From Candidatus Bathyarchaeota archaeon (GTDB lineage Archaea > Thermoproteota > Bathyarchaeia > TCS64), in contig CAVYVF010000023.1 in assembly GCA_963771885.1 (NCBI GenBank), positions 768,001 to 832,000 of the forward strand: a stretch of 64,000 bases of DNA, in the 5' to 3' direction. Below, piece after piece: positions 1-64,000 of this stretch. The position numbers and the translations under genes were made by a program. Below the pieces are notes generated by a model. The model searched no databases, was not told the DNA's origin, and saw only the letters and a list, made by a program, of their open reading frames with translations. Position 1 is the first letter of the stretch, and the number at the start of each line of letters is the position of its first letter.

Positions 1-327
1 GGTCGGGTCCTCTGGCACTGGCACACTGGTACGATGACGAGGAGGAGCCCGACGCTCACTGACCAGATCAACGAGGCCTTCGTCGAGATAAACGAGCGCG
101 ACGCGGAGAGGCTCGGCGTTGGTTACGGTGACGTGGTCAGGGTGGCGAGCAGGAGGGGCGAGATCACCCTCAAGGCGCGCGTAACCCCTGGGATTCTGGA
201 GGGCGTCGTCTTCATACCCTTCCATTTCCACGAGGCGCCGGCTAACGTCCTCACAAACAATGCGGTGGACGCTGAGTCTAAGATACCCGAATACAAGGCC
301 TGCGCCGTGCGCGTCACGAAGGCTTAG
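1..327 (+). CDS. Formate dehydrogenase alpha-like molybdopterin enzyme, C-terminal dinucleotide-binding domain (5' end outside window)
   Basis: Frame 1 is open from base 1: GRVLWHWHTGTMTRRS...VEINERDAERLG...N.LT...D..SKIPEYKACAV, the typical FdhF/FdhA C-terminus. Confidence 0.85.
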   Translation, partial: GRVLWHWHTGTMTRRSPTLTDQINEAFVEINERDAERLGVGYGDVVRVASRRGEITLKARVTPGILEGVVFIPFHFHEAPANVLTNNAVDAESKIPEYKACAVRVTKA

Positions 328-329
328 TG

Positions 330-2063
330 TCACCAGCCGAGGGCGTAGCCGTCGCCCGTCCTCGGGCTCGCGCCCCCGTACTTCACCCCCGTGTGTGGGT
401 CGAAGCGGATTGCGAGGCACCTGCCGTGGCTCCACGGCTTGTCCACGATGACCTTGTGCCCCCTCCCGCTGAGCCCCGCGAGGACGTCGTCTGGTACACC
501 AGGCTCTGCCCTCAGCTCACCGGGGCGCACCATCTTCGGCCAGAAGGTACCTATGAAGTGATTCGTGTGGATGGTGGGCTTGTCGAGTGCGAGTTGGACG
601 TCCATGCCGAAGTCGACATAGTTTATGAAGAACTGGCTCGTCCACTGATCCTGCCCGTCCCCACCCGGGGTGCCGTAGACCATGTAGGGCTCCCCCTCTT
701 TCATTACGAGGCTAGGCGTCAGCGTGATGCGTGGCTTCTTCCCCGGCACAAGGCTGTTGGGGTGCCCCTCATCGAGGTTGAACTGCTGGCCGCGGGTGCC
801 CATGGGGAAGCCGAGCCCGGGAACGAGTGGGCTCGTCCTTATCCAGCCCCCGCTCGGCGTCGCCGAGATCATGTTCCCCATCGGGTCGACTGCCTCGAGG
901 TGCACCGTGTCGCCCTCGAATCCCCCCTTCAGCGTCGTCGCCACGAGCTCCACGGGTTCCGCCCTCCCCGGCCTCAGCAGCATGTTCGCCTCCTTTGGGT
1001 CGATGAGTTCCCTCCGCTCGTCGGCGTAGCTCTTTGAGAGAAGCATGTCGAGGGGCACGTCTGCGAAGTCCGGGTCCCCGTAGTAGTGCTCCCTGTCCGC
1101 GAAGGTGAGCTTCGCTGCCTCGGTCCACGTGTGCAGGTAGTCGACGGAGTTGTGCCCCATCTCAGCTAGGTCGAAGCCCTCCAGTAGGTTGTAGAGCTCC
1201 AGCTGGGCGGGGCCCTGCGTCCATGGGCCGCACTTGTAGACGTCGAGGCCGCGGTAGTTGCTGGTTATTGGCTTCTCGATGCGTGCCTCGTAGTCTGCGA
1301 AGTCCTCGAGGGTGATTAGGCCAGTGTTCTCCTTGCCGTAGACGTCGCGGCAGCGGAACGTGCTGGTGAAGCCGACTATCTTCTCGGCTATCGGCCCCCT
1401 GTAGAAGTGGTCGCGGCACGCTGTCAGCGCGGCGCTTCTTCCGACCCGCCGCTCACTCTTCTCGAGCTCGGCGACCTCCCTGAGAGTCCTCGCCCAGTCG
1501 GGGTTCCTGAAGACCTGCCCGACGACGGGTGGCTTCCCATCTGGGAGATAGATGGCTGCTGTCGTAGGCCACTCCCTGGCGAAGCGCTCCTGGGACGCGT
1601 TGATGCTCCTCACCATCGTTGGCTGGATTGGGTAGCCGTCCGCGGCGATGGCGATGCTGGGCTCCAGGCACTCGGCGAGGCTGAATGTGCCGTAGAGATC
1701 GAGTGCCATGAGCCATGCGTCGTATGCGCCGGGGACGACGGCGGGGGTGAAGCCGTCTTCGGGGATGAGGTCGTAGCCGTTGTCTCGGAACCAGCCTATC
1801 GAGGCGGCCTTCGGCGCGGGGCCGGAGCCGTTTATGGCGAGGACGGCCTCCTCATCTGCGAGGTAGATGAGGATAGGTACCTCGCCGGCGACGCCGACAA
1901 GGTCAGGCTTAGTCAGGGTAAGCGCGAACCACATGCTCACCGCGGCGTCGACGACGTTTCCGCCCCGCTTCAGGGCGTGGTGCCCTATCTCGGTGGCGAG
2001 GTAGTGGCTCGACGTGACCATCCCGTTCGTCCCCATGACGACGGGGCGGGTTGTGAAGGACAT
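330..2063 (-). CDS. ggt: Gamma-glutamyltransferase family protein
   Basis: GGNVVDAAV, catalytic Thr in GDTVHLEAVD, PGKKPRITLTP, GTPGGDGQ. Confidence 0.9.
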   Translation of the reverse strand: MSFTTRPVVMGTNGMVTSSHYLATEIGHHALKRGGNVVDAAVSMWFALTLTKPDLVGVAGEVPILIYLADEEAVLAINGSGPAPKAASIGWFRDNGYDLIPEDGFTPAVVPGAYDAWLMALDLYGTFSLAECLEPSIAIAADGYPIQPTMVRSINASQERFAREWPTTAAIYLPDGKPPVVGQVFRNPDWARTLREVAELEKSERRVGRSAALTACRDHFYRGPIAEKIVGFTSTFRCRDVYGKENTGLITLEDFADYEARIEKPITSNYRGLDVYKCGPWTQGPAQLELYNLLEGFDLAEMGHNSVDYLHTWTEAAKLTFADREHYYGDPDFADVPLDMLLSKSYADERRELIDPKEANMLLRPGRAEPVELVATTLKGGFEGDTVHLEAVDPMGNMISATPSGGWIRTSPLVPGLGFPMGTRGQQFNLDEGHPNSLVPGKKPRITLTPSLVMKEGEPYMVYGTPGGDGQDQWTSQFFINYVDFGMDVQLALDKPTIHTNHFIGTFWPKMVRPGELRAEPGVPDDVLAGLSGRGHKVIVDKPWSHGRCLAIRFDPHTGVKYGGASPRTGDGYALGW

Positions 2064-2158
2064 GGTTGAATTATCCCCCCGAGGTATTTAGAATATCCAG
2101 TAGGGAGAGTTTTTATTCACCGTAATTCACTACCCCCGCCGATCGAAGGCGCGCGATT

Positions 2159-3367
2159 TTGGGATTACGGAGTAGGATAGCCGACAGGCTCTCGCCGACG
2201 AAGATGTCAGCAGTATACTGGGAGCTCATCGTCGTCGGCTTCGCAATCATGATGGGGATGAGCCTCCCCGCCAGCTTCCTTCCCATACTCGCGAACAGTC
2301 TCGACCCCTCGGGAGTCCTCGTCGGCCTCGTCGTCTCGGCATGGTTCCTCAGCAGGATATTCCTGGAGCTACCTGCGGGGATCATCAGCGACAGGCTAGG
2401 CAGGAGGAGACTACTCATCTTCGGCATAGGCCTGAGCTGCCTCGGCCCCATACTCTGCAGCCAGGCGAATAACATCTGGCTTCTGATAATTGGGAGGGGC
2501 ATCTGGGGTATGGGTACCGCGTTCTACTTCATGAGCAACACGGCGCTCCTCATGGACATCCTCCCCTCCAATACGCGTGGCCAGGCCCTCGGCCTCTTTC
2601 AGGGCATCGAGTTCGTTGGCAGCTTCATCGGTGCCCCAATCGGAGCTTTCCTCTCTATCTACATGAGCTTTAACCAGGTCTTCTACTTCACCCTCCTCCT
2701 CACCCTCGCCTCCCTCATTATCGCTTGGAAGTCGAGCGGCATGCGCGACTCCGATGTGAAAGAGGTGAAGAAGGAGCGGACCCCCCTCCGCGAGGTAGTT
2801 AAGATGATTGGCAACCGGGGCATACTCATCGTCTGCCTCAGCACCCTGCTCCGAATGTTCATCATGCAGGGCATATTCCAGACTATATTCCAGCTCTACC
2901 TCAACCAGAGCCTTGGCTTCGCCGTCTCCGTGATTGGGCTCATCCTCAGTGCTAGGATAGCGGGGCAGATAATCTCCCTCGTCTCCGCGGGGATACTCTC
3001 CGACAGGGTGGGGAGGATACCCGTCCTCATCGCCGGCTTCGTGATCACCGCCGTGACCCTTCTCGGCTTCACGCTGACGAATAACTTCGCCTTCCTCGTC
3101 ATCATAGGCTTCGTCGAGGGCTTGGGAGAGGGCTTTGGCATGACGACTCTCATCGCCTTGCTCACCGACATAACCCCGCCGCCCGTGAGGGGGGGTGTAG
3201 TCGGCCTCTATAGGACGTTCCAGGACATCGGCGGCTTCTCAGGGCCAATACTCTTCATGATATTCTACGGCACCCTGGGTCCCGCCTCCGCCTTCTACAT
3301 AGCGATCGTCGCGAATGTGGTGAATATCGCCCTACTCATGATGTTCAAGGCGCCCACGAAGAACTAG
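2159..3367 (+). CDS. MFS transporter
   Basis: About 12 hydrophobic segments; MFS motif A twice (GIISDRLGRR, GILSDRVGR). Confidence 0.9.
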   Translation: MGLRSRIADRLSPTKMSAVYWELIVVGFAIMMGMSLPASFLPILANSLDPSGVLVGLVVSAWFLSRIFLELPAGIISDRLGRRRLLIFGIGLSCLGPILCSQANNIWLLIIGRGIWGMGTAFYFMSNTALLMDILPSNTRGQALGLFQGIEFVGSFIGAPIGAFLSIYMSFNQVFYFTLLLTLASLIIAWKSSGMRDSDVKEVKKERTPLREVVKMIGNRGILIVCLSTLLRMFIMQGIFQTIFQLYLNQSLGFAVSVIGLILSARIAGQIISLVSAGILSDRVGRIPVLIAGFVITAVTLLGFTLTNNFAFLVIIGFVEGLGEGFGMTTLIALLTDITPPPVRGGVVGLYRTFQDIGGFSGPILFMIFYGTLGPASAFYIAIVANVVNIALLMMFKAPTKN

Positions 3368-3558
3368 CGTTGGAACTTGGGTATCCATGCTCTGACGAGT
3401 ACGACTATGGCCAGGCAAATCATGAAGACGGTGGCGATGTTTATGATGTGTAGAACCTCGGGCTGGACGTAGAAGGTGTCTATCTGTCGGCGTATGAGGA
3501 CCGTCATGGCGAAGGCGAAGAGGGCGATGGCGGTAGTTCTGAACCTGTCCGCGAGCAT
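3364..3558 (-). CDS. Small two-TM hypothetical membrane protein
   Basis: MLADRFRTT... with two hydrophobic helices; ATG at 3558 preferred over the upstream start. Confidence 0.6.
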   Translation of the reverse strand: MLADRFRTTAIALFAFAMTVLIRRQIDTFYVQPEVLHIINIATVFMICLAIVVLVRAWIPKFQR

Positions 3559-3635
3559 AATGGGGGATTCACCCGCGCCGGGGTTTAACCGTTCCCCTCC
3601 CAAGCGTTAAAGGCTCCACGGGAGCTTGTATCTCC

Positions 3636-4139
3636 ATGGCGAAGACATACCACATGCGCCGCGCTGACAAGGAGATCAAGGATAAGGCTAAACTCGCGAG
3701 GATACTCAAGGAGACGAAGTTCGTCACCCTTGCCCTGGCGAACGGCAACGAGCCCTATATTGTGACCCTAAGCCACTACTACGACGAGAAGGCGGGCTGC
3801 CTATATTTCCACAGCGCCCCAGAGGGGAAGAAGCTCGACTACATGCGCGCCAACCCCATCGTCTGGGGGCAGGCGCTCATAGACTATGGCTACTACGAGG
3901 GGAAGTGCACCCACAAGTTCGTGACAGCTGTCTTCAGGGGTCACATTGAGTGGGTTGAGTCGCTTGACGAGAAGAAGCACGCTATGAGGGGTATGATAGA
4001 GCGGCTGGAGCCCGATCCCGCCCCACATGTGAAGAGACTGCTAGGGGTTGAGAACGATGACGCCCTCGCCAAGACCGTCATGGGCAAGATCGTTGTAGAG
4101 GAACTCGTCGGCAAGAAGCACTCCGATGTGACTTTCTAG
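3636..4139 (+). CDS. Pyridoxamine 5'-phosphate oxidase-like / NimA family flavin-binding protein
   Basis: MRRADKEI, EPYIVTL, LYFHSAPEGKKLD...NP.V. Confidence 0.85.
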   Translation: MAKTYHMRRADKEIKDKAKLARILKETKFVTLALANGNEPYIVTLSHYYDEKAGCLYFHSAPEGKKLDYMRANPIVWGQALIDYGYYEGKCTHKFVTAVFRGHIEWVESLDEKKHAMRGMIERLEPDPAPHVKRLLGVENDDALAKTVMGKIVVEELVGKKHSDVTF

Positions 4140-4198
4140 CCTATTTAGGTAACATTATAAACCCGCCTACTTTTCTCAGGACTAAGGAGAATCACCGT

Positions 4199-4735
4199 AT
4201 GGCTAACTGTGTGAAGTGTGGTGCGGAGCTTCAGGAAGGTGCAGTGTTCTGCCAGAAGTGTGGTACACCCGTCGCCGCGGTCCCGACAGCGGCACCTATG
4301 GGCGAGAGGGTGATAAACCTCGCAGGGTGGGGCGATAGGATACTCGCCTACATAATCGACATGGTCCTCGCCGGGATAGTCCTCGGCATACTCAGGGCCA
4401 TAATCTTCCTACCCAGCTGGGCCTTGGGTGACATGATGGGCGTGCCAAACTACGTCCCATGGAGCAACTGGGGCTTCGATAACCTGTTCTGGTTCGCCTA
4501 CTTCCTCTTCATGGACCTCACATATGGGCAGAGCATCGGCAAGATGGTGATGAAGATCAGGGTGACGAATATGGACGGTGGTCCTATCGACATTACTCAG
4601 GCAGCCATCGAGGCCTTCGGCAAGGCATTCTTGCTACCCCTCGACGTGATTCTGGGCTGGATCTTCACGAACCAGAGGAGCCAGCGCATCTTCGCGTTCT
4701 TGGCTAAGACGCTTGTCGTGAAGAATAAGGAGTAG
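4199..4735 (+). CDS. RDD family membrane protein with N-terminal zinc ribbon
   Basis: CVKCG...FCQKCG; RILAYIID; GQSIGKMVMKIRV; QRI. Confidence 0.85.
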   Translation: MANCVKCGAELQEGAVFCQKCGTPVAAVPTAAPMGERVINLAGWGDRILAYIIDMVLAGIVLGILRAIIFLPSWALGDMMGVPNYVPWSNWGFDNLFWFAYFLFMDLTYGQSIGKMVMKIRVTNMDGGPIDITQAAIEAFGKAFLLPLDVILGWIFTNQRSQRIFAFLAKTLVVKNKE

Positions 4736-4816
4736 CCGCCATCAGGTCCCGAAGGGGCCTACCAGTTTCCTGATGAGCATCTTTATAATTCCCTCAACCT
4801 TCTAAAGATAATCTCG

Positions 4817-5629
4817 ATGTCCCGTAAACCGGGTGAGGTAGCGGAGGTCATCTGCTCCCTGTACGAGGGGAAGACTAGGATCCCCTTGGCTAAGGTGTTT
4901 GTTCTCGCCATCCTCGCGGGGGCGTATGTCGGCTTCGGCAGCTATCTATACATGCTGGTGACTAGCGATTCGTCCGCTTACGTCGGGCGGGGGCTCTCCA
5001 CGATGATCGGAGGAGTCGTATTCTCCCTCGGGCTCATACTCATCATCCTCGGCGGAGGTGAACTGTTCACGGGAAACGGGTTGATCACGACTGCCTGCCT
5101 CTCGGGGAAGGCGCGGGTTGTTGACCTCGTGAAGAATTGGGTCATCGTCTACTTGGGTAACTTTGTTGGCTCGATACTTCTCGCTGGCCTCATCTTCGCC
5201 GCGGGAAGCTACCTCGTCTTCGACGGTTCAGTTGCTGCCCGCACGCTACAGGTCGCAACGTCGAAGGCCAATCTCGGTTTCAGTGACGCCCTGTTTAGGG
5301 GGATACTCTGTAACTGGCTAGTCTGTCTGGCAGTGTGGATAGCCGCTTCGGCTGAGGATACGACGGGGAAGATACTCGCCATGATCTTCCCAGTATCTGC
5401 CTTCGTCGCCATGGGGTTCGAGCATAGCGTCGCGAACATGTTCATGATCCCCTTCGGCATGATGATAGGCGGCGACCCTGCCCTCGTTGCGAAGGCGGGA
5501 GTCGACATGGTGAACATGAATGTGGCGGGTTTAGTTGGTAACTTGATCCCTGTAACCATCGGAAACATAATCGGCGGCGCCTTCTTCGTCGCGACCGCAT
5601 ACTGGTACGTCTACCTCAGAAAGCAGTAG
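4817..5629 (+). CDS. Formate/nitrite transporter (FNT, FdhC-like)
   Basis: ELFTGN, GILCNWLVCLAVW, GFEHSVANM, VTIGNIIGG. Confidence 0.93.
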   Translation: MSRKPGEVAEVICSLYEGKTRIPLAKVFVLAILAGAYVGFGSYLYMLVTSDSSAYVGRGLSTMIGGVVFSLGLILIILGGGELFTGNGLITTACLSGKARVVDLVKNWVIVYLGNFVGSILLAGLIFAAGSYLVFDGSVAARTLQVATSKANLGFSDALFRGILCNWLVCLAVWIAASAEDTTGKILAMIFPVSAFVAMGFEHSVANMFMIPFGMMIGGDPALVAKAGVDMVNMNVAGLVGNLIPVTIGNIIGGAFFVATAYWYVYLRKQ

Positions 5630-5722
5630 CTGTTCATTTTTTATCTCAAAAATATTCCTATATCGAATCGCCTTATTCCCGGTACTAGAGACGTTTTTAT
5701 CTATGGGGCCTTCCCAACGGCT

Positions 5723-6355
5723 GTGCCTTCGCGGGAAAGTATCACAGAAGCCATCGTTAACATGGATGAGTCCGCGGCCTTGCGCCTAGTAGAGGAGAAA
5801 CTGGCGTCGGGCGCTGACCCAGTTGATGTCCTTGAGGAGTGCCGCCGGGGCATGTTCGCCGTCGGCGAGCGTTTCGAAAAGGGTGAGATGTACCTCTCCG
5901 AGTTATTCATGGCTTCGGAGATGTTCAACCAGATCACAGCGAGGGTGAAGCCGCTCCTAGGGAAGGCCGAGCTGAAGCGGGGCAAGATAGTGATTGGCAC
6001 GGTGGAGGGCGATGTCCACGACATCGGGAAGAACATCTTCACAAGCCTCCTCGAGGCTGAGGGATTCGAGGTCGTCGATCTAGGCGTCGACGTGCCCCCC
6101 TCACGATTCGTCGAGGCGATCCGCGAGCATTGCCCCGAGATAGTCGGCATGAGCAGCCTCCTCAGCACATCCCTCGACGCTGTGAAGAGGACAGTCGACG
6201 CCATTGAGGAGGCGGGGCTAAGGGGTAAGGTGAGAATCATAGTCGGCGGGGGTAGGATTGACGAGCAGGCCGCCGAGTACATAGTTCCTGACGCGTTCAC
6301 GGACAACGCCTCACAGGGTGTCAAGCGGTGCCGGGTGCTCATAGGGGAGGAATAA
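5723..6355 (+). CDS. Corrinoid (cobalamin-binding) methyltransferase protein
   Basis: Cap domain, then GTVEGDVHDIGKN (DxHxxG) and VDLGVDVPP. Confidence 0.92.
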   Translation: MPSRESITEAIVNMDESAALRLVEEKLASGADPVDVLEECRRGMFAVGERFEKGEMYLSELFMASEMFNQITARVKPLLGKAELKRGKIVIGTVEGDVHDIGKNIFTSLLEAEGFEVVDLGVDVPPSRFVEAIREHCPEIVGMSSLLSTSLDAVKRTVDAIEEAGLRGKVRIIVGGGRIDEQAAEYIVPDAFTDNASQGVKRCRVLIGEE

Positions 6356-6357
6356 AC

Positions 6358-7578
6358 GTGGACAATGCGGAGCTGTTCAAGCAGCGCAGGGAGCGCATGA
6401 GGCGCGCTATTGATCTGAAGGAGCCCGACAGGGTTCCGCTCATTGAGAGCCATGGCTACTTCGCCGCTCGCAACGCGGGGATAACGAGCCAGGAGTTCCT
6501 CTTCGACTACGCCAAAGCGGGGGCTGCCTCTGTGAAGGCTGCTGTAGACTATGGGTACGACACGGCGAGCGGCATGAACAGCCTCGGCGCGCTTCCCCTC
6601 ACTCTTGCCTTCGTCGGCGAGGGCGATGGGATCATGCCGGGGTGGATCAATGGCCCCGTACATGATATACTCGGGTGCCGGTACGCGAGGTTCCCCGGGA
6701 GGGAGCTCCCCGTCGACTCGCCCTTCCAGTTCATAGGCGAGGAGTACATGAAGGCTGAGGAGTACCCTGCACTCATCGACAACCCGAAGAAATACATCGC
6801 CGAGGTGCTCCTGCCCCGCTCCATGAGGGCACTTGAGAAGCCGGGCTCAGCCCATGCGATGGCTGCCCTGCACCGGTGGGGTGTCGAGTGCAGGAGGGGG
6901 GCCGAGGCGGGCGCCAAGCTGAGGGGTGAACTCAACGGGCTCGGGTTCCCAGGCTTCACCGAGGGCATGTCATACGCCCCACTCGACTTCATCGGCGACT
7001 TCGCCCGCGACATTAAGCACACACTCCTCGACTGCTACCGTAGGCCCGACGAGGTGAAGCAGGCGGCGGAGGCGCTCAAGGGGGTCATAATCGAGATGGG
7101 GCGGATAATGGCGAAGACCTCGTCGCCCGGCGCCGTCGTCTTCATCCCCCTACACCTAAACGAGTACTTCTCCCCCCAGCAGTACGCCGAGTTCTACTGG
7201 CCAACACTCAAGGCGGTCGTCGAGGACCTCGTTAGGCTCGGCTTCACCCCCGAGGTCTTCTACGAGGGGCAGCACGCGATGCACCTGGAGACAATCCTCG
7301 AGCTACCGAAGGGCAGGACGATCTCGCGCTTCGAGAAGACCGACCTCGTCAAGGCGAAGCGCATCATCGGCGACCACTCATGCATAGTGGGAGGCCCGCC
7401 CTCCTCCCTCTTCCTTACAACACCAGCGAAGGTCGACGCCTACGTGAAGGAGCTATTCGCCGAGGTTAAGCAGGGCGGAGGCTTCATGCTGAGCCCCGCC
7501 GTCCCCCTCCCCGCCGAGGCCCGCCCCGAGTGCGTCAAGGCGCTCATGGACGCCGTTAAAAGGTACGGCGCCTACTAG
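6358..7578 (+). CDS. Uroporphyrinogen decarboxylase/MtaA-CmuA superfamily methyltransferase
   Basis: EPDRVP start, SPQQYAEFYWPTLK, GGFMLSP; GTG start after GGAGG. Confidence 0.8.
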   Translation: MDNAELFKQRRERMRRAIDLKEPDRVPLIESHGYFAARNAGITSQEFLFDYAKAGAASVKAAVDYGYDTASGMNSLGALPLTLAFVGEGDGIMPGWINGPVHDILGCRYARFPGRELPVDSPFQFIGEEYMKAEEYPALIDNPKKYIAEVLLPRSMRALEKPGSAHAMAALHRWGVECRRGAEAGAKLRGELNGLGFPGFTEGMSYAPLDFIGDFARDIKHTLLDCYRRPDEVKQAAEALKGVIIEMGRIMAKTSSPGAVVFIPLHLNEYFSPQQYAEFYWPTLKAVVEDLVRLGFTPEVFYEGQHAMHLETILELPKGRTISRFEKTDLVKAKRIIGDHSCIVGGPPSSLFLTTPAKVDAYVKELFAEVKQGGGFMLSPAVPLPAEARPECVKALMDAVKRYGAY

Positions 7579-7601
7579 GGCACAACGCCCCTCCCGACCG
7601 G

Positions 7602-9261
7602 GTGAATGTCTTGAGCCAATTTATCAGGGTCTTCTTTGAACCGCTCGGGCGGAGGGCAGAGGCAAACCCTGGCGAGAGCATACTCGAAGTGGCGCTCCGT
7701 TGCGGTGCTGGGATCCGCGCGGACTGCGGGGGCGCCTGCAGCTGTGGTAAATGTCGAGTCGTTATAGAGAACCAGAATGGACTATCAGCGCCCGACAGCT
7801 CGGAGGCGAGCCTACTAACCCCAGAAGAATTAGCCAGAGGCTACAGGCTCGCATGCACCACCAGGTTCCTAACCAGTGCCCGAAAGGTCACCGTGACCAT
7901 ACCACCTGAGAGCAGGCAGCGGGCGAGGCGATTCGCGGGGAAGGACGCTGAGCGGAGGGTGAAGCTCGACCCAGTCGTAGGACATATGGGCATAACTCAC
8001 ACGGGGCTTACACTCGGGCTTGCCGTCGACATCGGCACATCCAGGATCACGGCGCGCCTCATCGACCTCGTTAATGGAGTAAACATCGCCTCCGAGTCGA
8101 TCGAGAACCCGCAGATCGTCCACGGCGAGAATCTGATAACGCGCGCGTCATACGCTCAGGCGTCGGAACAGAACCTGCTGAGGCTCAGGGCTCTCCTAAT
8201 CGACGGCGTGAACACACTCATCGGGCGCCTAGTTGAGGGGAGAGCCATGCCGGAGGACGTACTCCAGGCTGTGGTCGTCGGTAACACCGTAATGCACCAC
8301 CTTTTCCTCGGCCTCGACACGAGCCGCCTCACGAGGGCTCCCTTCACGCCGATGACAAGGGAGACGGTTTGGCTCATGGGGATCGAGTCACGGCTCGACG
8401 TCAATCCCGCCGGGGTGGTCGTAGTTTTGCCCAACATCGACGCCTTCGTCGGGGCCGACGCGGTGGCGGACATCATCTCGAGCAACCTCCTGAGAAGAGC
8501 GGAGCCTACGCTTCTCGTCGACGTGGGTACAAACACCGAGATAATGCTGCGCGCCGGGGGAGAGACGCTTGCCTGCTCGTGCGCCTCGGGTCCCGCCTTC
8601 GAGGGGGAGCACATAGAATACGGCATGAAGGCCGTCGAGGGTGCCATTGAAAGAGTCAGGATCACCGGCAGCGCCGTCGAGTACAGGAGTCTCGGGGGCG
8701 GGAAGCCCGTGGGCATCTGCGGCTCAGGCATCGTCGACGCCGTCGCTGGGCTCCTCAGAAACAGGGCTCATAACCCCCGTCGGCAGGTTCACCGAGGACG
8801 CCGCTCCCCGGGTAATCCATGTCGGCAACCAGAGAAAATTCGTTATCGCTCCCCGGGCAGAGAGCGGCACCGGCGCTGACATCACCATCTCCGAGAGAGA
8901 CATAAACGAGGTCATACTCGCCAAGGCCGCCATAGCCTCCGCGACGGGTGTCCTCATGGCGATGAAGCGCGTCGAACCGAGCGACCTCAGGCGAGTCCTC
9001 GTCGCCGGCGCATTCGGCGGCCACCTCGACAAGGCGAACGCGAGGGCTATCGGGCTCATCCCCCCCGTAGAGGGCAGGCGCATCGCCTTCCTCGGGAACG
9101 CCGCTCTCGAAGGCGCATCGATGGCGCTCAAGTCGAGGCGCATCATCGACCTAGCCACGCGCATCTCGGTGGAGACGCGCTACGTGGAGCTAGCATCCAA
9201 CCCTGACTTCGACGCTGGCTTCAGGAAAGCCCTCCTACTCGCTGGCGCGAAACGATATTAG
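7602..9261 (+). CDS. ASKHA-type corrinoid reductive activator (RACo/RamA-like) with N-terminal 2Fe-2S domain; frameshift near 8760
   Basis: CGGACSCGKC, DIGTS, DVGTNTE, SCASGPAFEG, GICGSG, then in the second frame LAKAAI, AGAFG, GNAALEGA; one extra A in AGAAAC joins the two ORFs. Confidence 0.88.
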
Positions 9262-9297
9262 CCCCCGGGGCTAAGCAAGACAACTGGGGAGCACAAC

Positions 9298-10428
9298 TTG
9301 AATTCACGCGAGAGAGTCGAAGCTGCACTCGCACACAGGGAGCCCGATAGGCCCCCAGTCGACCTTGGCGGCACGGTCTCGGGCATACACAACGAGGCCT
9401 ACACGAAGCTGGTAGAGGCGCTCGGCCTCCGGCTCATGACTAGGGTCGACCCATGGGACGTGCAGCGGCTCGCAAAGCTCGATGAGGCAGTGCTCGAGAA
9501 GCTCGGCGTCGACTTCCGCCACATCTCCCTTAGGTCTGTGCCCGGCTCCGGCGGGTTAGAGCCGGATGCCTCCGGGAGGCCCTGCTTCGTAGACGAGTGG
9601 GGTATCAAGTGGGGGCGGAACCCGCACTACTATGACATGGTCGCCCATCCGCTGGCGAACGCGTCGATGGAGGACCTAGCGGACTACCCGTGGCCCGACC
9701 CCGGAGACCCGAGGAGGTTCGAGGGGCTCAGGGAAGAGGCGAAGCGTCTCCACCATGGCACCGACTTTGCGGTACAGGCAGATGCCTTCTTCGGAGGCAT
9801 ATATGAGTGCGCGTGGTGGATGAGAGGCTTCTCGGCTTTCACCGTCGACATGTATCGCCACCCTGAGTTCGCCAACCTGCTCCTCGACAAGATACAGGCC
9901 ATCTACCTCGACTTTTACACCCGATATTTAGACGTCGTAGGCCCATACGTGCAGGTCTTCGACTATAATGACGATATTGGGATGCAGACTGGGCCGCTGC
10001 TCTCTCCCGCAGTGTTCCGGCGCTATCTCAAGCCTCGCTACGCGGAGATATTTAGGCTGATTCACTCGAAGTCGAAGGCGAGGATATTCATGCACACATG
10101 CGGAGCCGTGCGCCAGCTCATCCCAGACCTAATCGAGATCGGGCTCGACGTTCTCAACCCTGTCCAGCCTCTCGCGTCGGGCATGGAGATCAGCGGGCTC
10201 AAACGCGACTTCGGCGATAATCTAACGTTCCATGGCGGCGTCGACATTCAGAGACTCTTACCCAATGGGTCGATTGGGGAGGTGGAGACGGAGGTGCGAC
10301 GCATCTGTGAGGTCGGTGGCGCAGGGGGAGGTCTCATACTCGCTGGCGCTCACAATATTCAGGCGGATGTTCCACCTGGAAACATTCTAGCGATGTTCAG
10401 AGCGGTGGGTAGTATGGGGGTTGAGTGA
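9298..10428 (+). CDS. MtaA/CmuA (URO-D superfamily) methyltransferase
   Basis: MNSRERV..AL.HREPDRPP, DEWG, FMHTCG, LNPVQ, GGVDIQ, HNIQADVP. Confidence 0.85.
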   Translation: MNSRERVEAALAHREPDRPPVDLGGTVSGIHNEAYTKLVEALGLRLMTRVDPWDVQRLAKLDEAVLEKLGVDFRHISLRSVPGSGGLEPDASGRPCFVDEWGIKWGRNPHYYDMVAHPLANASMEDLADYPWPDPGDPRRFEGLREEAKRLHHGTDFAVQADAFFGGIYECAWWMRGFSAFTVDMYRHPEFANLLLDKIQAIYLDFYTRYLDVVGPYVQVFDYNDDIGMQTGPLLSPAVFRRYLKPRYAEIFRLIHSKSKARIFMHTCGAVRQLIPDLIEIGLDVLNPVQPLASGMEISGLKRDFGDNLTFHGGVDIQRLLPNGSIGEVETEVRRICEVGGAGGGLILAGAHNIQADVPPGNILAMFRAVGSMGVE

Positions 10429-11077
10429 CCTGGACAAGGCACAGATTCTGGATGAGATCTCCCGAGCCGTCGTCGAGTTTGACGGGGGGAAGGCGGAGAA
10501 GCTCTGCGGCGAGGCTATAGCCATGGGCATCCCGCCCTACGAGGTCATCGTCAAGGGCATGGCCAAGGGTATGGAGCAGGTCAGCAGACTCTACGAGGCG
10601 GGCGACTTCTTCCTATCCGAGCTCGTCATGGCGGGGGAGACTATGAATCAGGCACTCGCCGTAATAGAGCCATGCCTCTCCCGTGAGGGCGGGAAGGCGC
10701 GGGGCACCGTCGTCATCGGTACCGTCCACGGCGACCTGCACGACATCGGCAAGACCATATTCGGGAACCTGCTCCGCGGCGCCGGCTTCAGAGTCGTCGA
10801 CCTCGGCTTCGATGTCTCGCCGAAGGCCTTCGCAGACGAGGTCGAGAAGACGCGCCCAGACATCCTCGGTATGTCAGCCCTCATCACGACGACGATGATC
10901 AGCATGGAGGAGACCATCAGGGAGCTGAGGCGAAGAGGGCTTATGGACGGAGTCAAGGTGATCATTGGCGGCGCCGCGGTTGACGCCGACTACGCTGCGA
11001 GGATAGGAGCAGACGCTGCAGCGAGGGATGCCATCGAGGGGGTCGCTATCTGCAGCGGCTGGACGAAGTCACGATGA
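10421..11077 (+). CDS. Corrinoid (cobalamin-binding) methyltransferase protein, second copy
   Basis: GTVHGDLHDIGK, VDLGFDV, GMSALITTT, IIGGAAV. Confidence 0.92.
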   Translation: MSDLDKAQILDEISRAVVEFDGGKAEKLCGEAIAMGIPPYEVIVKGMAKGMEQVSRLYEAGDFFLSELVMAGETMNQALAVIEPCLSREGGKARGTVVIGTVHGDLHDIGKTIFGNLLRGAGFRVVDLGFDVSPKAFADEVEKTRPDILGMSALITTTMISMEETIRELRRRGLMDGVKVIIGGAAVDADYAARIGADAAARDAIEGVAICSGWTKSR

Positions 11078-11980
11078 GCCGAGGAATCCGTCGGCCGCTG
11101 TCTTCATGTTAGCTAGGATTGGCTCGACGATTGCAGGCGGCGTGGGTGCGAACCCGCAGTCCGGGTGAATGTAGGCGATGGACTCCACGCCAACAAGTTC
11201 GGCTATCCTGCGGAGCCTGGCGAGCGCAACTTCCGGTTCCTCTAGGTAGGTGTTGGAGATGAAGCCGGCGCCTAGCCTCTTGCCCCCGGGGAGCCTTTTC
11301 TCAGCGATGGTCTCCAGGTTTCTCGCCTCCTGAGCCCTGCTAAAGCCGAAGCTAAGGACGTTGACGCTTAGCCCAATCAGGTCATCCCAGACCTTGCCTA
11401 CGTGGCCGCAGACGTGGAGGCTCACCTTCTCTCGGTCGATGGCGGAGTCGGGTAGCTGGGAGAGGAGCCTCTCCGTGTACTTGGGGGACTCGAACCTAGC
11501 AGATAATCCGGGCTCGTCTATCTGGAGGAGCGCCCCGACCTTAAGTGCCTCCTCGGCGAGGGGGGCTAGGGCGTCGGCGCAGTCGCCGTAGAGGGTGGGG
11601 TCGCGAAGCCCGGAGTAGCCGTTGATGCCCCCCATGGCGGCGGTCATGCCAAGTGTAACGGGGCCGGTGAGGGTTATCTTCGTCTTTACGCCGCCCCTGC
11701 CGGTTGAGGCTAGGTATGCCCTCATAGCAGAGTGGTCGACGAGCTTGTAGAAGCTGCGTGGATCATCCATCGGCTTAATCCTGCCAGATACCCTGAGGCC
11801 CCTGCTGCCCCTGTCAAAGCCTGTTATCTGCTCGAAGTAGGTGATCATGTCCGCCCTCTGCTCGCCGTCAGTGACGACCTCGACGCCGTGGCGTAGCTGC
11901 AGGTCCACAACGTCCCTTATGGCGACGTCGAGTGGCTTTTCACCCCGAGGGAAGCTGCCGATGGTGGTTCTCTCCAACAC
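11069..11980 (-). CDS. Core (single-domain) MetE-like methionine synthase
   Basis: TTIGSFPR, TDGEQR, TGPVTL, QIDEP, LHVCG, PDCGF; about 300 aa with no folate-binding domain. Confidence 0.8.
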   Translation of the reverse strand: MLERTTIGSFPRGEKPLDVAIRDVVDLQLRHGVEVVTDGEQRADMITYFEQITGFDRGSRGLRVSGRIKPMDDPRSFYKLVDHSAMRAYLASTGRGGVKTKITLTGPVTLGMTAAMGGINGYSGLRDPTLYGDCADALAPLAEEALKVGALLQIDEPGLSARFESPKYTERLLSQLPDSAIDREKVSLHVCGHVGKVWDDLIGLSVNVLSFGFSRAQEARNLETIAEKRLPGGKRLGAGFISNTYLEEPEVALARLRRIAELVGVESIAYIHPDCGFAPTPPAIVEPILANMKTAADGFLGSS

Positions 11981-12079
11981 TTTTCAGGGGATAGGGGGCG
12001 TTCCCCCTGTTTAAAATGCGCTCCGGGGTTATTCGTTTAATCTGAAGACTCCCGACCCTCCCACATGCGTGTGCGTCGC

Positions 12080-13155
12080 TCAGGTTAGCAGGTAGAATAG
12101 GATCACAGACGTCGGTATTAGATGGAACACGGCCGTGATTATTAGTGTCAGTCTCGGCGAGGCGGCCACTTTCTCAGCGGTCAGCCTGACTACCTTACTG
12201 AAGGGCACCAGCAGCGCCATGAAGATGGCTGCGCCGACGACGTTGATCGTCAGCTGGACGAGCCAGACCCCCATTGCCAGGGGGTTACCCGTCGCAAGGG
12301 CGGCTAGCAGGACGCTGAAGCATGTCCCGATGTTCGCCCCGAGGATGTAGGGGAGGATGTAGAAGTCGGCCAGGAGCACGCCGCTCGAGGCGAGGGGGAT
12401 TAGTAGCGACACCATGACAGTTGTGCTTGGGATGAGGAGGGTGAAGAGGAACCCAGCCGCGAAGGCCCTCAGGGGTTTTGAGAAGGTCGCCCTGATAAGG
12501 TTCCAGCTCCGGGGCATGTTGAATATCTCAGTCATGTACTTTTCTACGCCTGCGAGGGCGAGGAGGAGCATGCCGGCTCCGCCGATGAGGCCGCACCAAG
12601 CAGGGATGTATTGGAGCAGGAATGGTATCCACGGTGTCGCGGCGTCGAGTGTGTTCGGCACTGAGTTCAGCCACGAGGCGTCGACGAACATTGAGCTGCC
12701 TTGGTTCGCGATGTTTGTGAGGGTGCCGAAGAGTAGCTCAAGTGGGTAGAAGATTGCGAGGGTTCCGAGGTTGTAGAGGACGTGGGTTATGGTGACGTTG
12801 AACGTTGCCGTCTGGCGCTCCTTCCCCTGACCTGGTTAAGGACGGAGATGAGGAAGGGCGTTACCGTCGTCCCTATTTCGGCGCCTATAACGGTAGCGAC
12901 GGCGAGGCTGTAGGGCATTATACCGGAGGAGACGAAGGCGAGTACGATCGAGTCGAACCCCCCGCTGCTATGGAGGAGTGCTGCGCCTATCCAGCCCGCC
13001 GAGACGCCGCTCGTAACGTCCCTGATGAGGAGCACTATGCCCTCGGCGAGAAAGTCCCCGAGGCGCCCGGCGGAAGACTTAATCAGCACGATCGCGGAAA
13101 CGAAGAAATATAGCGATAGTAGCGACCCTGTGACGTGCCGTATTTTCGGGGGCAA
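12080..13155 (-). CDS. Na+/phosphate cotransporter family protein; frameshift near 12825
   Basis: Repeat motifs LHSS...GAEIGTT and IPSTT...GANIGT; adding one G to the AGGGGAAGG run fuses the two ORFs. Confidence 0.8.
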
Positions 13156-13308
13156 ACCACTCTTCTTAGTGCAATTGGGACGAGATTAAAACCTGAACTA
13201 TATAGACTATAGTGATTATATAGATGAAGCCGTTTTCCGGGGCGTGGGCTTAGCTTCTAAATCAATTTTGTTATAAACCTGTTCGATCACCCAGTACATA
13301 GATTACTT

Positions 13309-14124
13309 ATGATGACGAATTCACTGGTTGTGAATGTCCTTGTAGTGGCAGTCGCCCTGCTACTCGTGTTCGCAATATTTTACTCGTGGCAGCGGAGAAA
13401 GAAGCCTGCCGCATCTCCTCCCATGAAGCCTGTGCTCAAGAGTGCCGTGGTGGAGACGCCGAAACCAGAGCCGGTCCATCTATCTAAACCCGAGCCGGCT
13501 CCTCAACCAGAACCAGCGTCGGTTCCTCTACCTGAACCCGAGCCAGTCCCTCAACCAGAACCAGAGCCGGTAGCGGACGTAACGAAAGCGGAACCTGCCA
13601 AGATAATGTCTGAGGCCGTACCCCTAATCACAACAGTTGAAGCACAGGGAGTTGAAAACCCCGTTCTTGAGAAGGTGACAAAACCGAAGCCGCCGAAGCG
13701 TGCTACTGGTAAGAAGCAGGGTTTGAAGATCGCTGACATCGAGGGCATCGGTGAGAAGTACGCTGATACGCTTCACGCCGAAAACATTAGCTATACATCC
13801 GATCTACTCGCCGCCGGTGGGACCCCCCAGGGCAGACGAGAGTTATCCGAGAAGACCGGCATCTCGCATGACTTGATCCTTGAGTGGGTGAACCTCTCTG
13901 ACCTCTTCAGGATAAAGGGAATCGGTTCTGAGTATTCGGATCTCCTCGAGGAGGCGGGTGTTGACACAGTCGTCGAGCTGTCTCGCAGGAACGCTGAGAA
14001 CCTCCACGCGAAGATTCTGGAGGTGAATGAGGCGAAGAAGCTTGTAAGGCGCCCTCCGTCGCTCGCCGCGGTTCAGAGTTGGATAAGCGAGGCGAAGACG
14101 CTACCCCGCGCCGTAGAGTACTAG
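13309..14124 (+). CDS. DUF4332-type tandem helix-hairpin-helix protein with N-terminal TM helix and Pro/Glu linker
   Basis: DIEGIGEKYA, DLFRIKGIGSEYSDLLEEAGVDTVVELSRRN; N-terminal hydrophobic helix then QRRKK. Confidence 0.85.
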   Translation: MMTNSLVVNVLVVAVALLLVFAIFYSWQRRKKPAASPPMKPVLKSAVVETPKPEPVHLSKPEPAPQPEPASVPLPEPEPVPQPEPEPVADVTKAEPAKIMSEAVPLITTVEAQGVENPVLEKVTKPKPPKRATGKKQGLKIADIEGIGEKYADTLHAENISYTSDLLAAGGTPQGRRELSEKTGISHDLILEWVNLSDLFRIKGIGSEYSDLLEEAGVDTVVELSRRNAENLHAKILEVNEAKKLVRRPPSLAAVQSWISEAKTLPRAVEY

Positions 14125-15002
14125 TCTATCCCTGACTCTATTTTGTTTCCCGCCGCAGTGGCCCAGACCATGCGTGGCGTCGTGTGGCTGTGCCCCGTGT
14201 TGCCTCTGTTGTCGAGGGCGATCACTCCACCCGTTCCGGCGACGCGGTTCTTCATATAGGCAAGTGCATTGTCGGTTGCCTGCTGCACGGGTGTGCCCGC
14301 CTCGACGTAGTTGAGGACGAGCCGTGCGAGGTTGACCTTCATTATTGCCTCGCCGTGGCCTGTTGAGGAGGTGCCGCCGACTATATTGTCCGCGTAGCCG
14401 CCGCTGCCGATTATCGGGACGTCTCCGACCCTGCCAACGAGCTTGCCAGTCATGCCGCCCGTCGACGTGGCTGCGGCGATGTTGCCCTTGTGGTCGAGGG
14501 CGACGGCGCCGACGGTGTCGTGCCCCAATTTGGCCTTTTTCGCTGCAAGCCACTCTGTGAGCTCGCGGCGCGCCTCATCGGTGACAAGCTTTTCCTGGGG
14601 CAGCCTCTCGACGTGGTACTTTTCGGCGAGCCTGCGCGCCCCCTCGCCGATCATGAGTACGTGGGGCGTCCTCTCCATTACTAGGCGGGCGAGGTCGACG
14701 GGGTGCCGAACGTCGCGTAGCCCGGCGACGGAGCCTGCGCCGAGCGTCGCGCCGTCCATTATTAGGGCGTCCATCTCGACGGTGCCGTCCTCAGTGAGGA
14801 CTGAGCCTATGCCGGCGTCGAATGCGGGGTTGTCCTCGAGGGTGTTGACTGCGGCGACGACAGCGTCGAGGGCTGAGCCTCGCCCCTTGAGGGTGTTCCA
14901 ACCCTTACCGACGGCCTCCTCGACTCCGAGGATGTTCAGGTCGACTAGACGGTCGGGGATGTCCCATGCCCCGCCGTGGATGATGATTACAGGGTCGGTC
15001 AT
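14121..15002 (-). CDS. Isoaspartyl peptidase/L-asparaginase (Ntn hydrolase)
   Basis: IIIHGGA, EMDA, HDTVGAVA, ATSTGG, GRVGD, TGHGE. Confidence 0.93.
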   Translation of the reverse strand: MTDPVIIIHGGAWDIPDRLVDLNILGVEEAVGKGWNTLKGRGSALDAVVAAVNTLEDNPAFDAGIGSVLTEDGTVEMDALIMDGATLGAGSVAGLRDVRHPVDLARLVMERTPHVLMIGEGARRLAEKYHVERLPQEKLVTDEARRELTEWLAAKKAKLGHDTVGAVALDHKGNIAAATSTGGMTGKLVGRVGDVPIIGSGGYADNIVGGTSSTGHGEAIMKVNLARLVLNYVEAGTPVQQATDNALAYMKNRVAGTGGVIALDNRGNTGHSHTTPRMVWATAAGNKIESGID

Positions 15003-15047
15003 GTCTGAGTATCTAGAATGGGCTCGGGTAAAAATAGTATGGCGGGG

Positions 15048-16187
15048 CTACTTCGCCTTCTCCTTGAGGACGGAGTCAAGATCGCTGTACTCCATCTTCT
15101 GGCAGGCGGCGCCTTCCTTGTGGACGAACTTTCCGTCCACGATGTTCAGCCCCGTCCTCAGTACGTCGTTCTCCTTGACTGCCTTCGCCCACCCCTTGTT
15201 GGCGACGTCGCGCACGTACGGCAGGATGGCGTTTGACAGCGCCTGGGATGCGGTCCTCGGCACGGCGCCGGGGACGTTCGGTACGCCGTAGTGTATGATG
15301 CCGTCGATGGTTGTCGTCGGGTGGTCGTGGTGGGTCTCAACGCATGTCTCGATGGGGCCGTCGGGGTCGCAGCCGATGTCGACTATGACGGATCCCTTCT
15401 TCATCTTGGCGACAATCTCCTTCGTGACTATCCTCTTACGCGTCCTCAGTGGGTTGAAGAAGACGCCGTTGATGACGAGGTCGGCCTTGACGACTGACTC
15501 CTCTACGTTCCGCCTGTCGGAGACGAGCGTCGTGAGTTTGTTGCCGAACAAGTCGTTGAGTTCGTTGAGTCTGCGGACGTTGACGTCGAGGACAGTTACG
15601 TTTGCGCTGAGTCCGATCGCCGCCTTGATGGCGCCTGTGCCGACGGAGCCGCCGCCGATGATGACTACCTCGGCTGGCTTGCAGCCCGGCATTCTACCGA
15701 TCATGACCCCCTCGCCGCCGAGGTGGGTCTGGAGGTGGTAGGCACCCATTATGACGCCGTTGTGGCCCGCTATCTCGCTCATCGGGGCGAGCAGGGGTGT
15801 CAGGCCCCTCTCCTGGACGGTGTCGTAGCTGAATGCGGTGACCTTCGCCTTGATGAGTGCCTCGGCGAAGGCGCGCTTCGACCCGAGGAGCCCCTCTGTG
15901 AAGTGGAGGTAGGCCATGATGATGGTGCCCTCCTTGAGTAGGCTGTACTCCTTGGTTAGTACCTCCTTGACCTTGACGATGAGGTCGCAGCTGAATATCT
16001 TCTCGTGGCTAGCCTCAATCTCGGCTCCTGCTTGCTTGTATTCCTCATTGGAGTAGCCGCTGGCGACACCCGCGTCCTTCTCGACTACGACGCGGTGGCC
16101 GCCCTCCTTGAGTGCCTCAATTGCCTGTGGGGTGAGGGCCACGCGGTTCTCGCCCGACTTTACCTCGCTTGGGACTCCGATTATCAT
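15048..16187 (-). CDS. ald: Alanine dehydrogenase (bacterial type)
   Basis: GVPSEVK..ENRVA, KVKE, YLH, PLLAPMSEIAG, GGGSVG, VPNVPGAVPRTAS. Confidence 0.9.
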   Translation of the reverse strand: MIIGVPSEVKSGENRVALTPQAIEALKEGGHRVVVEKDAGVASGYSNEEYKQAGAEIEASHEKIFSCDLIVKVKEVLTKEYSLLKEGTIIMAYLHFTEGLLGSKRAFAEALIKAKVTAFSYDTVQERGLTPLLAPMSEIAGHNGVIMGAYHLQTHLGGEGVMIGRMPGCKPAEVVIIGGGSVGTGAIKAAIGLSANVTVLDVNVRRLNELNDLFGNKLTTLVSDRRNVEESVVKADLVINGVFFNPLRTRKRIVTKEIVAKMKKGSVIVDIGCDPDGPIETCVETHHDHPTTTIDGIIHYGVPNVPGAVPRTASQALSNAILPYVRDVANKGWAKAVKENDVLRTGLNIVDGKFVHKEGAACQKMEYSDLDSVLKEKAK

Positions 16188-16279
16188 GGCTTGTCAGTAT
16201 GGTCGGCGCATTGATTGGTATATAACCGTCGCGTGGAGTAGGGAAGAAAAGGAAAATTCGGGGGTATGAATGGGCGTCT

Positions 16280-17561
16280 TTACCACTTGATGTGTGGTGT
16301 CCAGTCGTAGGGCTTCGCCTTGGGGTGCTCGTCTTCGACGCGTGTGAGGAAGTTTATGCCGTAGACGCGTTCCCCGTTTTTGGGGGGTCCCTGCTTGGTG
16401 GCGGGGCAGCTGTAGGCGACGGCGAAGTCGAAGATGGGGTCGTCTGTGCAGCCGCCGGCGCGGACGCTGGGGATGGCGACTATGCCGTGGCTCTTGGCGT
16501 ATTCAATGGCTTCCTTGCTCTCAGTCATCGTCCCCACCTGATTGGGTTTGAAGATGAACGCCTCGCAGACCTTCATCTTCGCAGCCTTCTTGAGCATCTC
16601 GATGTTCGTCACTGTCAGATCGTCGCCGACAATCATCGTCTTGTTAAGGATCTTGTTCGCTTTCTTCCAGCCGTCCCAGTCGTTCTCCTCGAGGGGGTCC
16701 TCGACGTAGAGGAAGTGGTACTTGGTCGTCAGCTCCTTGAGGTAGCCTAGGAGGGCGTCGGCGTCGATGTTCTCGCCCATGAAGTCGTATGTGCCTTTCT
16801 CCCGGTCGTAGAATTCGCTGGCGGCGACGTCGGTGGCGAAGGCGACCTTGTCCTCGATGCCGAGGCGTCTTGCGGCCTCGTACATTAGGTCGAATGCGAC
16901 CGTTGGGTCCTGGCTTGGGGACTGCCATCCGGTTAGGCTGCCCGCCTTCGGTGCCTCGCCGTGCATGTAGTCCTTGATGACCGTTGGCGTGAGGGCGAAC
17001 AGCTGATACATTATGTGCACCGCCTCCTTGATGGACTCGGCCTTGTAGGGGACGACGGTGATCTCCTGGAAGGGCATGGAGCCCTTCTGGTAGCTGCCGC
17101 CGCTGATGCAGTTGACTGTTGGGAAGGGGATGGTTTTGACGGGGGTGGGGTTGAGGTGGGTGTAGAGGGGGACGTTCTCGGTGTTTGCCGCGGCGCGTAT
17201 GCAGGCGAGTGAGACGCTGCAGAGGGTGTTGCCGCCGAGCTTGGACTTGTTTGGCGTGCCGTCTAGGTCGATCATCGTCCTGTCGATGGCTTTTTGGTCA
17301 TGCACGTCCATGCCTCTGAGCTTGGGGGCAATGGTTCTGTGGACGATTTCGGCGGCCTTGTAGACGCTGAGGCCGTCGTACCACTTTGGGTCGTTGTCGC
17401 GTAGGACGTATGCCTCGTGTTCGCCGGCTGAGACGCCGGAGGGGGCTGAGCCGCGGCCGAGGACTCCTGCCTCGGTGACGACGTCTACCTCCAGCATCGG
17501 CTTGCCTTTTGCGTCGAGGATTCTGTCTCGCCTTCACGGATTTTATGCTCGTGTTCGCCAT
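16280..17561 (-). CDS. Divergent enolase-family protein; frameshift near 17522
   Basis: MANTSIKSVKARQ|ILDAKGKPMLEVDV (one extra A), APSGVSAG.HEA, DGTPNKSKLGGN, DVAASEFY, VEDP, VGDDL, KPNQVG. Confidence 0.85.
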
Positions 17562-17582
17562 GGTTTGCGCCACTTTCGCGAA

Positions 17583-18980
17583 CTAATCTTTTCCGGGGAT
17601 ATATAAGACGTTGAAGTCGCAGAGGTTGGTGCCCGTGTTGCCTGTGTAGACGGTGCAGCCGAGCTTTTGTAGTGCCTCGTGTGTGGCGTGTCCGCGGAGT
17701 GCTTCTTGGAGGTCGATTCCCGCGGCTGCTGCCTGCTTGTAGGTCTCGGAGTCTGTGATGCCGCCTGCGACGTTCGTTGTGCCGTCTGTGCCCTCGGTGT
17801 CGATTGAGAGCATGCAGGCGCCTGGGACCTCCCTGGCGACGATGGCGAAGCCCGTCACGAGCTCCTGTGAGGGGCCGCCGTGGCCCCTGATCTCTCTGTT
17901 GTCGGGGATGCGTGTTGAGGTCTCTCCGGCGGAGAAGATTAGGCAGGGGGGCTGTATGGGGCGGTGGAAGCGCTGCGCCTCCTTGGCGACGGCAGCGTGG
18001 AACATGCCCGCGTCCCTGCTCTCGCCTTCGAGGCTCGTGGTGAGTATCGTGTGGCGGATGCCCATCTCCTCCGCGGCTTCGGCGGCGTACTTGCACGAGT
18101 CGGATAGGATGTTGAGCATGAAGTAGGTGGCGCGCTTGATTGCCTTGGGCGTCTCCTGTGCCTCGGTGCCGTTGAAGATGTAGTTCTCAACGCTTTTCGG
18201 TAGTTTTCCGACTAGGCCGTGCTCCCTGATTATCCTCTTGGCGTCGTCGAAGGTTGAGTAGTCTGGGCCGATTGGTGTGCCGCGCATGGTTACTGGTTCG
18301 CCGTAGTCTTCGATGGGGGGCCAGTCGAGGGCGTCCCAGATGTTAATGCCGATCATCTCGGCGCCCCTCGCCTCGATGCGTTGTCCGAGGCGTCCCCTGT
18401 TCATCTGTGAGATGTGGCCTCGGACCGTGTTGATGTCCATGACGCGGATGTTCGACTTGAGCATCGTGTCGGTCGCTGCCATCTTCTCCTCTAGCGTGAT
18501 GCCGTCGACTGGGTAGGCGAGGAGAGCCGTGCTGCCTCCGCTCATGCAGAAGATGAAGAGGTCCTCGGGGCTGGACGAGTCGACGATATCCAGCATCCTC
18601 CTGCTACCCTTGACGCCTTCGTGGTTTGGCAGGGGGTGGCCGCCGATGAAGACCTCCGTGTTGGCGTAGTGGTCAGTCTCCTCGACGATCTTGACGGTGG
18701 CGACGCCGCGGGTCAAGCGGTTGCCGAGAATCTCATCCATAGCCATCGCCATGTGGTTCGCCGCCTTCCCTGCTGAGAAGACGTAGACGTGGCGATTGCG
18801 GGACAGGTTCCATCGTCGGTTGCCGACGTGGAGGATATCACCGTCGAGGCGAATGAAGGTCTTGAGTCGCTCGTAGGCGTCCAGTTGACGTAGCACCCTT
18901 TCGGTTATATCCAGTACTACGCGACGGGAGTCAGCTACACCGTGGGCGAGGAGTTCGTCTCTGTTGCGAATCTTCAACAT
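17583..18980 (-). CDS. Glycerate 2-kinase (DUF4147/MOFRL) family protein, divergent
   Basis: AGKAA..MA, GHPLP, SGGSTAL, AGET, GGPSQE, TGNTGTN. Confidence 0.88.
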   Translation of the reverse strand: MLKIRNRDELLAHGVADSRRVVLDITERVLRQLDAYERLKTFIRLDGDILHVGNRRWNLSRNRHVYVFSAGKAANHMAMAMDEILGNRLTRGVATVKIVEETDHYANTEVFIGGHPLPNHEGVKGSRRMLDIVDSSSPEDLFIFCMSGGSTALLAYPVDGITLEEKMAATDTMLKSNIRVMDINTVRGHISQMNRGRLGQRIEARGAEMIGINIWDALDWPPIEDYGEPVTMRGTPIGPDYSTFDDAKRIIREHGLVGKLPKSVENYIFNGTEAQETPKAIKRATYFMLNILSDSCKYAAEAAEEMGIRHTILTTSLEGESRDAGMFHAAVAKEAQRFHRPIQPPCLIFSAGETSTRIPDNREIRGHGGPSQELVTGFAIVAREVPGACMLSIDTEGTDGTTNVAGGITDSETYKQAAAAGIDLQEALRGHATHEALQKLGCTVYTGNTGTNLCDFNVLYIPGKD

Positions 18981-19092
18981 GCCTTCGCCCCCTTCGCCTC
19001 TCCCTGAGAGTACTCAATTATTAAACATGCGCGAAACCAACGCGGGGGCGGGGAGTCTTCTTTTCAAATAGGGGGGCGCCGCACAATACACG

Positions 19093-19932
19093 TTGTTCAG
19101 CCTGATGCTCGCTCCCATGGAGGGCTACACGGACGCCGCCCTCCGAACACTCTGCTATAGGCACGGCGCCGACCTGACTTTCACTGAGATGGTGCACGTG
19201 GGGAGCCTGCTGCGGGGCAACAAGCAGAGCCTGGGAAGGGTGGCTGCACACGACGCGACGCCTGTTCAGATTCAGTTGCTGGCGGTGAACGATGAGGAGC
19301 TGAAGGCATACGTCGAGGGCTTCACGCCGTTCCCCGGCTTCATGGGTTTCAACCTCAACATGAGCTGCCCGAGCCCCGACGTCATCCGCCAGGGGAAAGG
19401 CGCGGCGCTAGTCAAGAGGGCGGCGAAGGCTGGCAGGCTCGCCTCCATCATCAGGAGCCGCGGCTACCCGGTCTCGGTGAAGATGAGGCTCGGCATCAAC
19501 ACACGCGAGAAGGCGCTGAAGGTCTACCTGAACACCATCAAGAGCGTCGACGCCGACTTCTTCGTAGTCCACGCGAAGGCGGCGTCTCAGGGCTCCTCCG
19601 AGCCCGCCGACGACTCCGTCTACCCCGAATGCGTCGACGCAGCCGGCGGGAAGCCATTGATTGCGAACGGTGACATAGACTCCGCCGATGAGATTGAGCG
19701 GCTCCGCGGGGTGGGCGTCTCCGGCGTCATGCTGGGTAGGGCCGCGCTCAGAGAGCCATCCATCTTCGACGCGGTGAAAAACCAGCTCAATATCAACTCA
19801 CCGCCCAAACCTGTGCCCAGCCCAAGGGAGCTAATGGACGAGTACGATGAGCTATCGAATGCCCTCAGTGCCGATGGGTATCGGGCGGCATTCACCAAAG
19901 TGGTTGGTAGAGCTGGAAACGTCGTCTACTAG
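19093..19932 (+). CDS. tRNA-dihydrouridine synthase family protein
   Basis: LAPMEGYTD, TEMV, NLNMSCP, VSVKMRLG, IANGDI, GVMLGRAAL. Confidence 0.9.
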   Translation: MFSLMLAPMEGYTDAALRTLCYRHGADLTFTEMVHVGSLLRGNKQSLGRVAAHDATPVQIQLLAVNDEELKAYVEGFTPFPGFMGFNLNMSCPSPDVIRQGKGAALVKRAAKAGRLASIIRSRGYPVSVKMRLGINTREKALKVYLNTIKSVDADFFVVHAKAASQGSSEPADDSVYPECVDAAGGKPLIANGDIDSADEIERLRGVGVSGVMLGRAALREPSIFDAVKNQLNINSPPKPVPSPRELMDEYDELSNALSADGYRAAFTKVVGRAGNVVY

Positions 19933-20342
19933 AACCTGCGGGGCCTCGACCTGTAGTGCACGATCTCGGGCGGGGCCTTCTTCTTGACGACTGGCTCCTC
20001 CTCTTGCTCCACGGGGGCATCCTCTAGGCAGTGGTGAATGAGTGTCAGTATGTAGGGGGTGTTGTAGCCGAGCTCGCCCCTCATCTTCTGCTTCACACCG
20101 GCGACGCCGTCGACGTAGTCGTTGTAGAACTTCGCTAGCTTCTCGAACTCGGGGAATGTGATGGTCCTTATCCCCTTGATGCTCTTTCCCTCGATGAACA
20201 CCCTGTCTGAGACGCCGCGGGCGTAGAAGCTGCCCTCCCTTGGGGGTATAGCCCACGTCTCGAGCTCGATGGTCTTGCCCTTAAGCTCCGCCTGCAGCTT
20301 GTCCCAGCACTCTCTTATCTTCGTCTCTTGTAGGTGAATCAA
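19929..20342 (-). CDS. Hypothetical protein
   Basis: 137-aa ORF with genome-typical codon use; no motif recognised. Confidence 0.65.
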   Translation of the reverse strand: MIHLQETKIRECWDKLQAELKGKTIELETWAIPPREGSFYARGVSDRVFIEGKSIKGIRTITFPEFEKLAKFYNDYVDGVAGVKQKMRGELGYNTPYILTLIHHCLEDAPVEQEEEPVVKKKAPPEIVHYRSRPRRF

Positions 20343-20414
20343 ACGCTTAGTTAAGGGGAGTGGGGGTTAAAAACGTGTGCTTCCGCGCCGAATCAGCGGG
20401 GAGGCGCTGTCTGC

Positions 20415-20684
20415 CTAGTGCTTCTTCACGTAGGGCTCTATCTGGTTGTACTCCCCGCATTTGGGGCACTTGTAGACGGCCTGCGTGATCTGTCGGGGTT
20501 GGAGTGATCTCAGTATTACGTGGCCGCACTGCCCGCAGTTGTAGTCGAGGACGCCTTCGCCGACAACGAATGGCTCGAGCGCCGTATTGCCGGGCGAGCT
20601 CCCCTTGCTGAAGACGGTGACGTCGCTGGGTCTTGAGGGTAGAAGCCTCATCTTGAACGTGTTTTGAGTGTTCATAATCATCAT
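20415..20684 (-). CDS. Small zinc-ribbon protein (paralog of 63424..63669)
   Basis: YNCGQCGH...YKCPKCGEYN; aligns over its full length with the ORF at 63.4 kb. Confidence 0.8.
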   Translation of the reverse strand: MMIMNTQNTFKMRLLPSRPSDVTVFSKGSSPGNTALEPFVVGEGVLDYNCGQCGHVILRSLQPRQITQAVYKCPKCGEYNQIEPYVKKH

Positions 20685-20857
20685 TACTATAACCCGCTGG
20701 GGTTATTTTAACCATGTTAAAAATGGGTGGTTGAGTGAAAATAAATTTAATAATTTAGGCAAAAGTGAGGTGCACCTCCCCCGTGTCATTTGGGCATTAG
20801 CGTATCCTTAATAGAGTCGTCCCGTATCTAATGGAAAGCTAGTATGAGGTATTCTGT

Positions 20858-20917
20858 ATGAGAAAGATTGTTTTGCCAAAGAGCGATAGGAAGAAGAGAA
20901 AGCACCCGAAGGTCTAG
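20858..20917 (+). CDS. Putative 19-aa basic micropeptide
   Basis: GAGGT 7 nt before ATG; MRKIVLPKSDRKKRKHPKV*. Confidence 0.3.
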   Translation: MRKIVLPKSDRKKRKHPKV

Positions 20918-21014
20918 ACCTTTAGGGTTTGGCGTTCTGCTTACCGTTGGCTTCTTCGGCGTGGGTAACGGTCTGTGGCGCGTCTGGGGTGTAGGCACCC
21001 CCGAAAAATCGATT

Positions 21015-21999
21015 CTATAATTCGTAGACTGTTCCCGGGACCTTGGGGAATGGCTGAGTTTCACCTATGTGGCTCGCTCCCGTTATCCAGCTCACTATGC
21101 GCTCGATGCCGATGCCCGCGCCGGCGGTTGGCTTTATCCTGCCTTCCTTCGCCAGCTTCAGGATGAGGGCGAAGTTCTCCTTCCTTACGTTCTCCTTCTC
21201 CATCTTCGCCAGCATCTTGGGGTACTCGCACTCCCTTCGGGAGCCGGAGAGGACCTCGCCGAAGCCCGGCATCATGAGGTCGTAGTTGTCCCACCTGCCT
21301 GTCTCGAAGTCTTCGAAGTCGTAGAACTCGCGGGGTAGGTTGATGACCCATGCGGGTTCCTTGATTTCGGTGATCAGCTTCGCCTCCCAGCCGGCGCCGT
21401 ACTTCTCTTCGAGCTTCGACTGCGTCGTAGGTGGCGAAGGGCTGCTTTGTGATCTTCAGCGCGTCGAGTCTGCCTAGGAGCTTGAGGTCTTCGGCTCTGT
21501 CTCTCTTCAGGCTCTCGACGAGGTCGGTGACGGCGCCTTCGACGAGCCTCATTATGTCGGAGGAGGAGGCGCCTCTCGCCTCGAAGTCGAGTTGGGTGAA
21601 CTCGTAGACGTGTTTGCCTGTCTTTGCCCTCTCAGCTTTCTCTATCCTGATGTTTGGGCTGAGGATGAAGAGCTTGGGGTAGGCGAGGCTGGAGGCGATG
21701 AGCTTGTGGACGATCATGCTTGACGTTGTGCGCACGGTCTCGCCGTAGATGTCGACCTCGATCCGTTTGTCGATGGATGCGCTCGGGTCGGGCCAGAGGG
21801 GGTCAGTTGACTTGGAGAGCGCCACGGGGAGGAGCCACTGGAACCCGTTGACTGTGAAGTAATTGGTCAGGTTGCTGAGCGTGTAGGTCATGACCCTGCC
21901 TATGCAGGACTTTCTGTCAAGCTCCTCTTCTGAGAGCCTGTCGAGTGGCTTGGGGATGTCATCTGCGATGCGGCCTTCTGTTGCTAGTTCAGTCTTCAA
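21015..21999 (-). CDS. asnA: Archaeal asparagine synthetase A (AsnRS-like); frameshift near 21420
   Basis: STDPLWPDP, SMIVHK, SPNIRIE, HVYEFTQLDFE, then after the shift PREFYD, GEVLSGSRRE, AGAGIGIER, FPKVPG. Confidence 0.9.
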
Positions 22000-22317
22000 C
22001 GGTTCTTCCTCGATTCTGGGTGCGTTTTGACGCGTTTGTACTTGGCAACATGCGTAGACCTTGTTTATAAATTTATTATGAAAATAGTCATGATTATTAC
22101 GAAAAGTCTTTCCATTGATGTTATTAATCCGTAATTATCACCGTTTACCTGGTGATTTTCTGTAACGCTTAGTATCGTATGTATTAACGTTGGATTCGCC
22201 TTTCAGATTAAAGCTGGGTTTCGATGATAGTTGTAAAGAATTCTTTTCAAAAAGGGCTAAAAACATACGCTGGAAGGATCGTGTGAGCGCATCAGTTAGG
22301 AACCGGAGTGTGAGGGT

Positions 22318-23232
22318 GTGGGGTTGAAATCTAGTTACGTTGGGTTAGCATCCGCCTTCACCATCTACTTCGTCTTACTTGGTGTCTTGTTATCGAGTCC
22401 GGCTGAGCATGTTGAGCCGTTCACTCAAACCTATGTCAACGGGCCGACGAATGTGACTGGGTTCATACAGCCTATGTTGTTTCCCGGGAGGCAATTCGTT
22501 TCCGTGGAGGCAGCCCACGGGAAGCCCCTCTTCGCAGAAGACTACTACATGGCGGTAGTTTGTAACCTCACGGAGAACGCGAAGCCCTTCTTCCTCTTCG
22601 ACCCCGAACAAAACGGGACGATCTGGGAGACGATGATGGTCTGGCCCCGGAGTGGGAGTCACCTCGGTGGGTTGACCGGCTGGGACATCTACGGCGTGTA
22701 CACGAGCATGTGCACGGTGACGGTCAAGGGCGACGCCTTCACAGTGAACCGGGGGAACTGGACATACCAATGTATAGTCCCTCGAGTCATCGAGGTGCAT
22801 GACCGCGTCCACCTGCCTCTATTCATAGTGCAGTGGCGAATCTACGACAACGGCTTCCACGAAACGGGGCTTTACGGGAGTGGCACAAATTTCGCCGAGA
22901 ACCAGATATTCGTTGACCGTTCCGACTACGGGAACTCGACTGAGTTCTACCGAGTCACCCTAGTCAAGGGTGAATCTCTTAGGTTCTCGGCCGAACAACC
23001 AAAGCCATTCAACCTGCGCGTATATTCCTCCGTCGGCGGGAGCCCACCCGAATACCTGAGCGTCCTCGGTTCAACACTGTATGAGTTCGAAAACGTTACT
23101 ACTGTAAACCAGGAGTTCACTGCAGCCGAGAGCGGAGCATACAGCTTCGCATTCTATACGGACTACGAGGTAGACGGCCAGTTCACGGTCATCTTCAAGG
23201 CAGGAAGGGTAGAAGAGTCGAGCACGCCCTGA
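22318..23232 (+). CDS. Hypothetical exported/membrane-anchored protein
   Basis: N-terminal hydrophobic helix; beta-rich body with several NxS/T sequons. Confidence 0.7.
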   Translation: MGLKSSYVGLASAFTIYFVLLGVLLSSPAEHVEPFTQTYVNGPTNVTGFIQPMLFPGRQFVSVEAAHGKPLFAEDYYMAVVCNLTENAKPFFLFDPEQNGTIWETMMVWPRSGSHLGGLTGWDIYGVYTSMCTVTVKGDAFTVNRGNWTYQCIVPRVIEVHDRVHLPLFIVQWRIYDNGFHETGLYGSGTNFAENQIFVDRSDYGNSTEFYRVTLVKGESLRFSAEQPKPFNLRVYSSVGGSPPEYLSVLGSTLYEFENVTTVNQEFTAAESGAYSFAFYTDYEVDGQFTVIFKAGRVEESSTP

Positions 23233-23234
23233 CG

Positions 23235-24476
23235 CTAGGGCTTGATTGACTTCGCTATTCTGGCGAGGAGTCCGTTGACGAACTCTTCTCGCTGCTCTCT
23301 CGGCGGGTTGTCGTTTCCCATCCTCGCCACGACGAGGTCGAGGCTTGGGACGACGTAGCAGTCGTTGATGTTGTGCCCCCTTGAGCCGAAGGTGTCCGCG
23401 GGGATGCCTTCCACGTCGTCTTTGATCCAGAAGGTGTAGCCGTAGTTTACAGGGGTGCTGCCGTCGGTGCGTTTGTATCGTGTCGTCGCCTGTTTTATCC
23501 ACTGCTCGGGGATGAGCTGCTTCCTCCCCCACTTGCCCCTGCGGAGCCAGAGGTAGCCGAGCCGTGCGAAGTCGCGGGCGCTGCACCTGAATGTGCTCCC
23601 GACGATTGTGTTGCATCCTATTGGGCTGCTGCCCCTGTCTGCGCCGTAGGCGTTGCAGCCCTCACCTCCGCCGAGGCCCCAACCGGGCACATCCGAGTAG
23701 TTGAGCTCCCGGTCGTCTGTGTAGGGTATATCAGTGTAGAAGTTCTCGCCGAGCTCAGCGGGCATCCCGATCTCCCTTAGGACCCTGTCCCACGCATAGC
23801 GCCCGACCTCGACGCCCGAGATGTTCCTCATCGCGAGGGCGAGCTGCTCGAGGCCGAAGTTGCTGTAGTTGAAGCCGGAGCCGGGATCGAAGAGGAGCCT
23901 GTGCTGGGAGGGAACGCCGTTGAAGCGCCACCAGCCGAAGCAGTACTCGTACATCTGGTAGGGACCGGCGTAGCCCGGGTAGCGGCGCCGCCTGCCGGGG
24001 GCGAGCCAGGGCTCGCGTGAGTCGTGCCCGGACGTCATCGACAGGACATGCTTGACGAGAATACGCATCTTGCGCTCGTCGGTTATGGGCTGCCCCCATA
24101 TCTGAGGTATCAGCGATTCTTTGCGGCTCTCGCCGACGAGGGGCGCGTCGAGGGTGACCCGGTTGCTGTATTCCTTCAGGAAGGCGCCGACGACGGTCCC
24201 GAAGATCGACTTTGTGGACGACTTGATGTCGTTGCAGGTTTTTCTGCTCCACGGCTGGGGGCCGCCCTGCTCGCCCGTGACGTAGTTCTCCGCGATGACG
24301 TGTCCCTTGTGGACGATGACGAGTGCTCCTCCGTAGCTCCGTGTGGCGGCGTGGCCGTTATGGTAGCTGACGGCCTGTTTTAGTTGCTCGGCATCAATAC
24401 TGAGCTTCGCGGGTTCTGTGATGCGCCAGCCCCCCTCTGCTTCGGGTGGGGGAGTGTAGTCGACGTCGGAAGGCAT
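23235..24476 (-). CDS. Serine hydrolase, beta-lactamase family
   Basis: SxxK (SSTK), LSMTSG, FNYSN, SARDFARLG, YGYTFW. Confidence 0.9.
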   Translation of the reverse strand: MPSDVDYTPPPEAEGGWRITEPAKLSIDAEQLKQAVSYHNGHAATRSYGGALVIVHKGHVIAENYVTGEQGGPQPWSRKTCNDIKSSTKSIFGTVVGAFLKEYSNRVTLDAPLVGESRKESLIPQIWGQPITDERKMRILVKHVLSMTSGHDSREPWLAPGRRRRYPGYAGPYQMYEYCFGWWRFNGVPSQHRLLFDPGSGFNYSNFGLEQLALAMRNISGVEVGRYAWDRVLREIGMPAELGENFYTDIPYTDDRELNYSDVPGWGLGGGEGCNAYGADRGSSPIGCNTIVGSTFRCSARDFARLGYLWLRRGKWGRKQLIPEQWIKQATTRYKRTDGSTPVNYGYTFWIKDDVEGIPADTFGSRGHNINDCYVVPSLDLVVARMGNDNPPREQREEFVNGLLARIAKSIKP

Positions 24477-24530
24477 GTCGGTATCTGCGGTCTCTCGTTA
24501 TTTCTCACTTATCATCGCCGTGCGTGCACA

Positions 24531-25140
24531 CTATAGTGGCAGGTACTCGCGGAATAACTCGATGAAGATTCTGACAATCGTCGGCAAAATGATCAGTCCA
24601 GCGAGCTTGCCGATAAAGTCCATGTTGACCGGCCACTCTTGAGCGGTTTGCACATATTTTTCTTTCAGCTGCACCGCTTGAAGCCCTGCCATAATGACTA
24701 GGACCTGGTTTACTTCGCTTCCAACTGCCTTTGCCTTTTCAAGTTGTTGCAGGAGATTATCGGACTCTATTCTTAGTCTCTCCATTCTAACTCCCTTCAA
24801 CTTCACCAGCGCGTCGTGGATGCTGTATAGTGGGAGGACTACGATTGCCGCTCCAATAATTACGAAGAGTAGGTATGGTGAAAATACGACCTCGGTCCAA
24901 AAGACGGAGCTGTCCTTAATGAGTGGCATTGCTACGGCGATGCTGATTGTGATAAAGTAAAAGAGAGCATAGTTTAGTATCAATCTCATAAGTTCATGAA
25001 AGCCTTCACCTGCTCTGTCAAGTAGCTCAGGTCGGAGTTTTTGGCGTGATACAGTGACGATTAGATAAAATATTCCGAGGAACATCCAGACTCCGGTATC
25101 GAAGTTCGAAGAATAATGCCCAGGCTATGTTCCCGATCAC
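24531..25140 (-). pseudogene. 5'-truncated membrane protein
   Basis: The ORF 24531..25085 continues upstream across a frameshift (VIGNIAWALFF/FDTGVWMFLG) and runs into the non-coding repeat region; lower GC. Confidence 0.5.
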
Positions 25141-25670
25141 TCGCGCGCGCATCCAAACCGCTGTTAACCATAGCGACGGGCTGTTAACCCCCGATCACTG
25201 CAGCCCATGGTCTGTAAAGAAAAGTAGCGCCCCATTCAGCGCGTAATGCTATCAGAATAGGCTCTAGTCCCTCATCCTCCAGTACACGCCGTACCATGCT
25301 AGGAGGTGTTTTCCAGGAAAATTCGACTTAACACTTTTTACAGATTTAACACTACAACTAACACCCTTAACATGTTCATTTACACCACTTTACACGCTTA
25401 ACAGCGCTTAACAGAGGACTTGATACTACTTAACACCTTGAACATGTAATTTTCTAGCGCACCTACATACATCTATACTCGCGTATGCGCGCGGTTCCAC
25501 TAGGAAACATAGTTCAACCTGCCGCGATGAAAGGTCCCCCCTACTCGCGAGCGGGCCGACAAGTAACACCGTTTCTAGTAACGTGCGCGCTTCATGATGT
25601 ACCAAGTTAATGATCGCCTCTGATAACGTTCATAACAGTTCTCAAGCATCAATGCTGGAGGCTCAAGAGT
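25141..25670. other. Candidate replication origin (or terminus) region
   Basis: Long non-coding gap, phased hexamer array, ORB-like GTTCCACTAGGAAAC at 25494-25508, palindrome TTTTCCAGGAAAA at 25309-25321, apparent G/C skew switch. Confidence 0.45.
25328..25444 (+). repeat. Tandem array of 11 TT(A/T)ACA-type hexamers, about 10-bp period
   Basis: Copies start at 25328, 25337, 25346, 25358 (CTAACA), 25367, 25379, 25389, 25398, 25408, 25430, 25439 (TGAACA), with a degenerate TTGATA at 25420. Confidence 0.9.
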
Positions 25671-25762
25671 CTATTTGGAAGGTGACCCTTCTGCTGGTGA
25701 CTCATTCGGCTTCATGATAGCTACCTGCGTGCGCGTAGTCTTCGCACGACAGGTTTTCCCAT

Positions 25763-26635
25763 TTATAGGGCTAAGAAAATGCTGAGTATTATCGGGATAT
25801 CCGTCCCGGCGTGAAAGAGGACCGATGCGAGCAGGCTGTCCGTCCTCTGCGCCACCCAACCCCACGCTAAGCCAAGGAAGAACGTTAGGACCACGAAGAG
25901 GTAAGGCTCAGGCGTGTAGGCTACGCTCAGGTGAATCGTGCAGAAGACGATCGCCTGCAACAAGTTGGCGGCCCTCGGCCCGAATAGCGCCTCGTACTTC
26001 TTCAGGAAGAGCCCGCGGTACATCGACTCCTCAAGCAGCCCGTTCGAGAGCACGAAGACCAATATCCACGGCGCCCATCCAATCACCCTCGAGTCCACGC
26101 TCTGTGCGCCGAACATGGATGTCGCCAACATCGGCGAGGCGACGGCGAAGAGCGCGAAAAGCGCCAACCCTATGAGGAGCCCCGTTCCTAGTTTGCCCCT
26201 TTTCACATATATTGACCCAAGATCGCCGCCGGAGAGCAGGGTAAACGCAGCTATTGGCGCAATCGTCAGGAGAGCTGCCAGCGCCTTCTCGAGGGCGACC
26301 GTCTCCACCGTCAACGGGTAGGATAAGAAGCCGAAGACAAGCCATTGGAGAAGGAACGCTGCCCCCCCGATGAAGTAGGCGAAGAAGACCCGCCAGTAGA
26401 GGCTGAACCGGCTGCTCCGGCGCATGTACAATGCGAGGATTAGGGAGACCAGCGGCACTGCGAACTTGTAGACCAGGCGGACATCCTCGCCGACCGGGAT
26501 GTTATTCCACTGCAGAGGACCCAACGCGAATACGCCGAATAGTGTGAGGATCAGAAAAGTCCCCAATTTAGCCAACTGGTTTTCTGGGGATGTCGACATT
26601 CTGTCCACCTGTGAACTCATTTTCCTCGAATACAA
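25763..26635 (-). CDS. CPBP (CAAX/Abi) intramembrane metalloprotease
   Basis: EESMYRG, FCTIH, SVLFHAGTD. Confidence 0.9.
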   Translation of the reverse strand: MYSRKMSSQVDRMSTSPENQLAKLGTFLILTLFGVFALGPLQWNNIPVGEDVRLVYKFAVPLVSLILALYMRRSSRFSLYWRVFFAYFIGGAAFLLQWLVFGFLSYPLTVETVALEKALAALLTIAPIAAFTLLSGGDLGSIYVKRGKLGTGLLIGLALFALFAVASPMLATSMFGAQSVDSRVIGWAPWILVFVLSNGLLEESMYRGLFLKKYEALFGPRAANLLQAIVFCTIHLSVAYTPEPYLFVVLTFFLGLAWGWVAQRTDSLLASVLFHAGTDIPIILSIFLAL

Positions 26636-26719
26636 TGTAAACCTACCTGTATGGAAATTTTTTTTAAATAGTTGTAGATGAGGGGTAGTTTTAGTGGATT
26701 TCTCAGGCTTGATGAATAA

Positions 26720-28229
26720 ATGAGTGACTCTGCACTACTATTGGAAAAGAAGATCGCCGGAGATCTTAGAAAAGCCCAGAACAACATGTTCAGCGGTAAA
26801 AATGATGACGCCTGGGGAATAATCGAGGCGGTGTCGTCGGATATTGAGCAGTTAAAAAGTATTAATCCCAACAGTCGCTCGATAGCCTCGTTTGAGCAAC
26901 AATTCAATCGCCTAAGACAAGACTTGGAGAAGAAGCTGAAGAAAGGCGCCGGCTCAGCTCCGCCAACCTTCACAGCTCCGACACCACCTAAAATTTCGTC
27001 AACCCCTGTCGCGGCTCAACCGTCGACTCAGGTGAAGCCTTCGAGTGAAGCCAAGTTACCCGGCGGAGTGACTAAACGTCTCGAAGAGATGGAGAAGCGG
27101 CTTCAGCAGGCTGAGGATTCTTTGAATCAGGCTGAGAGCCGAGTGTCGATTGATAGGGCTAAGCACCATTTGGAGTATGTGCGGGGCTCCTATGAGGAGT
27201 TGGAGAGAATGTATAAAGAGCATACGAATCACCCCGATGTTCAAACTATTAAGGGAAAACTCTCCGCTTTAACGAGTAAAATAGATGCAATTCAGGAGAA
27301 GCTTGAATCCGGAGCGGCGTCAGCCGAGGAAAACAAGTCGCGTGTAGAGAGCCGCTCGAAGGATTGGGTGGAGAAGATACAGCCATACCTGCCGGGCGGT
27401 GCCCGTGAGAAGCAACTCGAGCTCTCGCGAATAAGGGGGAAGCAGAGCCTCATAAACCAAAAAAACCTGTTGAACGAGGCGAAGAACCTACTAAAGGAAT
27501 TCGAGTCCTCGGATTGGTCAACCGGGAAGACTGAGGAACTTGAAAAAGCCGAAAAAGACCTCAAGCATAGAATAGATGAGGGACAAACGGCTCTTCGAGC
27601 AGAGCATCCAAAGCATTTTGGGTGACGCAGGGTCCATAATCGACGAAAAACTGGCGCAGTTCAAGAAGGATAGTGCCTGGCGTAAGGATGCGTCTCTCCG
27701 ACCAAACTGGCTACTAAGAGGAGACCGTCAGAGCATCGATGAGAAGATGGGTCTAGTCGATGAACTTGTTCCGGAGATACTCCCCAAAAATAACCCGGAG
27801 CTACTCGACCTGAAGAACAGGCTCACCGAACTAGAAGAGGAGAACCGTGGACGCCTAGCTGAGTTGCCGAAGAGAACCTTCATGGCACCCTCAAAATATT
27901 CGGGGGCAGACGCGGATACCCTGAGGGAGAAAGCGGCGCAGTTGGTCAAGGACATCGTTCCTGAAGCCACGATCCTGAAGGTACATCTGATTCGTGAGGA
28001 TTGGCGGGTGGAAGACGTTGTGGAGCATACCGACACCAGCAGAACGGCGATTCACCGCAGAGTAACATATCATATGCCAGCCCAGGTGGCGGCGCGTGTC
28101 GGTGACAAGGTACAACTGTATAATGCGCACGTCGCAAAAAACCAGCGCCCCGACGGTTCATTTGACCGCCTGTATGGAAACCTCGAGGAATACCCGAAGG
28201 AAATAGCGCCTGAAAACCTGCCGAAGTAA
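26720..28229 (+). CDS. Hypothetical helical/coiled-coil protein; frameshift near 27587
   Basis: Two overlapping ORFs join on removing one A from GGACAAACGG; Pro/Ser/Thr linker after the N-terminal helical bundle; AT-richer than the flanks. Confidence 0.7.
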
Positions 28230-28287
28230 CACAATATCTCCCCGCGACAGAATAAATCATTAAAAAGCTCTGTTTAACGAAAAGATG

Positions 28288-28362
28288 TGGTGGACTGGAG
28301 GGGAATTGAACCCCTGACCTCCGCCATGCCAAGGCGGCGATATACGGCTAATCTACCAGCCC
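28288..28362 (-). tRNA. tRNA-Ala(GGC), CCA encoded, no intron
   Basis: GGGCTGG/CCAGTCC acceptor stem with G3:U70; CCGCC-TTGGCAT-GGCGG anticodon arm; AGGGG-TTCAATT-CCCCT T arm; TTTAAA box about 30 bp upstream. Confidence 0.93.
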
Positions 28363-28407
28363 AGCCAAAACAACACACCAGCACCAACCGTTTAAACATT
28401 ACCCCGA

Positions 28408-29682
28408 CTACGGAGAGGTCTCCTGAGTCGGGTCACTGATCAGCCCCGAGAACAGTATCGAACCCGAGCGGTCGTCCCTAATCACAAACATGTATGGACG
28501 GTCCACGATGAACTCGGTCCTAATCGGCGCACTCGTCAACCCGATGCCAACGTTCGTCGCCGCGGCGGCCTCGGTCCCCTCCTCATTCACCTCAACGACC
28601 GCCTTATGGTCCACGAAGGCGATGAAGAGGCGCTCAGGCGCCACGTCCGCTATCCCGCTAAAGTCAGCCGCGCTGCGGTCAAAGGCCAAGCCCATGCCCA
28701 GGCTCGTCAAGGCGTCCTTCAGGTCGACCTTCCCATACTCAAGCTTGAGCTTCGGCATACGGAGGTCAAGCTCCCTCTCCGACACATTGGTGATGTAGGA
28801 CTCCAGTTCCTCGCCCGTGAGCCCAGAGGTGAACTCCTCGAGAGAGCTGCCCTCCGCTGGGAGGAAGACGTACATAGCGACCTTGTCCCTCCCATAGGGG
28901 AGGCGGGCAATCTGCACCTCGTCGTCGCCGTAGTAGGCGTAGTCCCCCACCCTGCTCATCATGTCGACCTGGACGGTTGATCCATCCACCGTCTTGAAGT
29001 CGGCGGCCCTCGTAAGGGCGGCGTCGAACTTGTCCACCCACGCCCCCTTGAAGTAGATTGCGTTGATGAGGAACATCACAATCTCCGCGTCGATGTCGTC
29101 GACCATCTTTGTGATCTTGCCGTTCGTCTCATCTTCTATCCAAGAGTTGACATCGGTGACGGTCGAGCCGTCGAAGGGCCTGACGTAGACCTCGCTCATG
29201 AAGTACTCCGAGAGTGCATCCGTGAACGTGGGCTTCACCCTGTCGGCGAAGCTCGACCTGATCCAGACCGAGTCCCCGATGTTGAGGCTCACATCCTTGT
29301 CCGCGTTCTCCAGGCTCTCGATGAGCGTCTTGAAGCCGGCGTTGACCTCCTCATCGCTCATCCACCCGAAGCCGAGTGCCTCGGCCATCGCCTGCTTCGT
29401 CGTAGTGTTCGCCCCGTTGTAAGCCATGCTCAGGGCAACGCTGACGCTGAGCGGCGAGATGAAGACGTTGCCCCCGCCCTGCGACCTCTGGAGCTGCCAC
29501 AGCAGCCTGACGGCGAAGTCAGTGTTAGCGGCGACCAACGAAGCATCGACATCCGCGGCTTTAGCATCCGAGTCGGCGTAGGCGAGCCCCGCAGAGAGGA
29601 AGTTGAGCAGGACGCCCACCCCACCCATGATCAGGAGCAATACGACTCCAACGAGTAAGCGACGCCTTGAAGGATTCATCAA
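28408..29682 (-). CDS. Serpin with N-terminal membrane anchor
   Basis: NVFISPLS, INAIYFKG.W, hinge EEGTEAAAAT, F.VDRPYMF.I. Confidence 0.95.
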   Translation of the reverse strand: MMNPSRRRLLVGVVLLLIMGGVGVLLNFLSAGLAYADSDAKAADVDASLVAANTDFAVRLLWQLQRSQGGGNVFISPLSVSVALSMAYNGANTTTKQAMAEALGFGWMSDEEVNAGFKTLIESLENADKDVSLNIGDSVWIRSSFADRVKPTFTDALSEYFMSEVYVRPFDGSTVTDVNSWIEDETNGKITKMVDDIDAEIVMFLINAIYFKGAWVDKFDAALTRAADFKTVDGSTVQVDMMSRVGDYAYYGDDEVQIARLPYGRDKVAMYVFLPAEGSSLEEFTSGLTGEELESYITNVSERELDLRMPKLKLEYGKVDLKDALTSLGMGLAFDRSAADFSGIADVAPERLFIAFVDHKAVVEVNEEGTEAAAATNVGIGLTSAPIRTEFIVDRPYMFVIRDDRSGSILFSGLISDPTQETSP

Positions 29683-29832
29683 CCATCTATTCGAAGCGGA
29701 CGAATATTATTCTAGGGATTAGAACACCCTGCCTCACCACGAACTCCCGTTCGAATACGCAGCTTCGCCGAGGCAATCACGAACCCACCCAAAGTACTAT
29801 ATCGCGAATATGCCCATCTCCCATGAACCGAC

Positions 29833-30583
29833 GTGAACGCCGTCAAGGACATGTTGAAGGCGGGTAAGACCGCCGTTGGAACGACCGGTGGGCCGACGAG
29901 CCCCGCAGACTGGCTAGCCGAATCGGGCTTCGACTTCATCCTATTCGACACCCAGCACTCCCCCGTGGAGATCAAGGAGCTGAAGGGGGCGGTCGAGGCG
30001 ATGAAGGGCAAAAAAGCCATCCCCGTAATCAGGGTCGGGGAGAACAACCAGGCCCTCATCTGCTACGCCCTCGACATCGGCGCCAAGGGCATCATCGTGC
30101 CGATGGTCGACACAAGGAAGATGGCGGAGGACATGGTCAAGTGGTGCAAGTACCCGCCCGAGGGCGTGAGGAGCTCCGCAGGCGTCAGGGGCGAGTGGGG
30201 CAAGTACGACAAGTACCGCGACTACATGGACGCCTTCAACAGGGAGATACTCATCATCCCCATGATCGAGACCATCGAGTCGATGAACAACATCGACGAG
30301 ATACTCTCCGTACCCGGAATCGACGTCCTCCTCGTCGGCCCCTCGGACCTCTCCATTAACCTAGGGATAACCCTCGACTACGGTAACCCGAAGTACGCTG
30401 AGGCGCTCCAGAAAATCGCCGACGCCTGCAAGAGACACAACGTCACGGCGGGCATGTACTTCATACCCCCCGGATGGGAGCCCGAACAGGCTCGTCGACA
30501 TGGGCTTCAAGCTCTTCACGCTGCCCTGGAACAGCTGGGCGACCAACGGAGTGGCGAAGGGACTAGAAGCCATTAAGAGGTAA
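29833..30583 (+). CDS. HpcH/HpaI aldolase family protein; frameshift near 30482
   Basis: DTQHSP, ALDIGAKGIIVPMV, YPPEGVRS, MIET, VGPSDLS; removing one C restores the C-terminus ...GLEAIKR*. Confidence 0.9.
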
Positions 30584-30655
30584 AAACCGCGCCATCGGGG
30601 GAACGATTCCTTCTCAGAACGACCCCGAATTCACGATTGATTCTGCAAATGTTTT

Positions 30656-31432
30656 CTACTTCATAAAGTGTCCGCCATCAACGAGCAGAGTCTGGCCGTG
30701 AACATAGCTTGCCTCATCAGAGGCCATGAAGACGATCACGTTCGCGATGTCCCCAGGGGTCCCCAGTCGCTTAGCGGGAACCGAGTCGATGAACTCCGCG
30801 TAATCGGCCTCTTCCTCCCGTGTCATGCCCCGTGAGTTGGCACCTCTACCTTTTCCTGTGTACACCAACCCCGGAGCGATGCAGTTGACGTTAATATTCT
30901 GTCCCGCGAGCTCCAGCGCAAGTTGTCTGGTTAAACCCCCGAGGCCGGCCTTCGAAGCAGCGTATGCATGAATTCCAGTCCTACTATAGACAACACCGGC
31001 ACCAGAACCAACGTTCACGATCTTTCCATACTTCTGTCTCCTCATATATGGAGTCGCGAATCTGATGCAGTTGAATTGGCCGGTAAGATTAACATCGAGA
31101 ACTCTGTCCCAGTCCTCCTTTTTCACATCTTCAACGTTCTGATGCTTTGGAACGTCCCACCAGCCGGCGTTATTGATCAGAATATCCAGCCTACCGAACC
31201 TTGCCGCCGTCTCTTCGACCATATTCTTCACCGCGTCGACGTCCGTGACATCGGCTATGAAGTATGTTGCTTTCCCGCCGGATGCGGCTATTTCTTCGGC
31301 AACATGTTTGCACGAGTCAGACTGGGAGTTACAGACTACTATGGCTCCTCTTTCCGCCAATAACTTTGCAGCGGCTTCACCGATACCATGGCCGGCTCCA
31401 GTTACTATCGCTACTTTATCCTTGAAAGACAA
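30656..31432 (-). CDS. SDR family NAD(P)-dependent oxidoreductase
   Basis: TGAGHGIG, NNAG, YAASK, NCIAPG, VDGG. Confidence 0.95.
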   Translation of the reverse strand: MSFKDKVAIVTGAGHGIGEAAAKLLAERGAIVVCNSQSDSCKHVAEEIAASGGKATYFIADVTDVDAVKNMVEETAARFGRLDILINNAGWWDVPKHQNVEDVKKEDWDRVLDVNLTGQFNCIRFATPYMRRQKYGKIVNVGSGAGVVYSRTGIHAYAASKAGLGGLTRQLALELAGQNINVNCIAPGLVYTGKGRGANSRGMTREEEADYAEFIDSVPAKRLGTPGDIANVIVFMASDEASYVHGQTLLVDGGHFMK

Positions 31433-31536
31433 ATTATTCTAAGCTTTAGAAATATACTATTTAAGACCTCATGAGTGCGCGCGCCAACGTTCTTTAAGCC
31501 GGATCGGTTTACTGACTCCACGAATGGTGAAAGTGT

Positions 31537-31998
31537 ATGGCGAACATTGACGCAATAAAGGAATTCGCGGAACTAGGCTTCACGAGGCTAGACGGCTCAC
31601 TGAAGGACCTCACCGAGGAACAACTCGACTGGACGAGCTGCTCACACGCAAACACGATCAGGAACATTCTGACGCACCTCATCAGCGAGTGGTATGGATT
31701 TGTTCCCAAAGTCATCGCTGGGGATAAGGACGCGAAGGTCAAGGGCGTAGCCGAGGGATACGTCGGAAACAAGGAGCTGAGCCTCGCGAAGATAATGACT
31801 GACCTTAAGGAGGGCAAGGAGCACCTCCGCTCGGAGCTTGGCAAGGTTAAGCAGGAGGATCTGGCTAAGGAGATGGATTGGTTCATGGGCAAGAAGCCCA
31901 GGGGCTTTTATCTCATGCTGGGGGTCAGCGAGATAATACATCACGAAGGCCAGATCGCCGCGATTCGGGGAGTCGAGAAGCGAATCAAGGGGCTCTAA
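31537..31998 (+). CDS. DinB family protein
   Basis: LTEEQLDW, NTIRNILTHL, HHEGQI. Confidence 0.8.
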   Translation: MANIDAIKEFAELGFTRLDGSLKDLTEEQLDWTSCSHANTIRNILTHLISEWYGFVPKVIAGDKDAKVKGVAEGYVGNKELSLAKIMTDLKEGKEHLRSELGKVKQEDLAKEMDWFMGKKPRGFYLMLGVSEIIHHEGQIAAIRGVEKRIKGL

Positions 31999-32224
31999 GA
32001 GACTCCACTTTTTCCTTTTTCCACGCGAGCATCCGAAGTTATGCTGGGCATAAGCCTATGTGTATGGGGCTGTTGCTTGGCGAGTGTATCTCCACTTCCA
32101 CCTATCAACATACGCGTATAACTGAAGACAATCCAATCCGAAAAGTAAGCAAAAAAACGTGGATAGAATACACACGCACATAAAACAAGAAAAAAATACC
32201 CCTCACCAAGGGGCTTACCTGGTT

Positions 32225-32497
32225 CTATGCCTTGAGCTTGCCGAGCTTCTCGTTAACGATCGCTAGCTTTCCCTCGAGGCGAGCCTTGACCGATTCGAGG
32301 AACTCAACTTCCTCATCGACGGTCAAAGAGGCAAAGTGCATCATCATGCGCTTATGCATCCAGTGACCACCGTGGTGGCCCCAGGGACCATGGTGTCCCC
32401 CACAGCCCACGTGCCGCTCATTGCCTTCGCAACACTCATTGCCTTGCTCTTCCGACTCTTCTCTAACTTCTGGCTTGTTTTCTTCACTCATCTTCAT
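32225..32497 (-). CDS. Small His/Gly/Cys-rich protein with C-terminal coiled coil (DUF5320-like)
   Basis: CC..CGGHHGPWGHHGGHW, then EEVEFLE...LE..L...L; overlaps the PadR stop. Confidence 0.65.
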   Translation of the reverse strand: MKMSEENKPEVREESEEQGNECCEGNERHVGCGGHHGPWGHHGGHWMHKRMMMHFASLTVDEEVEFLESVKARLEGKLAIVNEKLGKLKA

Positions 32498-32906
32498 TCA
32501 CTCCCTTGGTACCCTGGAAATGCTGCTTGTAGTAGGAGGCCAGGTCGTCCAAGAGGGCTTTGCGATGAAGCATTACCTTGAGACCATTCTCAAGGACCTC
32601 GGCGCCTAACGGCGTCACCGTATAGACCCGTCGGTCCACCCCCGTACCCTTCTCCTCCCACTCACTAGTAATTAGCCCGTGATGCTCCATCCTCCGTAGA
32701 ATAGTGTACACCGATCCCGCCTCAAGTCTGTCCCTCTTCAGGAATCCTCGAGTGTTAAGCTCCTCCATGATCTGATAACCATGCATCGGCTTCTCGTGAA
32801 TTAGACGTAGAAATAGGAACTGTGTCCAACCTCTCTCCGGGTTTGTTCTTATCATGTGGTGTCTGCAAGGGTGGTTTGTATTGCAGTCACTTCCAGAGTT
32901 ACACAT
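32484..32906 (-). CDS. PadR family transcriptional regulator
   Basis: PMHGYQIM, GSVYTILRRME..GLI.S.W, RRVY.VT..G. Confidence 0.92.
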   Translation of the reverse strand: MCNSGSDCNTNHPCRHHMIRTNPERGWTQFLFLRLIHEKPMHGYQIMEELNTRGFLKRDRLEAGSVYTILRRMEHHGLITSEWEEKGTGVDRRVYTVTPLGAEVLENGLKVMLHRKALLDDLASYYKQHFQGTKGVNEDE

Positions 32907-32913
32907 GGCGAAG

Positions 32914-32938
32914 TTATACGTAACAATGTTACATATAA
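32914..32938. promoter_or_regulatory. Putative PadR autoregulatory operator overlapping the TATA box
   Basis: TTATACGTAACA-A-TGTTACATATAA, an 11/12 inverted repeat 8 bp before the padR ATG. Confidence 0.65.
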
Positions 32939-32961
32939 ACCGTTCTCGCGCACGTAATTCA

Positions 32962-33179
32962 ACCTCTTCCTCACCGGAAAGAGAATCTTAGCATAGAAAA
33001 TCGTCTCCCCCTTAACCACCTCGAGTTTCTTCGAATAGATCTCCAACTAAGGACCAGACAACTCGAAACTCTTTTTCTCAATCCATCCATCAACGTCTCA
33101 AAGGTCTTTTTGAACTCGGTCCCCGGTCCTTTATGAGAGAAGATGCACACTTCCTTGCTGCCCTTTCTCGAATCTTTAC
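32962..33179 (-). pseudogene. Degraded GyrI-like effector-binding domain
   Basis: Stitched frames read SHKGPGTEFKKTFETLM/WIEKKSFELSGP*LEIYSKKLEVVKGETIFYAKILFPV; TAG at 33049-33047, frameshift near 33085, no N-terminus. Confidence 0.7.
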
Positions 33180-33234
33180 GCGCACGAGGGGGCATCCACT
33201 TAACCTTAAATCTCCCCGGGTTCAGGGAGACGAG

Positions 33235-33666
33235 ATGCTCCTCGAGGACTCCTTCACGGCGCGAGGCCACGCCAACATCCGCGCGACCCACGAGAAGACC
33301 ATAGAGGTCACCAGGGAGACGCACCTCACAACCCAGGGCGACTGTATCGCCGCCGTCGCCGCTGAGAAGGGGCTACGCGACCTCCCAAAAGAGATGAGGG
33401 AAGCTGCGAAACGCCCCGACTCCGTAATCTCGCTGAGCCTACGACTCGGTGACAGCGTCTTCACAACGACCGGTAGGGGGGATCCCGGAATCACTTGGGA
33501 CCACCCCACCGACATGGTGGCGAGGATGAGCGGCTACACCTGCCCCAGAACCCTCATGGTTACGCCGATAAGGCGACGATCCATATGCCCCGCAGCCTAG
33601 TACAGCAGCTGAAGAACCCCGATGCCGTCGTACAGGATTACTGTCACCATCGAGGTCCTCGGGTAA
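33235..33666 (+). CDS. DUF371 domain protein; frameshifts near 33560 and 33636
   Basis: ARGHANIRATHEKTIEVT.E.HLT..GDCI, RTL, ADKA, L...LKNP. Confidence 0.85.
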
Positions 33667-33769
33667 TACGATACCTATTTACAGCCCTAACCAAATTTAC
33701 GCGGCATGATCCCATCTTAATAGTATAACAATAACCTAAAAAATAAAGCTCACAGAGGATTAATACATC

Positions 33770-34018
33770 ATGACTGATATAGGGTCAGACCCATTCGGCT
33801 TCTTAGGGCATCTCGATAATGACACATTAATTATCATCGCGATTTGCATATTACTAATCTTCATTGAGATCGTCTTCGACAACCCCCTTTTATTGGTTGT
33901 AGGTTTGGTCGGCATCGTTGGGGCGATCGCCGTCCAAGCGTATAGGAATTATACTCGAAGAAAATCGCTCTACAAATACGATCCTGAAAAGGCCGCACCC
34001 ACCGGTGAATGGGATTAG
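33770..34018 (+). CDS. Small two-TM hypothetical protein
   Basis: Two hydrophobic helices and a basic tail. Confidence 0.6.
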   Translation: MTDIGSDPFGFLGHLDNDTLIIIAICILLIFIEIVFDNPLLLVVGLVGIVGAIAVQAYRNYTRRKSLYKYDPEKAAPTGEWD

Positions 34019-34100
34019 TTTCTCGTGGCTTCAGACCAGAGAACTGACGGAAGAACTAGAAAAAGGAATGAGTAGGGATCAATAAAATGCGAAAATGAGG

Positions 34101-34631
34101 TCATATTGAAACAGAACGTGCATAACCTACAAGCTCGGCGATGTTCTCCCTTCGCGTGCAGTCGAGAGGCTTCTCATAAGCCGCCAGCATTCCCTTCTCG
34201 TCAGGCGTCCTCTCCCTCTTCAGGCTAAGCCTAAGCCGCAGAAGCGTCATCAACACCTTGTTAACAAAGTCGAGCTTGGAATAGTCAAACCCTCCGCGGA
34301 GATAAAAGAACCTGATACCCTCCCGCTGCTGCGCGGTGAAGTTGGCGTCCCTCACCTCCTCGAGAAGCCCCTCCCGAGATGGGGAAGCGCCGACCATGAA
34401 GATAATGATCTTTTTCCCCGCGAGCCTCACGAGGTTATCCCTAATGAATGCAATCCCGTTGATTCCTGTAGCGTGGAGGCTCCCCCCAAACACGACCAGA
34501 TCGTAGCCGAGGAGCCGATCAAGGCTCACTTCCCTCGCATCGAATAGATCTGCCTTCAACTCCTCCGCGATCCACCCGGCGTACCTGCTCGTAAAGCCTG
34601 AGATCGACCTGTAAACGACGACAGTCTTCAT
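34101..34631 (-). CDS. Flavodoxin-domain protein (HemG-like)
   Basis: VVYRSISGFTSRYA.WIA, GGSLHA, FYLRGGFDY. Confidence 0.88.
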   Translation of the reverse strand: MKTVVVYRSISGFTSRYAGWIAEELKADLFDAREVSLDRLLGYDLVVFGGSLHATGINGIAFIRDNLVRLAGKKIIIFMVGASPSREGLLEEVRDANFTAQQREGIRFFYLRGGFDYSKLDFVNKVLMTLLRLRLSLKRERTPDEKGMLAAYEKPLDCTRRENIAELVGYARSVSI

Positions 34632-34673
34632 GAAATCTCAACTTTTCAGAAGACGTAAAAACGTTGTAGTCTA

Positions 34674-34919
34674 TTAAAGGCGTTCGAGGTAGAGGCACCC
34701 GCCGGCGCAGCTCGCCTTAATCTTATCGGCGAGTCCCCTGCGCTCGATTCTCTTACCGATCACGAGCGAGAGGTACGCGGCGCTCCTCTCAACACCGTCC
34801 ACCCTCATAACGGGGCTCCCCCGCTCCATGAACTGGTCAATCATGGCATCGTACTTGCTCCTTCGCGCCTTCCTACCCCTAGCCTTCTCCTCAACGGAGA
34901 CCAGCGTGAACTCATCCAA
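34674..34919 (-). CDS. Small basic protein, possible DNA-binding
   Basis: RGRKARRSKYDAMIDQF...AAYL...KRIE.RGL...LYLE; TTG start assumed. Confidence 0.65.
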   Translation of the reverse strand: MDEFTLVSVEEKARGRKARRSKYDAMIDQFMERGSPVMRVDGVERSAAYLSLVIGKRIERRGLADKIKASCAGGCLYLERL

Positions 34920-35289
34920 TAATATACACCTACCGGGAGTATGCGTCAACCACTATTTTACCCTTCACATTAATTCGATATAAACCGTCGATAAAATCAA
35001 AGTAAACATGCAGGTGCATCAACGATATTATTTTCGCTTTATGATATGCAACCTTCATAACGCTACCACCGATGTGCTCTACATCAAAACAATGATCCAG
35101 CCAACCCACATGAAAAATAGAAAGACACTAGCAGGGAATCCATTTCATGCCAGCCCAAATATATCCTATAAACGGGTTGTTTCAACCCCTTCACACGCAC
35201 CAAACCAGCCACCCGCGGCGACCCCAAGCACAGCTTAAATAATCAGCGAAGCAACCACCACACCAATTCCCCCCAAGGACCGTGCAAAG

Positions 35290-36105
35290 ATGTCTGGACA
35301 CGAAGACCTCCGGAAGATATCCCAGAAGATACGCGCAGACGTCCTCCGAGCCACATCGGAGGCGGGCTCCGGCCACCCCGGCGGCAGCCTAAGCGCCACC
35401 GACATACTCGTCACCCTCTACTGGAGGGTCCTAAAGCACGACCCAAAGAACCCCAAGTGGCCCGAGAGGGACAGATTCATCCTCAGCAAAGGCCACGCCG
35501 CCCCCGCCCTCTACACCGTCCTCGCCGAACAGGGCTACTTCCCAAAGGCCGAGCTTCACAACCTACGCGTCCACGGTAGCCTCCTCCAAGGCCACCCCGA
35601 TGCCACACGCACGCCAGGCGTCGAGGTCAGCAGCGGAAGCCTCGGCAACGGCCTCAGCATCGCATCAGGCATCGCCTCCGCGCTAAGAATCGACTGCAGC
35701 CCAAGCCGCGTCTACTGCCTCCTCGGCGACGGGGAGTGCGACGAGGGACTCGTCTGGGAGGCGGCAATGTTCGCCGCCCACCACCGCCTCGACAACCTAA
35801 CCGCCATCGTCGACAGGAACGGACTGCAGATCGACGGCCCAACCGAGAGGGTAATCGCCCTCGAGCCTCTCAGCGACAAGTGGGCCGCCTTCGGCTGGAA
35901 CGTCATAAAGGTCAGCGGCCACGACCACCAGAAGCTCCAGGAAGCCCTCGAGCAGGCAAAATGCACGACAGGCAAGCCAACAGTCATCATCGCAGACACC
36001 GTCAAGGGGAAGGGAGTCAGCTTCATGGAAGGCGTCGTCGGCTTCCACGGCAAGGCATGCACATCCGCAGAGCTTGACACCGCCTGCAGGGAACTGGAGG
36101 GATAA
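35290..36105 (+). CDS. Transketolase, N-terminal (TPP-binding) subunit
   Basis: SGHPGGSLS, DRFILSKGH, LQGHP, GSLGNG, GDGE..EG..WEA, TVKGKG. Confidence 0.95.
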   Translation: MSGHEDLRKISQKIRADVLRATSEAGSGHPGGSLSATDILVTLYWRVLKHDPKNPKWPERDRFILSKGHAAPALYTVLAEQGYFPKAELHNLRVHGSLLQGHPDATRTPGVEVSSGSLGNGLSIASGIASALRIDCSPSRVYCLLGDGECDEGLVWEAAMFAAHHRLDNLTAIVDRNGLQIDGPTERVIALEPLSDKWAAFGWNVIKVSGHDHQKLQEALEQAKCTTGKPTVIIADTVKGKGVSFMEGVVGFHGKACTSAELDTACRELEG

Positions 36106-36108
36106 ACT

Positions 36109-37044
36109 ATGAGTGCAAAAGCAACACGCGAAGCCTACGGCGAGTGGCTCGTCGAGACCGGTAAAACAAACAAGGACATAGTCGTCGTCGACGCCGACCT
36201 CGCCGAGTCAACGAAGACCATACTCTTCGCCAAGGCATACCCCGACAGATTCTTCGACGTAGGCGCCGCAGAGCAGAACCTCATAGACGTCGCAGCTGGC
36301 CTCGCAATCGGCGGTAAACGCGCCTTCGCCAGTAGCTTCGCCTACTTCCTCACCGGGCGCGCGTGGGACCAGATAAGAAACATCGTCGCCCACGACAACC
36401 TCAACGTGTGTCTAGTCGCAAGCCACGGCGGATTCTCCGCCGCCGCCGACGGCGCCAGCCACCTAGCGCTGCAAGACGTAGCGCTCATGCGAGTCATACC
36501 CAACATGCGCGTCGTCATCCCCGCCGACGCTGAGGAGACACGCAACGCACTCGACGCAGCAATCGCCTCGGGTGGACCATTCTACCTCCGCCTCCGCAGG
36601 GACAAGGAACCCATCCTCCAGAAGGGCTACAGATTCAAACTCGGCAGGACTGAAACGATGCGCGACGGCACCGACGTCACCATCGCCGCCTACGGCTCAA
36701 TGGTCGACGCCTCCCTCAAGGCAGCAGCCATCCTCAAGGAGAAGAAGATCGAGGCACGCGTCCTCAACGTCCACACAGTCAAGCCACTCGACACAGAGTC
36801 CCTAACCGCCGCTGCCAGGGCTACAGGCTCAGTCATCACGGTCGAGGACCACTCCATCCTCGGAGGCCTCGGCGGAGCCGTAGCTGAGGAACTCTCCGAG
36901 AGCTACCCCGTACCAGTCAAGCGCCTCGGCGCACCCGACGTCTACGGCGGATCGAGCAGGAACACAGACTCATTCCTCAAAGAGTTCGGCCTCACACCTG
37001 AGGGCATCGCCACCTCTGCGGAGCAGGTCTGCAGGCGCAGGTAG
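36109..37044 (+). CDS. Transketolase, C-terminal subunit
   Basis: ATREAYG, ADL..ST, G.AEQN, DGASH, YLRL, VKPLD, EDHSILGGLG. Confidence 0.95.
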   Translation: MSAKATREAYGEWLVETGKTNKDIVVVDADLAESTKTILFAKAYPDRFFDVGAAEQNLIDVAAGLAIGGKRAFASSFAYFLTGRAWDQIRNIVAHDNLNVCLVASHGGFSAAADGASHLALQDVALMRVIPNMRVVIPADAEETRNALDAAIASGGPFYLRLRRDKEPILQKGYRFKLGRTETMRDGTDVTIAAYGSMVDASLKAAAILKEKKIEARVLNVHTVKPLDTESLTAAARATGSVITVEDHSILGGLGGAVAEELSESYPVPVKRLGAPDVYGGSSRNTDSFLKEFGLTPEGIATSAEQVCRRR

Positions 37045-37084
37045 GCGCACACGTTTTTTAACCCCCTCCACCAAATCCAATCCC

Positions 37085-37447
37085 ATGTTCTGGCTCGAAG
37101 TCGACTTCAAGACCCAGACGGCGACCCTCCACAGGGACGACTGCATCCACATCAAGCCCGAGGCGACCGACCGCAAAGGCGTAAACACGATGAAGGAGGA
37201 CGGCGGCTGGCTCAGCTTCTCCTCCGTCGGCGAGGCGATGAGGTATCATAAGACACAGAGGCTCAACGGCGAGGTCCAGGCGTGCCTTCTCTGCAAACCA
37301 CTCAACCACATCGCTGACGTCGCGATGGCTGGCCTCGACATAAACACGCCACGGACAGGATGCGACGCCTGTGGCACACGAGTCGATGTCCTAGACACGA
37401 AGTCAAGCTACCGCCGACTGATAGACAGGCTCCTCGGACCAAAGTAG
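37085..37447 (+). CDS. Hypothetical Cys/His-rich (metal-binding) protein
   Basis: LHRDDCIH, CLLCKP, CDACG. Confidence 0.7.
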   Translation: MFWLEVDFKTQTATLHRDDCIHIKPEATDRKGVNTMKEDGGWLSFSSVGEAMRYHKTQRLNGEVQACLLCKPLNHIADVAMAGLDINTPRTGCDACGTRVDVLDTKSSYRRLIDRLLGPK

Positions 37448-38623
37448 CTACTCGACGCCGAGGACATCCCCTGCAAGAACGGCAAAGACGCGCGCCGCCT
37501 CCTCAACCTTACTCAAGGCGACGTGCTCGTCGGGCGTGTGGCTGAGCCGAGGATCGCCTGGGCCGTAGAGGACCGTCGGTATCTTCGCGTCCCTGACTAA
37601 CCAAGCGGCGTCCGTCCCCGCCGCCTTACCGAAGAGCTTCGGCCTGAAGCCGGTCCTAGCCTCGACGACCTTGACGAGGCTCTGCACGACTAAGGCATCG
37701 GGATTGACCTCCATAGGAGGCCACTCCTCCTGTACCTTAAATGAGGCGTCGATCGTCGGGTCCTTCGCCTTAGCCCTAGCGATAGCGTCCTCTATCTGCC
37801 TCCGCGCGAACTCAGGCGTCTCACTCGGAAGTATCCGCCTGTCAATCTCAATCCTGCACTGGTCCGGGATGACATTATTCTTGGTCCCGCCGCCTATCGT
37901 CGTGACACTAAGGACGGGCTGGGGAACGTCGAAGAGCGGGTTCCAGCCCTCGAGCTCGATCTCCTTAAGGGCAGTCATGATTGTGTGCATTTTATCGATG
38001 GCGTTTACACCAAGGTGAGGGCGTGACGCGTGGCTCCCCTTCCCCCTCGTAGTTATCTCGGCCCAGATGATGCCCTTGTGAGCAATCTCGACGCGGAGGT
38101 CCGTGGGCTCTGAGACAACCGCCATATCGGCCTTGAGGCCCCTCTCGATCAGGTGGCGGGTGCCCTTCACACTTCCAGTCTCCTCGTCAGCGACCGCCGT
38201 TATCAGCAGGTCGCCCTTGAGCCTTGCACCGGATTTGACAATCGCCTCGGCGGCGGCGACCATCGAGGCGACGCCCGACTTCATATCCGCCGTTCCGCGC
38301 CCGTAGAGCTTCCCGTCCACAATCTCGCCGCCGAATGGGTCCCTCGTCCACCCATTCCCCGCCGGCACCACATCGATGTGACCATTGTAGAGGAGCACTG
38401 GCGACCCACGTGTCCCCTTGAGGCGAGCGATGACGTTTGTACGCCCCACCTCCTTCTCGACCAGCTCCACGTCGAGGCCAAGTTCCCTCAGCTTATTGGC
38501 GACCACCTCGGCGCACCCCCTCTCCCCTCCGGGCGGGTTGACGCTAGCCTCCCTGATCATGTCCCTCAGCAGATCCCTGACTGACGACCCGTCGACGAAA
38601 TCAGCCAAACTCTTAGTGTCCAA
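37448..38623 (-). CDS. M20 metallopeptidase (ArgE/DapE family)
   Basis: NGHIDVVP, GRGTADMKSG, DEE, EPT, GTDA, HTPDE. Confidence 0.93.
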   Translation of the reverse strand: MDTKSLADFVDGSSVRDLLRDMIREASVNPPGGERGCAEVVANKLRELGLDVELVEKEVGRTNVIARLKGTRGSPVLLYNGHIDVVPAGNGWTRDPFGGEIVDGKLYGRGTADMKSGVASMVAAAEAIVKSGARLKGDLLITAVADEETGSVKGTRHLIERGLKADMAVVSEPTDLRVEIAHKGIIWAEITTRGKGSHASRPHLGVNAIDKMHTIMTALKEIELEGWNPLFDVPQPVLSVTTIGGGTKNNVIPDQCRIEIDRRILPSETPEFARRQIEDAIARAKAKDPTIDASFKVQEEWPPMEVNPDALVVQSLVKVVEARTGFRPKLFGKAAGTDAAWLVRDAKIPTVLYGPGDPRLSHTPDEHVALSKVEEAARVFAVLAGDVLGVE

Positions 38624-38691
38624 TTCCTCGCCCTCAGAAGTTTTAATCGATAAGCGTCCTCTATTAATAAAAAGTCGTTGAGGCGAGTGAC

Positions 38692-39360
38692 TTGGCTGAC
38701 GACGTTAAGATTCTAGGCATCGTAGGCAGCCCGAGGCGGGGCAACACGGAGATCCTTGTCAAAGAGGCGTTGAAGGCGGCGAGCGAGGTGGGGGGAGTTG
38801 AGACCGAGGTTCTCCACATATCGCCACTCAAGGTCCACCCATGCATCGCATGCTTCCGATGCTTCGATGAGAAGGACAGCCCGCGCGGCTGCCCGAGCTT
38901 CGACGATGACATGGAGAAGATTTACCCTAAGCTTGCGGGGTGCGACGGGCTGATAATCGCGAGCCCCGTCTACTTCGGCGGAATAACCGGGGAACTCAAG
39001 ACCATACTCGACCGCACAGAGCCCTTCGTCCGCTACGCCCGCACAGGGTACGGCGGAGGCCTTTCCAACAAGGTGGGCGGCGCCATCGCCGTCGGCTACA
39101 ACAGGAACGGCGGACAGGAGACGAGCATACAGATGATTCACAGCTACTTCCTCGTCCACGACATGATCGTCGTCGGATCGGGTCCCGCCGAGACACCTGG
39201 CTGCTACTACGGAGGCGGAGCGGTCACCCACCCGAAGAGGAGCAGGATACGCGACGCCGTTCTAGATGACGAGCTTGGTATAAGATCCTCGCGAGGACTC
39301 GGCAGAAAAGTCGCCGAGGTCGCTAAGATGGTGAAGGCAAGCCGAGCTAGCGTTTCTTAA
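38692..39360 (+). CDS. Iron-sulfur flavoprotein (NADPH-dependent FMN reductase family)
   Basis: GSPRRGNT, CIACFRC...C, SPVYFG, RNGGQE. Confidence 0.9.
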   Translation: MADDVKILGIVGSPRRGNTEILVKEALKAASEVGGVETEVLHISPLKVHPCIACFRCFDEKDSPRGCPSFDDDMEKIYPKLAGCDGLIIASPVYFGGITGELKTILDRTEPFVRYARTGYGGGLSNKVGGAIAVGYNRNGGQETSIQMIHSYFLVHDMIVVGSGPAETPGCYYGGGAVTHPKRSRIRDAVLDDELGIRSSRGLGRKVAEVAKMVKASRASVS

Positions 39361-40168
39361 GCCAAAACTCGGCGACATCCTTTCCGGTAGCGAACCAGAC
39401 CCCCGGATCGCTCCTCATCCTCCTGATCAGCCTCTCAAGCATCACCGTCCTAGATGGGCGACCAGTGATCTGGGGGTGCATCGTCAGCACGAAGCATAGC
39501 CCCTCGTCGTAGAAGCCGCTGTACTCCTGCTCCCAGATCGAGTAGACGTGGTTCGGGTCCGTGATGGTGCGCCCGACGAGGCGGGTGCTATAGAGGAAGT
39601 AGGGGGCGTCGTCCATGATCCAGCTCACGGGCAGCTCAACGAGAGGTATCTCCTCCCCGTCGAGGCTGTGGAGGTATGGGAGGTCGGCGTTCATCATGTT
39701 GCTCGTGTACTTGAACCCATTCTCCTTGAGTAGGCGGACCGTATGCGGGGTGAACTCCCAGCTGGGCGACCTGTAGCCAGCGGGGCGCTCCGGGGTGAAG
39801 TCTTTGATGAGTGAGAGCCCCTTCGCCATGATCGCCTTCTCCTCTTCCAGCGTTACGTTGTCGAGCCACTCATGGTGGTAGCCGTGGTGGCCGACCTCGT
39901 GCCCGTCGGCGACTATCGACTCGACTGCCTCGGGGTGCTTCTCCATCGCCCAGCCGGTGACGAAGAACGTCGCCTTTAAGTCGTACTTCTTAAGCAGCTT
40001 TAGTATCCGGGGCACGCCGGCCCGAGGTCCGTATTCGCCCTGTGAGAGGGTCACGGGTCTCTCGAGGTTCTTCGCATCGCGCGCAGTCCAAAGGGACTCG
40101 GCGTCGAGGTCGAAGCTGAGGACAACAGCCATCTTCTTGGATTCCGGCCAGACACCCAATGTAATCAT
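39347..40168 (-). CDS. Polysaccharide deacetylase (PuuE/PgdA-like)
   Basis: SFDLDAE, YGPRAGVPRIL, HEVGHHGYHH, GYRSP, MHPQITGRP. Confidence 0.9.
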   Translation of the reverse strand: MITLGVWPESKKMAVVLSFDLDAESLWTARDAKNLERPVTLSQGEYGPRAGVPRILKLLKKYDLKATFFVTGWAMEKHPEAVESIVADGHEVGHHGYHHEWLDNVTLEEEKAIMAKGLSLIKDFTPERPAGYRSPSWEFTPHTVRLLKENGFKYTSNMMNADLPYLHSLDGEEIPLVELPVSWIMDDAPYFLYSTRLVGRTITDPNHVYSIWEQEYSGFYDEGLCFVLTMHPQITGRPSRTVMLERLIRRMRSDPGVWFATGKDVAEFWLKKR

Positions 40169-40244
40169 GTGATTCTAGGCGGATTCAGTATAACAATCTG
40201 AGCATCGGGGCATCCATTTTATTGGCTCCCGTTACGAGATACAG

Positions 40245-41210
40245 TTGATTGCGTTGAAGATCGACTTTGGGCTTCAGATTGAGCCTCAGTTCGGCTACGA
40301 GTACTCATACCTGCGAGACGTTGCGAAGCGTGTGGAGGCAGCAGGCTTCGAGAGCATGTGGGCGAGTGACCACTTCCTCATACGCCCAGACGCTGTGGAC
40401 GTAGACTGCCTCGAGGCGTGGATGCTGCTGACGGCGCTCGCCGTTGAGACGGAGACGCTCCGCCTCGGCGCGATGGTGTCATGCCAGAACTACCGTAACC
40501 CCTGCCTCGCGGCGAAGATGGCGGCGACACTCGACAATATCAGCGGTGGTCGCCTATACTTCGGCGTAGGGGCGGGTTGGAAGGAGGTCGAGTACAAGGC
40601 GTACGGCTACGTCTTCCCGAGCCCCGGGGCGCGGGTACGTCAGCTCGACGAGGCGATCACCATCGCCAAAGAAATGTGGACGAAGCCACGCGCCAACTAC
40701 CAGGGCAAGTACTACAGCGTCAACGACTGCGTGGCGATGCCCAAACCCATACAGGACCCGCTCCCGATCCTGGTCGGAGGCACAGGCGATCAGGTGCTAA
40801 AGGTCGCCGCGAGGCACGCACAGCTGGTCAACTTCGCGTGGAACACAGACCTCAAGGTCTACGCTGAGCGACTCGGCGTCCTTGAGAATCACTGTAAGAA
40901 GCTGGGCGTAGACTACGGCTCAATACGCAAGTCCGCGGGGCTCCACCTAGCCTTGAAAGACGTCGAGGCGGGCGAACCCGCTCCATACGAGAGGTACTCG
41001 GGAGCTAAGAAGTGGGAGAGGAAGACCGCTAAGGAGGCGGCGGAGTTCGTTAATGGCTACGTCGACCTAGGAGTGAGCCACTTCGTCACCGTCTTCCCCT
41101 ACGGCTCCGAAGCGGAGTCGGCGGAGTACTTCATGGACGAGGTCGCACCCCTGATCACGGCACCCGAGGGACGGGAGAAAACGGAGCCGCAGGCACGCGA
41201 GAAACTCTAG
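40245..41210 (+). CDS. LLM-class (F420-dependent-like) oxidoreductase
   Basis: GFESMW.SDH, RNP..AKMAATLD.ISGGR, GAGW, ILVGG. Confidence 0.9.
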   Translation: MIALKIDFGLQIEPQFGYEYSYLRDVAKRVEAAGFESMWASDHFLIRPDAVDVDCLEAWMLLTALAVETETLRLGAMVSCQNYRNPCLAAKMAATLDNISGGRLYFGVGAGWKEVEYKAYGYVFPSPGARVRQLDEAITIAKEMWTKPRANYQGKYYSVNDCVAMPKPIQDPLPILVGGTGDQVLKVAARHAQLVNFAWNTDLKVYAERLGVLENHCKKLGVDYGSIRKSAGLHLALKDVEAGEPAPYERYSGAKKWERKTAKEAAEFVNGYVDLGVSHFVTVFPYGSEAESAEYFMDEVAPLITAPEGREKTEPQAREKL

Positions 41211-41212
41211 AG

Positions 41213-41593
41213 TCACAGAATCTTGTTCTGCCAGAGCCCTACGACATTGCCCTCTGTGTCCTTGAAGTAGGCGGACCAACCCATGTCGCCGACCTCCATC
41301 TTCTTTACGATGGTCTTTCCGCCGTTCTTCTCGATCTTCGTGAGGGCGGCGTCGATATCTTCGACGCTTACCGTGACGACGGTATGCAGCACCTCCTTCG
41401 TCCTCTTCATCATGCCGCCGTTTATTGCGCCGGGTCTCTTCGGCATCTGCTTCTCGTCGACCTCGGTCGTGTGGATCATCGTGTAACCCAGCTCCTTAAT
41501 ATCGTTCGTCTTCCACCCGAAAGTGGACCTGTAGAACTTCTGCGCCCTCGCCACATCGTCGGCAAGGATCTCAAAGTGCACTATCTCGTTCAT
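41213..41593 (-). CDS. VOC/glyoxalase family protein
   Basis: IVHFEI.ADD..RA..FY..FGW, INGGM, YFKDTEGN. Confidence 0.92.
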   Translation of the reverse strand: MNEIVHFEILADDVARAQKFYRSTFGWKTNDIKELGYTMIHTTEVDEKQMPKRPGAINGGMMKRTKEVLHTVVTVSVEDIDAALTKIEKNGGKTIVKKMEVGDMGWSAYFKDTEGNVVGLWQNKIL

Positions 41594-41783
41594 GCAACCG
41601 CCGTTGAATCATGGGGAAACTATCAATTTAAAGCGTATCGAATCTCGCGTACCTATGAAATACTAACCCATTTTTTATAAATGGGCTCACATCGGGGCTC
41701 TTGAACCTTATAATCGGTTTAAGAATCCTAGGTATTTGAGATTGGGGCTCCTCCCCCGTTATCATCTGCAATTGATATTCTAT

Positions 41784-42653
41784 TCAGCCGACGAATAGGC
41801 GACTCATATGCGTCCTCTTGGCCAATTCCTCCATCTCGTCGTCACCCGGCTTGGGGAGATTGAGGCTTGCCGCTTCAAGCACCCTGGGAAGCAGCCTAAC
41901 GTCTCCCGTGGTGTTCAGGAATATAGTGCCCTGCCCAAGTATCCACGAAACGGCCTTGTTGATGTCGAATTGATCCTCGAAGGGCTCATACCACGTCTTC
42001 GCCGTGTGGGTCTTCTCCCCCCAAGGGCCCTTGGTGAGGGACTTTATCGTCTGAACTGCTACGCCCCTGTCCCTGCACATCGCGAGGAGCTCCCCGAACT
42101 CCCTCCGGTACTTCTCGTCGCGGTGCAACACCCAGTTCCAGGGGAGGAGGACCGAGTCGAAGTCGTACCTGCCGAGGCTCCTCATATGCATGGCTGGGGC
42201 GAATAGACCGTGCCCCGTGACGCCTATGAAGCGTGTGAGGCCCTGCTCCTTCGCCTCAGTGAGCGCGTTCAAAGCCCCATGTTCACCCATCGCCGTCTCC
42301 CACTCGGAGGGGTGTGTGAGGTTGTGGAGCTGAATCAGGTCCACGCTCTTCACCCTGAGGCGCTCTAGCGACCTCTCGAACTCCGACTTCGCCTCGACGT
42401 AGGTCCGCATACCCGTCTTCGTGGCGAGGAAGAAGTCCCCCCTCCTCCTCTCCATCCACGGCCCTATGCGCAGCTCCGCGTCTCCATAACTCGCTGCCAC
42501 GTCGATGTGGTTCACTCCGTGCCTATCGAGTACCTTGAGGGTCTCATCAGCGATCTCCTGTGTGACGTCGCCAAGTGCGGCGGCGCCGAAGAGCGTGGCG
42601 CTGCTCTGATGCCCCGTCATTCCGAACGGCTGCCTTCTAATCATGACAATCAA
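41784..42653 (-). CDS. Aldo/keto reductase
   Basis: [32 protein letters not shown]. Confidence 0.92.
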
Positions 42654-42749
42654 TGAACGAATCAGTAGGCCGGTTTAAATAATCCACGCCCCCACCGCCG
42701 AAAGGGTTAAGCAAAAAGGGCGCAACATGAGACCAAACCGGGGACCTGA

Positions 42750-43397
42750 ATGGAGTTCTTCATCGACACCGCCGACGTCGCCATGATCAAGAAGTACTAC
42801 AGCATAGGCGTCGTAGACGGGGTGACAACAAATCCGACACTCATCGCCAAGAGTGGGCGCAAGTTCGAGGACGTGGTCAAAGAGATCGCCGAGGTCGTCA
42901 AAGGCCCGATAAGCGTCGAGGCCTGCAGCAACGCCTGCGACGACCTCGTCGCCGAGTCGAAGAAGATCGCTGCCTACGGGGAGAACATCGTCGTCAAGAT
43001 ACCGATGACAGCAGAGGGGCTCAAGGCGGTCAGGATACTCGACAAACTCGACATAAAGACGAACGTGACCCTCGTCTTCAGCGCCAACCAGGCTCTCCTA
43101 GCCGCCAAAGCTGGGGCGACATACGTCAGCGTCTTCGTGGGGCGCCTCGACGACAGGGGGCAGGACGGCATGGAGGTCATACAGGAGGTCATGGACATTC
43201 TCGACAACTACGACATGCCGAGCAAGCTCATCGTCGCTAGCATAAGGCACCCTCGCCACGTCACTGACTCCGCACGCATGGGTGCACACGTCGCCACCAT
43301 CCCCCCGGACATCATCGAGAAGATGCTCAGCCACCCCCTCACTGACGACGGGCTCCGCATCTTCGCCAAGGACTGGGAGAAGGTACAGAAAGCCTAG
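42750..43397 (+). CDS. tal: Transaldolase (TalC/FSA family)
   Basis: FFIDTA, GVTTNPT, VVKIP, NVTLVFS, YVSVFVGRLDD, ASIR, HPLT. Confidence 0.92.
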   Translation: MEFFIDTADVAMIKKYYSIGVVDGVTTNPTLIAKSGRKFEDVVKEIAEVVKGPISVEACSNACDDLVAESKKIAAYGENIVVKIPMTAEGLKAVRILDKLDIKTNVTLVFSANQALLAAKAGATYVSVFVGRLDDRGQDGMEVIQEVMDILDNYDMPSKLIVASIRHPRHVTDSARMGAHVATIPPDIIEKMLSHPLTDDGLRIFAKDWEKVQKA

Positions 43398-43445
43398 ATT
43401 CGTAAACTGTTTAAGCCGCGCACCCGCAGAGGAGACGAGCCAGAG

Positions 43446-44543
43446 ATGAGGGCACGCACCGCTGCGCCGCTTCTAATCGCACTTCTACTCCTCGTACAGG
43501 TGGCACCGGCACAGGCCGCGACCTCCACCTACAAGTACACGGAGACCTACACCTTCGAGAACAGGGGCACCGCCCCCGCGACACTCATGCAAGACGACAT
43601 CGCCGTACCCCTCTTCCTCAGCAACGAGTTCCAGACCATCACGATCACGTCAAGCAGCCCGAGCCTCGGCGCGCCGTACGCGGACGAGGACGGCAACATG
43701 CTCTCAGACCCGAATACCAGCCTGACCATACCCCCCGGGGGAGAGGTCGTCATCACCGTCACGTACCAGATCGTATCATCTGACGTCTCCGTCCCCGCCC
43801 TCAGCCTCTCATCAGCGGGAGTCGCAGGCGACATCCCCACTGGTCTCGTCTCCAATTACACGGGCACAACCAGCACGTTCTGGGCGGACGACCCCGAAAT
43901 CGCGGACCTTGCCCGCAGCCTAACAGCAAACGAGCCGACTGTCCTCGCAAAAGTGGCGCGCCTAGTCCGCTGGTTCCACGCAAACGTCACCTACCAAAAC
44001 CACGAGATACCCCTCATGCCCGACCAAACCCTAACCCAACTAGAAGGCGACTGCGATGACCAGTCCATCCTCCTCATCAGCATGCTAAGAAGCCTCGGCA
44101 TACCCGCCTACCTCGAGATAGGCATCGTCTTCAACTCGGGGATAAGCGGGGAGGACACCTATTGGGACGGCCACCTCAGCATCAAGGAGACTGGGCTCGC
44201 GTGGCACGGCTGGGCGATGGTCTACACGCCACCCTGGGGCTGGATACCCGTCGACCTCACCCTCGTCAGCGACAACGACCCCCTCCAGATGATCAAGAAG
44301 GCCCCCCAGTACACGGCTCCCGTCGTCACCGCGATGAATATATCCGAACAGACCTACACCACCGCGGGCGAGGAAACCAGGCAGAGGATAATCGATTCCA
44401 CCATCTACATCTCCTCCGTCGAGACCGCTGAAGGCATGCAGGCGGGATGGATCAACCAGACCATGATACTCCTCGCCGTCGGCATCTCCGCTGCTGTCGC
44501 CATCATGTTCTACGTGTCCCGGCGCAGGCAACAGCCAATATAA
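43446..44543 (+). CDS. Exported transglutaminase-like protein with C-terminal TM anchor
   Basis: Signal peptide; GDCDD, HGW, W.P.D.T catalytic triad; C-terminal TM helix then RRR. Confidence 0.88.
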   Translation: MRARTAAPLLIALLLLVQVAPAQAATSTYKYTETYTFENRGTAPATLMQDDIAVPLFLSNEFQTITITSSSPSLGAPYADEDGNMLSDPNTSLTIPPGGEVVITVTYQIVSSDVSVPALSLSSAGVAGDIPTGLVSNYTGTTSTFWADDPEIADLARSLTANEPTVLAKVARLVRWFHANVTYQNHEIPLMPDQTLTQLEGDCDDQSILLISMLRSLGIPAYLEIGIVFNSGISGEDTYWDGHLSIKETGLAWHGWAMVYTPPWGWIPVDLTLVSDNDPLQMIKKAPQYTAPVVTAMNISEQTYTTAGEETRQRIIDSTIYISSVETAEGMQAGWINQTMILLAVGISAAVAIMFYVSRRRQQPI

Positions 44544-44575
44544 ACCCGCATAACCAACCCTCACACGGTGAAGCT

Positions 44576-45097
44576 TTGGAGATACCCGAGGCCATACTGA
44601 AGAGAAAGAGCATACGCGCCTACGCCCCGAAGGGGCTCACAGATGAGGAGATCGAGACACTCATCAAGGCAGCCATAAGCGCCCCCAGCGCCGGCAACAT
44701 GCAGCCCTGGGGCTTCGTCGCCGTCAGAGATAGAGATGTGAAGGAGAAGCTCGTCGAGGCGTCTCACGGCCAGTCATTCATAGCAACGGCGCCGGTTATC
44801 ATTATCGTCTGCACGGAGGCGGCGAAGACGACGCCTCGCTACAAGGAACGGGGGGAGATGCTGTATTGTCTACAGGACACGGCAGCCGCCGTTGAGAACA
44901 TCATGATCACCGCGACAGCTAACGGGCTCGGCACATGCTGGATCGGCGCCTTCGACGAGGGAATGGCCGCCGAGGCGGTCGGGCTTCCAGCTGGCATACG
45001 CCCGGTTGCCCTGATACCCGTCGGCTACCCCGCCCAGGACCCTACACCGAGACCCCGCCGCCCCGTCTCCGAGGTCCTCCACCAAGACCACTGGTGA
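44576..45097 (+). CDS. Nitroreductase family protein
   Basis: RKSIRAY, APSAGNMQPW, GLGTCWIGAF, PVGYP; TTG start assumed. Confidence 0.92.
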   Translation: MEIPEAILKRKSIRAYAPKGLTDEEIETLIKAAISAPSAGNMQPWGFVAVRDRDVKEKLVEASHGQSFIATAPVIIIVCTEAAKTTPRYKERGEMLYCLQDTAAAVENIMITATANGLGTCWIGAFDEGMAAEAVGLPAGIRPVALIPVGYPAQDPTPRPRRPVSEVLHQDHW

Positions 45098-45145
45098 CTC
45101 CAACCCTTTTTATCGCCCCTGAGCCACCCTAGAAACCGAACAACC

Positions 45146-45913
45146 ATGCCTCAGAGATTCAGGTTCCTCGACCTAAAGGTCAACGACGCCTACACGAACA
45201 TGGCGGTGGATGAGGCTATAACAAAGGCGAGGGGAGAGGGAAAGGTTCCCGACACCCTCAGATTCTATATGTGGAAGCCGAGCGCCGTAACCCTCGGCTA
45301 CTTCCAGAGCGTCGAGGACGAGGTCAACCTCGAGGCACTCAGCCGCTTCGGCTTCAACTTGAACAGGCGCATAAGCGGGGGCGGGGCCGTCCTGAACAGC
45401 GAAACGGGGGAGATAACTTACAGCGTCATACTCAAGGAGGACGACCCACGAGTCAGCACGGACCCCGTCGAGTCCTACCACCTCCTCTGCCAGGGAATAA
45501 TCGAAGCCCTCGACGTCCTCGGCATAAAAGCCGACTTCAAGCCCATCAACGACATCGTCGTGGCTGGCAAAAAGATCAGCGGCAACGCACAGATCAGGCG
45601 CTACGGCGCCGTACTTCACCACGGCACCCTCCTCGTCGACTTCGACGCCAAACAGATGTTCGGCGTGTTGAAAATATCGAAGGAAAAACTCAGCGACAAG
45701 ATGATACAGCAAGCGGAGGAGCGCGTCACGACGATACGCCGCCTCCTCGGGCGCCAGATAGGCTTCGCAGAAGTCCGCGACGCCCTCGAGAAGGGATACA
45801 AGAAGGCACTTAACGCCGAGCTCGTAAAGAGCGAACTGACGCCCTACGAGCAGGAGTTAGTAAAGCAGTTCAGGGAACGCTACGCGAGTAGGGCGTGGAT
45901 TTACAGGAGGTAA
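45146..45913 (+). CDS. lplA: Lipoate-protein ligase, catalytic subunit
   Basis: NMAVDEA, LRFY.W, RRISGGGAV, NDI...KKISGNAQ, HGTLL. Confidence 0.93.
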   Translation: MPQRFRFLDLKVNDAYTNMAVDEAITKARGEGKVPDTLRFYMWKPSAVTLGYFQSVEDEVNLEALSRFGFNLNRRISGGGAVLNSETGEITYSVILKEDDPRVSTDPVESYHLLCQGIIEALDVLGIKADFKPINDIVVAGKKISGNAQIRRYGAVLHHGTLLVDFDAKQMFGVLKISKEKLSDKMIQQAEERVTTIRRLLGRQIGFAEVRDALEKGYKKALNAELVKSELTPYEQELVKQFRERYASRAWIYRR

Positions 45914-45918
45914 CCAAC

Positions 45919-46197
45919 ATGAAGAGATTCGAATTCAAAGTACCCGGCGGCAAGCTCCTCCGTGCCAAACTAGAGATCGTGAACGGTAGAATCACTTCCA
46001 TCCAGCTCAGCGGCGACTTCTTCATGGAGCCCGAGACTGACCTAGAGGAGCTGGAGACCAAGCTCACCGGCTTCAAGGCGGAGCCCCTCTACATCGAGCA
46101 GACAGTAGTGAGCTTCTTCACGAGCCACAAGACGGTTATGACCGGCGCACGCCCCAAGGACTTCGCCTACGTGATCAACCAAGCCATAAAAGCCTAA
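45919..46197 (+). CDS. Lipoate-protein ligase C-terminal accessory subunit (LplB-like)
   Basis: KVPGGKLL, I.LSGDFFMEPE..LE.LE..L.G; follows lplA with GGAGGT upstream. Confidence 0.85.
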   Translation: MKRFEFKVPGGKLLRAKLEIVNGRITSIQLSGDFFMEPETDLEELETKLTGFKAEPLYIEQTVVSFFTSHKTVMTGARPKDFAYVINQAIKA

Positions 46198-46495
46198 AAA
46201 ATAGGCTTATTTTCCTTGTAACCCATTATTATCATTTTATTTCCGAAATAATCCAAAGAAAAAATATTTTCAGACGAAAAGAGAACGTTTTTAACGCCTC
46301 CTCCCTCACATTAATACGTGATTCTGGAGCCACCCGACCACCGGTTAGACGAACCGTAGACGGGCGGAGAAGGAACATCCACGATCTAATTCGGGTCAAA
46401 GACCGACCCAACATCATAGTATAACGCGACGACTTCGACGAGGCCCCGACAGGGCACAAAATCATCGACATAAAGCAAAGGGAGGTGAAAAACAA

Positions 46496-46675
46496 ATACC
46501 GACACACGGTTCGCTGACGAAGGCGGGAAAGGTGAGGGCACAGACGCCAAAGCTCGAGAAGTCCACCCTCAAAGTGGGTCACGGCTCAAGCCTGAAGGTG
46601 CGCAGCCACTACACGACACGCGTGATGCACCCAAAGCCCACAGATCGCAACGGCAGACCACAGAAGAGGTTCTAG
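46496..46675 (+). CDS. rps30e: 30S ribosomal protein S30e with ATA start codon (missed by the ORF track)
   Basis: GGAGGTGA at 46481, then ATA-CCG-ACA-CAC: (M)PTHGSLTKAGKVRAQTPKLE..., 59 aa, stop TAG at 46673-46675. Confidence 0.9.
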   Translation: MPTHGSLTKAGKVRAQTPKLEKSTLKVGHGSSLKVRSHYTTRVMHPKPTDRNGRPQKRF

Positions 46676-46690
46676 CCTCTCCTCTGGTTT

Positions 46691-47815
46691 TTATTTTCTG
46701 AAATCGGGGATAGGCGGGACGCAGCGCCTAAGCCTAGTGAAGGCCCGCGTCTTCTCCTCATCCCTTACCTTCGAGGATGATATCCCATTTTTCAACACCT
46801 CGACGGCCTCATCCATGGCACACCTATCGACCGGGAACGGTACACCATCCTTGCCACCGAATGCGAAGTTGAAACGGACCGGGTCCTCCCAACTCGCCCT
46901 GTCACCGTAAATGAGCTCGGCGACGAGGCTAAGCCCCCTGACGGTCGATGGTCCAACGCCCCTGAAGGCGACCAGCTCCTCATATCCCCGTGGCTGGAAC
47001 TCATAGACGTTGCGTAGCGTGTCCCAGTTGACGTTCCGGGGCATGACGAGTTGCTCCTCCTCAGGTTTCCCCGTCCACGAGTCGAGACGCCTCTGCTTCG
47101 CGGGCACTGGAGCTAGAATGCTCCTTCGGAGCCTCTCAGGGTTCTCCTTAACGAGGTCGACGCAGGCCTTCCGGTTCTCCTCGCTGGCGGAGTTAGTCAT
47201 GTTGAGGACGTGGGGGAGGCGCGTGTCACATAGTATTGCACCCTGCGGCTCCTCGATGAACCCGTTATGCTCAAGCGGCCAGTGGTAGCGGCGTGCGTCT
47301 CCTCTCTTCTCGTTGATGCCTTGCTGGATCACAATCCACTCCCCCTTCTCGTCGAAGAGGAAGCAGTGGTGATAAAGTTGGTACCCATCCTGGACGAGGC
47401 TGTTGTCCACCTTCGCCGCCATACGGCTGCTGTAGGCGAGTTCATCGATCATATTCTCTGAGAGGTTGAACGCCTCCCCCCTATCCCTGATCTCGGTGGG
47501 GGTCTTGAGTGAGGTCTTGCCCTTGCCTCCGCAGATGGCGAGCCCAGTCTCTTCTGGGTCGATCGCCTCCTTGAGGGCGCCGCAGGTAACCGTCGTCGTC
47601 CCGCTGCTGTGCCAGTCATATCCTAGGACGCAGCTCAGGCTCTGGAAGAACCACGGGTCGCTGAGGCGCGCCATAAAGCCATCGCGCCCGTACTCGTCGA
47701 TCACGATTCCCGTGATGCAGCGCGCGAGCTCGACCATCCTGCCGAATAGCCACCGAGGCGCCTTGCCGGGGTGCAGGGGCAGCAGAGCCGTCGCGTGGGC
47801 GCACATCGGCACCAA
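46691..47815 (-). CDS. DUF763 domain protein
   Basis: LPLH.GKAP.WL, DP.FFQS, DWHSSGTTT, AKVDN, DGYQLYHH, RRYHW, GGKDGVP. Confidence 0.93.
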   Translation of the reverse strand: MVPMCAHATALLPLHPGKAPRWLFGRMVELARCITGIVIDEYGRDGFMARLSDPWFFQSLSCVLGYDWHSSGTTTVTCGALKEAIDPEETGLAICGGKGKTSLKTPTEIRDRGEAFNLSENMIDELAYSSRMAAKVDNSLVQDGYQLYHHCFLFDEKGEWIVIQQGINEKRGDARRYHWPLEHNGFIEEPQGAILCDTRLPHVLNMTNSASEENRKACVDLVKENPERLRRSILAPVPAKQRRLDSWTGKPEEEQLVMPRNVNWDTLRNVYEFQPRGYEELVAFRGVGPSTVRGLSLVAELIYGDRASWEDPVRFNFAFGGKDGVPFPVDRCAMDEAVEVLKNGISSSKVRDEEKTRAFTRLRRCVPPIPDFRK

Positions 47816-47880
47816 GCTAGCCGAGGCGTGGTTAAAACCGTGAGCTACTTCGCGTGGGTGGGGAGGCGCGTGAAAGTGTG

Positions 47881-48495
47881 CTAGAGGTTCCCCGCCACGT
47901 CCTCGGCGACCACCTCGAGGCCCCTAGCTATTAGGTCGAGGCTCATATGAGGCTCTTTTTTGTCGAGAACCTGCTCAGGGAGCTTGGGGACGTGAATAAA
48001 TCCTGCAGGAATATTAAGTCGTTCCCTGGCGACGTAGTCCATCAGGTGGTAGAAAATCTGGTTGCATCCGAAGGCGCCAGCTGAATTGGATATCTCCGCT
48101 GGTACTCCAGCGGCGCGCACCTTGTCAAGCAGCCTCCTTATAGGAAGCCCCGTTAAGTAGGCGACGAGACCACCCTCCACGAGCACAGCGTCACGAGGCT
48201 TCTCGCCGCAGTTATAGGCGACCCTATTCGTGTCCGCGACGTTTACGGCGATGCGCTCAAGGTTGAGCCATGAGCCCCCACCCTGCCCCGTAGAGATGAT
48301 TGCTGCGGGTTTATGCCTCTTGATATGCCTCTCCAGTGTCCCCCGTATCTCGGCGAACCTGAGCGGAATCTCTTCCACCCTCACCGTGTACCCATTGTAC
48401 TTTCTCCCGTCGACTTTCTTACAGGCGAGTATGGATGGGTTGACCTTCTCGCCACCGAAGGGTTCGAACCCAGTAAGAAGAATGACCTTTGGCAA
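47881..48495 (-). CDS. pcp: Pyroglutamyl-peptidase I
   Basis: LTGFEPFGG..NPS, LERIAVN, SAG.F.CN, GFIHVP. Confidence 0.95.
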   Translation of the reverse strand: MPKVILLTGFEPFGGEKVNPSILACKKVDGRKYNGYTVRVEEIPLRFAEIRGTLERHIKRHKPAAIISTGQGGGSWLNLERIAVNVADTNRVAYNCGEKPRDAVLVEGGLVAYLTGLPIRRLLDKVRAAGVPAEISNSAGAFGCNQIFYHLMDYVARERLNIPAGFIHVPKLPEQVLDKKEPHMSLDLIARGLEVVAEDVAGNL

Positions 48496-48534
48496 CGTGT
48501 ATCGTTTGAATCTGACGCATCGACTATTTGGGGC

Positions 48535-49011
48535 TTAGCCGATGAGGCGCCCGTACCTATCGACTTCCTGCCTGCGGACGCGGGTGCTGCTTATCGGCTT
48601 ACCATCATCTGCGAGGACCATCTTCATGACGAAGATGAGCAAAGGCCTGTCACCCTTCTTCACCCTGATTTGATTGATAGCCTCAGCACCTTTCTCCGTC
48701 TCCTCGCTAACGAGAATGCCCTCTATGCCACCGTCTTTAATGGAGGGACCATATGGGTCGTCGAGCGGGAAGAAGGTCGCCCTCTCGAGGAGCCCCTTCT
48801 CGCAAAGATACTTTTCTACCTCGGCTAAGCGGACATCGTATGAGTCGATATCGTGCGGCTTCTTCATCGCAGCGGCGAAGCGGTCCGTCGTTATGCCTAT
48901 GACGACCCTATCGGCGATGTTGAATGCCTCCTCGAGAAGGAACCAGTGTCCCTTATGCATGACATCGAAAGTGCCCGCGACGGTTACCGTCTTGAGCCGT
49001 TGTTCCGCCAT
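48535..49011 (-). CDS. coaD: Archaeal phosphopantetheine adenylyltransferase
   Basis: GTFD..HKGH, DPYGP, VSEET, IN..R, ISSTRVR. Confidence 0.92.
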   Translation of the reverse strand: MAEQRLKTVTVAGTFDVMHKGHWFLLEEAFNIADRVVIGITTDRFAAAMKKPHDIDSYDVRLAEVEKYLCEKGLLERATFFPLDDPYGPSIKDGGIEGILVSEETEKGAEAINQIRVKKGDRPLLIFVMKMVLADDGKPISSTRVRRQEVDRYGRLIG

Positions 49012-49076
49012 GACAGGGTCCTCTGGAACTCTCTTATCCGAAACGTCATAGAAATTAAAGTTGTTGGGTGATTATG

Positions 49077-50639
49077 CTAGACGATGCCATACCTCATCGC
49101 GAGGAACCACTTGATCAGGGGCAGCCCGATGGCAATCAGAATCGCGAAGCGTATCACGTCCGCTATCATGCCGACCTTGATCATGTCCTTCATCTTGACG
49201 TACCCCGAGCTGTAAGCGATCGCCATCGCAGGCGTAGTGCTTGGCAGGGTACTTGGAATGGTCGTCGCGATAGCCGTGCCGATTATAGGCGCGATGGGGT
49301 TGATCCCCGCCGCGACGGAGAGGGACAGCGCCAGCGGGCAGGCTACCGAGGCGGCTCCCGTGTTCGACGCCGGGTAGCTCAGCAGGAAACCTATGAGGGC
49401 GCAGGCGCCGAAGATCACGAACTCGTTAGGAGAGTTGCCCATGAAGCCCTTGAAGATGATGCCCACCCAGTTGCTGAAGCCGCTCCTCATCAGGCCGAGG
49501 CCGAGGGTTATGCCCCCACCTACTAGGAAGACTATGTCCCAGTTGATCGACTCCTGAAGCAACTCGTCCCACTTTAGCAGGGGCCTGTCCCCCGCCCTTA
49601 GAAGCGGGAAGAGGAACATGGCGAGGACGGCCGGAGCCGCCTCGGGCATGACCTTGGCTAGAAGTTGGCTGAGAGGCTGGAGGCCCGCGTTGTCAACGGC
49701 GAAGTTGGCGACCATGCCGGGGATTATCCAGAGGAGGAGCGTGAAGAGCAGCATGCCAATCGTCATCTTCTCCCCCCTCGTGATGGGGCCAAGGTCGCTC
49801 AGCTCCTTCTTCAGCGTCGAGGCGTCGAATGGGAGAGTCTTCACCTCGGGCTTGATGACCCTGTAGACGATGACCCAGGTGAGGAACAGGCCGATTATGG
49901 CGTGGATAGTGCCAATGTAGAACCAGTCGACGAAGGTGATGTTGACGCCCGTCGCCTCGAGGACGGTCTTCTTCCCGATAAGGTTGGTTGTCGTGCTAGT
50001 CAGGAAGAGCAGGCTGCCCGCGGTCGCAGCCTGTCCGAGGGCGAGCATCGTCGCGGAGCCATAAGCACTCCCCTGCTTGAAGCCCTGCCTGAGGAGGAAG
50101 GCGATGACGAAGCCGTAGACGATACTCGTAGCGGCGGTCATCGAACCGGTCATGGTAAGGAGAAAGACGGGGAGGCAGGCTACGAAGAAGGCGGCGATGG
50201 CGGGGTTTCGAGTCTTTGTGAGGCTCGCCAGCGTAAGGGCGACCCTCTTGTCGAGTCCCCAGACCTGGAACGACTTTGCGAAGACGAAGCCTGAGATTAT
50301 GACCCAGATGAGTGGGTCCATGAAGGGGGCAAGTGCCTCCTTCCATAGCATTAGTCCGACGATGCCGAAGAGTATCGGCGGAACGAGGGCAGCGAGTCCA
50401 AGTGCCGTCGTCTCAAAGACCCACCAGGTGGCGGTCCAGAGCAGGACACCGAGACCGTACTTCGGCCCCTCCATGAGGCCGATACCCGCGGCATTGGCGG
50501 CCTCCGTCATCGCCACGTCATTTGGTATGAGGAGACAGATGATGAAGAGCAGGGGTCCCAGGTAGAGGCTTATCCTCTTCATGGGCCATTTAGATGCGTT
50601 TTCCTTGCCAGCGTTCGAGCCCAAGCTGACTACCTTCAA
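49077..50639 (-). CDS. DASS/SLC13 family sodium:anion symporter
   Basis: Many TM helices; INWDIVFLVGGG, SNT, LP..TP..AIAY.SG. Confidence 0.88.
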   Translation of the reverse strand: MKVVSLGSNAGKENASKWPMKRISLYLGPLLFIICLLIPNDVAMTEAANAAGIGLMEGPKYGLGVLLWTATWWVFETTALGLAALVPPILFGIVGLMLWKEALAPFMDPLIWVIISGFVFAKSFQVWGLDKRVALTLASLTKTRNPAIAAFFVACLPVFLLTMTGSMTAATSIVYGFVIAFLLRQGFKQGSAYGSATMLALGQAATAGSLLFLTSTTTNLIGKKTVLEATGVNITFVDWFYIGTIHAIIGLFLTWVIVYRVIKPEVKTLPFDASTLKKELSDLGPITRGEKMTIGMLLFTLLLWIIPGMVANFAVDNAGLQPLSQLLAKVMPEAAPAVLAMFLFPLLRAGDRPLLKWDELLQESINWDIVFLVGGGITLGLGLMRSGFSNWVGIIFKGFMGNSPNEFVIFGACALIGFLLSYPASNTGAASVACPLALSLSVAAGINPIAPIIGTAIATTIPSTLPSTTPAMAIAYSSGYVKMKDMIKVGMIADVIRFAILIAIGLPLIKWFLAMRYGIV

Positions 50640-50687
50640 AATGAGCCCGACAGCTACAAGAAAAAGATATCTCTCAGCTGTTCGCCG

Positions 50688-51074
50688 TCACTTGTAGTTG
50701 CCGAAGTTTGCGTGTGCAATGCGCCAGCCATCGCAGGTCTGCTCATAGACGAGCGTGACGGGGCCCTTCTGGGGAGTCTCGGACGTCGGGCGCTTGAAGA
50801 ACCAGACCGCGCAGACCACCGCATTGTCGTCAAAGTCCTCCACGTCGACGCCCTCAAGCCACAGCTTGTTCGCCGCCTTCTTTCCGCCCTTTACGAAGCC
50901 GAATCCCTCGTGGTGCTTCACCAGAGCCTCGTAGCCCTTGATCACGCCCTGCTTCTCCGAGGAAAAGTATGTAACGCGGTCGTCTCTGAGGAAAAGCCTT
51001 TCAACCTCGTCGAGGTCGTAGGTGTTCCAGAACTTGACCCAGTCGTCGATTATCTTGGGGTTGAACTTTACCAT
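50688..51074 (-). CDS. SnoaL/NTF2-like domain protein
   Basis: WN..DLD, T.VY....GWRIAH; start at MVKFNPK. Confidence 0.8.
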   Translation of the reverse strand: MVKFNPKIIDDWVKFWNTYDLDEVERLFLRDDRVTYFSSEKQGVIKGYEALVKHHEGFGFVKGGKKAANKLWLEGVDVEDFDDNAVVCAVWFFKRPTSETPQKGPVTLVYEQTCDGWRIAHANFGNYK

Positions 51075-51171
51075 GTATTCTCGTTGCGCCACGCGTTGAA
51101 GGGGTTTATGGTCGGAAGTATTTCTCCTCAATACAAGGTATTTTCTAGCCCTCGGGACACATGAAATGTGA

Positions 51172-52422
51172 ATGGGGATGAGGATAGGGGTCCTGGCCGA
51201 CGACCTCACCGGGGCGTTCGACACCGGTGTGCAGTTCAGGAACTGGGGTCTCTCAGTGGAGGTTCTCATCAGGGATGTCAAAGACGCCATGCTCTCGTGT
51301 GATGTCGTGGTAGTCGACACGGAGAGCCGGTTGCTGAACAGGGACGACGCCTACAGACGGGTCCGCACCGCCACAGAGAGACTCATGCAGCTCGGCGTCG
51401 AGAAGGTCTACAAGAAGGTGGACTCGACACTCCGCGGCAACATCGGGGCTGAGCTAGACGCCGCTATGGAGGCATCCAATGCAAGCTTCGCTTTCTTCGC
51501 CCCCGCCTACCCCACATACGGCCGCACGACCCTCTCAGGCAAGCAGCTAGTGGACAACACGCCTGTCGAGAAGACGGAGTACGTTGACGAACTCGGTGCG
51601 AAGACCTCAGACATCCCCGCGATAATTAGCATCCAGAGCAAGCGGCGGATCGGCCTCGTCAACCACAGCGCCGTCGAGGCAGGTGTCAACTCAATAAAGA
51701 CGCGCGTCGATGCGCTGAAGACGGAGGGCTTCGAGGTTGCCGTCTTCGACGTGCTCACCGAGAAGCACCTAATAGACATAGCCCGATCCATCGGGGATAC
51801 GAAGCTGCTGGTCGGCTCCGCCGGTCTCGCCAGCGAGGTGCCACTCGGCCTCGGGCTCCGCAGCCCCAAGCCCGTCCTCTCGGTCTGCGGCAGCACACGT
51901 CGCCTGAGCAGGACACAGGTCCACAATCTTCACGATCGCCTCGGCTTTCACGAGGTCGAAATTGGAATCACACAGCTAATAGATGGTGAGGCGGCGATGA
52001 AAGAGGAGGTTAGGCGCTGCGTCGGGGAGTCAATCGAGGCGCTCAAAGCCGGAGTCGACGTCTCTATAACGTCCGCCTCCAAAGAAAGCAGCATCGCCGA
52101 GTTCATTTCACACGCGGCAAGGCACGGGATAAAGGAAGCCGAGGCGAAGCTCTTCATCGAGGAGGCCCTTGGCGAGATAACCTCCGCCATACTCTCAGAG
52201 GCGGAAGTCCTCGGGCTGCTTCTCACAGGCGGCGCCACGGGACTCATGGTCTGCCAAAAGCTCGGTGCGGACCGCGCCTCAATAGTCGAGGAGATCGCGC
52301 CGGGAATTCCACTCCTAAGGCTGAGCACAGGCATGCCCGCCGTTACGAAAGCCGGAGGTTTTGGTGTTGATGACAGTCTCATACAGGCGACGCAGAGAAT
52401 GAGGAGGCTGATGTCGAAGTGA
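51172..52422 (+). CDS. Four-carbon acid sugar kinase (DUF1537 family)
   Basis: ADDLTGA.DTG, DTESR, YKKVDSTLRGN, APAYP..GRT, TGGAT, TKAGGFG. Confidence 0.93.
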   Translation: MGMRIGVLADDLTGAFDTGVQFRNWGLSVEVLIRDVKDAMLSCDVVVVDTESRLLNRDDAYRRVRTATERLMQLGVEKVYKKVDSTLRGNIGAELDAAMEASNASFAFFAPAYPTYGRTTLSGKQLVDNTPVEKTEYVDELGAKTSDIPAIISIQSKRRIGLVNHSAVEAGVNSIKTRVDALKTEGFEVAVFDVLTEKHLIDIARSIGDTKLLVGSAGLASEVPLGLGLRSPKPVLSVCGSTRRLSRTQVHNLHDRLGFHEVEIGITQLIDGEAAMKEEVRRCVGESIEALKAGVDVSITSASKESSIAEFISHAARHGIKEAEAKLFIEEALGEITSAILSEAEVLGLLLTGGATGLMVCQKLGADRASIVEEIAPGIPLLRLSTGMPAVTKAGGFGVDDSLIQATQRMRRLMSK

Positions 52423-53465
52423 AGCCGCTCCTCGCCATAACGATGGGGGACGCAGCCGGGATAGGCCCGGAGATAATTGCGAAGGCGCTCAGCCTCAACG
52501 AAGTGTACGATATTTGCCGCCCCTTCGTTATAGGAGACGCCTCAGCGATGGAGATGGGCGTCGAGGTCACCGGACTTAGCCTCAGGATCAACCGCGTCAC
52601 ATCACCCGAGGATGGACTCTACAGGAGGGGCGTCATCGACGTTCTTAGCCTAGATAACATCGATACTACCAGCCTCATCATGGGAAAAGCGCAGGAGATG
52701 GCTGGTCGCGCCTCCGTCGAGTTCGTCGTCAGGGCCGCCGAGATGGCGATGCGCGGCGAGGTCGACGGCATCGTCACCGCACCCCTAAACAAGGAGGCGA
52801 TGCACATGGCCGGCTACAAGTACCCAGGACACACGGAGCTACTCGCCGAGATCGGGCGCACCCAGAACTACGCCATGATGCTCCTGGCCGGCGGCCTCAG
52901 AGTCATCCATGTCACCACACACGTCGCCCTCAGGGAGGTTCCCGACCTCATCACAAAGGACCGCGTCTTCAAGAAGATACGGGTCGCCCACGAAGCGGCG
53001 AGGAATCTCGGCTTCGACAGGCCCCGTATCGGCGTCGCGGGGCTCAACCCCCACTCGGGGGAGGGCGGCCTCTTTGGCAGGGAGGAGATAGAGGTGATCA
53101 CACCAGCCATCGAGGAGGCGAGGAGGGCAGGCATGCTCGTCGAAGGCCCTATCCCACCGGACACCGTCTTCTCGAAGGCCCTCGGCGGCGTCTACGACGT
53201 CGTCGTCGCCATGTACCACGATCAGGGGCACATCCCAGTCAAGCTCCAAGGATTCCGACTCGACGAGGAGACGGGCAAGTGGGAGGACGTTAGCGGCGTC
53301 AACATGACCGTCGGGCTCCCCTTCATTAGGACGAGCGTCGACCACGGCACCGCCTACGGTAAAGCGGGGCGCAGAGAGGGCACCGCCAACCCGGAGAGCC
53401 TCGTCGACGCCATAAAGGTAGCCACCCAGATGGCCTCCGTCCGCCACGGGAAGAAAACGGCTTAA
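52419..53465 (+). CDS. pdxA: PdxA-family dehydrogenase (PdxA2-like, 4-phospho-tetronate)
   Basis: TMGD.AGIGPE, TAPLNK, GHTE, LNPH.GE, MYHDQGH, RTSVDHGTA; adjacent to the DUF1537 kinase. Confidence 0.93.
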   Translation: MKPLLAITMGDAAGIGPEIIAKALSLNEVYDICRPFVIGDASAMEMGVEVTGLSLRINRVTSPEDGLYRRGVIDVLSLDNIDTTSLIMGKAQEMAGRASVEFVVRAAEMAMRGEVDGIVTAPLNKEAMHMAGYKYPGHTELLAEIGRTQNYAMMLLAGGLRVIHVTTHVALREVPDLITKDRVFKKIRVAHEAARNLGFDRPRIGVAGLNPHSGEGGLFGREEIEVITPAIEEARRAGMLVEGPIPPDTVFSKALGGVYDVVVAMYHDQGHIPVKLQGFRLDEETGKWEDVSGVNMTVGLPFIRTSVDHGTAYGKAGRREGTANPESLVDAIKVATQMASVRHGKKTA

Positions 53466-53490
53466 TCCCACAAGCGCCTACGATCCGTCG

Positions 53491-54747
53491 ATGAGCTTCC
53501 CCAAGATGATAGAGGCAAGGCAGGTATTCGACCAGCCGAAACTCGACGACTACGTCACCGAGGTGAGGCGCCAACTCAACTCGAAGGGGCTGGCGAAGAA
53601 GGTGAAAAAGGGGCAACGCATAGCGATCACGGCTGGGAGCCGCGGTATCGCGAATATCCGCCTGATTCTCAGGACCGTCGTCGAGGAGGTCAAGGCAACC
53701 GGCGGCGAGCCCTTCATCATTCCTGCGATGGGCAGCCACGGCGGCGCCACCGCGCACGGTCAAATCGAGACCCTCCGAACCCTCGGCATCACCGAGGAGA
53801 GCGTCTGTGCCCCCATCGTGAGCAGCATGGAAGTCGACCAAATTGGGGAGATCAAGGGCACCCCCGTCTACGTCGACAGGAACGCTCTACGCGCTGACGG
53901 CATCATTATCGTCGGCCGCGTCAAGCCGCACACCGACTTCAAGGGCACGATAGAGAGCGGCATCATGAAGATGATGGCCATCGGCCTCGGCAAGCAGAAG
54001 GGGGCAGAGATGATACACCACAACCTCTACGAGGGCTACCACAATCTCCTCCCCGCAGCGGCACGCCTCATAATGCAGAAAGTTCCCATAATCATGGGCC
54101 TCGCACTCCTCGAAAACGCCTACCACGAGACATGCAAAGTCGTCGCCCTCGAGCCGGGGGAGTTCGAGGCCGCCGAGCTGGAACTCCTAAAAGAGGCAAA
54201 AGCCCTGCTACCCCGTCTCCCCTTCAAGGAGATTGACCTCCTAATCGTCGAGGAGATCGGGAAAAACATCAGCGGCGTCGGCATGGATACGAACGTCACT
54301 GGAAGATTCTGGATGCCAGGCGAGTCCGACCCCGACGCGGCGAAGATAGACAAGATAGTCGTCCTCGACCTCTCCCCGGAGACACACGGCAACGCGATAG
54401 GCATCGGACTCGCGGACCTGACGACGCGCCGCGTCTTCGACAAGATCGACTACCCGTCGACATACGTCAACTGTCTAACCCAGGGAACCTGCGCAACTGG
54501 AAAAATACCCATCTGGCTCCCAAACGACCGGGACGCGATCGACACAGCCCTACGCATAATTGGCCCTATCGACAGATCCAAAGCACGCGCCATCTTGATA
54601 AAGAACACCCAAGAACTTGAGCACCTCTGGATAAGCGAGAGCCTCGCCGAGCAGGTGAGGAAGGACAAGAAGCTTGCTAAAAGAGTGGAGCTAATCGGCG
54701 AACCCCGCGAGGTCCAGTTCGACGTCCTCGGCACCCTCATAAAATAA
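53491..54747 (+). CDS. LarA (lactate racemase) N-terminal-like / DUF2088 domain protein
   Basis: AITAGSRGIAN, PAMGSHGGAT, RVKPHTDF, ESG..KM..IGLGK, GKNISG.GMDTN. Confidence 0.75.
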   Translation: MSFPKMIEARQVFDQPKLDDYVTEVRRQLNSKGLAKKVKKGQRIAITAGSRGIANIRLILRTVVEEVKATGGEPFIIPAMGSHGGATAHGQIETLRTLGITEESVCAPIVSSMEVDQIGEIKGTPVYVDRNALRADGIIIVGRVKPHTDFKGTIESGIMKMMAIGLGKQKGAEMIHHNLYEGYHNLLPAAARLIMQKVPIIMGLALLENAYHETCKVVALEPGEFEAAELELLKEAKALLPRLPFKEIDLLIVEEIGKNISGVGMDTNVTGRFWMPGESDPDAAKIDKIVVLDLSPETHGNAIGIGLADLTTRRVFDKIDYPSTYVNCLTQGTCATGKIPIWLPNDRDAIDTALRIIGPIDRSKARAILIKNTQELEHLWISESLAEQVRKDKKLAKRVELIGEPREVQFDVLGTLIK

Positions 54748-54793
54748 TCCCGCTTCAGTCAGTCGGGACCGGGTGTGTAATCTGTGCTTTTAG

Positions 54794-55297
54794 TCAGCCC
54801 ACTTTGAGGAACTGTGCCTGGGGGGCCCCGCAGATTGTACACTTCTCGGGTGCCATCTTCTCCACGGTGTTGCCACATACCTTGCAGACGTAGTAGTCGA
54901 CGCTTTGCAGCGGCTTCTTCGTTTTCAGCGTATCTAGCGCCTTCTGGTAAAGGCCGGCGTGGACCTCCTCGACCTTATTGGCGATCGTGAAGCTCCACTC
55001 GGCCTGCTTGTTCTTCTCGCGCTGGGCGATGGCTATGAAGTCGGGGTACATCTGGCGGAACTCATGCGTCTCGCCGTTTATCGCCTCGTCGAGGTTAGAG
55101 ATGGTCATCCCGATCTTGCCCGCGACGCGCAGGTGGTTGTGAGCGTGTATCGTCTCCGCCTCAGCCGCGGCCCTGAAGAGCTTCGCGACCTGGGGCAACC
55201 CCTCCTCCTCAGCCTTCTTGGCAAAGGCGAGGTACTTCCTGTTCGCCTGAGACTCGCCAGCGAATGCTTCCATGAGCTTATCGAGTGTGTCAGTCAT
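54794..55297 (-). CDS. Rubrerythrin
   Basis: AFAGESQA, E..HA, GE..E...MY, E..H, C-terminal CKVCG...CTICG. Confidence 0.95.
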   Translation of the reverse strand: MTDTLDKLMEAFAGESQANRKYLAFAKKAEEEGLPQVAKLFRAAAEAETIHAHNHLRVAGKIGMTISNLDEAINGETHEFRQMYPDFIAIAQREKNKQAEWSFTIANKVEEVHAGLYQKALDTLKTKKPLQSVDYYVCKVCGNTVEKMAPEKCTICGAPQAQFLKVG

Positions 55298-55379
55298 CAG
55301 AATCACTGAATGTCTCTCCGATTTCTGCGTTGATAAACATTGGGTGGGCTTTTATCCCCCAGGCGCGGGGCTCTGATCC

Positions 55380-55793
55380 ATGAAGAGTGTAGTTCTGAAG
55401 ATCGGCGGTCACCGCTTCGCGGCGAGACTACTTGAGGCGGAGGCGCCGAAAACCTGCGAGGCGTTTCTGTCACGCCTCCCCATCGAGGGCAAGGTAATAC
55501 ACGCCCGCTGGAGCGGGGAGTCCGTCTGGTTCCCCATGGACCCCGTCGGCATCGACGCACCTGCGGAGAACCAGACCTGCCACCCGAGTAGAGGAGACCT
55601 CCTCTACTATCCCGGCGGAGTCAGCGAGAAGGAGCTGCTCATCCCATATGGCTCAGCGATCTTCTCAAGCAAGGTTGGGCTGCTGCAGGGTAACCACTTC
55701 GCCGTTATCACAGAGGGGCAGGAGCGGCTCGCTGAGATGGGTAAGAAGGTCCTCTGGGAGGGTGCCCAGAAGATTAGGATTGAGGAAGCCTAG
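55380..55793 (+). CDS. DUF3830 (cyclophilin-like fold) protein
   Basis: AP.TC..F...LP, HARWSGE, EN.T.HP..G..LYYPGG.SE.E. Confidence 0.85.
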   Translation: MKSVVLKIGGHRFAARLLEAEAPKTCEAFLSRLPIEGKVIHARWSGESVWFPMDPVGIDAPAENQTCHPSRGDLLYYPGGVSEKELLIPYGSAIFSSKVGLLQGNHFAVITEGQERLAEMGKKVLWEGAQKIRIEEA

Positions 55794-56197
55794 AACCCCA
55801 AGACCACATTCTTAACCGGATCGCCGATTGGCTTCCGTGACACATACACTACATTTCCCCTTTTACTCAGCGCGTTGAATATCTCCCCTCCCATGTCCTC
55901 TACCTTAGCCTTGATCTCTCCAGATTCGCCAAAATGAATCGCGTCTGTCAGGCAGTTGTGGACGCACGCAGGCCTCCTGCCCTCGGCCTGAAGCTGCGGA
56001 CAGAGCGTGCATGCGCCGACGCCCCGCCTATCCATCTCAAAGACTGGGACGTAGAACCTGTTGAACTCGCCGGCATCGACGGTGCTAACCTTGACACGCC
56101 TTATTCCCGGGGCGAGGTCGTTCTCGTCCTTGCAGGCTATCTCGCACGCGTAACATCCTATGCACCTGTCTAGATCGACGAGGAAGGCCTTGGTCAT
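55790..56197 (-). CDS. 4Fe-4S ferredoxin subunit of the molybdoenzyme
   Basis: CIGCYACEIAC, CTLC, PACVHNC; overlaps the large-subunit stop. Confidence 0.9.
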   Translation of the reverse strand: MTKAFLVDLDRCIGCYACEIACKDENDLAPGIRRVKVSTVDAGEFNRFYVPVFEMDRRGVGACTLCPQLQAEGRRPACVHNCLTDAIHFGESGEIKAKVEDMGGEIFNALSKRGNVVYVSRKPIGDPVKNVVLGF

Positions 56198-58266
56198 GCC
56201 TTAGCCCTCCGTATGTTGCATAGGATGGTCCTGAATGCGGGCATCGCGGCGACGGGGTCGAGCTGGGTGTCGTCGGTGAGGTAGTTGATGTTTGCCTTCC
56301 CCTCCCAGCCGTGGGTGACGCTGACCACATCCTCGCGTATCCCGCACGTGAGCTTTGCCTTCATGGTCGCCTCCCCCCTGAGACCCTCTAAGATGACAGT
56401 GTCCCCCTCAGCGATGCCGAGGCTTGCCGCGGTTTTCTCATTCAACTCAGCGACGGCCTCTGGCACATACTCCCTGAGCCATGGGTAGTTACGTTGCTGC
56501 GAGTGGTGGTAGACAGCGGTCTTTGAGCCAGTGATCAAGGTGAATGGATACCTCTTCGCCGCGTCGGGCCTGCTCTTCACCGTTTCTGGTGGCTCGACGT
56601 AGCTTGGCAGGGGGTCGAATCCGAGCTTCTCCATCTGCTCCGAGTAAAGTTCAATCCTCCCTGATGGCGTGCAGAAGCCATTCTTCCTTAGAAGCCCGAT
56701 CTCGAATGGCACAGAGTACACGCCAGAGTCACCTAGGTCAGATATTTTCACGCCGAGAGGCTTGATGATCTCGTCGATGATCTCATCCTCGTCCGCGTAG
56801 TCGAAGCCATCGAGTCCCATCCTCTTCGCGAGCAGGCAGATGTACTTCCAGTCGGGGAGGCTCTCGAATAGTGGCTCCATGACCTTGTGGCTTACTTGGA
56901 AGTACTTTGTGAGTGCGAGATTCTGCGTCTTGCAGAGCTCAGTCTTCTCGAAGAAGGTGGATGCGGGAAGCACGATGTCTGCGAGCTTAGCCGTCTCGGT
57001 CATGAAGAGGTCATCTACTACCAAGAAGTCGAGGCTGGCAAGTGCCTCCCTGACCTTGGTGGTGTTTGGGTACTCCTGTATCGGGTTGGCTATTGTGCAC
57101 ATCATCGCCCTGATGGGGTGGGGCTTGCCGGTGAGTATGGCCTCGGCGAAGATGGCGGTAGCATCCTCTACAAGTGGGAACCTCTCAGCCCAAATCGGCT
57201 TCGACTTGAGCCTCTCTTTACGCGTGATGTTGCCGAGCTTGTTCCCAGGGTTGAAGAGCAGTGCCCCTTTCTTATCGATGTTTCCCGTGATGGCGAGCAG
57301 AATCGCCATGGCGCGGAGCGTGTGGGTGGAGTTAGTGTGGTGGAGCACACCCTCACGCCTGTCGAGGCACGCCGGCTTAGCGGCGGCGAACTGCCTCGCT
57401 ACCTCAACGATCTGCTCAGCGGGGATTCCCGTGACCTCTTCCGCATACTCTGGCGTATACTTCTGGACGTGCTCCGTCAACTTCTCAAAACCGATGGTGT
57501 ATTTCTCGACGAACTCAGCGTCGTGCAGACCCTCGGCGATGATGGTACGAATCATGGCGAGGAGAAGCGCCGTGTCCGTCCCAGGTTTGATGGCGAGGTA
57601 GGTGTCTGCCTTCGACGCAGTCTCTGTGAAGCGGGGATCGACTACAACCAGCTTGGCCCCCGCCTCCTTCGCATCGAGGATGTCCGACATGATACGCGGA
57701 TACCGGTGAATGAAACTTAGAGCCGGATTGGTGCCGAAGAGAATAATATATTTGGAGTTCTTGAAATCACTCCACGGCATATAGGGTTGACCTTGCGGCG
57801 CCTTCCCATATGTGTAGGTGTAACCTATCATCTTCGGACCGACACAGTAGCTCCAGTTCCCCGAATAATTCGGGGTCCCATAAGCGTAGCAGAAGCGTTG
57901 GAATATCTGCTCAATCATCTGCCGCGTGGGTCCCTTGACGAACGAAAGTGCTTCGGCTCCGTACTTCGCCTTAACTTCCAGCAAGTTTTCGGCGACGGTG
58001 TCTAATGCCTCGTCCCAAGTTATGCGCTCCCACTCTCCGCTCCCCCTCTCCCCCACCCGCTTAAGCGGGTACTTGAGCCGATCTGGGTTGTACAACATCT
58101 GCCGGGCGGAGCGGCCCTGCGCACAAAGGACGCCCCTGTTATGCGGGTTAGCTGGGTCTCCCTCGACCTTGATAACCCTGCCACCCTTCATGTAAGTAAG
58201 CATGCCACAGTCGCAGTAGCAGACCTGACACGCGTTCCTCTTGATCGTGACCCCATTCTCTGGCAT
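56194..58266 (-). CDS. Mo/W-bisPGD oxidoreductase large subunit (cytoplasmic)
   Basis: CQVCYCDC...LC, RLKYPLKR..ERG.G.WERITWDEAL, VDPR.T.TA, ADIVLP, TPSGRIE, HS; no Tat peptide. Confidence 0.92.
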   Translation of the reverse strand: MPENGVTIKRNACQVCYCDCGMLTYMKGGRVIKVEGDPANPHNRGVLCAQGRSARQMLYNPDRLKYPLKRVGERGSGEWERITWDEALDTVAENLLEVKAKYGAEALSFVKGPTRQMIEQIFQRFCYAYGTPNYSGNWSYCVGPKMIGYTYTYGKAPQGQPYMPWSDFKNSKYIILFGTNPALSFIHRYPRIMSDILDAKEAGAKLVVVDPRFTETASKADTYLAIKPGTDTALLLAMIRTIIAEGLHDAEFVEKYTIGFEKLTEHVQKYTPEYAEEVTGIPAEQIVEVARQFAAAKPACLDRREGVLHHTNSTHTLRAMAILLAITGNIDKKGALLFNPGNKLGNITRKERLKSKPIWAERFPLVEDATAIFAEAILTGKPHPIRAMMCTIANPIQEYPNTTKVREALASLDFLVVDDLFMTETAKLADIVLPASTFFEKTELCKTQNLALTKYFQVSHKVMEPLFESLPDWKYICLLAKRMGLDGFDYADEDEIIDEIIKPLGVKISDLGDSGVYSVPFEIGLLRKNGFCTPSGRIELYSEQMEKLGFDPLPSYVEPPETVKSRPDAAKRYPFTLITGSKTAVYHHSQQRNYPWLREYVPEAVAELNEKTAASLGIAEGDTVILEGLRGEATMKAKLTCGIREDVVSVTHGWEGKANINYLTDDTQLDPVAAMPAFRTILCNIRRAKA

Positions 58267-58343
58267 TCTAAAACGCGCCTCTCGACGAGGGATATATGAG
58301 GCTCGTCGTTGCGGCGTATAAAATGTCGGTCGCCAAGGCGCGG

Positions 58344-59255
58344 CTAGGTCTTGGGCAGCCTATCCCTCATCCACTTCTTCAGAGTCTCCCTGGCTGGCAT
58401 TCTCTTCTCCCAGTCGGGTTCCTCCCAGAATCCTTCGTGCCGGACGGTCACCATCTCCTCGATGCTTGTGGGCTTGCCGCACGTCGCATCCTCTCCGTAT
58501 AAGTGGGTGGGATAGTTGTAAGTCGATGGTAGCTCGCGTAGCTCACCTCGGGTGAACTCAGCTAGGATAACCCCCGAGAGGACCGCCTGATGCATGAATA
58601 TTCTGTACCTGCCATCGGCGTAGAACCTCTGGAACTCCGGCGCCTTGTATAGCTCAAGGAACGCTTCGCTCCACTTTCTTAGAAGCCGCTTCCCGGGGTG
58701 GACTGCGAGGTGGCCCGCGTTGAAATAGGGGCGTATAATGTTGCCGTCGACGTGAGTCTTCATAGGGAAGACACTGTCCTGGGTGACTCCGCATCTCTCG
58801 TAGATGAGGCTCCAGAAGTCGTCCACCGGGGCGTCTATGCGCGAGCCCACGTTCATTATATGGACGGGGCGGTAACCTACGCTCTTGCCAGCGGGTAGCA
58901 GAAAGTCTCGTGGCTCCTGCAGGACGAGGGTGTTGGCGCCCAGCCAGACCATGGTCTCGGCTTTGCCTTCAGTCCTCTCCTCTGCCTGCGCCGCGGCTGT
59001 GACCTCGGGGAGGAAGAAGAACTTTGCAGCCTCCTCATCCACCTCATAGTTGACGAACTCGACGTCCAGTGCCTTGAGTCGTTCCCCGACTACATGTGGT
59101 AGTACTGTGTTCGGCGTAACATAGAGCAGTATGGGGGAGCCTGAGAGACGACCAGCAAAGGCTCTGATGCTCTCCGCGAGGAGCAGAGCGCTCGTCCCCT
59201 TATCGCCGGGTGAGAGCGCCGCGGTGAAGACGATACTGGTGTCCAAATCGACCAC
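58344..59255 (-). CDS. Hypothetical protein, glycosyltransferase family 8-like
   Basis: LLAESIR, PYFNAG, Q..LS, L...YNYP. Confidence 0.6.
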   Translation of the reverse strand: MVDLDTSIVFTAALSPGDKGTSALLLAESIRAFAGRLSGSPILLYVTPNTVLPHVVGERLKALDVEFVNYEVDEEAAKFFFLPEVTAAAQAEERTEGKAETMVWLGANTLVLQEPRDFLLPAGKSVGYRPVHIMNVGSRIDAPVDDFWSLIYERCGVTQDSVFPMKTHVDGNIIRPYFNAGHLAVHPGKRLLRKWSEAFLELYKAPEFQRFYADGRYRIFMHQAVLSGVILAEFTRGELRELPSTYNYPTHLYGEDATCGKPTSIEEMVTVRHEGFWEEPDWEKRMPARETLKKWMRDRLPKT

Positions 59256-59380
59256 AATTGTGAATCAGCGAATAGATACTTCAAACCTGCCCCTGAATTC
59301 TCCCACTTTCAGTCGAGTGGGTTACAAGGCGATTCGTATATCTTTTCAGTGCGCAGTGAATGCTGATAGTTGGTGTTACC

Positions 59381-60400
59381 ATGGAGGAGAAGGAGTACCG
59401 CGAATACCTCAGTAAACGCGGCTTGAAGGGCAGGGCCGTCGAGAAGGCGGTCGCAGCCGTCGGGGAGTTCGAGCACTCCCTAAAAGACGCGGGGAAGGAG
59501 CTGGGGTCTGCCTCCGTCGCCGACCTGAAGACGTACATATCCGGATTAGTCTCCTCGGGAGCGAATACCGAGGATCGCCTCGTCGCCCTCTCCCGATACT
59601 TCTGGCTCACGAAGAGGAACGACCTATTCTCCCACTTCGCCGCCATCCTCGGCGGCAGAGGGGTCTACGCCAGCATAAGCGAGAGACTCGGCACAATCGC
59701 CGGAGAGGAGAAACGCGGCGAAGTCTTCGACGGCTTCGAGGAGCCGCCCCTGGGCGTAACACCTGACACATACCCCGCCTGCACAAAGGAGCTACTCGAC
59801 AGGCTCGAGGCAGTACTACCTCCCGAGCAGGTGAAGACGGTGCTCGCGGGCAACCACCATAGGATACCAGTTGAGCACTTCGCAGAGATGATTAAGAGGT
59901 GGGAGAAGGCGCCGTCGATGGAGGATTTCTTAGAGGGCGAGCACGGCCGTCTCGTAGCTGAACTCGAGGACGCCATGAAATCGGGACGCCTCTGGTACGA
60001 GCAGGTCATCACCCCCGAGGTCGTCGAGTATGTGAAGAAGGACCAAACCATCCAGAACGGCGTCGTGCAGGGCGACGTCGTCCTAAAGAGCAAGATACCC
60101 TTCGCCCCCGCCACGTGGCTCAAAGAGAAGGACCCAAAGATGCGCCGATACTACGCCTGCCACTGCCAGCTCGCAAGGGAGGCGATACTAGATGACACCG
60201 CCAACCCACTTGGTACATTCTGCTACTGCAGCGCTGGCTACGAGAAGCTGCCACTCGAGGTCGTACTCGGAGCCCCGCTGGAGGTGGAGGTACTGGAGAG
60301 CGCCCTCTCCGGCGACGAAAAATGCCGATTCGCCATAAAGATACCCAAGGATAAGCTGAAGGGTAAACCTCTAAAGAAGGCGCTGCGTCCCCGAAACTGA
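59381..60400 (+). CDS. Hypothetical two-domain protein with Cys-rich C-terminus
   Basis: CHCQLAR, FCYCSAG, V..ES.L.GD..CRF.I; helical N-terminus. Confidence 0.8.
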   Translation: MEEKEYREYLSKRGLKGRAVEKAVAAVGEFEHSLKDAGKELGSASVADLKTYISGLVSSGANTEDRLVALSRYFWLTKRNDLFSHFAAILGGRGVYASISERLGTIAGEEKRGEVFDGFEEPPLGVTPDTYPACTKELLDRLEAVLPPEQVKTVLAGNHHRIPVEHFAEMIKRWEKAPSMEDFLEGEHGRLVAELEDAMKSGRLWYEQVITPEVVEYVKKDQTIQNGVVQGDVVLKSKIPFAPATWLKEKDPKMRRYYACHCQLAREAILDDTANPLGTFCYCSAGYEKLPLEVVLGAPLEVEVLESALSGDEKCRFAIKIPKDKLKGKPLKKALRPRN

Positions 60401-60406
60401 TCCGGC

Positions 60407-60574
60407 TTGGTCGTTCTCAAGGCGATCTGCGGAAAGACATTCGAGGCGGTAAAGGTCGACGAGGAGCTCGCCGCCTATCCCGAGTACGTCTGCAGCAGGC
60501 TCTGCCCCGAGACCAGCTGTTCCAAGTACATGGACTATTTCTACGACGCCACCCACCACAACGACCCCCGCTAA
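60407..60574 (+). CDS. 55-aa Cys-rich small protein (missed by the ORF track)
   Basis: TTG start 6 nt after the upstream stop; VVLKAICGKTFE...VCSRLCPETSCSKY...; mostly G/C wobble bases as in real genes here. Confidence 0.7.
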   Translation: MVVLKAICGKTFEAVKVDEELAAYPEYVCSRLCPETSCSKYMDYFYDATHHNDPR

Positions 60575-60641
60575 CGGGCTGATTCCGGGGAATGGTATAA
60601 AAATGGGTGTGCCTCCCCCAGATGTCATCGCCGGTGCATAT

Positions 60642-60890
60642 ATGGAGAAGAGGGTCTTCACGCCCGAGGGCGTCTGCTCGTCAAAGATATTCTTCACGCT
60701 CGACGCGGGGCGCGTCGTTCACGTCGATTTCCAAGACGGATGCGAAGGCAATCTGCAGGGTATAGCCTCACTTGTAGTGGGGATGGAGGTCAGTGAGGTC
60801 ATACGACGGCTCAGAGGCATCGACTGCAACTACCGCGGCACCTCCTGCCCCGACCAGCTGGCCCGGGCTCTCGAAGAGGCGCGTGACTAG
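60642..60890 (+). CDS. Stand-alone TSCPD-domain protein
   Basis: P.GVCS, GC.GNLQG, L.GI.C..RGTSCPDQLA. Confidence 0.92.
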   Translation: MEKRVFTPEGVCSSKIFFTLDAGRVVHVDFQDGCEGNLQGIASLVVGMEVSEVIRRLRGIDCNYRGTSCPDQLARALEEARD

Positions 60891-60929
60891 CGCGAGCCCA
60901 CTTATACGGGCTAAGCGTAATCCTTCCGC

Positions 60930-61790
60930 ATGAGTCACTCGCCCGGCGTAGGTAAATCAGGGAGAACTAGGGGCTTCGACAAGCCGAAGAAGGCGAAGAC
61001 CAGGAAGGTCTCTAACCGCCAATCCACGGGTCCACGCCGAGGTGTAAGCGAGGCGCAGACCTTACGGGAGGTCGTCGACAGGACACTCGCCGGTCTCGAT
61101 AACCTTGGCGCCCAGACATTCGCAACACCACCCTTCCATCAACACTATGATAGATGGCTCAAGAGCCTCATCACCGTCCTCGACGACTTCGAGGCGAGCT
61201 CCGCCGTGAAGGCAGATGACAGGTTCCACACTGACCGCGGCGAGCTCCTCACCGCCGTAGACGCGGTGCTAAAGGCGGAGCAGGTAAAGGAGGCGGAGCG
61301 AGAAAACAAGATACTCGGCACACGCGGCTCGAAAGACATGCTTCTGCAGGCGGAGCGCGAGCACGAGGCGCGGCAAAGAGAACTATCCGCCCGCAGAGAC
61401 GAGAAGTTGAAGGAGCTAGGCAGCGCCGTCGAGGCACTCCGCTCCGAGCTAGCCGTGCTGGCGGAGGAGAAGCCGGGGCTCTTAGAGAGGTTCACGAAGA
61501 AGAAGGCGCAGAGCGAGGAAACCCTGAGGGCGAGAATCACATCCGCTGATGGAGTGCTCAACGATGCAAAGGCGTCGTTCATTGAAGAGGCGGCGCGAGT
61601 GCAGAGCGAGTACGCCGAAAGGAGGCGCGGCATCCTCGAGATAGTTGCTGAGGAGCGGAAGGAGATCGAGAAGCTGGATGCTGAGGCTCAGGTCGACGGC
61701 TCGGTCGAGGTGCGCCGCGTGGCCTGCGAGGAGCTCACCGAAGCGGTCAAAGACCTCGTCGAGCGGCTCAAAGCGCCTGGACCATCCTAA
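60930..61790 (+). CDS. Hypothetical coiled-coil protein
   Basis: Basic N-terminal tail, then long E/K/R/A-rich heptads. Confidence 0.75.
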   Translation: MSHSPGVGKSGRTRGFDKPKKAKTRKVSNRQSTGPRRGVSEAQTLREVVDRTLAGLDNLGAQTFATPPFHQHYDRWLKSLITVLDDFEASSAVKADDRFHTDRGELLTAVDAVLKAEQVKEAERENKILGTRGSKDMLLQAEREHEARQRELSARRDEKLKELGSAVEALRSELAVLAEEKPGLLERFTKKKAQSEETLRARITSADGVLNDAKASFIEEAARVQSEYAERRRGILEIVAEERKEIEKLDAEAQVDGSVEVRRVACEELTEAVKDLVERLKAPGPS

Positions 61791-62860
61791 TTTATGCTTC
61801 TTAGAGCTTTCGCGACGCCCGAATGCCCGGCTTTCTCAGCGGCGGAGGCCGCCTCCACGACGTCGACTTCACGCGGCTTACTGCCCCAGAGCCTACACAG
61901 GTTGCCCGAGTATATCTCGTTGAGAACAGCCCGGGGAAGGTCGAGACCCGTGAAAGGCTCCTCGTAGCGGGTGAGTAGCTCGTCCGCCTCGTCGGGTGTG
62001 TAGAAGTCTTCAACCTTCTCAAGGAAGGCACGCAGCATCCACACGCGTGCTAGGTGCTCCTCGACCGTCTTGCTCATGCCTATGTCAGTGCCGAGGAATA
62101 TCCTGTCGGCATGGCGGGTGAAAAACCTCCTCCACTCCCCGCGCCTCCGACTAACCTCGTAGAGGAGCTCGACGCCGGGAGCAAGGTCCACGTGGGCGTT
62201 GGGGTATCTGGAGAAGAGATCGCCCAGTGTCTCTATGTGGGGTGAGAGGAAGAGCATGTGAGGGAAAACGACTTGGACGCCTGGGTGACGCGTGAGCACA
62301 TTCTCCACCTCCGAGTAAAGCTCCCCCTGCGTGGGGTAATCGCCCCTGAAGTAACCCCAGCCCCTCGCCTTCGCCCAGTCAGGCGTCCGCTCCTCGCTCC
62401 AGAACTCCTCGGGGTCCCCGACGTGACAGACGACAGGGAACCGTTTGTCCTCGCAGGCTTCCCAGAGCCCCTCGTAGGCGGGGGAGTCTAGAGGCGTGTG
62501 CTTGTCCCGTGTCACCGGCTTCGCACCCATCTCCCCGATGCCGTCATAGCCGAGGCCCATGAGCGACTCGACGTAGCCGCCCCAGTCGACGCTCTTCCAG
62601 CTGCCCGCCTCGAAGCTCCACGGCGCATAACCACCGGCGTAGAACCGGCCCGGATTCACCGCCTTAAGGTAGAGTGAGGAGTGGTCAGGGTTCCCGTAGA
62701 GATGCATACCGCTCAGCTGCCCGAGCCTCATCGTCTCCTCGAGCTCCCGCGACTTCGCCCCGAGGGCAGCCTCGCCAAATCTGTTATCAGCCCTCCATGG
62801 GGGCCACGGGTGGACGTGGCAGTCTATCACCGGCATGTCCGTGAAGTCTGAAAACTCCAT
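61787..62860 (-). CDS. Amidohydrolase (Amidohydro_2) family protein
   Basis: IDCHVH, GIGE, PV..HVGDP, PH, DR..LGTD, I..GN. Confidence 0.88.
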   Translation of the reverse strand: MEFSDFTDMPVIDCHVHPWPPWRADNRFGEAALGAKSRELEETMRLGQLSGMHLYGNPDHSSLYLKAVNPGRFYAGGYAPWSFEAGSWKSVDWGGYVESLMGLGYDGIGEMGAKPVTRDKHTPLDSPAYEGLWEACEDKRFPVVCHVGDPEEFWSEERTPDWAKARGWGYFRGDYPTQGELYSEVENVLTRHPGVQVVFPHMLFLSPHIETLGDLFSRYPNAHVDLAPGVELLYEVSRRRGEWRRFFTRHADRIFLGTDIGMSKTVEEHLARVWMLRAFLEKVEDFYTPDEADELLTRYEEPFTGLDLPRAVLNEIYSGNLCRLWGSKPREVDVVEAASAAEKAGHSGVAKALRSIN

Positions 62861-62980
62861 GGATCAACGGCTGGGCGTCAGCGGATAGAATTTGCGCCAA
62901 AAAAACCAATAATGACTCGTACCGATGTAGTCACCGTCTTTTCGGATAACCTATAAGCAACAACCGCATATAATATAACA

Positions 62981-63298
62981 ATGGCTTTCTCACAGCGCAG
63001 AACAAACCTACTCAGGGTGCTCGAGATCGAGTCCAAAATCAAGGACATCGAACACGGCGAGGAGTACCTGAGAGTGAAGAGGGAGATCAGGGTCCTCGAG
63101 AACGCCCACGGGGGCGGCGGGATCCTCACGGTGACCTCACCGGACGACATAAACGAGGTAGTCGAAATCAGGAAGAACAGCGTCGATGTAACGGAGTACC
63201 TCACGAAGTATAAGGGGCAGATGAGGTCAGTGATGGAGAAGATCGACTCCCTCAACGACGAGAAGATGAGGCTGAAGAAATCCCTCATCAATGGATGA
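62981..63298 (+). CDS. Hypothetical helix-hairpin-helix coiled-coil protein
   Basis: Two long amphipathic helices around a short beta segment; TATA-like box upstream. Confidence 0.75.
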   Translation: MAFSQRRTNLLRVLEIESKIKDIEHGEEYLRVKREIRVLENAHGGGGILTVTSPDDINEVVEIRKNSVDVTEYLTKYKGQMRSVMEKIDSLNDEKMRLKKSLING

Positions 63299-63332
63299 AG
63301 CGTAACCTGAACCATCTCACCGTTGGTGTCTC

Positions 63333-63351
63333 TTTAACATATTATGTTAAA
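63333..63351. promoter_or_regulatory. Perfect palindrome, putative operator
   Basis: TTTAACATA-T-TATGTTAAA upstream of the zinc-ribbon gene. Confidence 0.5.
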
Positions 63352-63423
63352 ATCGACCCAATATGAGACAATTTTTTAATATCTTTATATTAAGGCAGCC
63401 CCAAGATACTTTTGGGAGATTAC

Positions 63424-63669
63424 ATGGATCACATTTTCACGTTCAAGATGATTGTTCTAAACGATAGGCCGTCCGGGGGGAAGTTATTCAGCAAGGATAA
63501 TCTCCCAGAGTCGAAGAAGATGGATCCCTACGTCTCGGGGAAAGGCGCGCTGAACTACAACTGTGGCAAGTGCGACCACCTGATGTTGAAGTCTATCCGC
63601 CGAATCCAGATAATAGATGCCATATACAAGTGCCCAAAGTGCGGGTCTTTTAACCGGGTCAAGGTCTAG
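63424..63669 (+). CDS. Small zinc-ribbon protein (paralog of 20415..20684)
   Basis: TFKM...RPS...FSK...P.V.G.G.L.YNCGKC.H..L.S....QI..A.YKCPKCG..N. Confidence 0.8.
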   Translation: MDHIFTFKMIVLNDRPSGGKLFSKDNLPESKKMDPYVSGKGALNYNCGKCDHLMLKSIRRIQIIDAIYKCPKCGSFNRVKV

Positions 63670-64000
63670 CCGCGGGTGATCGAGAAAACGGCCGGTGGCT
63701 TTTTTGAGCGTCTACGAGAGGATAGAGAGGATGCAGGAAAAGGATCCCGACAAGATGTACTGTGGAAACTTCTCCGTATACCACAAGTCAGGCGGTAACC
63801 TTCCCCCGAGGAAAACACCTCGAGTTAACAAGATACGGGTCATGAAGAGCCCCGACGACGAGTAGGCATCCTCACCTTTTCTATCAGTGAATCCTACTAG
63901 TAAGATGCCGCCGAAGACAAAGACAATGGCGGCACTCAACTAAATACGTGTGCACACCGTGATCCCCCTGTGGAATTTTAGTAGTAGCCCAACTGCAATA

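Follow-up and report, generated by a model that had tools for sequence, protein, structure and literature searches.

A phased hexamer array in a Bathyarchaeota genome, probably the relic of a two-armed element linked to an HTH and coiled-coil gene

Staphylococcal pSK1 Par and pneumococcal RocS are single HTH and coiled-coil proteins that aid segregation without a dedicated motor. In the KfrA system of plasmid RA3, the operator is described as five 9-bp repeats in two orientations, with a KfrA-KfrC complex and with filaments on cognate DNA (PMC7783346). Plasmid centromeres of type Ib, type II (parC-ParR) and type III (tubC-TubR) are described as upstream repeat arrays, sometimes split in blocks, with ~10-bp repeats bound on a protein superhelix, and TubY combines an HTH with a long coiled coil (PMC5016525). 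The cryptic integrated elements described in Thaumarchaeota are small modules without signature genes, defined with att sites (PMC6563490).

We analysed a 64,000-nucleotide stretch of a Bathyarchaeota genome, hereafter the window (G000:C23:768001-832000; coordinates without a prefix are positions in it), which holds an array of short hexamers. Intact copies of the same element stand before a gene pair. Like KfrA/KfrC and the operator O_K (RA3 of IncU, and IncP-1), the intact module has a protein with an N-terminal HTH and a long alpha-helical tail lacking an ATPase, here predicted, together with a second helical protein and short 9-bp-spaced repeats in two orientations upstream of the gene (PMC7783346). 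Unlike KfrA, the large protein is archaeal and has ~615 aa compared with ~355 aa (PMC7783346), and no KfrA model appeared among Pfam matches to E 0.05 or in NCBIfam. The cis site also differs from the KfrA operator, since it has 15-20 hexamers in two arms of periods 20 and 9/9/12 bp around a ~115-bp spacer and lies mostly upstream of the promoter. Unlike KfrA systems, which belong to conjugative plasmids with ParABS, the module is known here only in integrated form and has no adjacent IncC/KorB partition system. The module resembles the plasmid centromeres in that its repeat array is upstream of an operon and split into blocks (PMC5016525). It is unlike them in having no ParA, ParM or TubZ motor gene beside close-type copies and in its candidate binder, a large HTH and coiled-coil protein and not a small RHH or winged-helix one. 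With pSK1 Par and RocS the module shares, by general description only, an HTH with a coiled coil and the lack of a dedicated motor. It is also a small integrated module without signature genes, like the cryptic elements of Thaumarchaeota (PMC6563490), although neither an integrase nor an att repeat was found here. By analogy, the module likely works in the manner of KfrA/KfrC or of centromere-like maintenance, while being a member of neither class.

Very little is known of how mobile elements are segregated and maintained in Bathyarchaeia. More important than the window copy, which is debris, is the intact module: it offers a compact and testable pair of a precisely built cis site, whose hexamer is known, and a candidate binder, and a natural variant exists in which domain and motif have changed together. 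In literature that was mostly open access, we found no published description of the intact module, and the combination of intact array and gene pair appears to be undescribed there.

The window array and its homologous copies

Direct listing of sites gave 12 TTAACA-type hexamers on the forward strand at 25328..25444, which form the right arm of the element. They start at 25328, 25337, 25346, 25358, 25367, 25379, 25389, 25398, 25408, 25420, 25430 and 25439, with spacings of 9, 9, 12, 9, 12, 10, 9, 10, 12, 10 and 9 bp (mean 10.09). Phase coherence is 0.84 at 10.1 bp and 0.77 at 10.5 bp, and the array, spacings and ~10.1-bp phasing claimed in a first-pass annotation of this DNA were borne out. 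Nine of the hexamers are exact TT(A/T)ACA, two carry one mismatch (CTAACA, TGAACA) and one is degenerate (TTGATA). The window has 10 sites of [TC]T[ATG]ACA within 130 bp, whereas 5000 Markov simulations of the region never gave more than 5, and a whole-genome scan reached 9-10 sites at three places only, the next best value being 4. We conclude that the hexamer array is real and beyond chance. A contig from an independent run covers 25101-25472, crossing the left seam of the element (below) and reaching 29 bases beyond the end of the block shared with other copies, and thus the locus is not an assembly artefact. The search for structured RNA gave an Rfam match only for tRNA-Ala, and folding z-scores of -1.2 and -0.4 were unremarkable. 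Coding of a peptide repeat by the array was ruled out, because gene-bearing copies have 10- and 13-bp gaps and a 20-bp period.

A DNA search of 41 genomes aligned the forward-strand block 25150..25443 to two other copies, at 94% identity without gaps to G003:C62 and at 89% to G000:C2; the block corresponds to positions 127-454 of the element model. By this homology it is a remnant of a bipartite element and comprises part of a left arm, a spacer and the whole right arm. The left-arm stump (25162..25218, reverse strand) has reverse hexamers at 25162 and 25182, which are 20 bp apart, and at 25213, 31 bp further on. The two opposite-orientation copies of GCTGTTAACC noticed earlier are indeed present, and the additional reverse site at 25213 (TGTAAA) had been overlooked. 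The central spacer (25219..25327) measures 115 bp from the last left to the first right site, is 48-54% AT and contains a palindrome at 25309-25321. The palindrome had been pointed out correctly, but it is broken in the gene-bearing G003 copy. Similarly, the inverted flanks reported on either side of the array both exist as strings, but the right one (25448-25464) is absent from both homologous copies; a flank match of this kind is uncommon (16/3000 simulations and 48/6661 intergenic 40-mers) under a definition that is post hoc.

The shared block stops at 25443, and both the right flank and an ORB-like box lie beyond it. The flank falls in 25444..25493, a stretch of alternating purine-pyrimidine filler that includes the right (CG)n seam (25480-25493) and is absent from homologous copies. 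The ORB-like box is present at 25494-25508, but it is outside the element and forms the end of a decayed phosphoglycerate-kinase (PGK)-like scrap (25494..25547, reverse strand). The scrap matches G000:C1:80947-80998 at 77% over 52 nt, ungapped (E 6e-4), within an ORF that matches PF00162 PGK at 2e-45, and comparison in frame showed two stops. The PGK match of the box region appears moderate but coherent. A further scrap (25589..25713, reverse strand) is 74% like a gene end on G000:C10 (E 1e-13).

On the left, a (CG)n seam (25141..25150) joins the element to a broken gene: homology to the G003 and C2 copies begins at 25150, and homology of the left gene ends at ~25141. Of the broken gene (24531..25141, reverse strand), which codes for a membrane protein of ~349 aa when whole, the 3' half remains; it has a frameshift near 25101 and is cut off by the seam. 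It matches residues 162-349 of P0053/P0054 at 74-77%, with ~15 more residues in another frame, and a homologue of this neighbour was found in 1 of 17 other genus genomes, as a scrap. The X6 contig (one contig, low depth) has 5 extra bases at 25101, follows the membrane-protein gene and departs to other sequence after 25143. The contig mentioned above that covers 25101-25472, which comes from run X3, carries more intact hexamers (one contig, low depth). The DNA behind the 3' end of a tRNA-Ala(GGC) (28288..28362, reverse strand), which is the site of the relic, varies between genomes.

(CG)n runs of 8 or more nt fall outside long ORFs in 82 of 137 cases on the four main contigs, where non-coding DNA makes up 14-19%. 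Such runs are seen at joins of gene scraps and at element ends at many loci, including 25141-25150, 25480-25493 and L041:1003-1012. Two other stretches of the window look frameshifted, namely 21015-21999, an asparagine-synthetase-A/tRNA-synthetase-like gene in two frames, and 26720-28229, two overlapping ORFs matched as one stretch in G007:C77. Close to the other terminus-like skew peak, G000:C23:250090-251856 is a long non-coding relic that contains G/C-run repeats as well as (CG)n seams.

Taken together, we conclude that the window array is very probably an orphan relic of the HTH and coiled-coil module. The gene pair was not found in G000 (92% complete), and for this reason the window array is probably inert now. 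The alternative offered in the first-pass annotation, a relic repeat array of a mobile element, is supported in substance, the window holding a truncated copy of the cis element linked to the HTH and coiled-coil gene.

The full element consists of two inverted arms, TGTTAA at a 20-bp period and TTAACA at 9, 9, 12 and 9 bp, separated by a spacer of ~115 bp. We aligned 14 copies, with a mean column identity of 39%, and tallied the geometry in nine lineages. Intact left arms carry 3-9 reverse hexamers; their gaps are exactly 20 bp in 28 of 52 cases, the last gap is usually 30-33 bp, and the left arm of the ninth lineage is degenerate. Right-arm gaps are 9 or 12 bp in 53 of 73 cases, and the 9,9,12 start seen in the window recurs in eight of the nine lineages. 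The spacer is 113-116 bp in five of nine lineages and 103, 137 and 149 bp in three, with one value corrected by eye. Conservation across the hexamer is T84 T95 A86 A100 C100 A94, which partly follows from site picking. Judged from these alignments, the geometry of the element outlasts its sequence. From the start codon it is 10-110 bp upstream to the beginning of the left arm and ~350 bp to the right arm, distances that exceed those of a simple operator. In distant elements the hexamers are spared by substitutions (23/152 compared with 81/261, p 0.0002, with a mask that is partly circular). In orphan copies they are not clearly spared, at small numbers (5/94 compared with 13/200, 11/121 with 24/276 and 10/143 with 25/252), and four-fold sites near orphan copies are substituted at 7/87 and 23/226.

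The distribution was established by pattern searches of 71 family and 401 class genomes, followed by a profile search of the fetched loci. The long element is present in 6 of 18 genus genomes (G000, G003, G007, G011, G012 and G016) and in metagenome contigs L068 and L071, and L067 has its edge only. Pattern searches, which may miss degenerate copies, did not find it in the other 12 genus genomes (69-94% complete), one of which is G013 (6 contigs, 91% complete), nor in the single-contig genome G021 of another genus. Pattern matches outside the genus were short triplets or chance, and a reversed-pattern control matched 7 of 71 family genomes. G000 holds three copies (the window, C2:107 kb and C22:306 kb), and at least seven gene-less arrays exist besides the window copy. 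The window and C2 copies have common alleles at 25200-25244, unlike G003:C62 and the X3 contig, a hint in these alignments of possible gene conversion between the two copies. Separately, in five genomes of genera g5 and g8 (L008, L009, L010, L012, L013), a conserved TTAACA triplet with 9-bp spacing immediately precedes a gene that is divergent from an MFS transporter; the triplet is likely an unrelated operator with the same hexamer.

The linked gene pair and a proposed mechanism

An array stands directly before a ~615-aa HTH and coiled-coil gene in all six close-type loci with upstream DNA (G003:C62, G011:C55, G012:C8, G016:C26, L068 and L071), five of which have both arms. This count omits loci whose contigs start inside the gene (G005, G008:C10, G014, L069, L070, L072 and L074). 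The left arm reaches the start of the gene, which points away from the array. A ~170-aa helical gene follows in 5/6 loci, and the contig ends in one; in G016 the ~170-aa gene is in pieces. A seventh locus, G000:C2, retains only a 5' stub of the HTH and coiled-coil gene, adjoining tRNA-Arg.

The large protein has weak HTH_23, HTH_28 and HTH_38 matches at residues ~8-46, below cut-offs, and SNVTVS, its putative recognition helix, hardly varies among proteins that are 33-57% identical to the first. In the AlphaFold model (mean pLDDT 62), long helices come after three short ones at pLDDT ~80. The ~615-aa product is predicted to be a DNA-binding HTH protein with a long coiled coil. The small protein is all-helical, with 31 matches among 1.84 billion representatives, and its small-ORF family was found in 6 of the 70 family genomes but in none of the 330 other class genomes that were searched. 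It matched no Pfam family and nothing in Foldseek, and its best VIA-align hit (Z 5.9 over ~56 residues) reflects common helical hairpins; the large protein had no Foldseek match at E 0.001. Missing fold matches of either protein do not show a new fold. PHROGs, NCBIfam and PADLOC gave weak coiled-coil matches only (LmuB, JetC, SMC), and there are no ATPase motifs. In the ESM Atlas, look-alikes of the HTH part come mostly from Nitrososphaerota with scores of 0.76-0.87 (below 0.9, and hence leads), and there were none for the small protein. Complex prediction of the large with the small protein scored 0.00, which carries no weight for or against pairing. A weak profile match (E 0.012) of positions 72-129 of alignment A1 to a Caulobacter UPF0335 protein, which we take to be GapR, a binder of overtwisted DNA, is no more than a lead.

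A derived clade (support 100/97), nested among the HTH types, carries another N-terminus. Both of its loci with upstream DNA have no TTAACA array and instead have phased GG(G/A)AAA repeats, and the upstream regions of the HTH type have 0 GGGAAA in 6/6. The change of N-terminus and motif is one evolutionary event. Among the indirect signs of reading of the repeats by the N-terminal domain, this single swap of domain and motif is the best. In the variant module (L073:6761-9842; L082:1-1825), the coiled-coil protein has a different N-terminus, which is basic, and the module includes GG(G/A)AAA repeats together with a divergent gene of the zinc-finger coiled-coil kind; in L073 it sits at the same tRNA-Arg site as the G000:C2 relic. 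Distant HTH-type homologues (G081 and G016:C9/C15/C22) have no array. In G016:C22 (L079:8789-15010), an operon-like run that includes an AAA ATPase and a ParB_N gene finishes with distant homologues of the gene pair; this is perhaps a fuller parent element.

A host factor, such as histones or a winged-helix regulator, could instead read the array for the module promoter, with the HTH protein not being the binder. AA/TT steps at ~10-bp periods with GC-rich linkers suit wrapped DNA, and the element has 10.0-10.1-bp periods with AA/TT steps and GC-rich linkers; in addition, unrelated genes of two other genera have short TTAACA triplets at their starts. However, the full hexamer is conserved beyond the needs of bending (partly by site picking), the motif changes together with the N-terminal domain, and long arrays are absent elsewhere in the genome. 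We consider reading by a host factor improbable.

We favor the view that the intact element is likely a binding platform of the HTH and coiled-coil protein in a small mobile or accessory module. The suggestion in the first-pass annotation of a protein nucleation site is supported in substance by the tie of the array to this gene. In the mechanism that we propose, the N-terminal HTH would read TTAACA, and many copies of the protein would load cooperatively on one helical face along both arms. The coiled-coil tails could then bridge the two arms to give a wrapped or filamentous complex, in which the small helical protein may be a partner. The bridged complex would repress the gene-pair operon and would assist the retention or segregation of the parent element, in the way that KfrA/KfrC serve broad-host-range plasmids. 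At the window, an integrated module would have decayed through deletions sealed with CG-rich patches and would have lost its genes. Beyond the linkage of array and gene, we infer every step of this mechanism. Taken as one statement, that the array is a relic and the element a platform of the HTH and coiled-coil protein with a maintenance mechanism, we find the proposal on balance somewhat probable.

Pure decay accounts only loosely for the at least seven further gene-less arrays. A bolder proposal, which we regard as doubtful, is that an undescribed class of archaeal mobile elements uses the array and the two proteins as a two-armed device, without a motor, for segregation or replication, that the specificity of this device can be reprogrammed by a joint swap of N-terminal domain and motif, and that hosts keep gene-less arrays as decoys titrating the protein of incoming elements, or as captured centromeres.

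Mobility of the element

Neighbors of the element differ at every locus, and at four loci it lies 3' of a tRNA (Ile, Glu, Lys and Arg). The C22 copy fills the gap that separates a PK_C gene from htrA and measures ~800 bp in both G000 and G003. The orthologous gap of 56-603 bp is array-free in 12 of 13 genus loci, and the 13th has another neighbor and no array. All copies of the element are chromosomal and lie amid host genes, and no circular form was seen. ORF lists showed no integrase, transposase, primase, helicase or partition NTPase beside close-type copies and no ParA, ParM or TubZ motor in six gene-bearing loci. A duplicated tRNA end (att) was present in none of eight loci, where decay could have removed both att and integrase, and no array was found near 20 integrase loci. 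Viral contigs yielded no homologue of either protein; they contain 111 stretches with four GTTAA at 20 bp, and a second arm was seen in 0 of the 80 examined. The proteins had no tblastn match in 72,556 plasmids. With no integrase, att, replicase or motor and no virus or plasmid homologue, the word "mobile" rests on distribution and not on machinery.

We weighed whether the arms are recombination sites, either terminating a miniature transposon or serving a trans-acting site-specific recombinase as arm-type sites, such that the array moves alone. The element has the form TGTTAA...TTAACA, copies lacking the genes turn up at new sites, and the common sequence stops just past the right arm in most copies. 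However, the genes are outside both arms, and the left ends of orphan copies vary (in the gene, promoter, left arm or spacer), several of them coinciding with (CG)n seams as expected for deletions. Target duplication was not noticed by eye, there is no adjacent recombinase, and the PF00589 tyrosine recombinase was not found in 4 of 18 genus genomes (G000, G004, G011 and G017), including G000 and G011, which carry the long element. These observations make movement of the array alone quite unlikely.

The replication-origin question

The first-pass annotation had proposed a candidate replication origin with an ORB-like box. Inverted sites around a central stretch are indeed a likeness to archaeal ORB and Orc1-Cdc6 origins as described (PMC4010727, 10.64898/2026.08.15.744077, PMC12141716). 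Unlike those origins, the element has no paired ORBs, G-string, AT-rich element or initiator gene, and it is not conserved in the genus. The ORB-like box is single, with no G-string and no partner within 500 bp, and an exact twin of its pattern lies inside an ORF at 10369. No AT-rich unwinding element was found in the window spacer. The window has no initiator gene, as had been stated, with cdc6 only at C2:266 kb and on C17, and no array was found near any of seven cdc6 loci. Array-free relatives are collinear at the window locus, and the array was present in 0 of 10 regions examined; this is the absence at the syntenic locus that had been named beforehand as counting against an origin.

The cumulative skew of the contig, suggested as a check, gave a divided answer: the window GC skew does peak at 23-28 kb, but its sign is terminus-like. 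We measured skew contrast at four-fold sites, comparing genes pointing away from a site with genes pointing towards it. At the window site the contrast was -0.17 with 45-kb flanks (lowest 1.2% of 347 positions) and -0.08 with 90-kb flanks (2.9% of 276 positions). The C22 copy has the opposite sign (+0.14, +0.18), and the C2 copy has no skew extremum. In array-free G013, which is collinear at both sites, the C22 site gave contrasts of +0.07 and +0.14, and the window site +0.02 and -0.03. Given the comparison with G013 and the terminus-like sign, skew gives no support to an origin at the window, and at C22 it is independent of the array. A few operons with strongly C-ending codons seem to produce the window extremum, though they do not explain it in full. 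An inversion breakpoint was rejected as its cause, because neighbors keep their order in G007, G008, G012 and G013. The notion that the C22 copy created an origin is weakened by the same trough in array-free G013.

A chromosomal origin of new architecture at the window site, with an ORB and far from its initiator, would fit the skew extremum, which ranks in the extreme 1-3% of positions, and also the finding of only one cdc6 in the family and of no ORB cluster on the main contigs; moreover, the convention of a G-rich leading strand is not established for this lineage. Against this, the skew is terminus-like by the usual convention and opposite to the C22 copy, the syntenic G013 site has no extremum, and the element is truncated and patchy, its ORB-like box a coding scrap and its array absent from the relatives' regions. 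We conclude that the chromosomal-origin reading of the window site is largely refuted, and we give it a very small probability. The array is most likely not a chromosomal replication origin.

The element could also be an iteron-type origin of a plasmid-like archaeal element, whose arms bind an initiator, either the HTH and coiled-coil protein or the small one, that recruits the host helicase to the spacer, the window copy being dead. Inverted arrays around a spacer of fixed length recall the inverted-ORB origins described in 10.64898/2026.08.15.744077, and capture of origins from extrachromosomal elements has been described in archaea (PMC4010727). One strand is C-rich in 14 of 15 copies, and the complete orphan G000:C22 lies at an origin-like skew trough. 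However, spacers are 38-54% AT across nine lineages and lack an unwinding element; the two proteins match no family or fold of initiators, ATPases or primases; and the trough at the C22 site is also seen in array-free G013 (contrast 0.14, compared with 0.18). We consider an iteron-type origin unlikely; no replication protein was found beside any copy. The binding platform of the HTH and coiled-coil protein remains our preferred reading. For origin prediction in these genomes, the locus is a caution: decayed accessory DNA can bring together boxes that resemble ORBs, phased arrays and skew extrema.

The strongest skew extrema in G000 are at C2:377 kb and C22:305-335 kb, of one sign, and at C23:255 kb and 793 kb, of the other. 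No ORB cluster was found in its main contigs. A single Cdc6/Orc1 gene per genome is present in G013, G016, G012, G021, G047 and G000. A second cdc6, of 65% identity, is on the low-GC contig G000:C17, and the small G000 contigs (GC 44-50%) may come from another population (contamination 6.7%). The motif CACTTTCACTCACC-CTCC is conserved 65-95 bp upstream of the single cdc6 in six of seven loci, with a variant in the seventh (G000:C2:265784 (L132), L131 and L316-L320), and is followed in some by TCCACTGGAAC. It is a candidate autoregulatory or true ORB-type site of the family, and a near copy of it is found at C22:96209.
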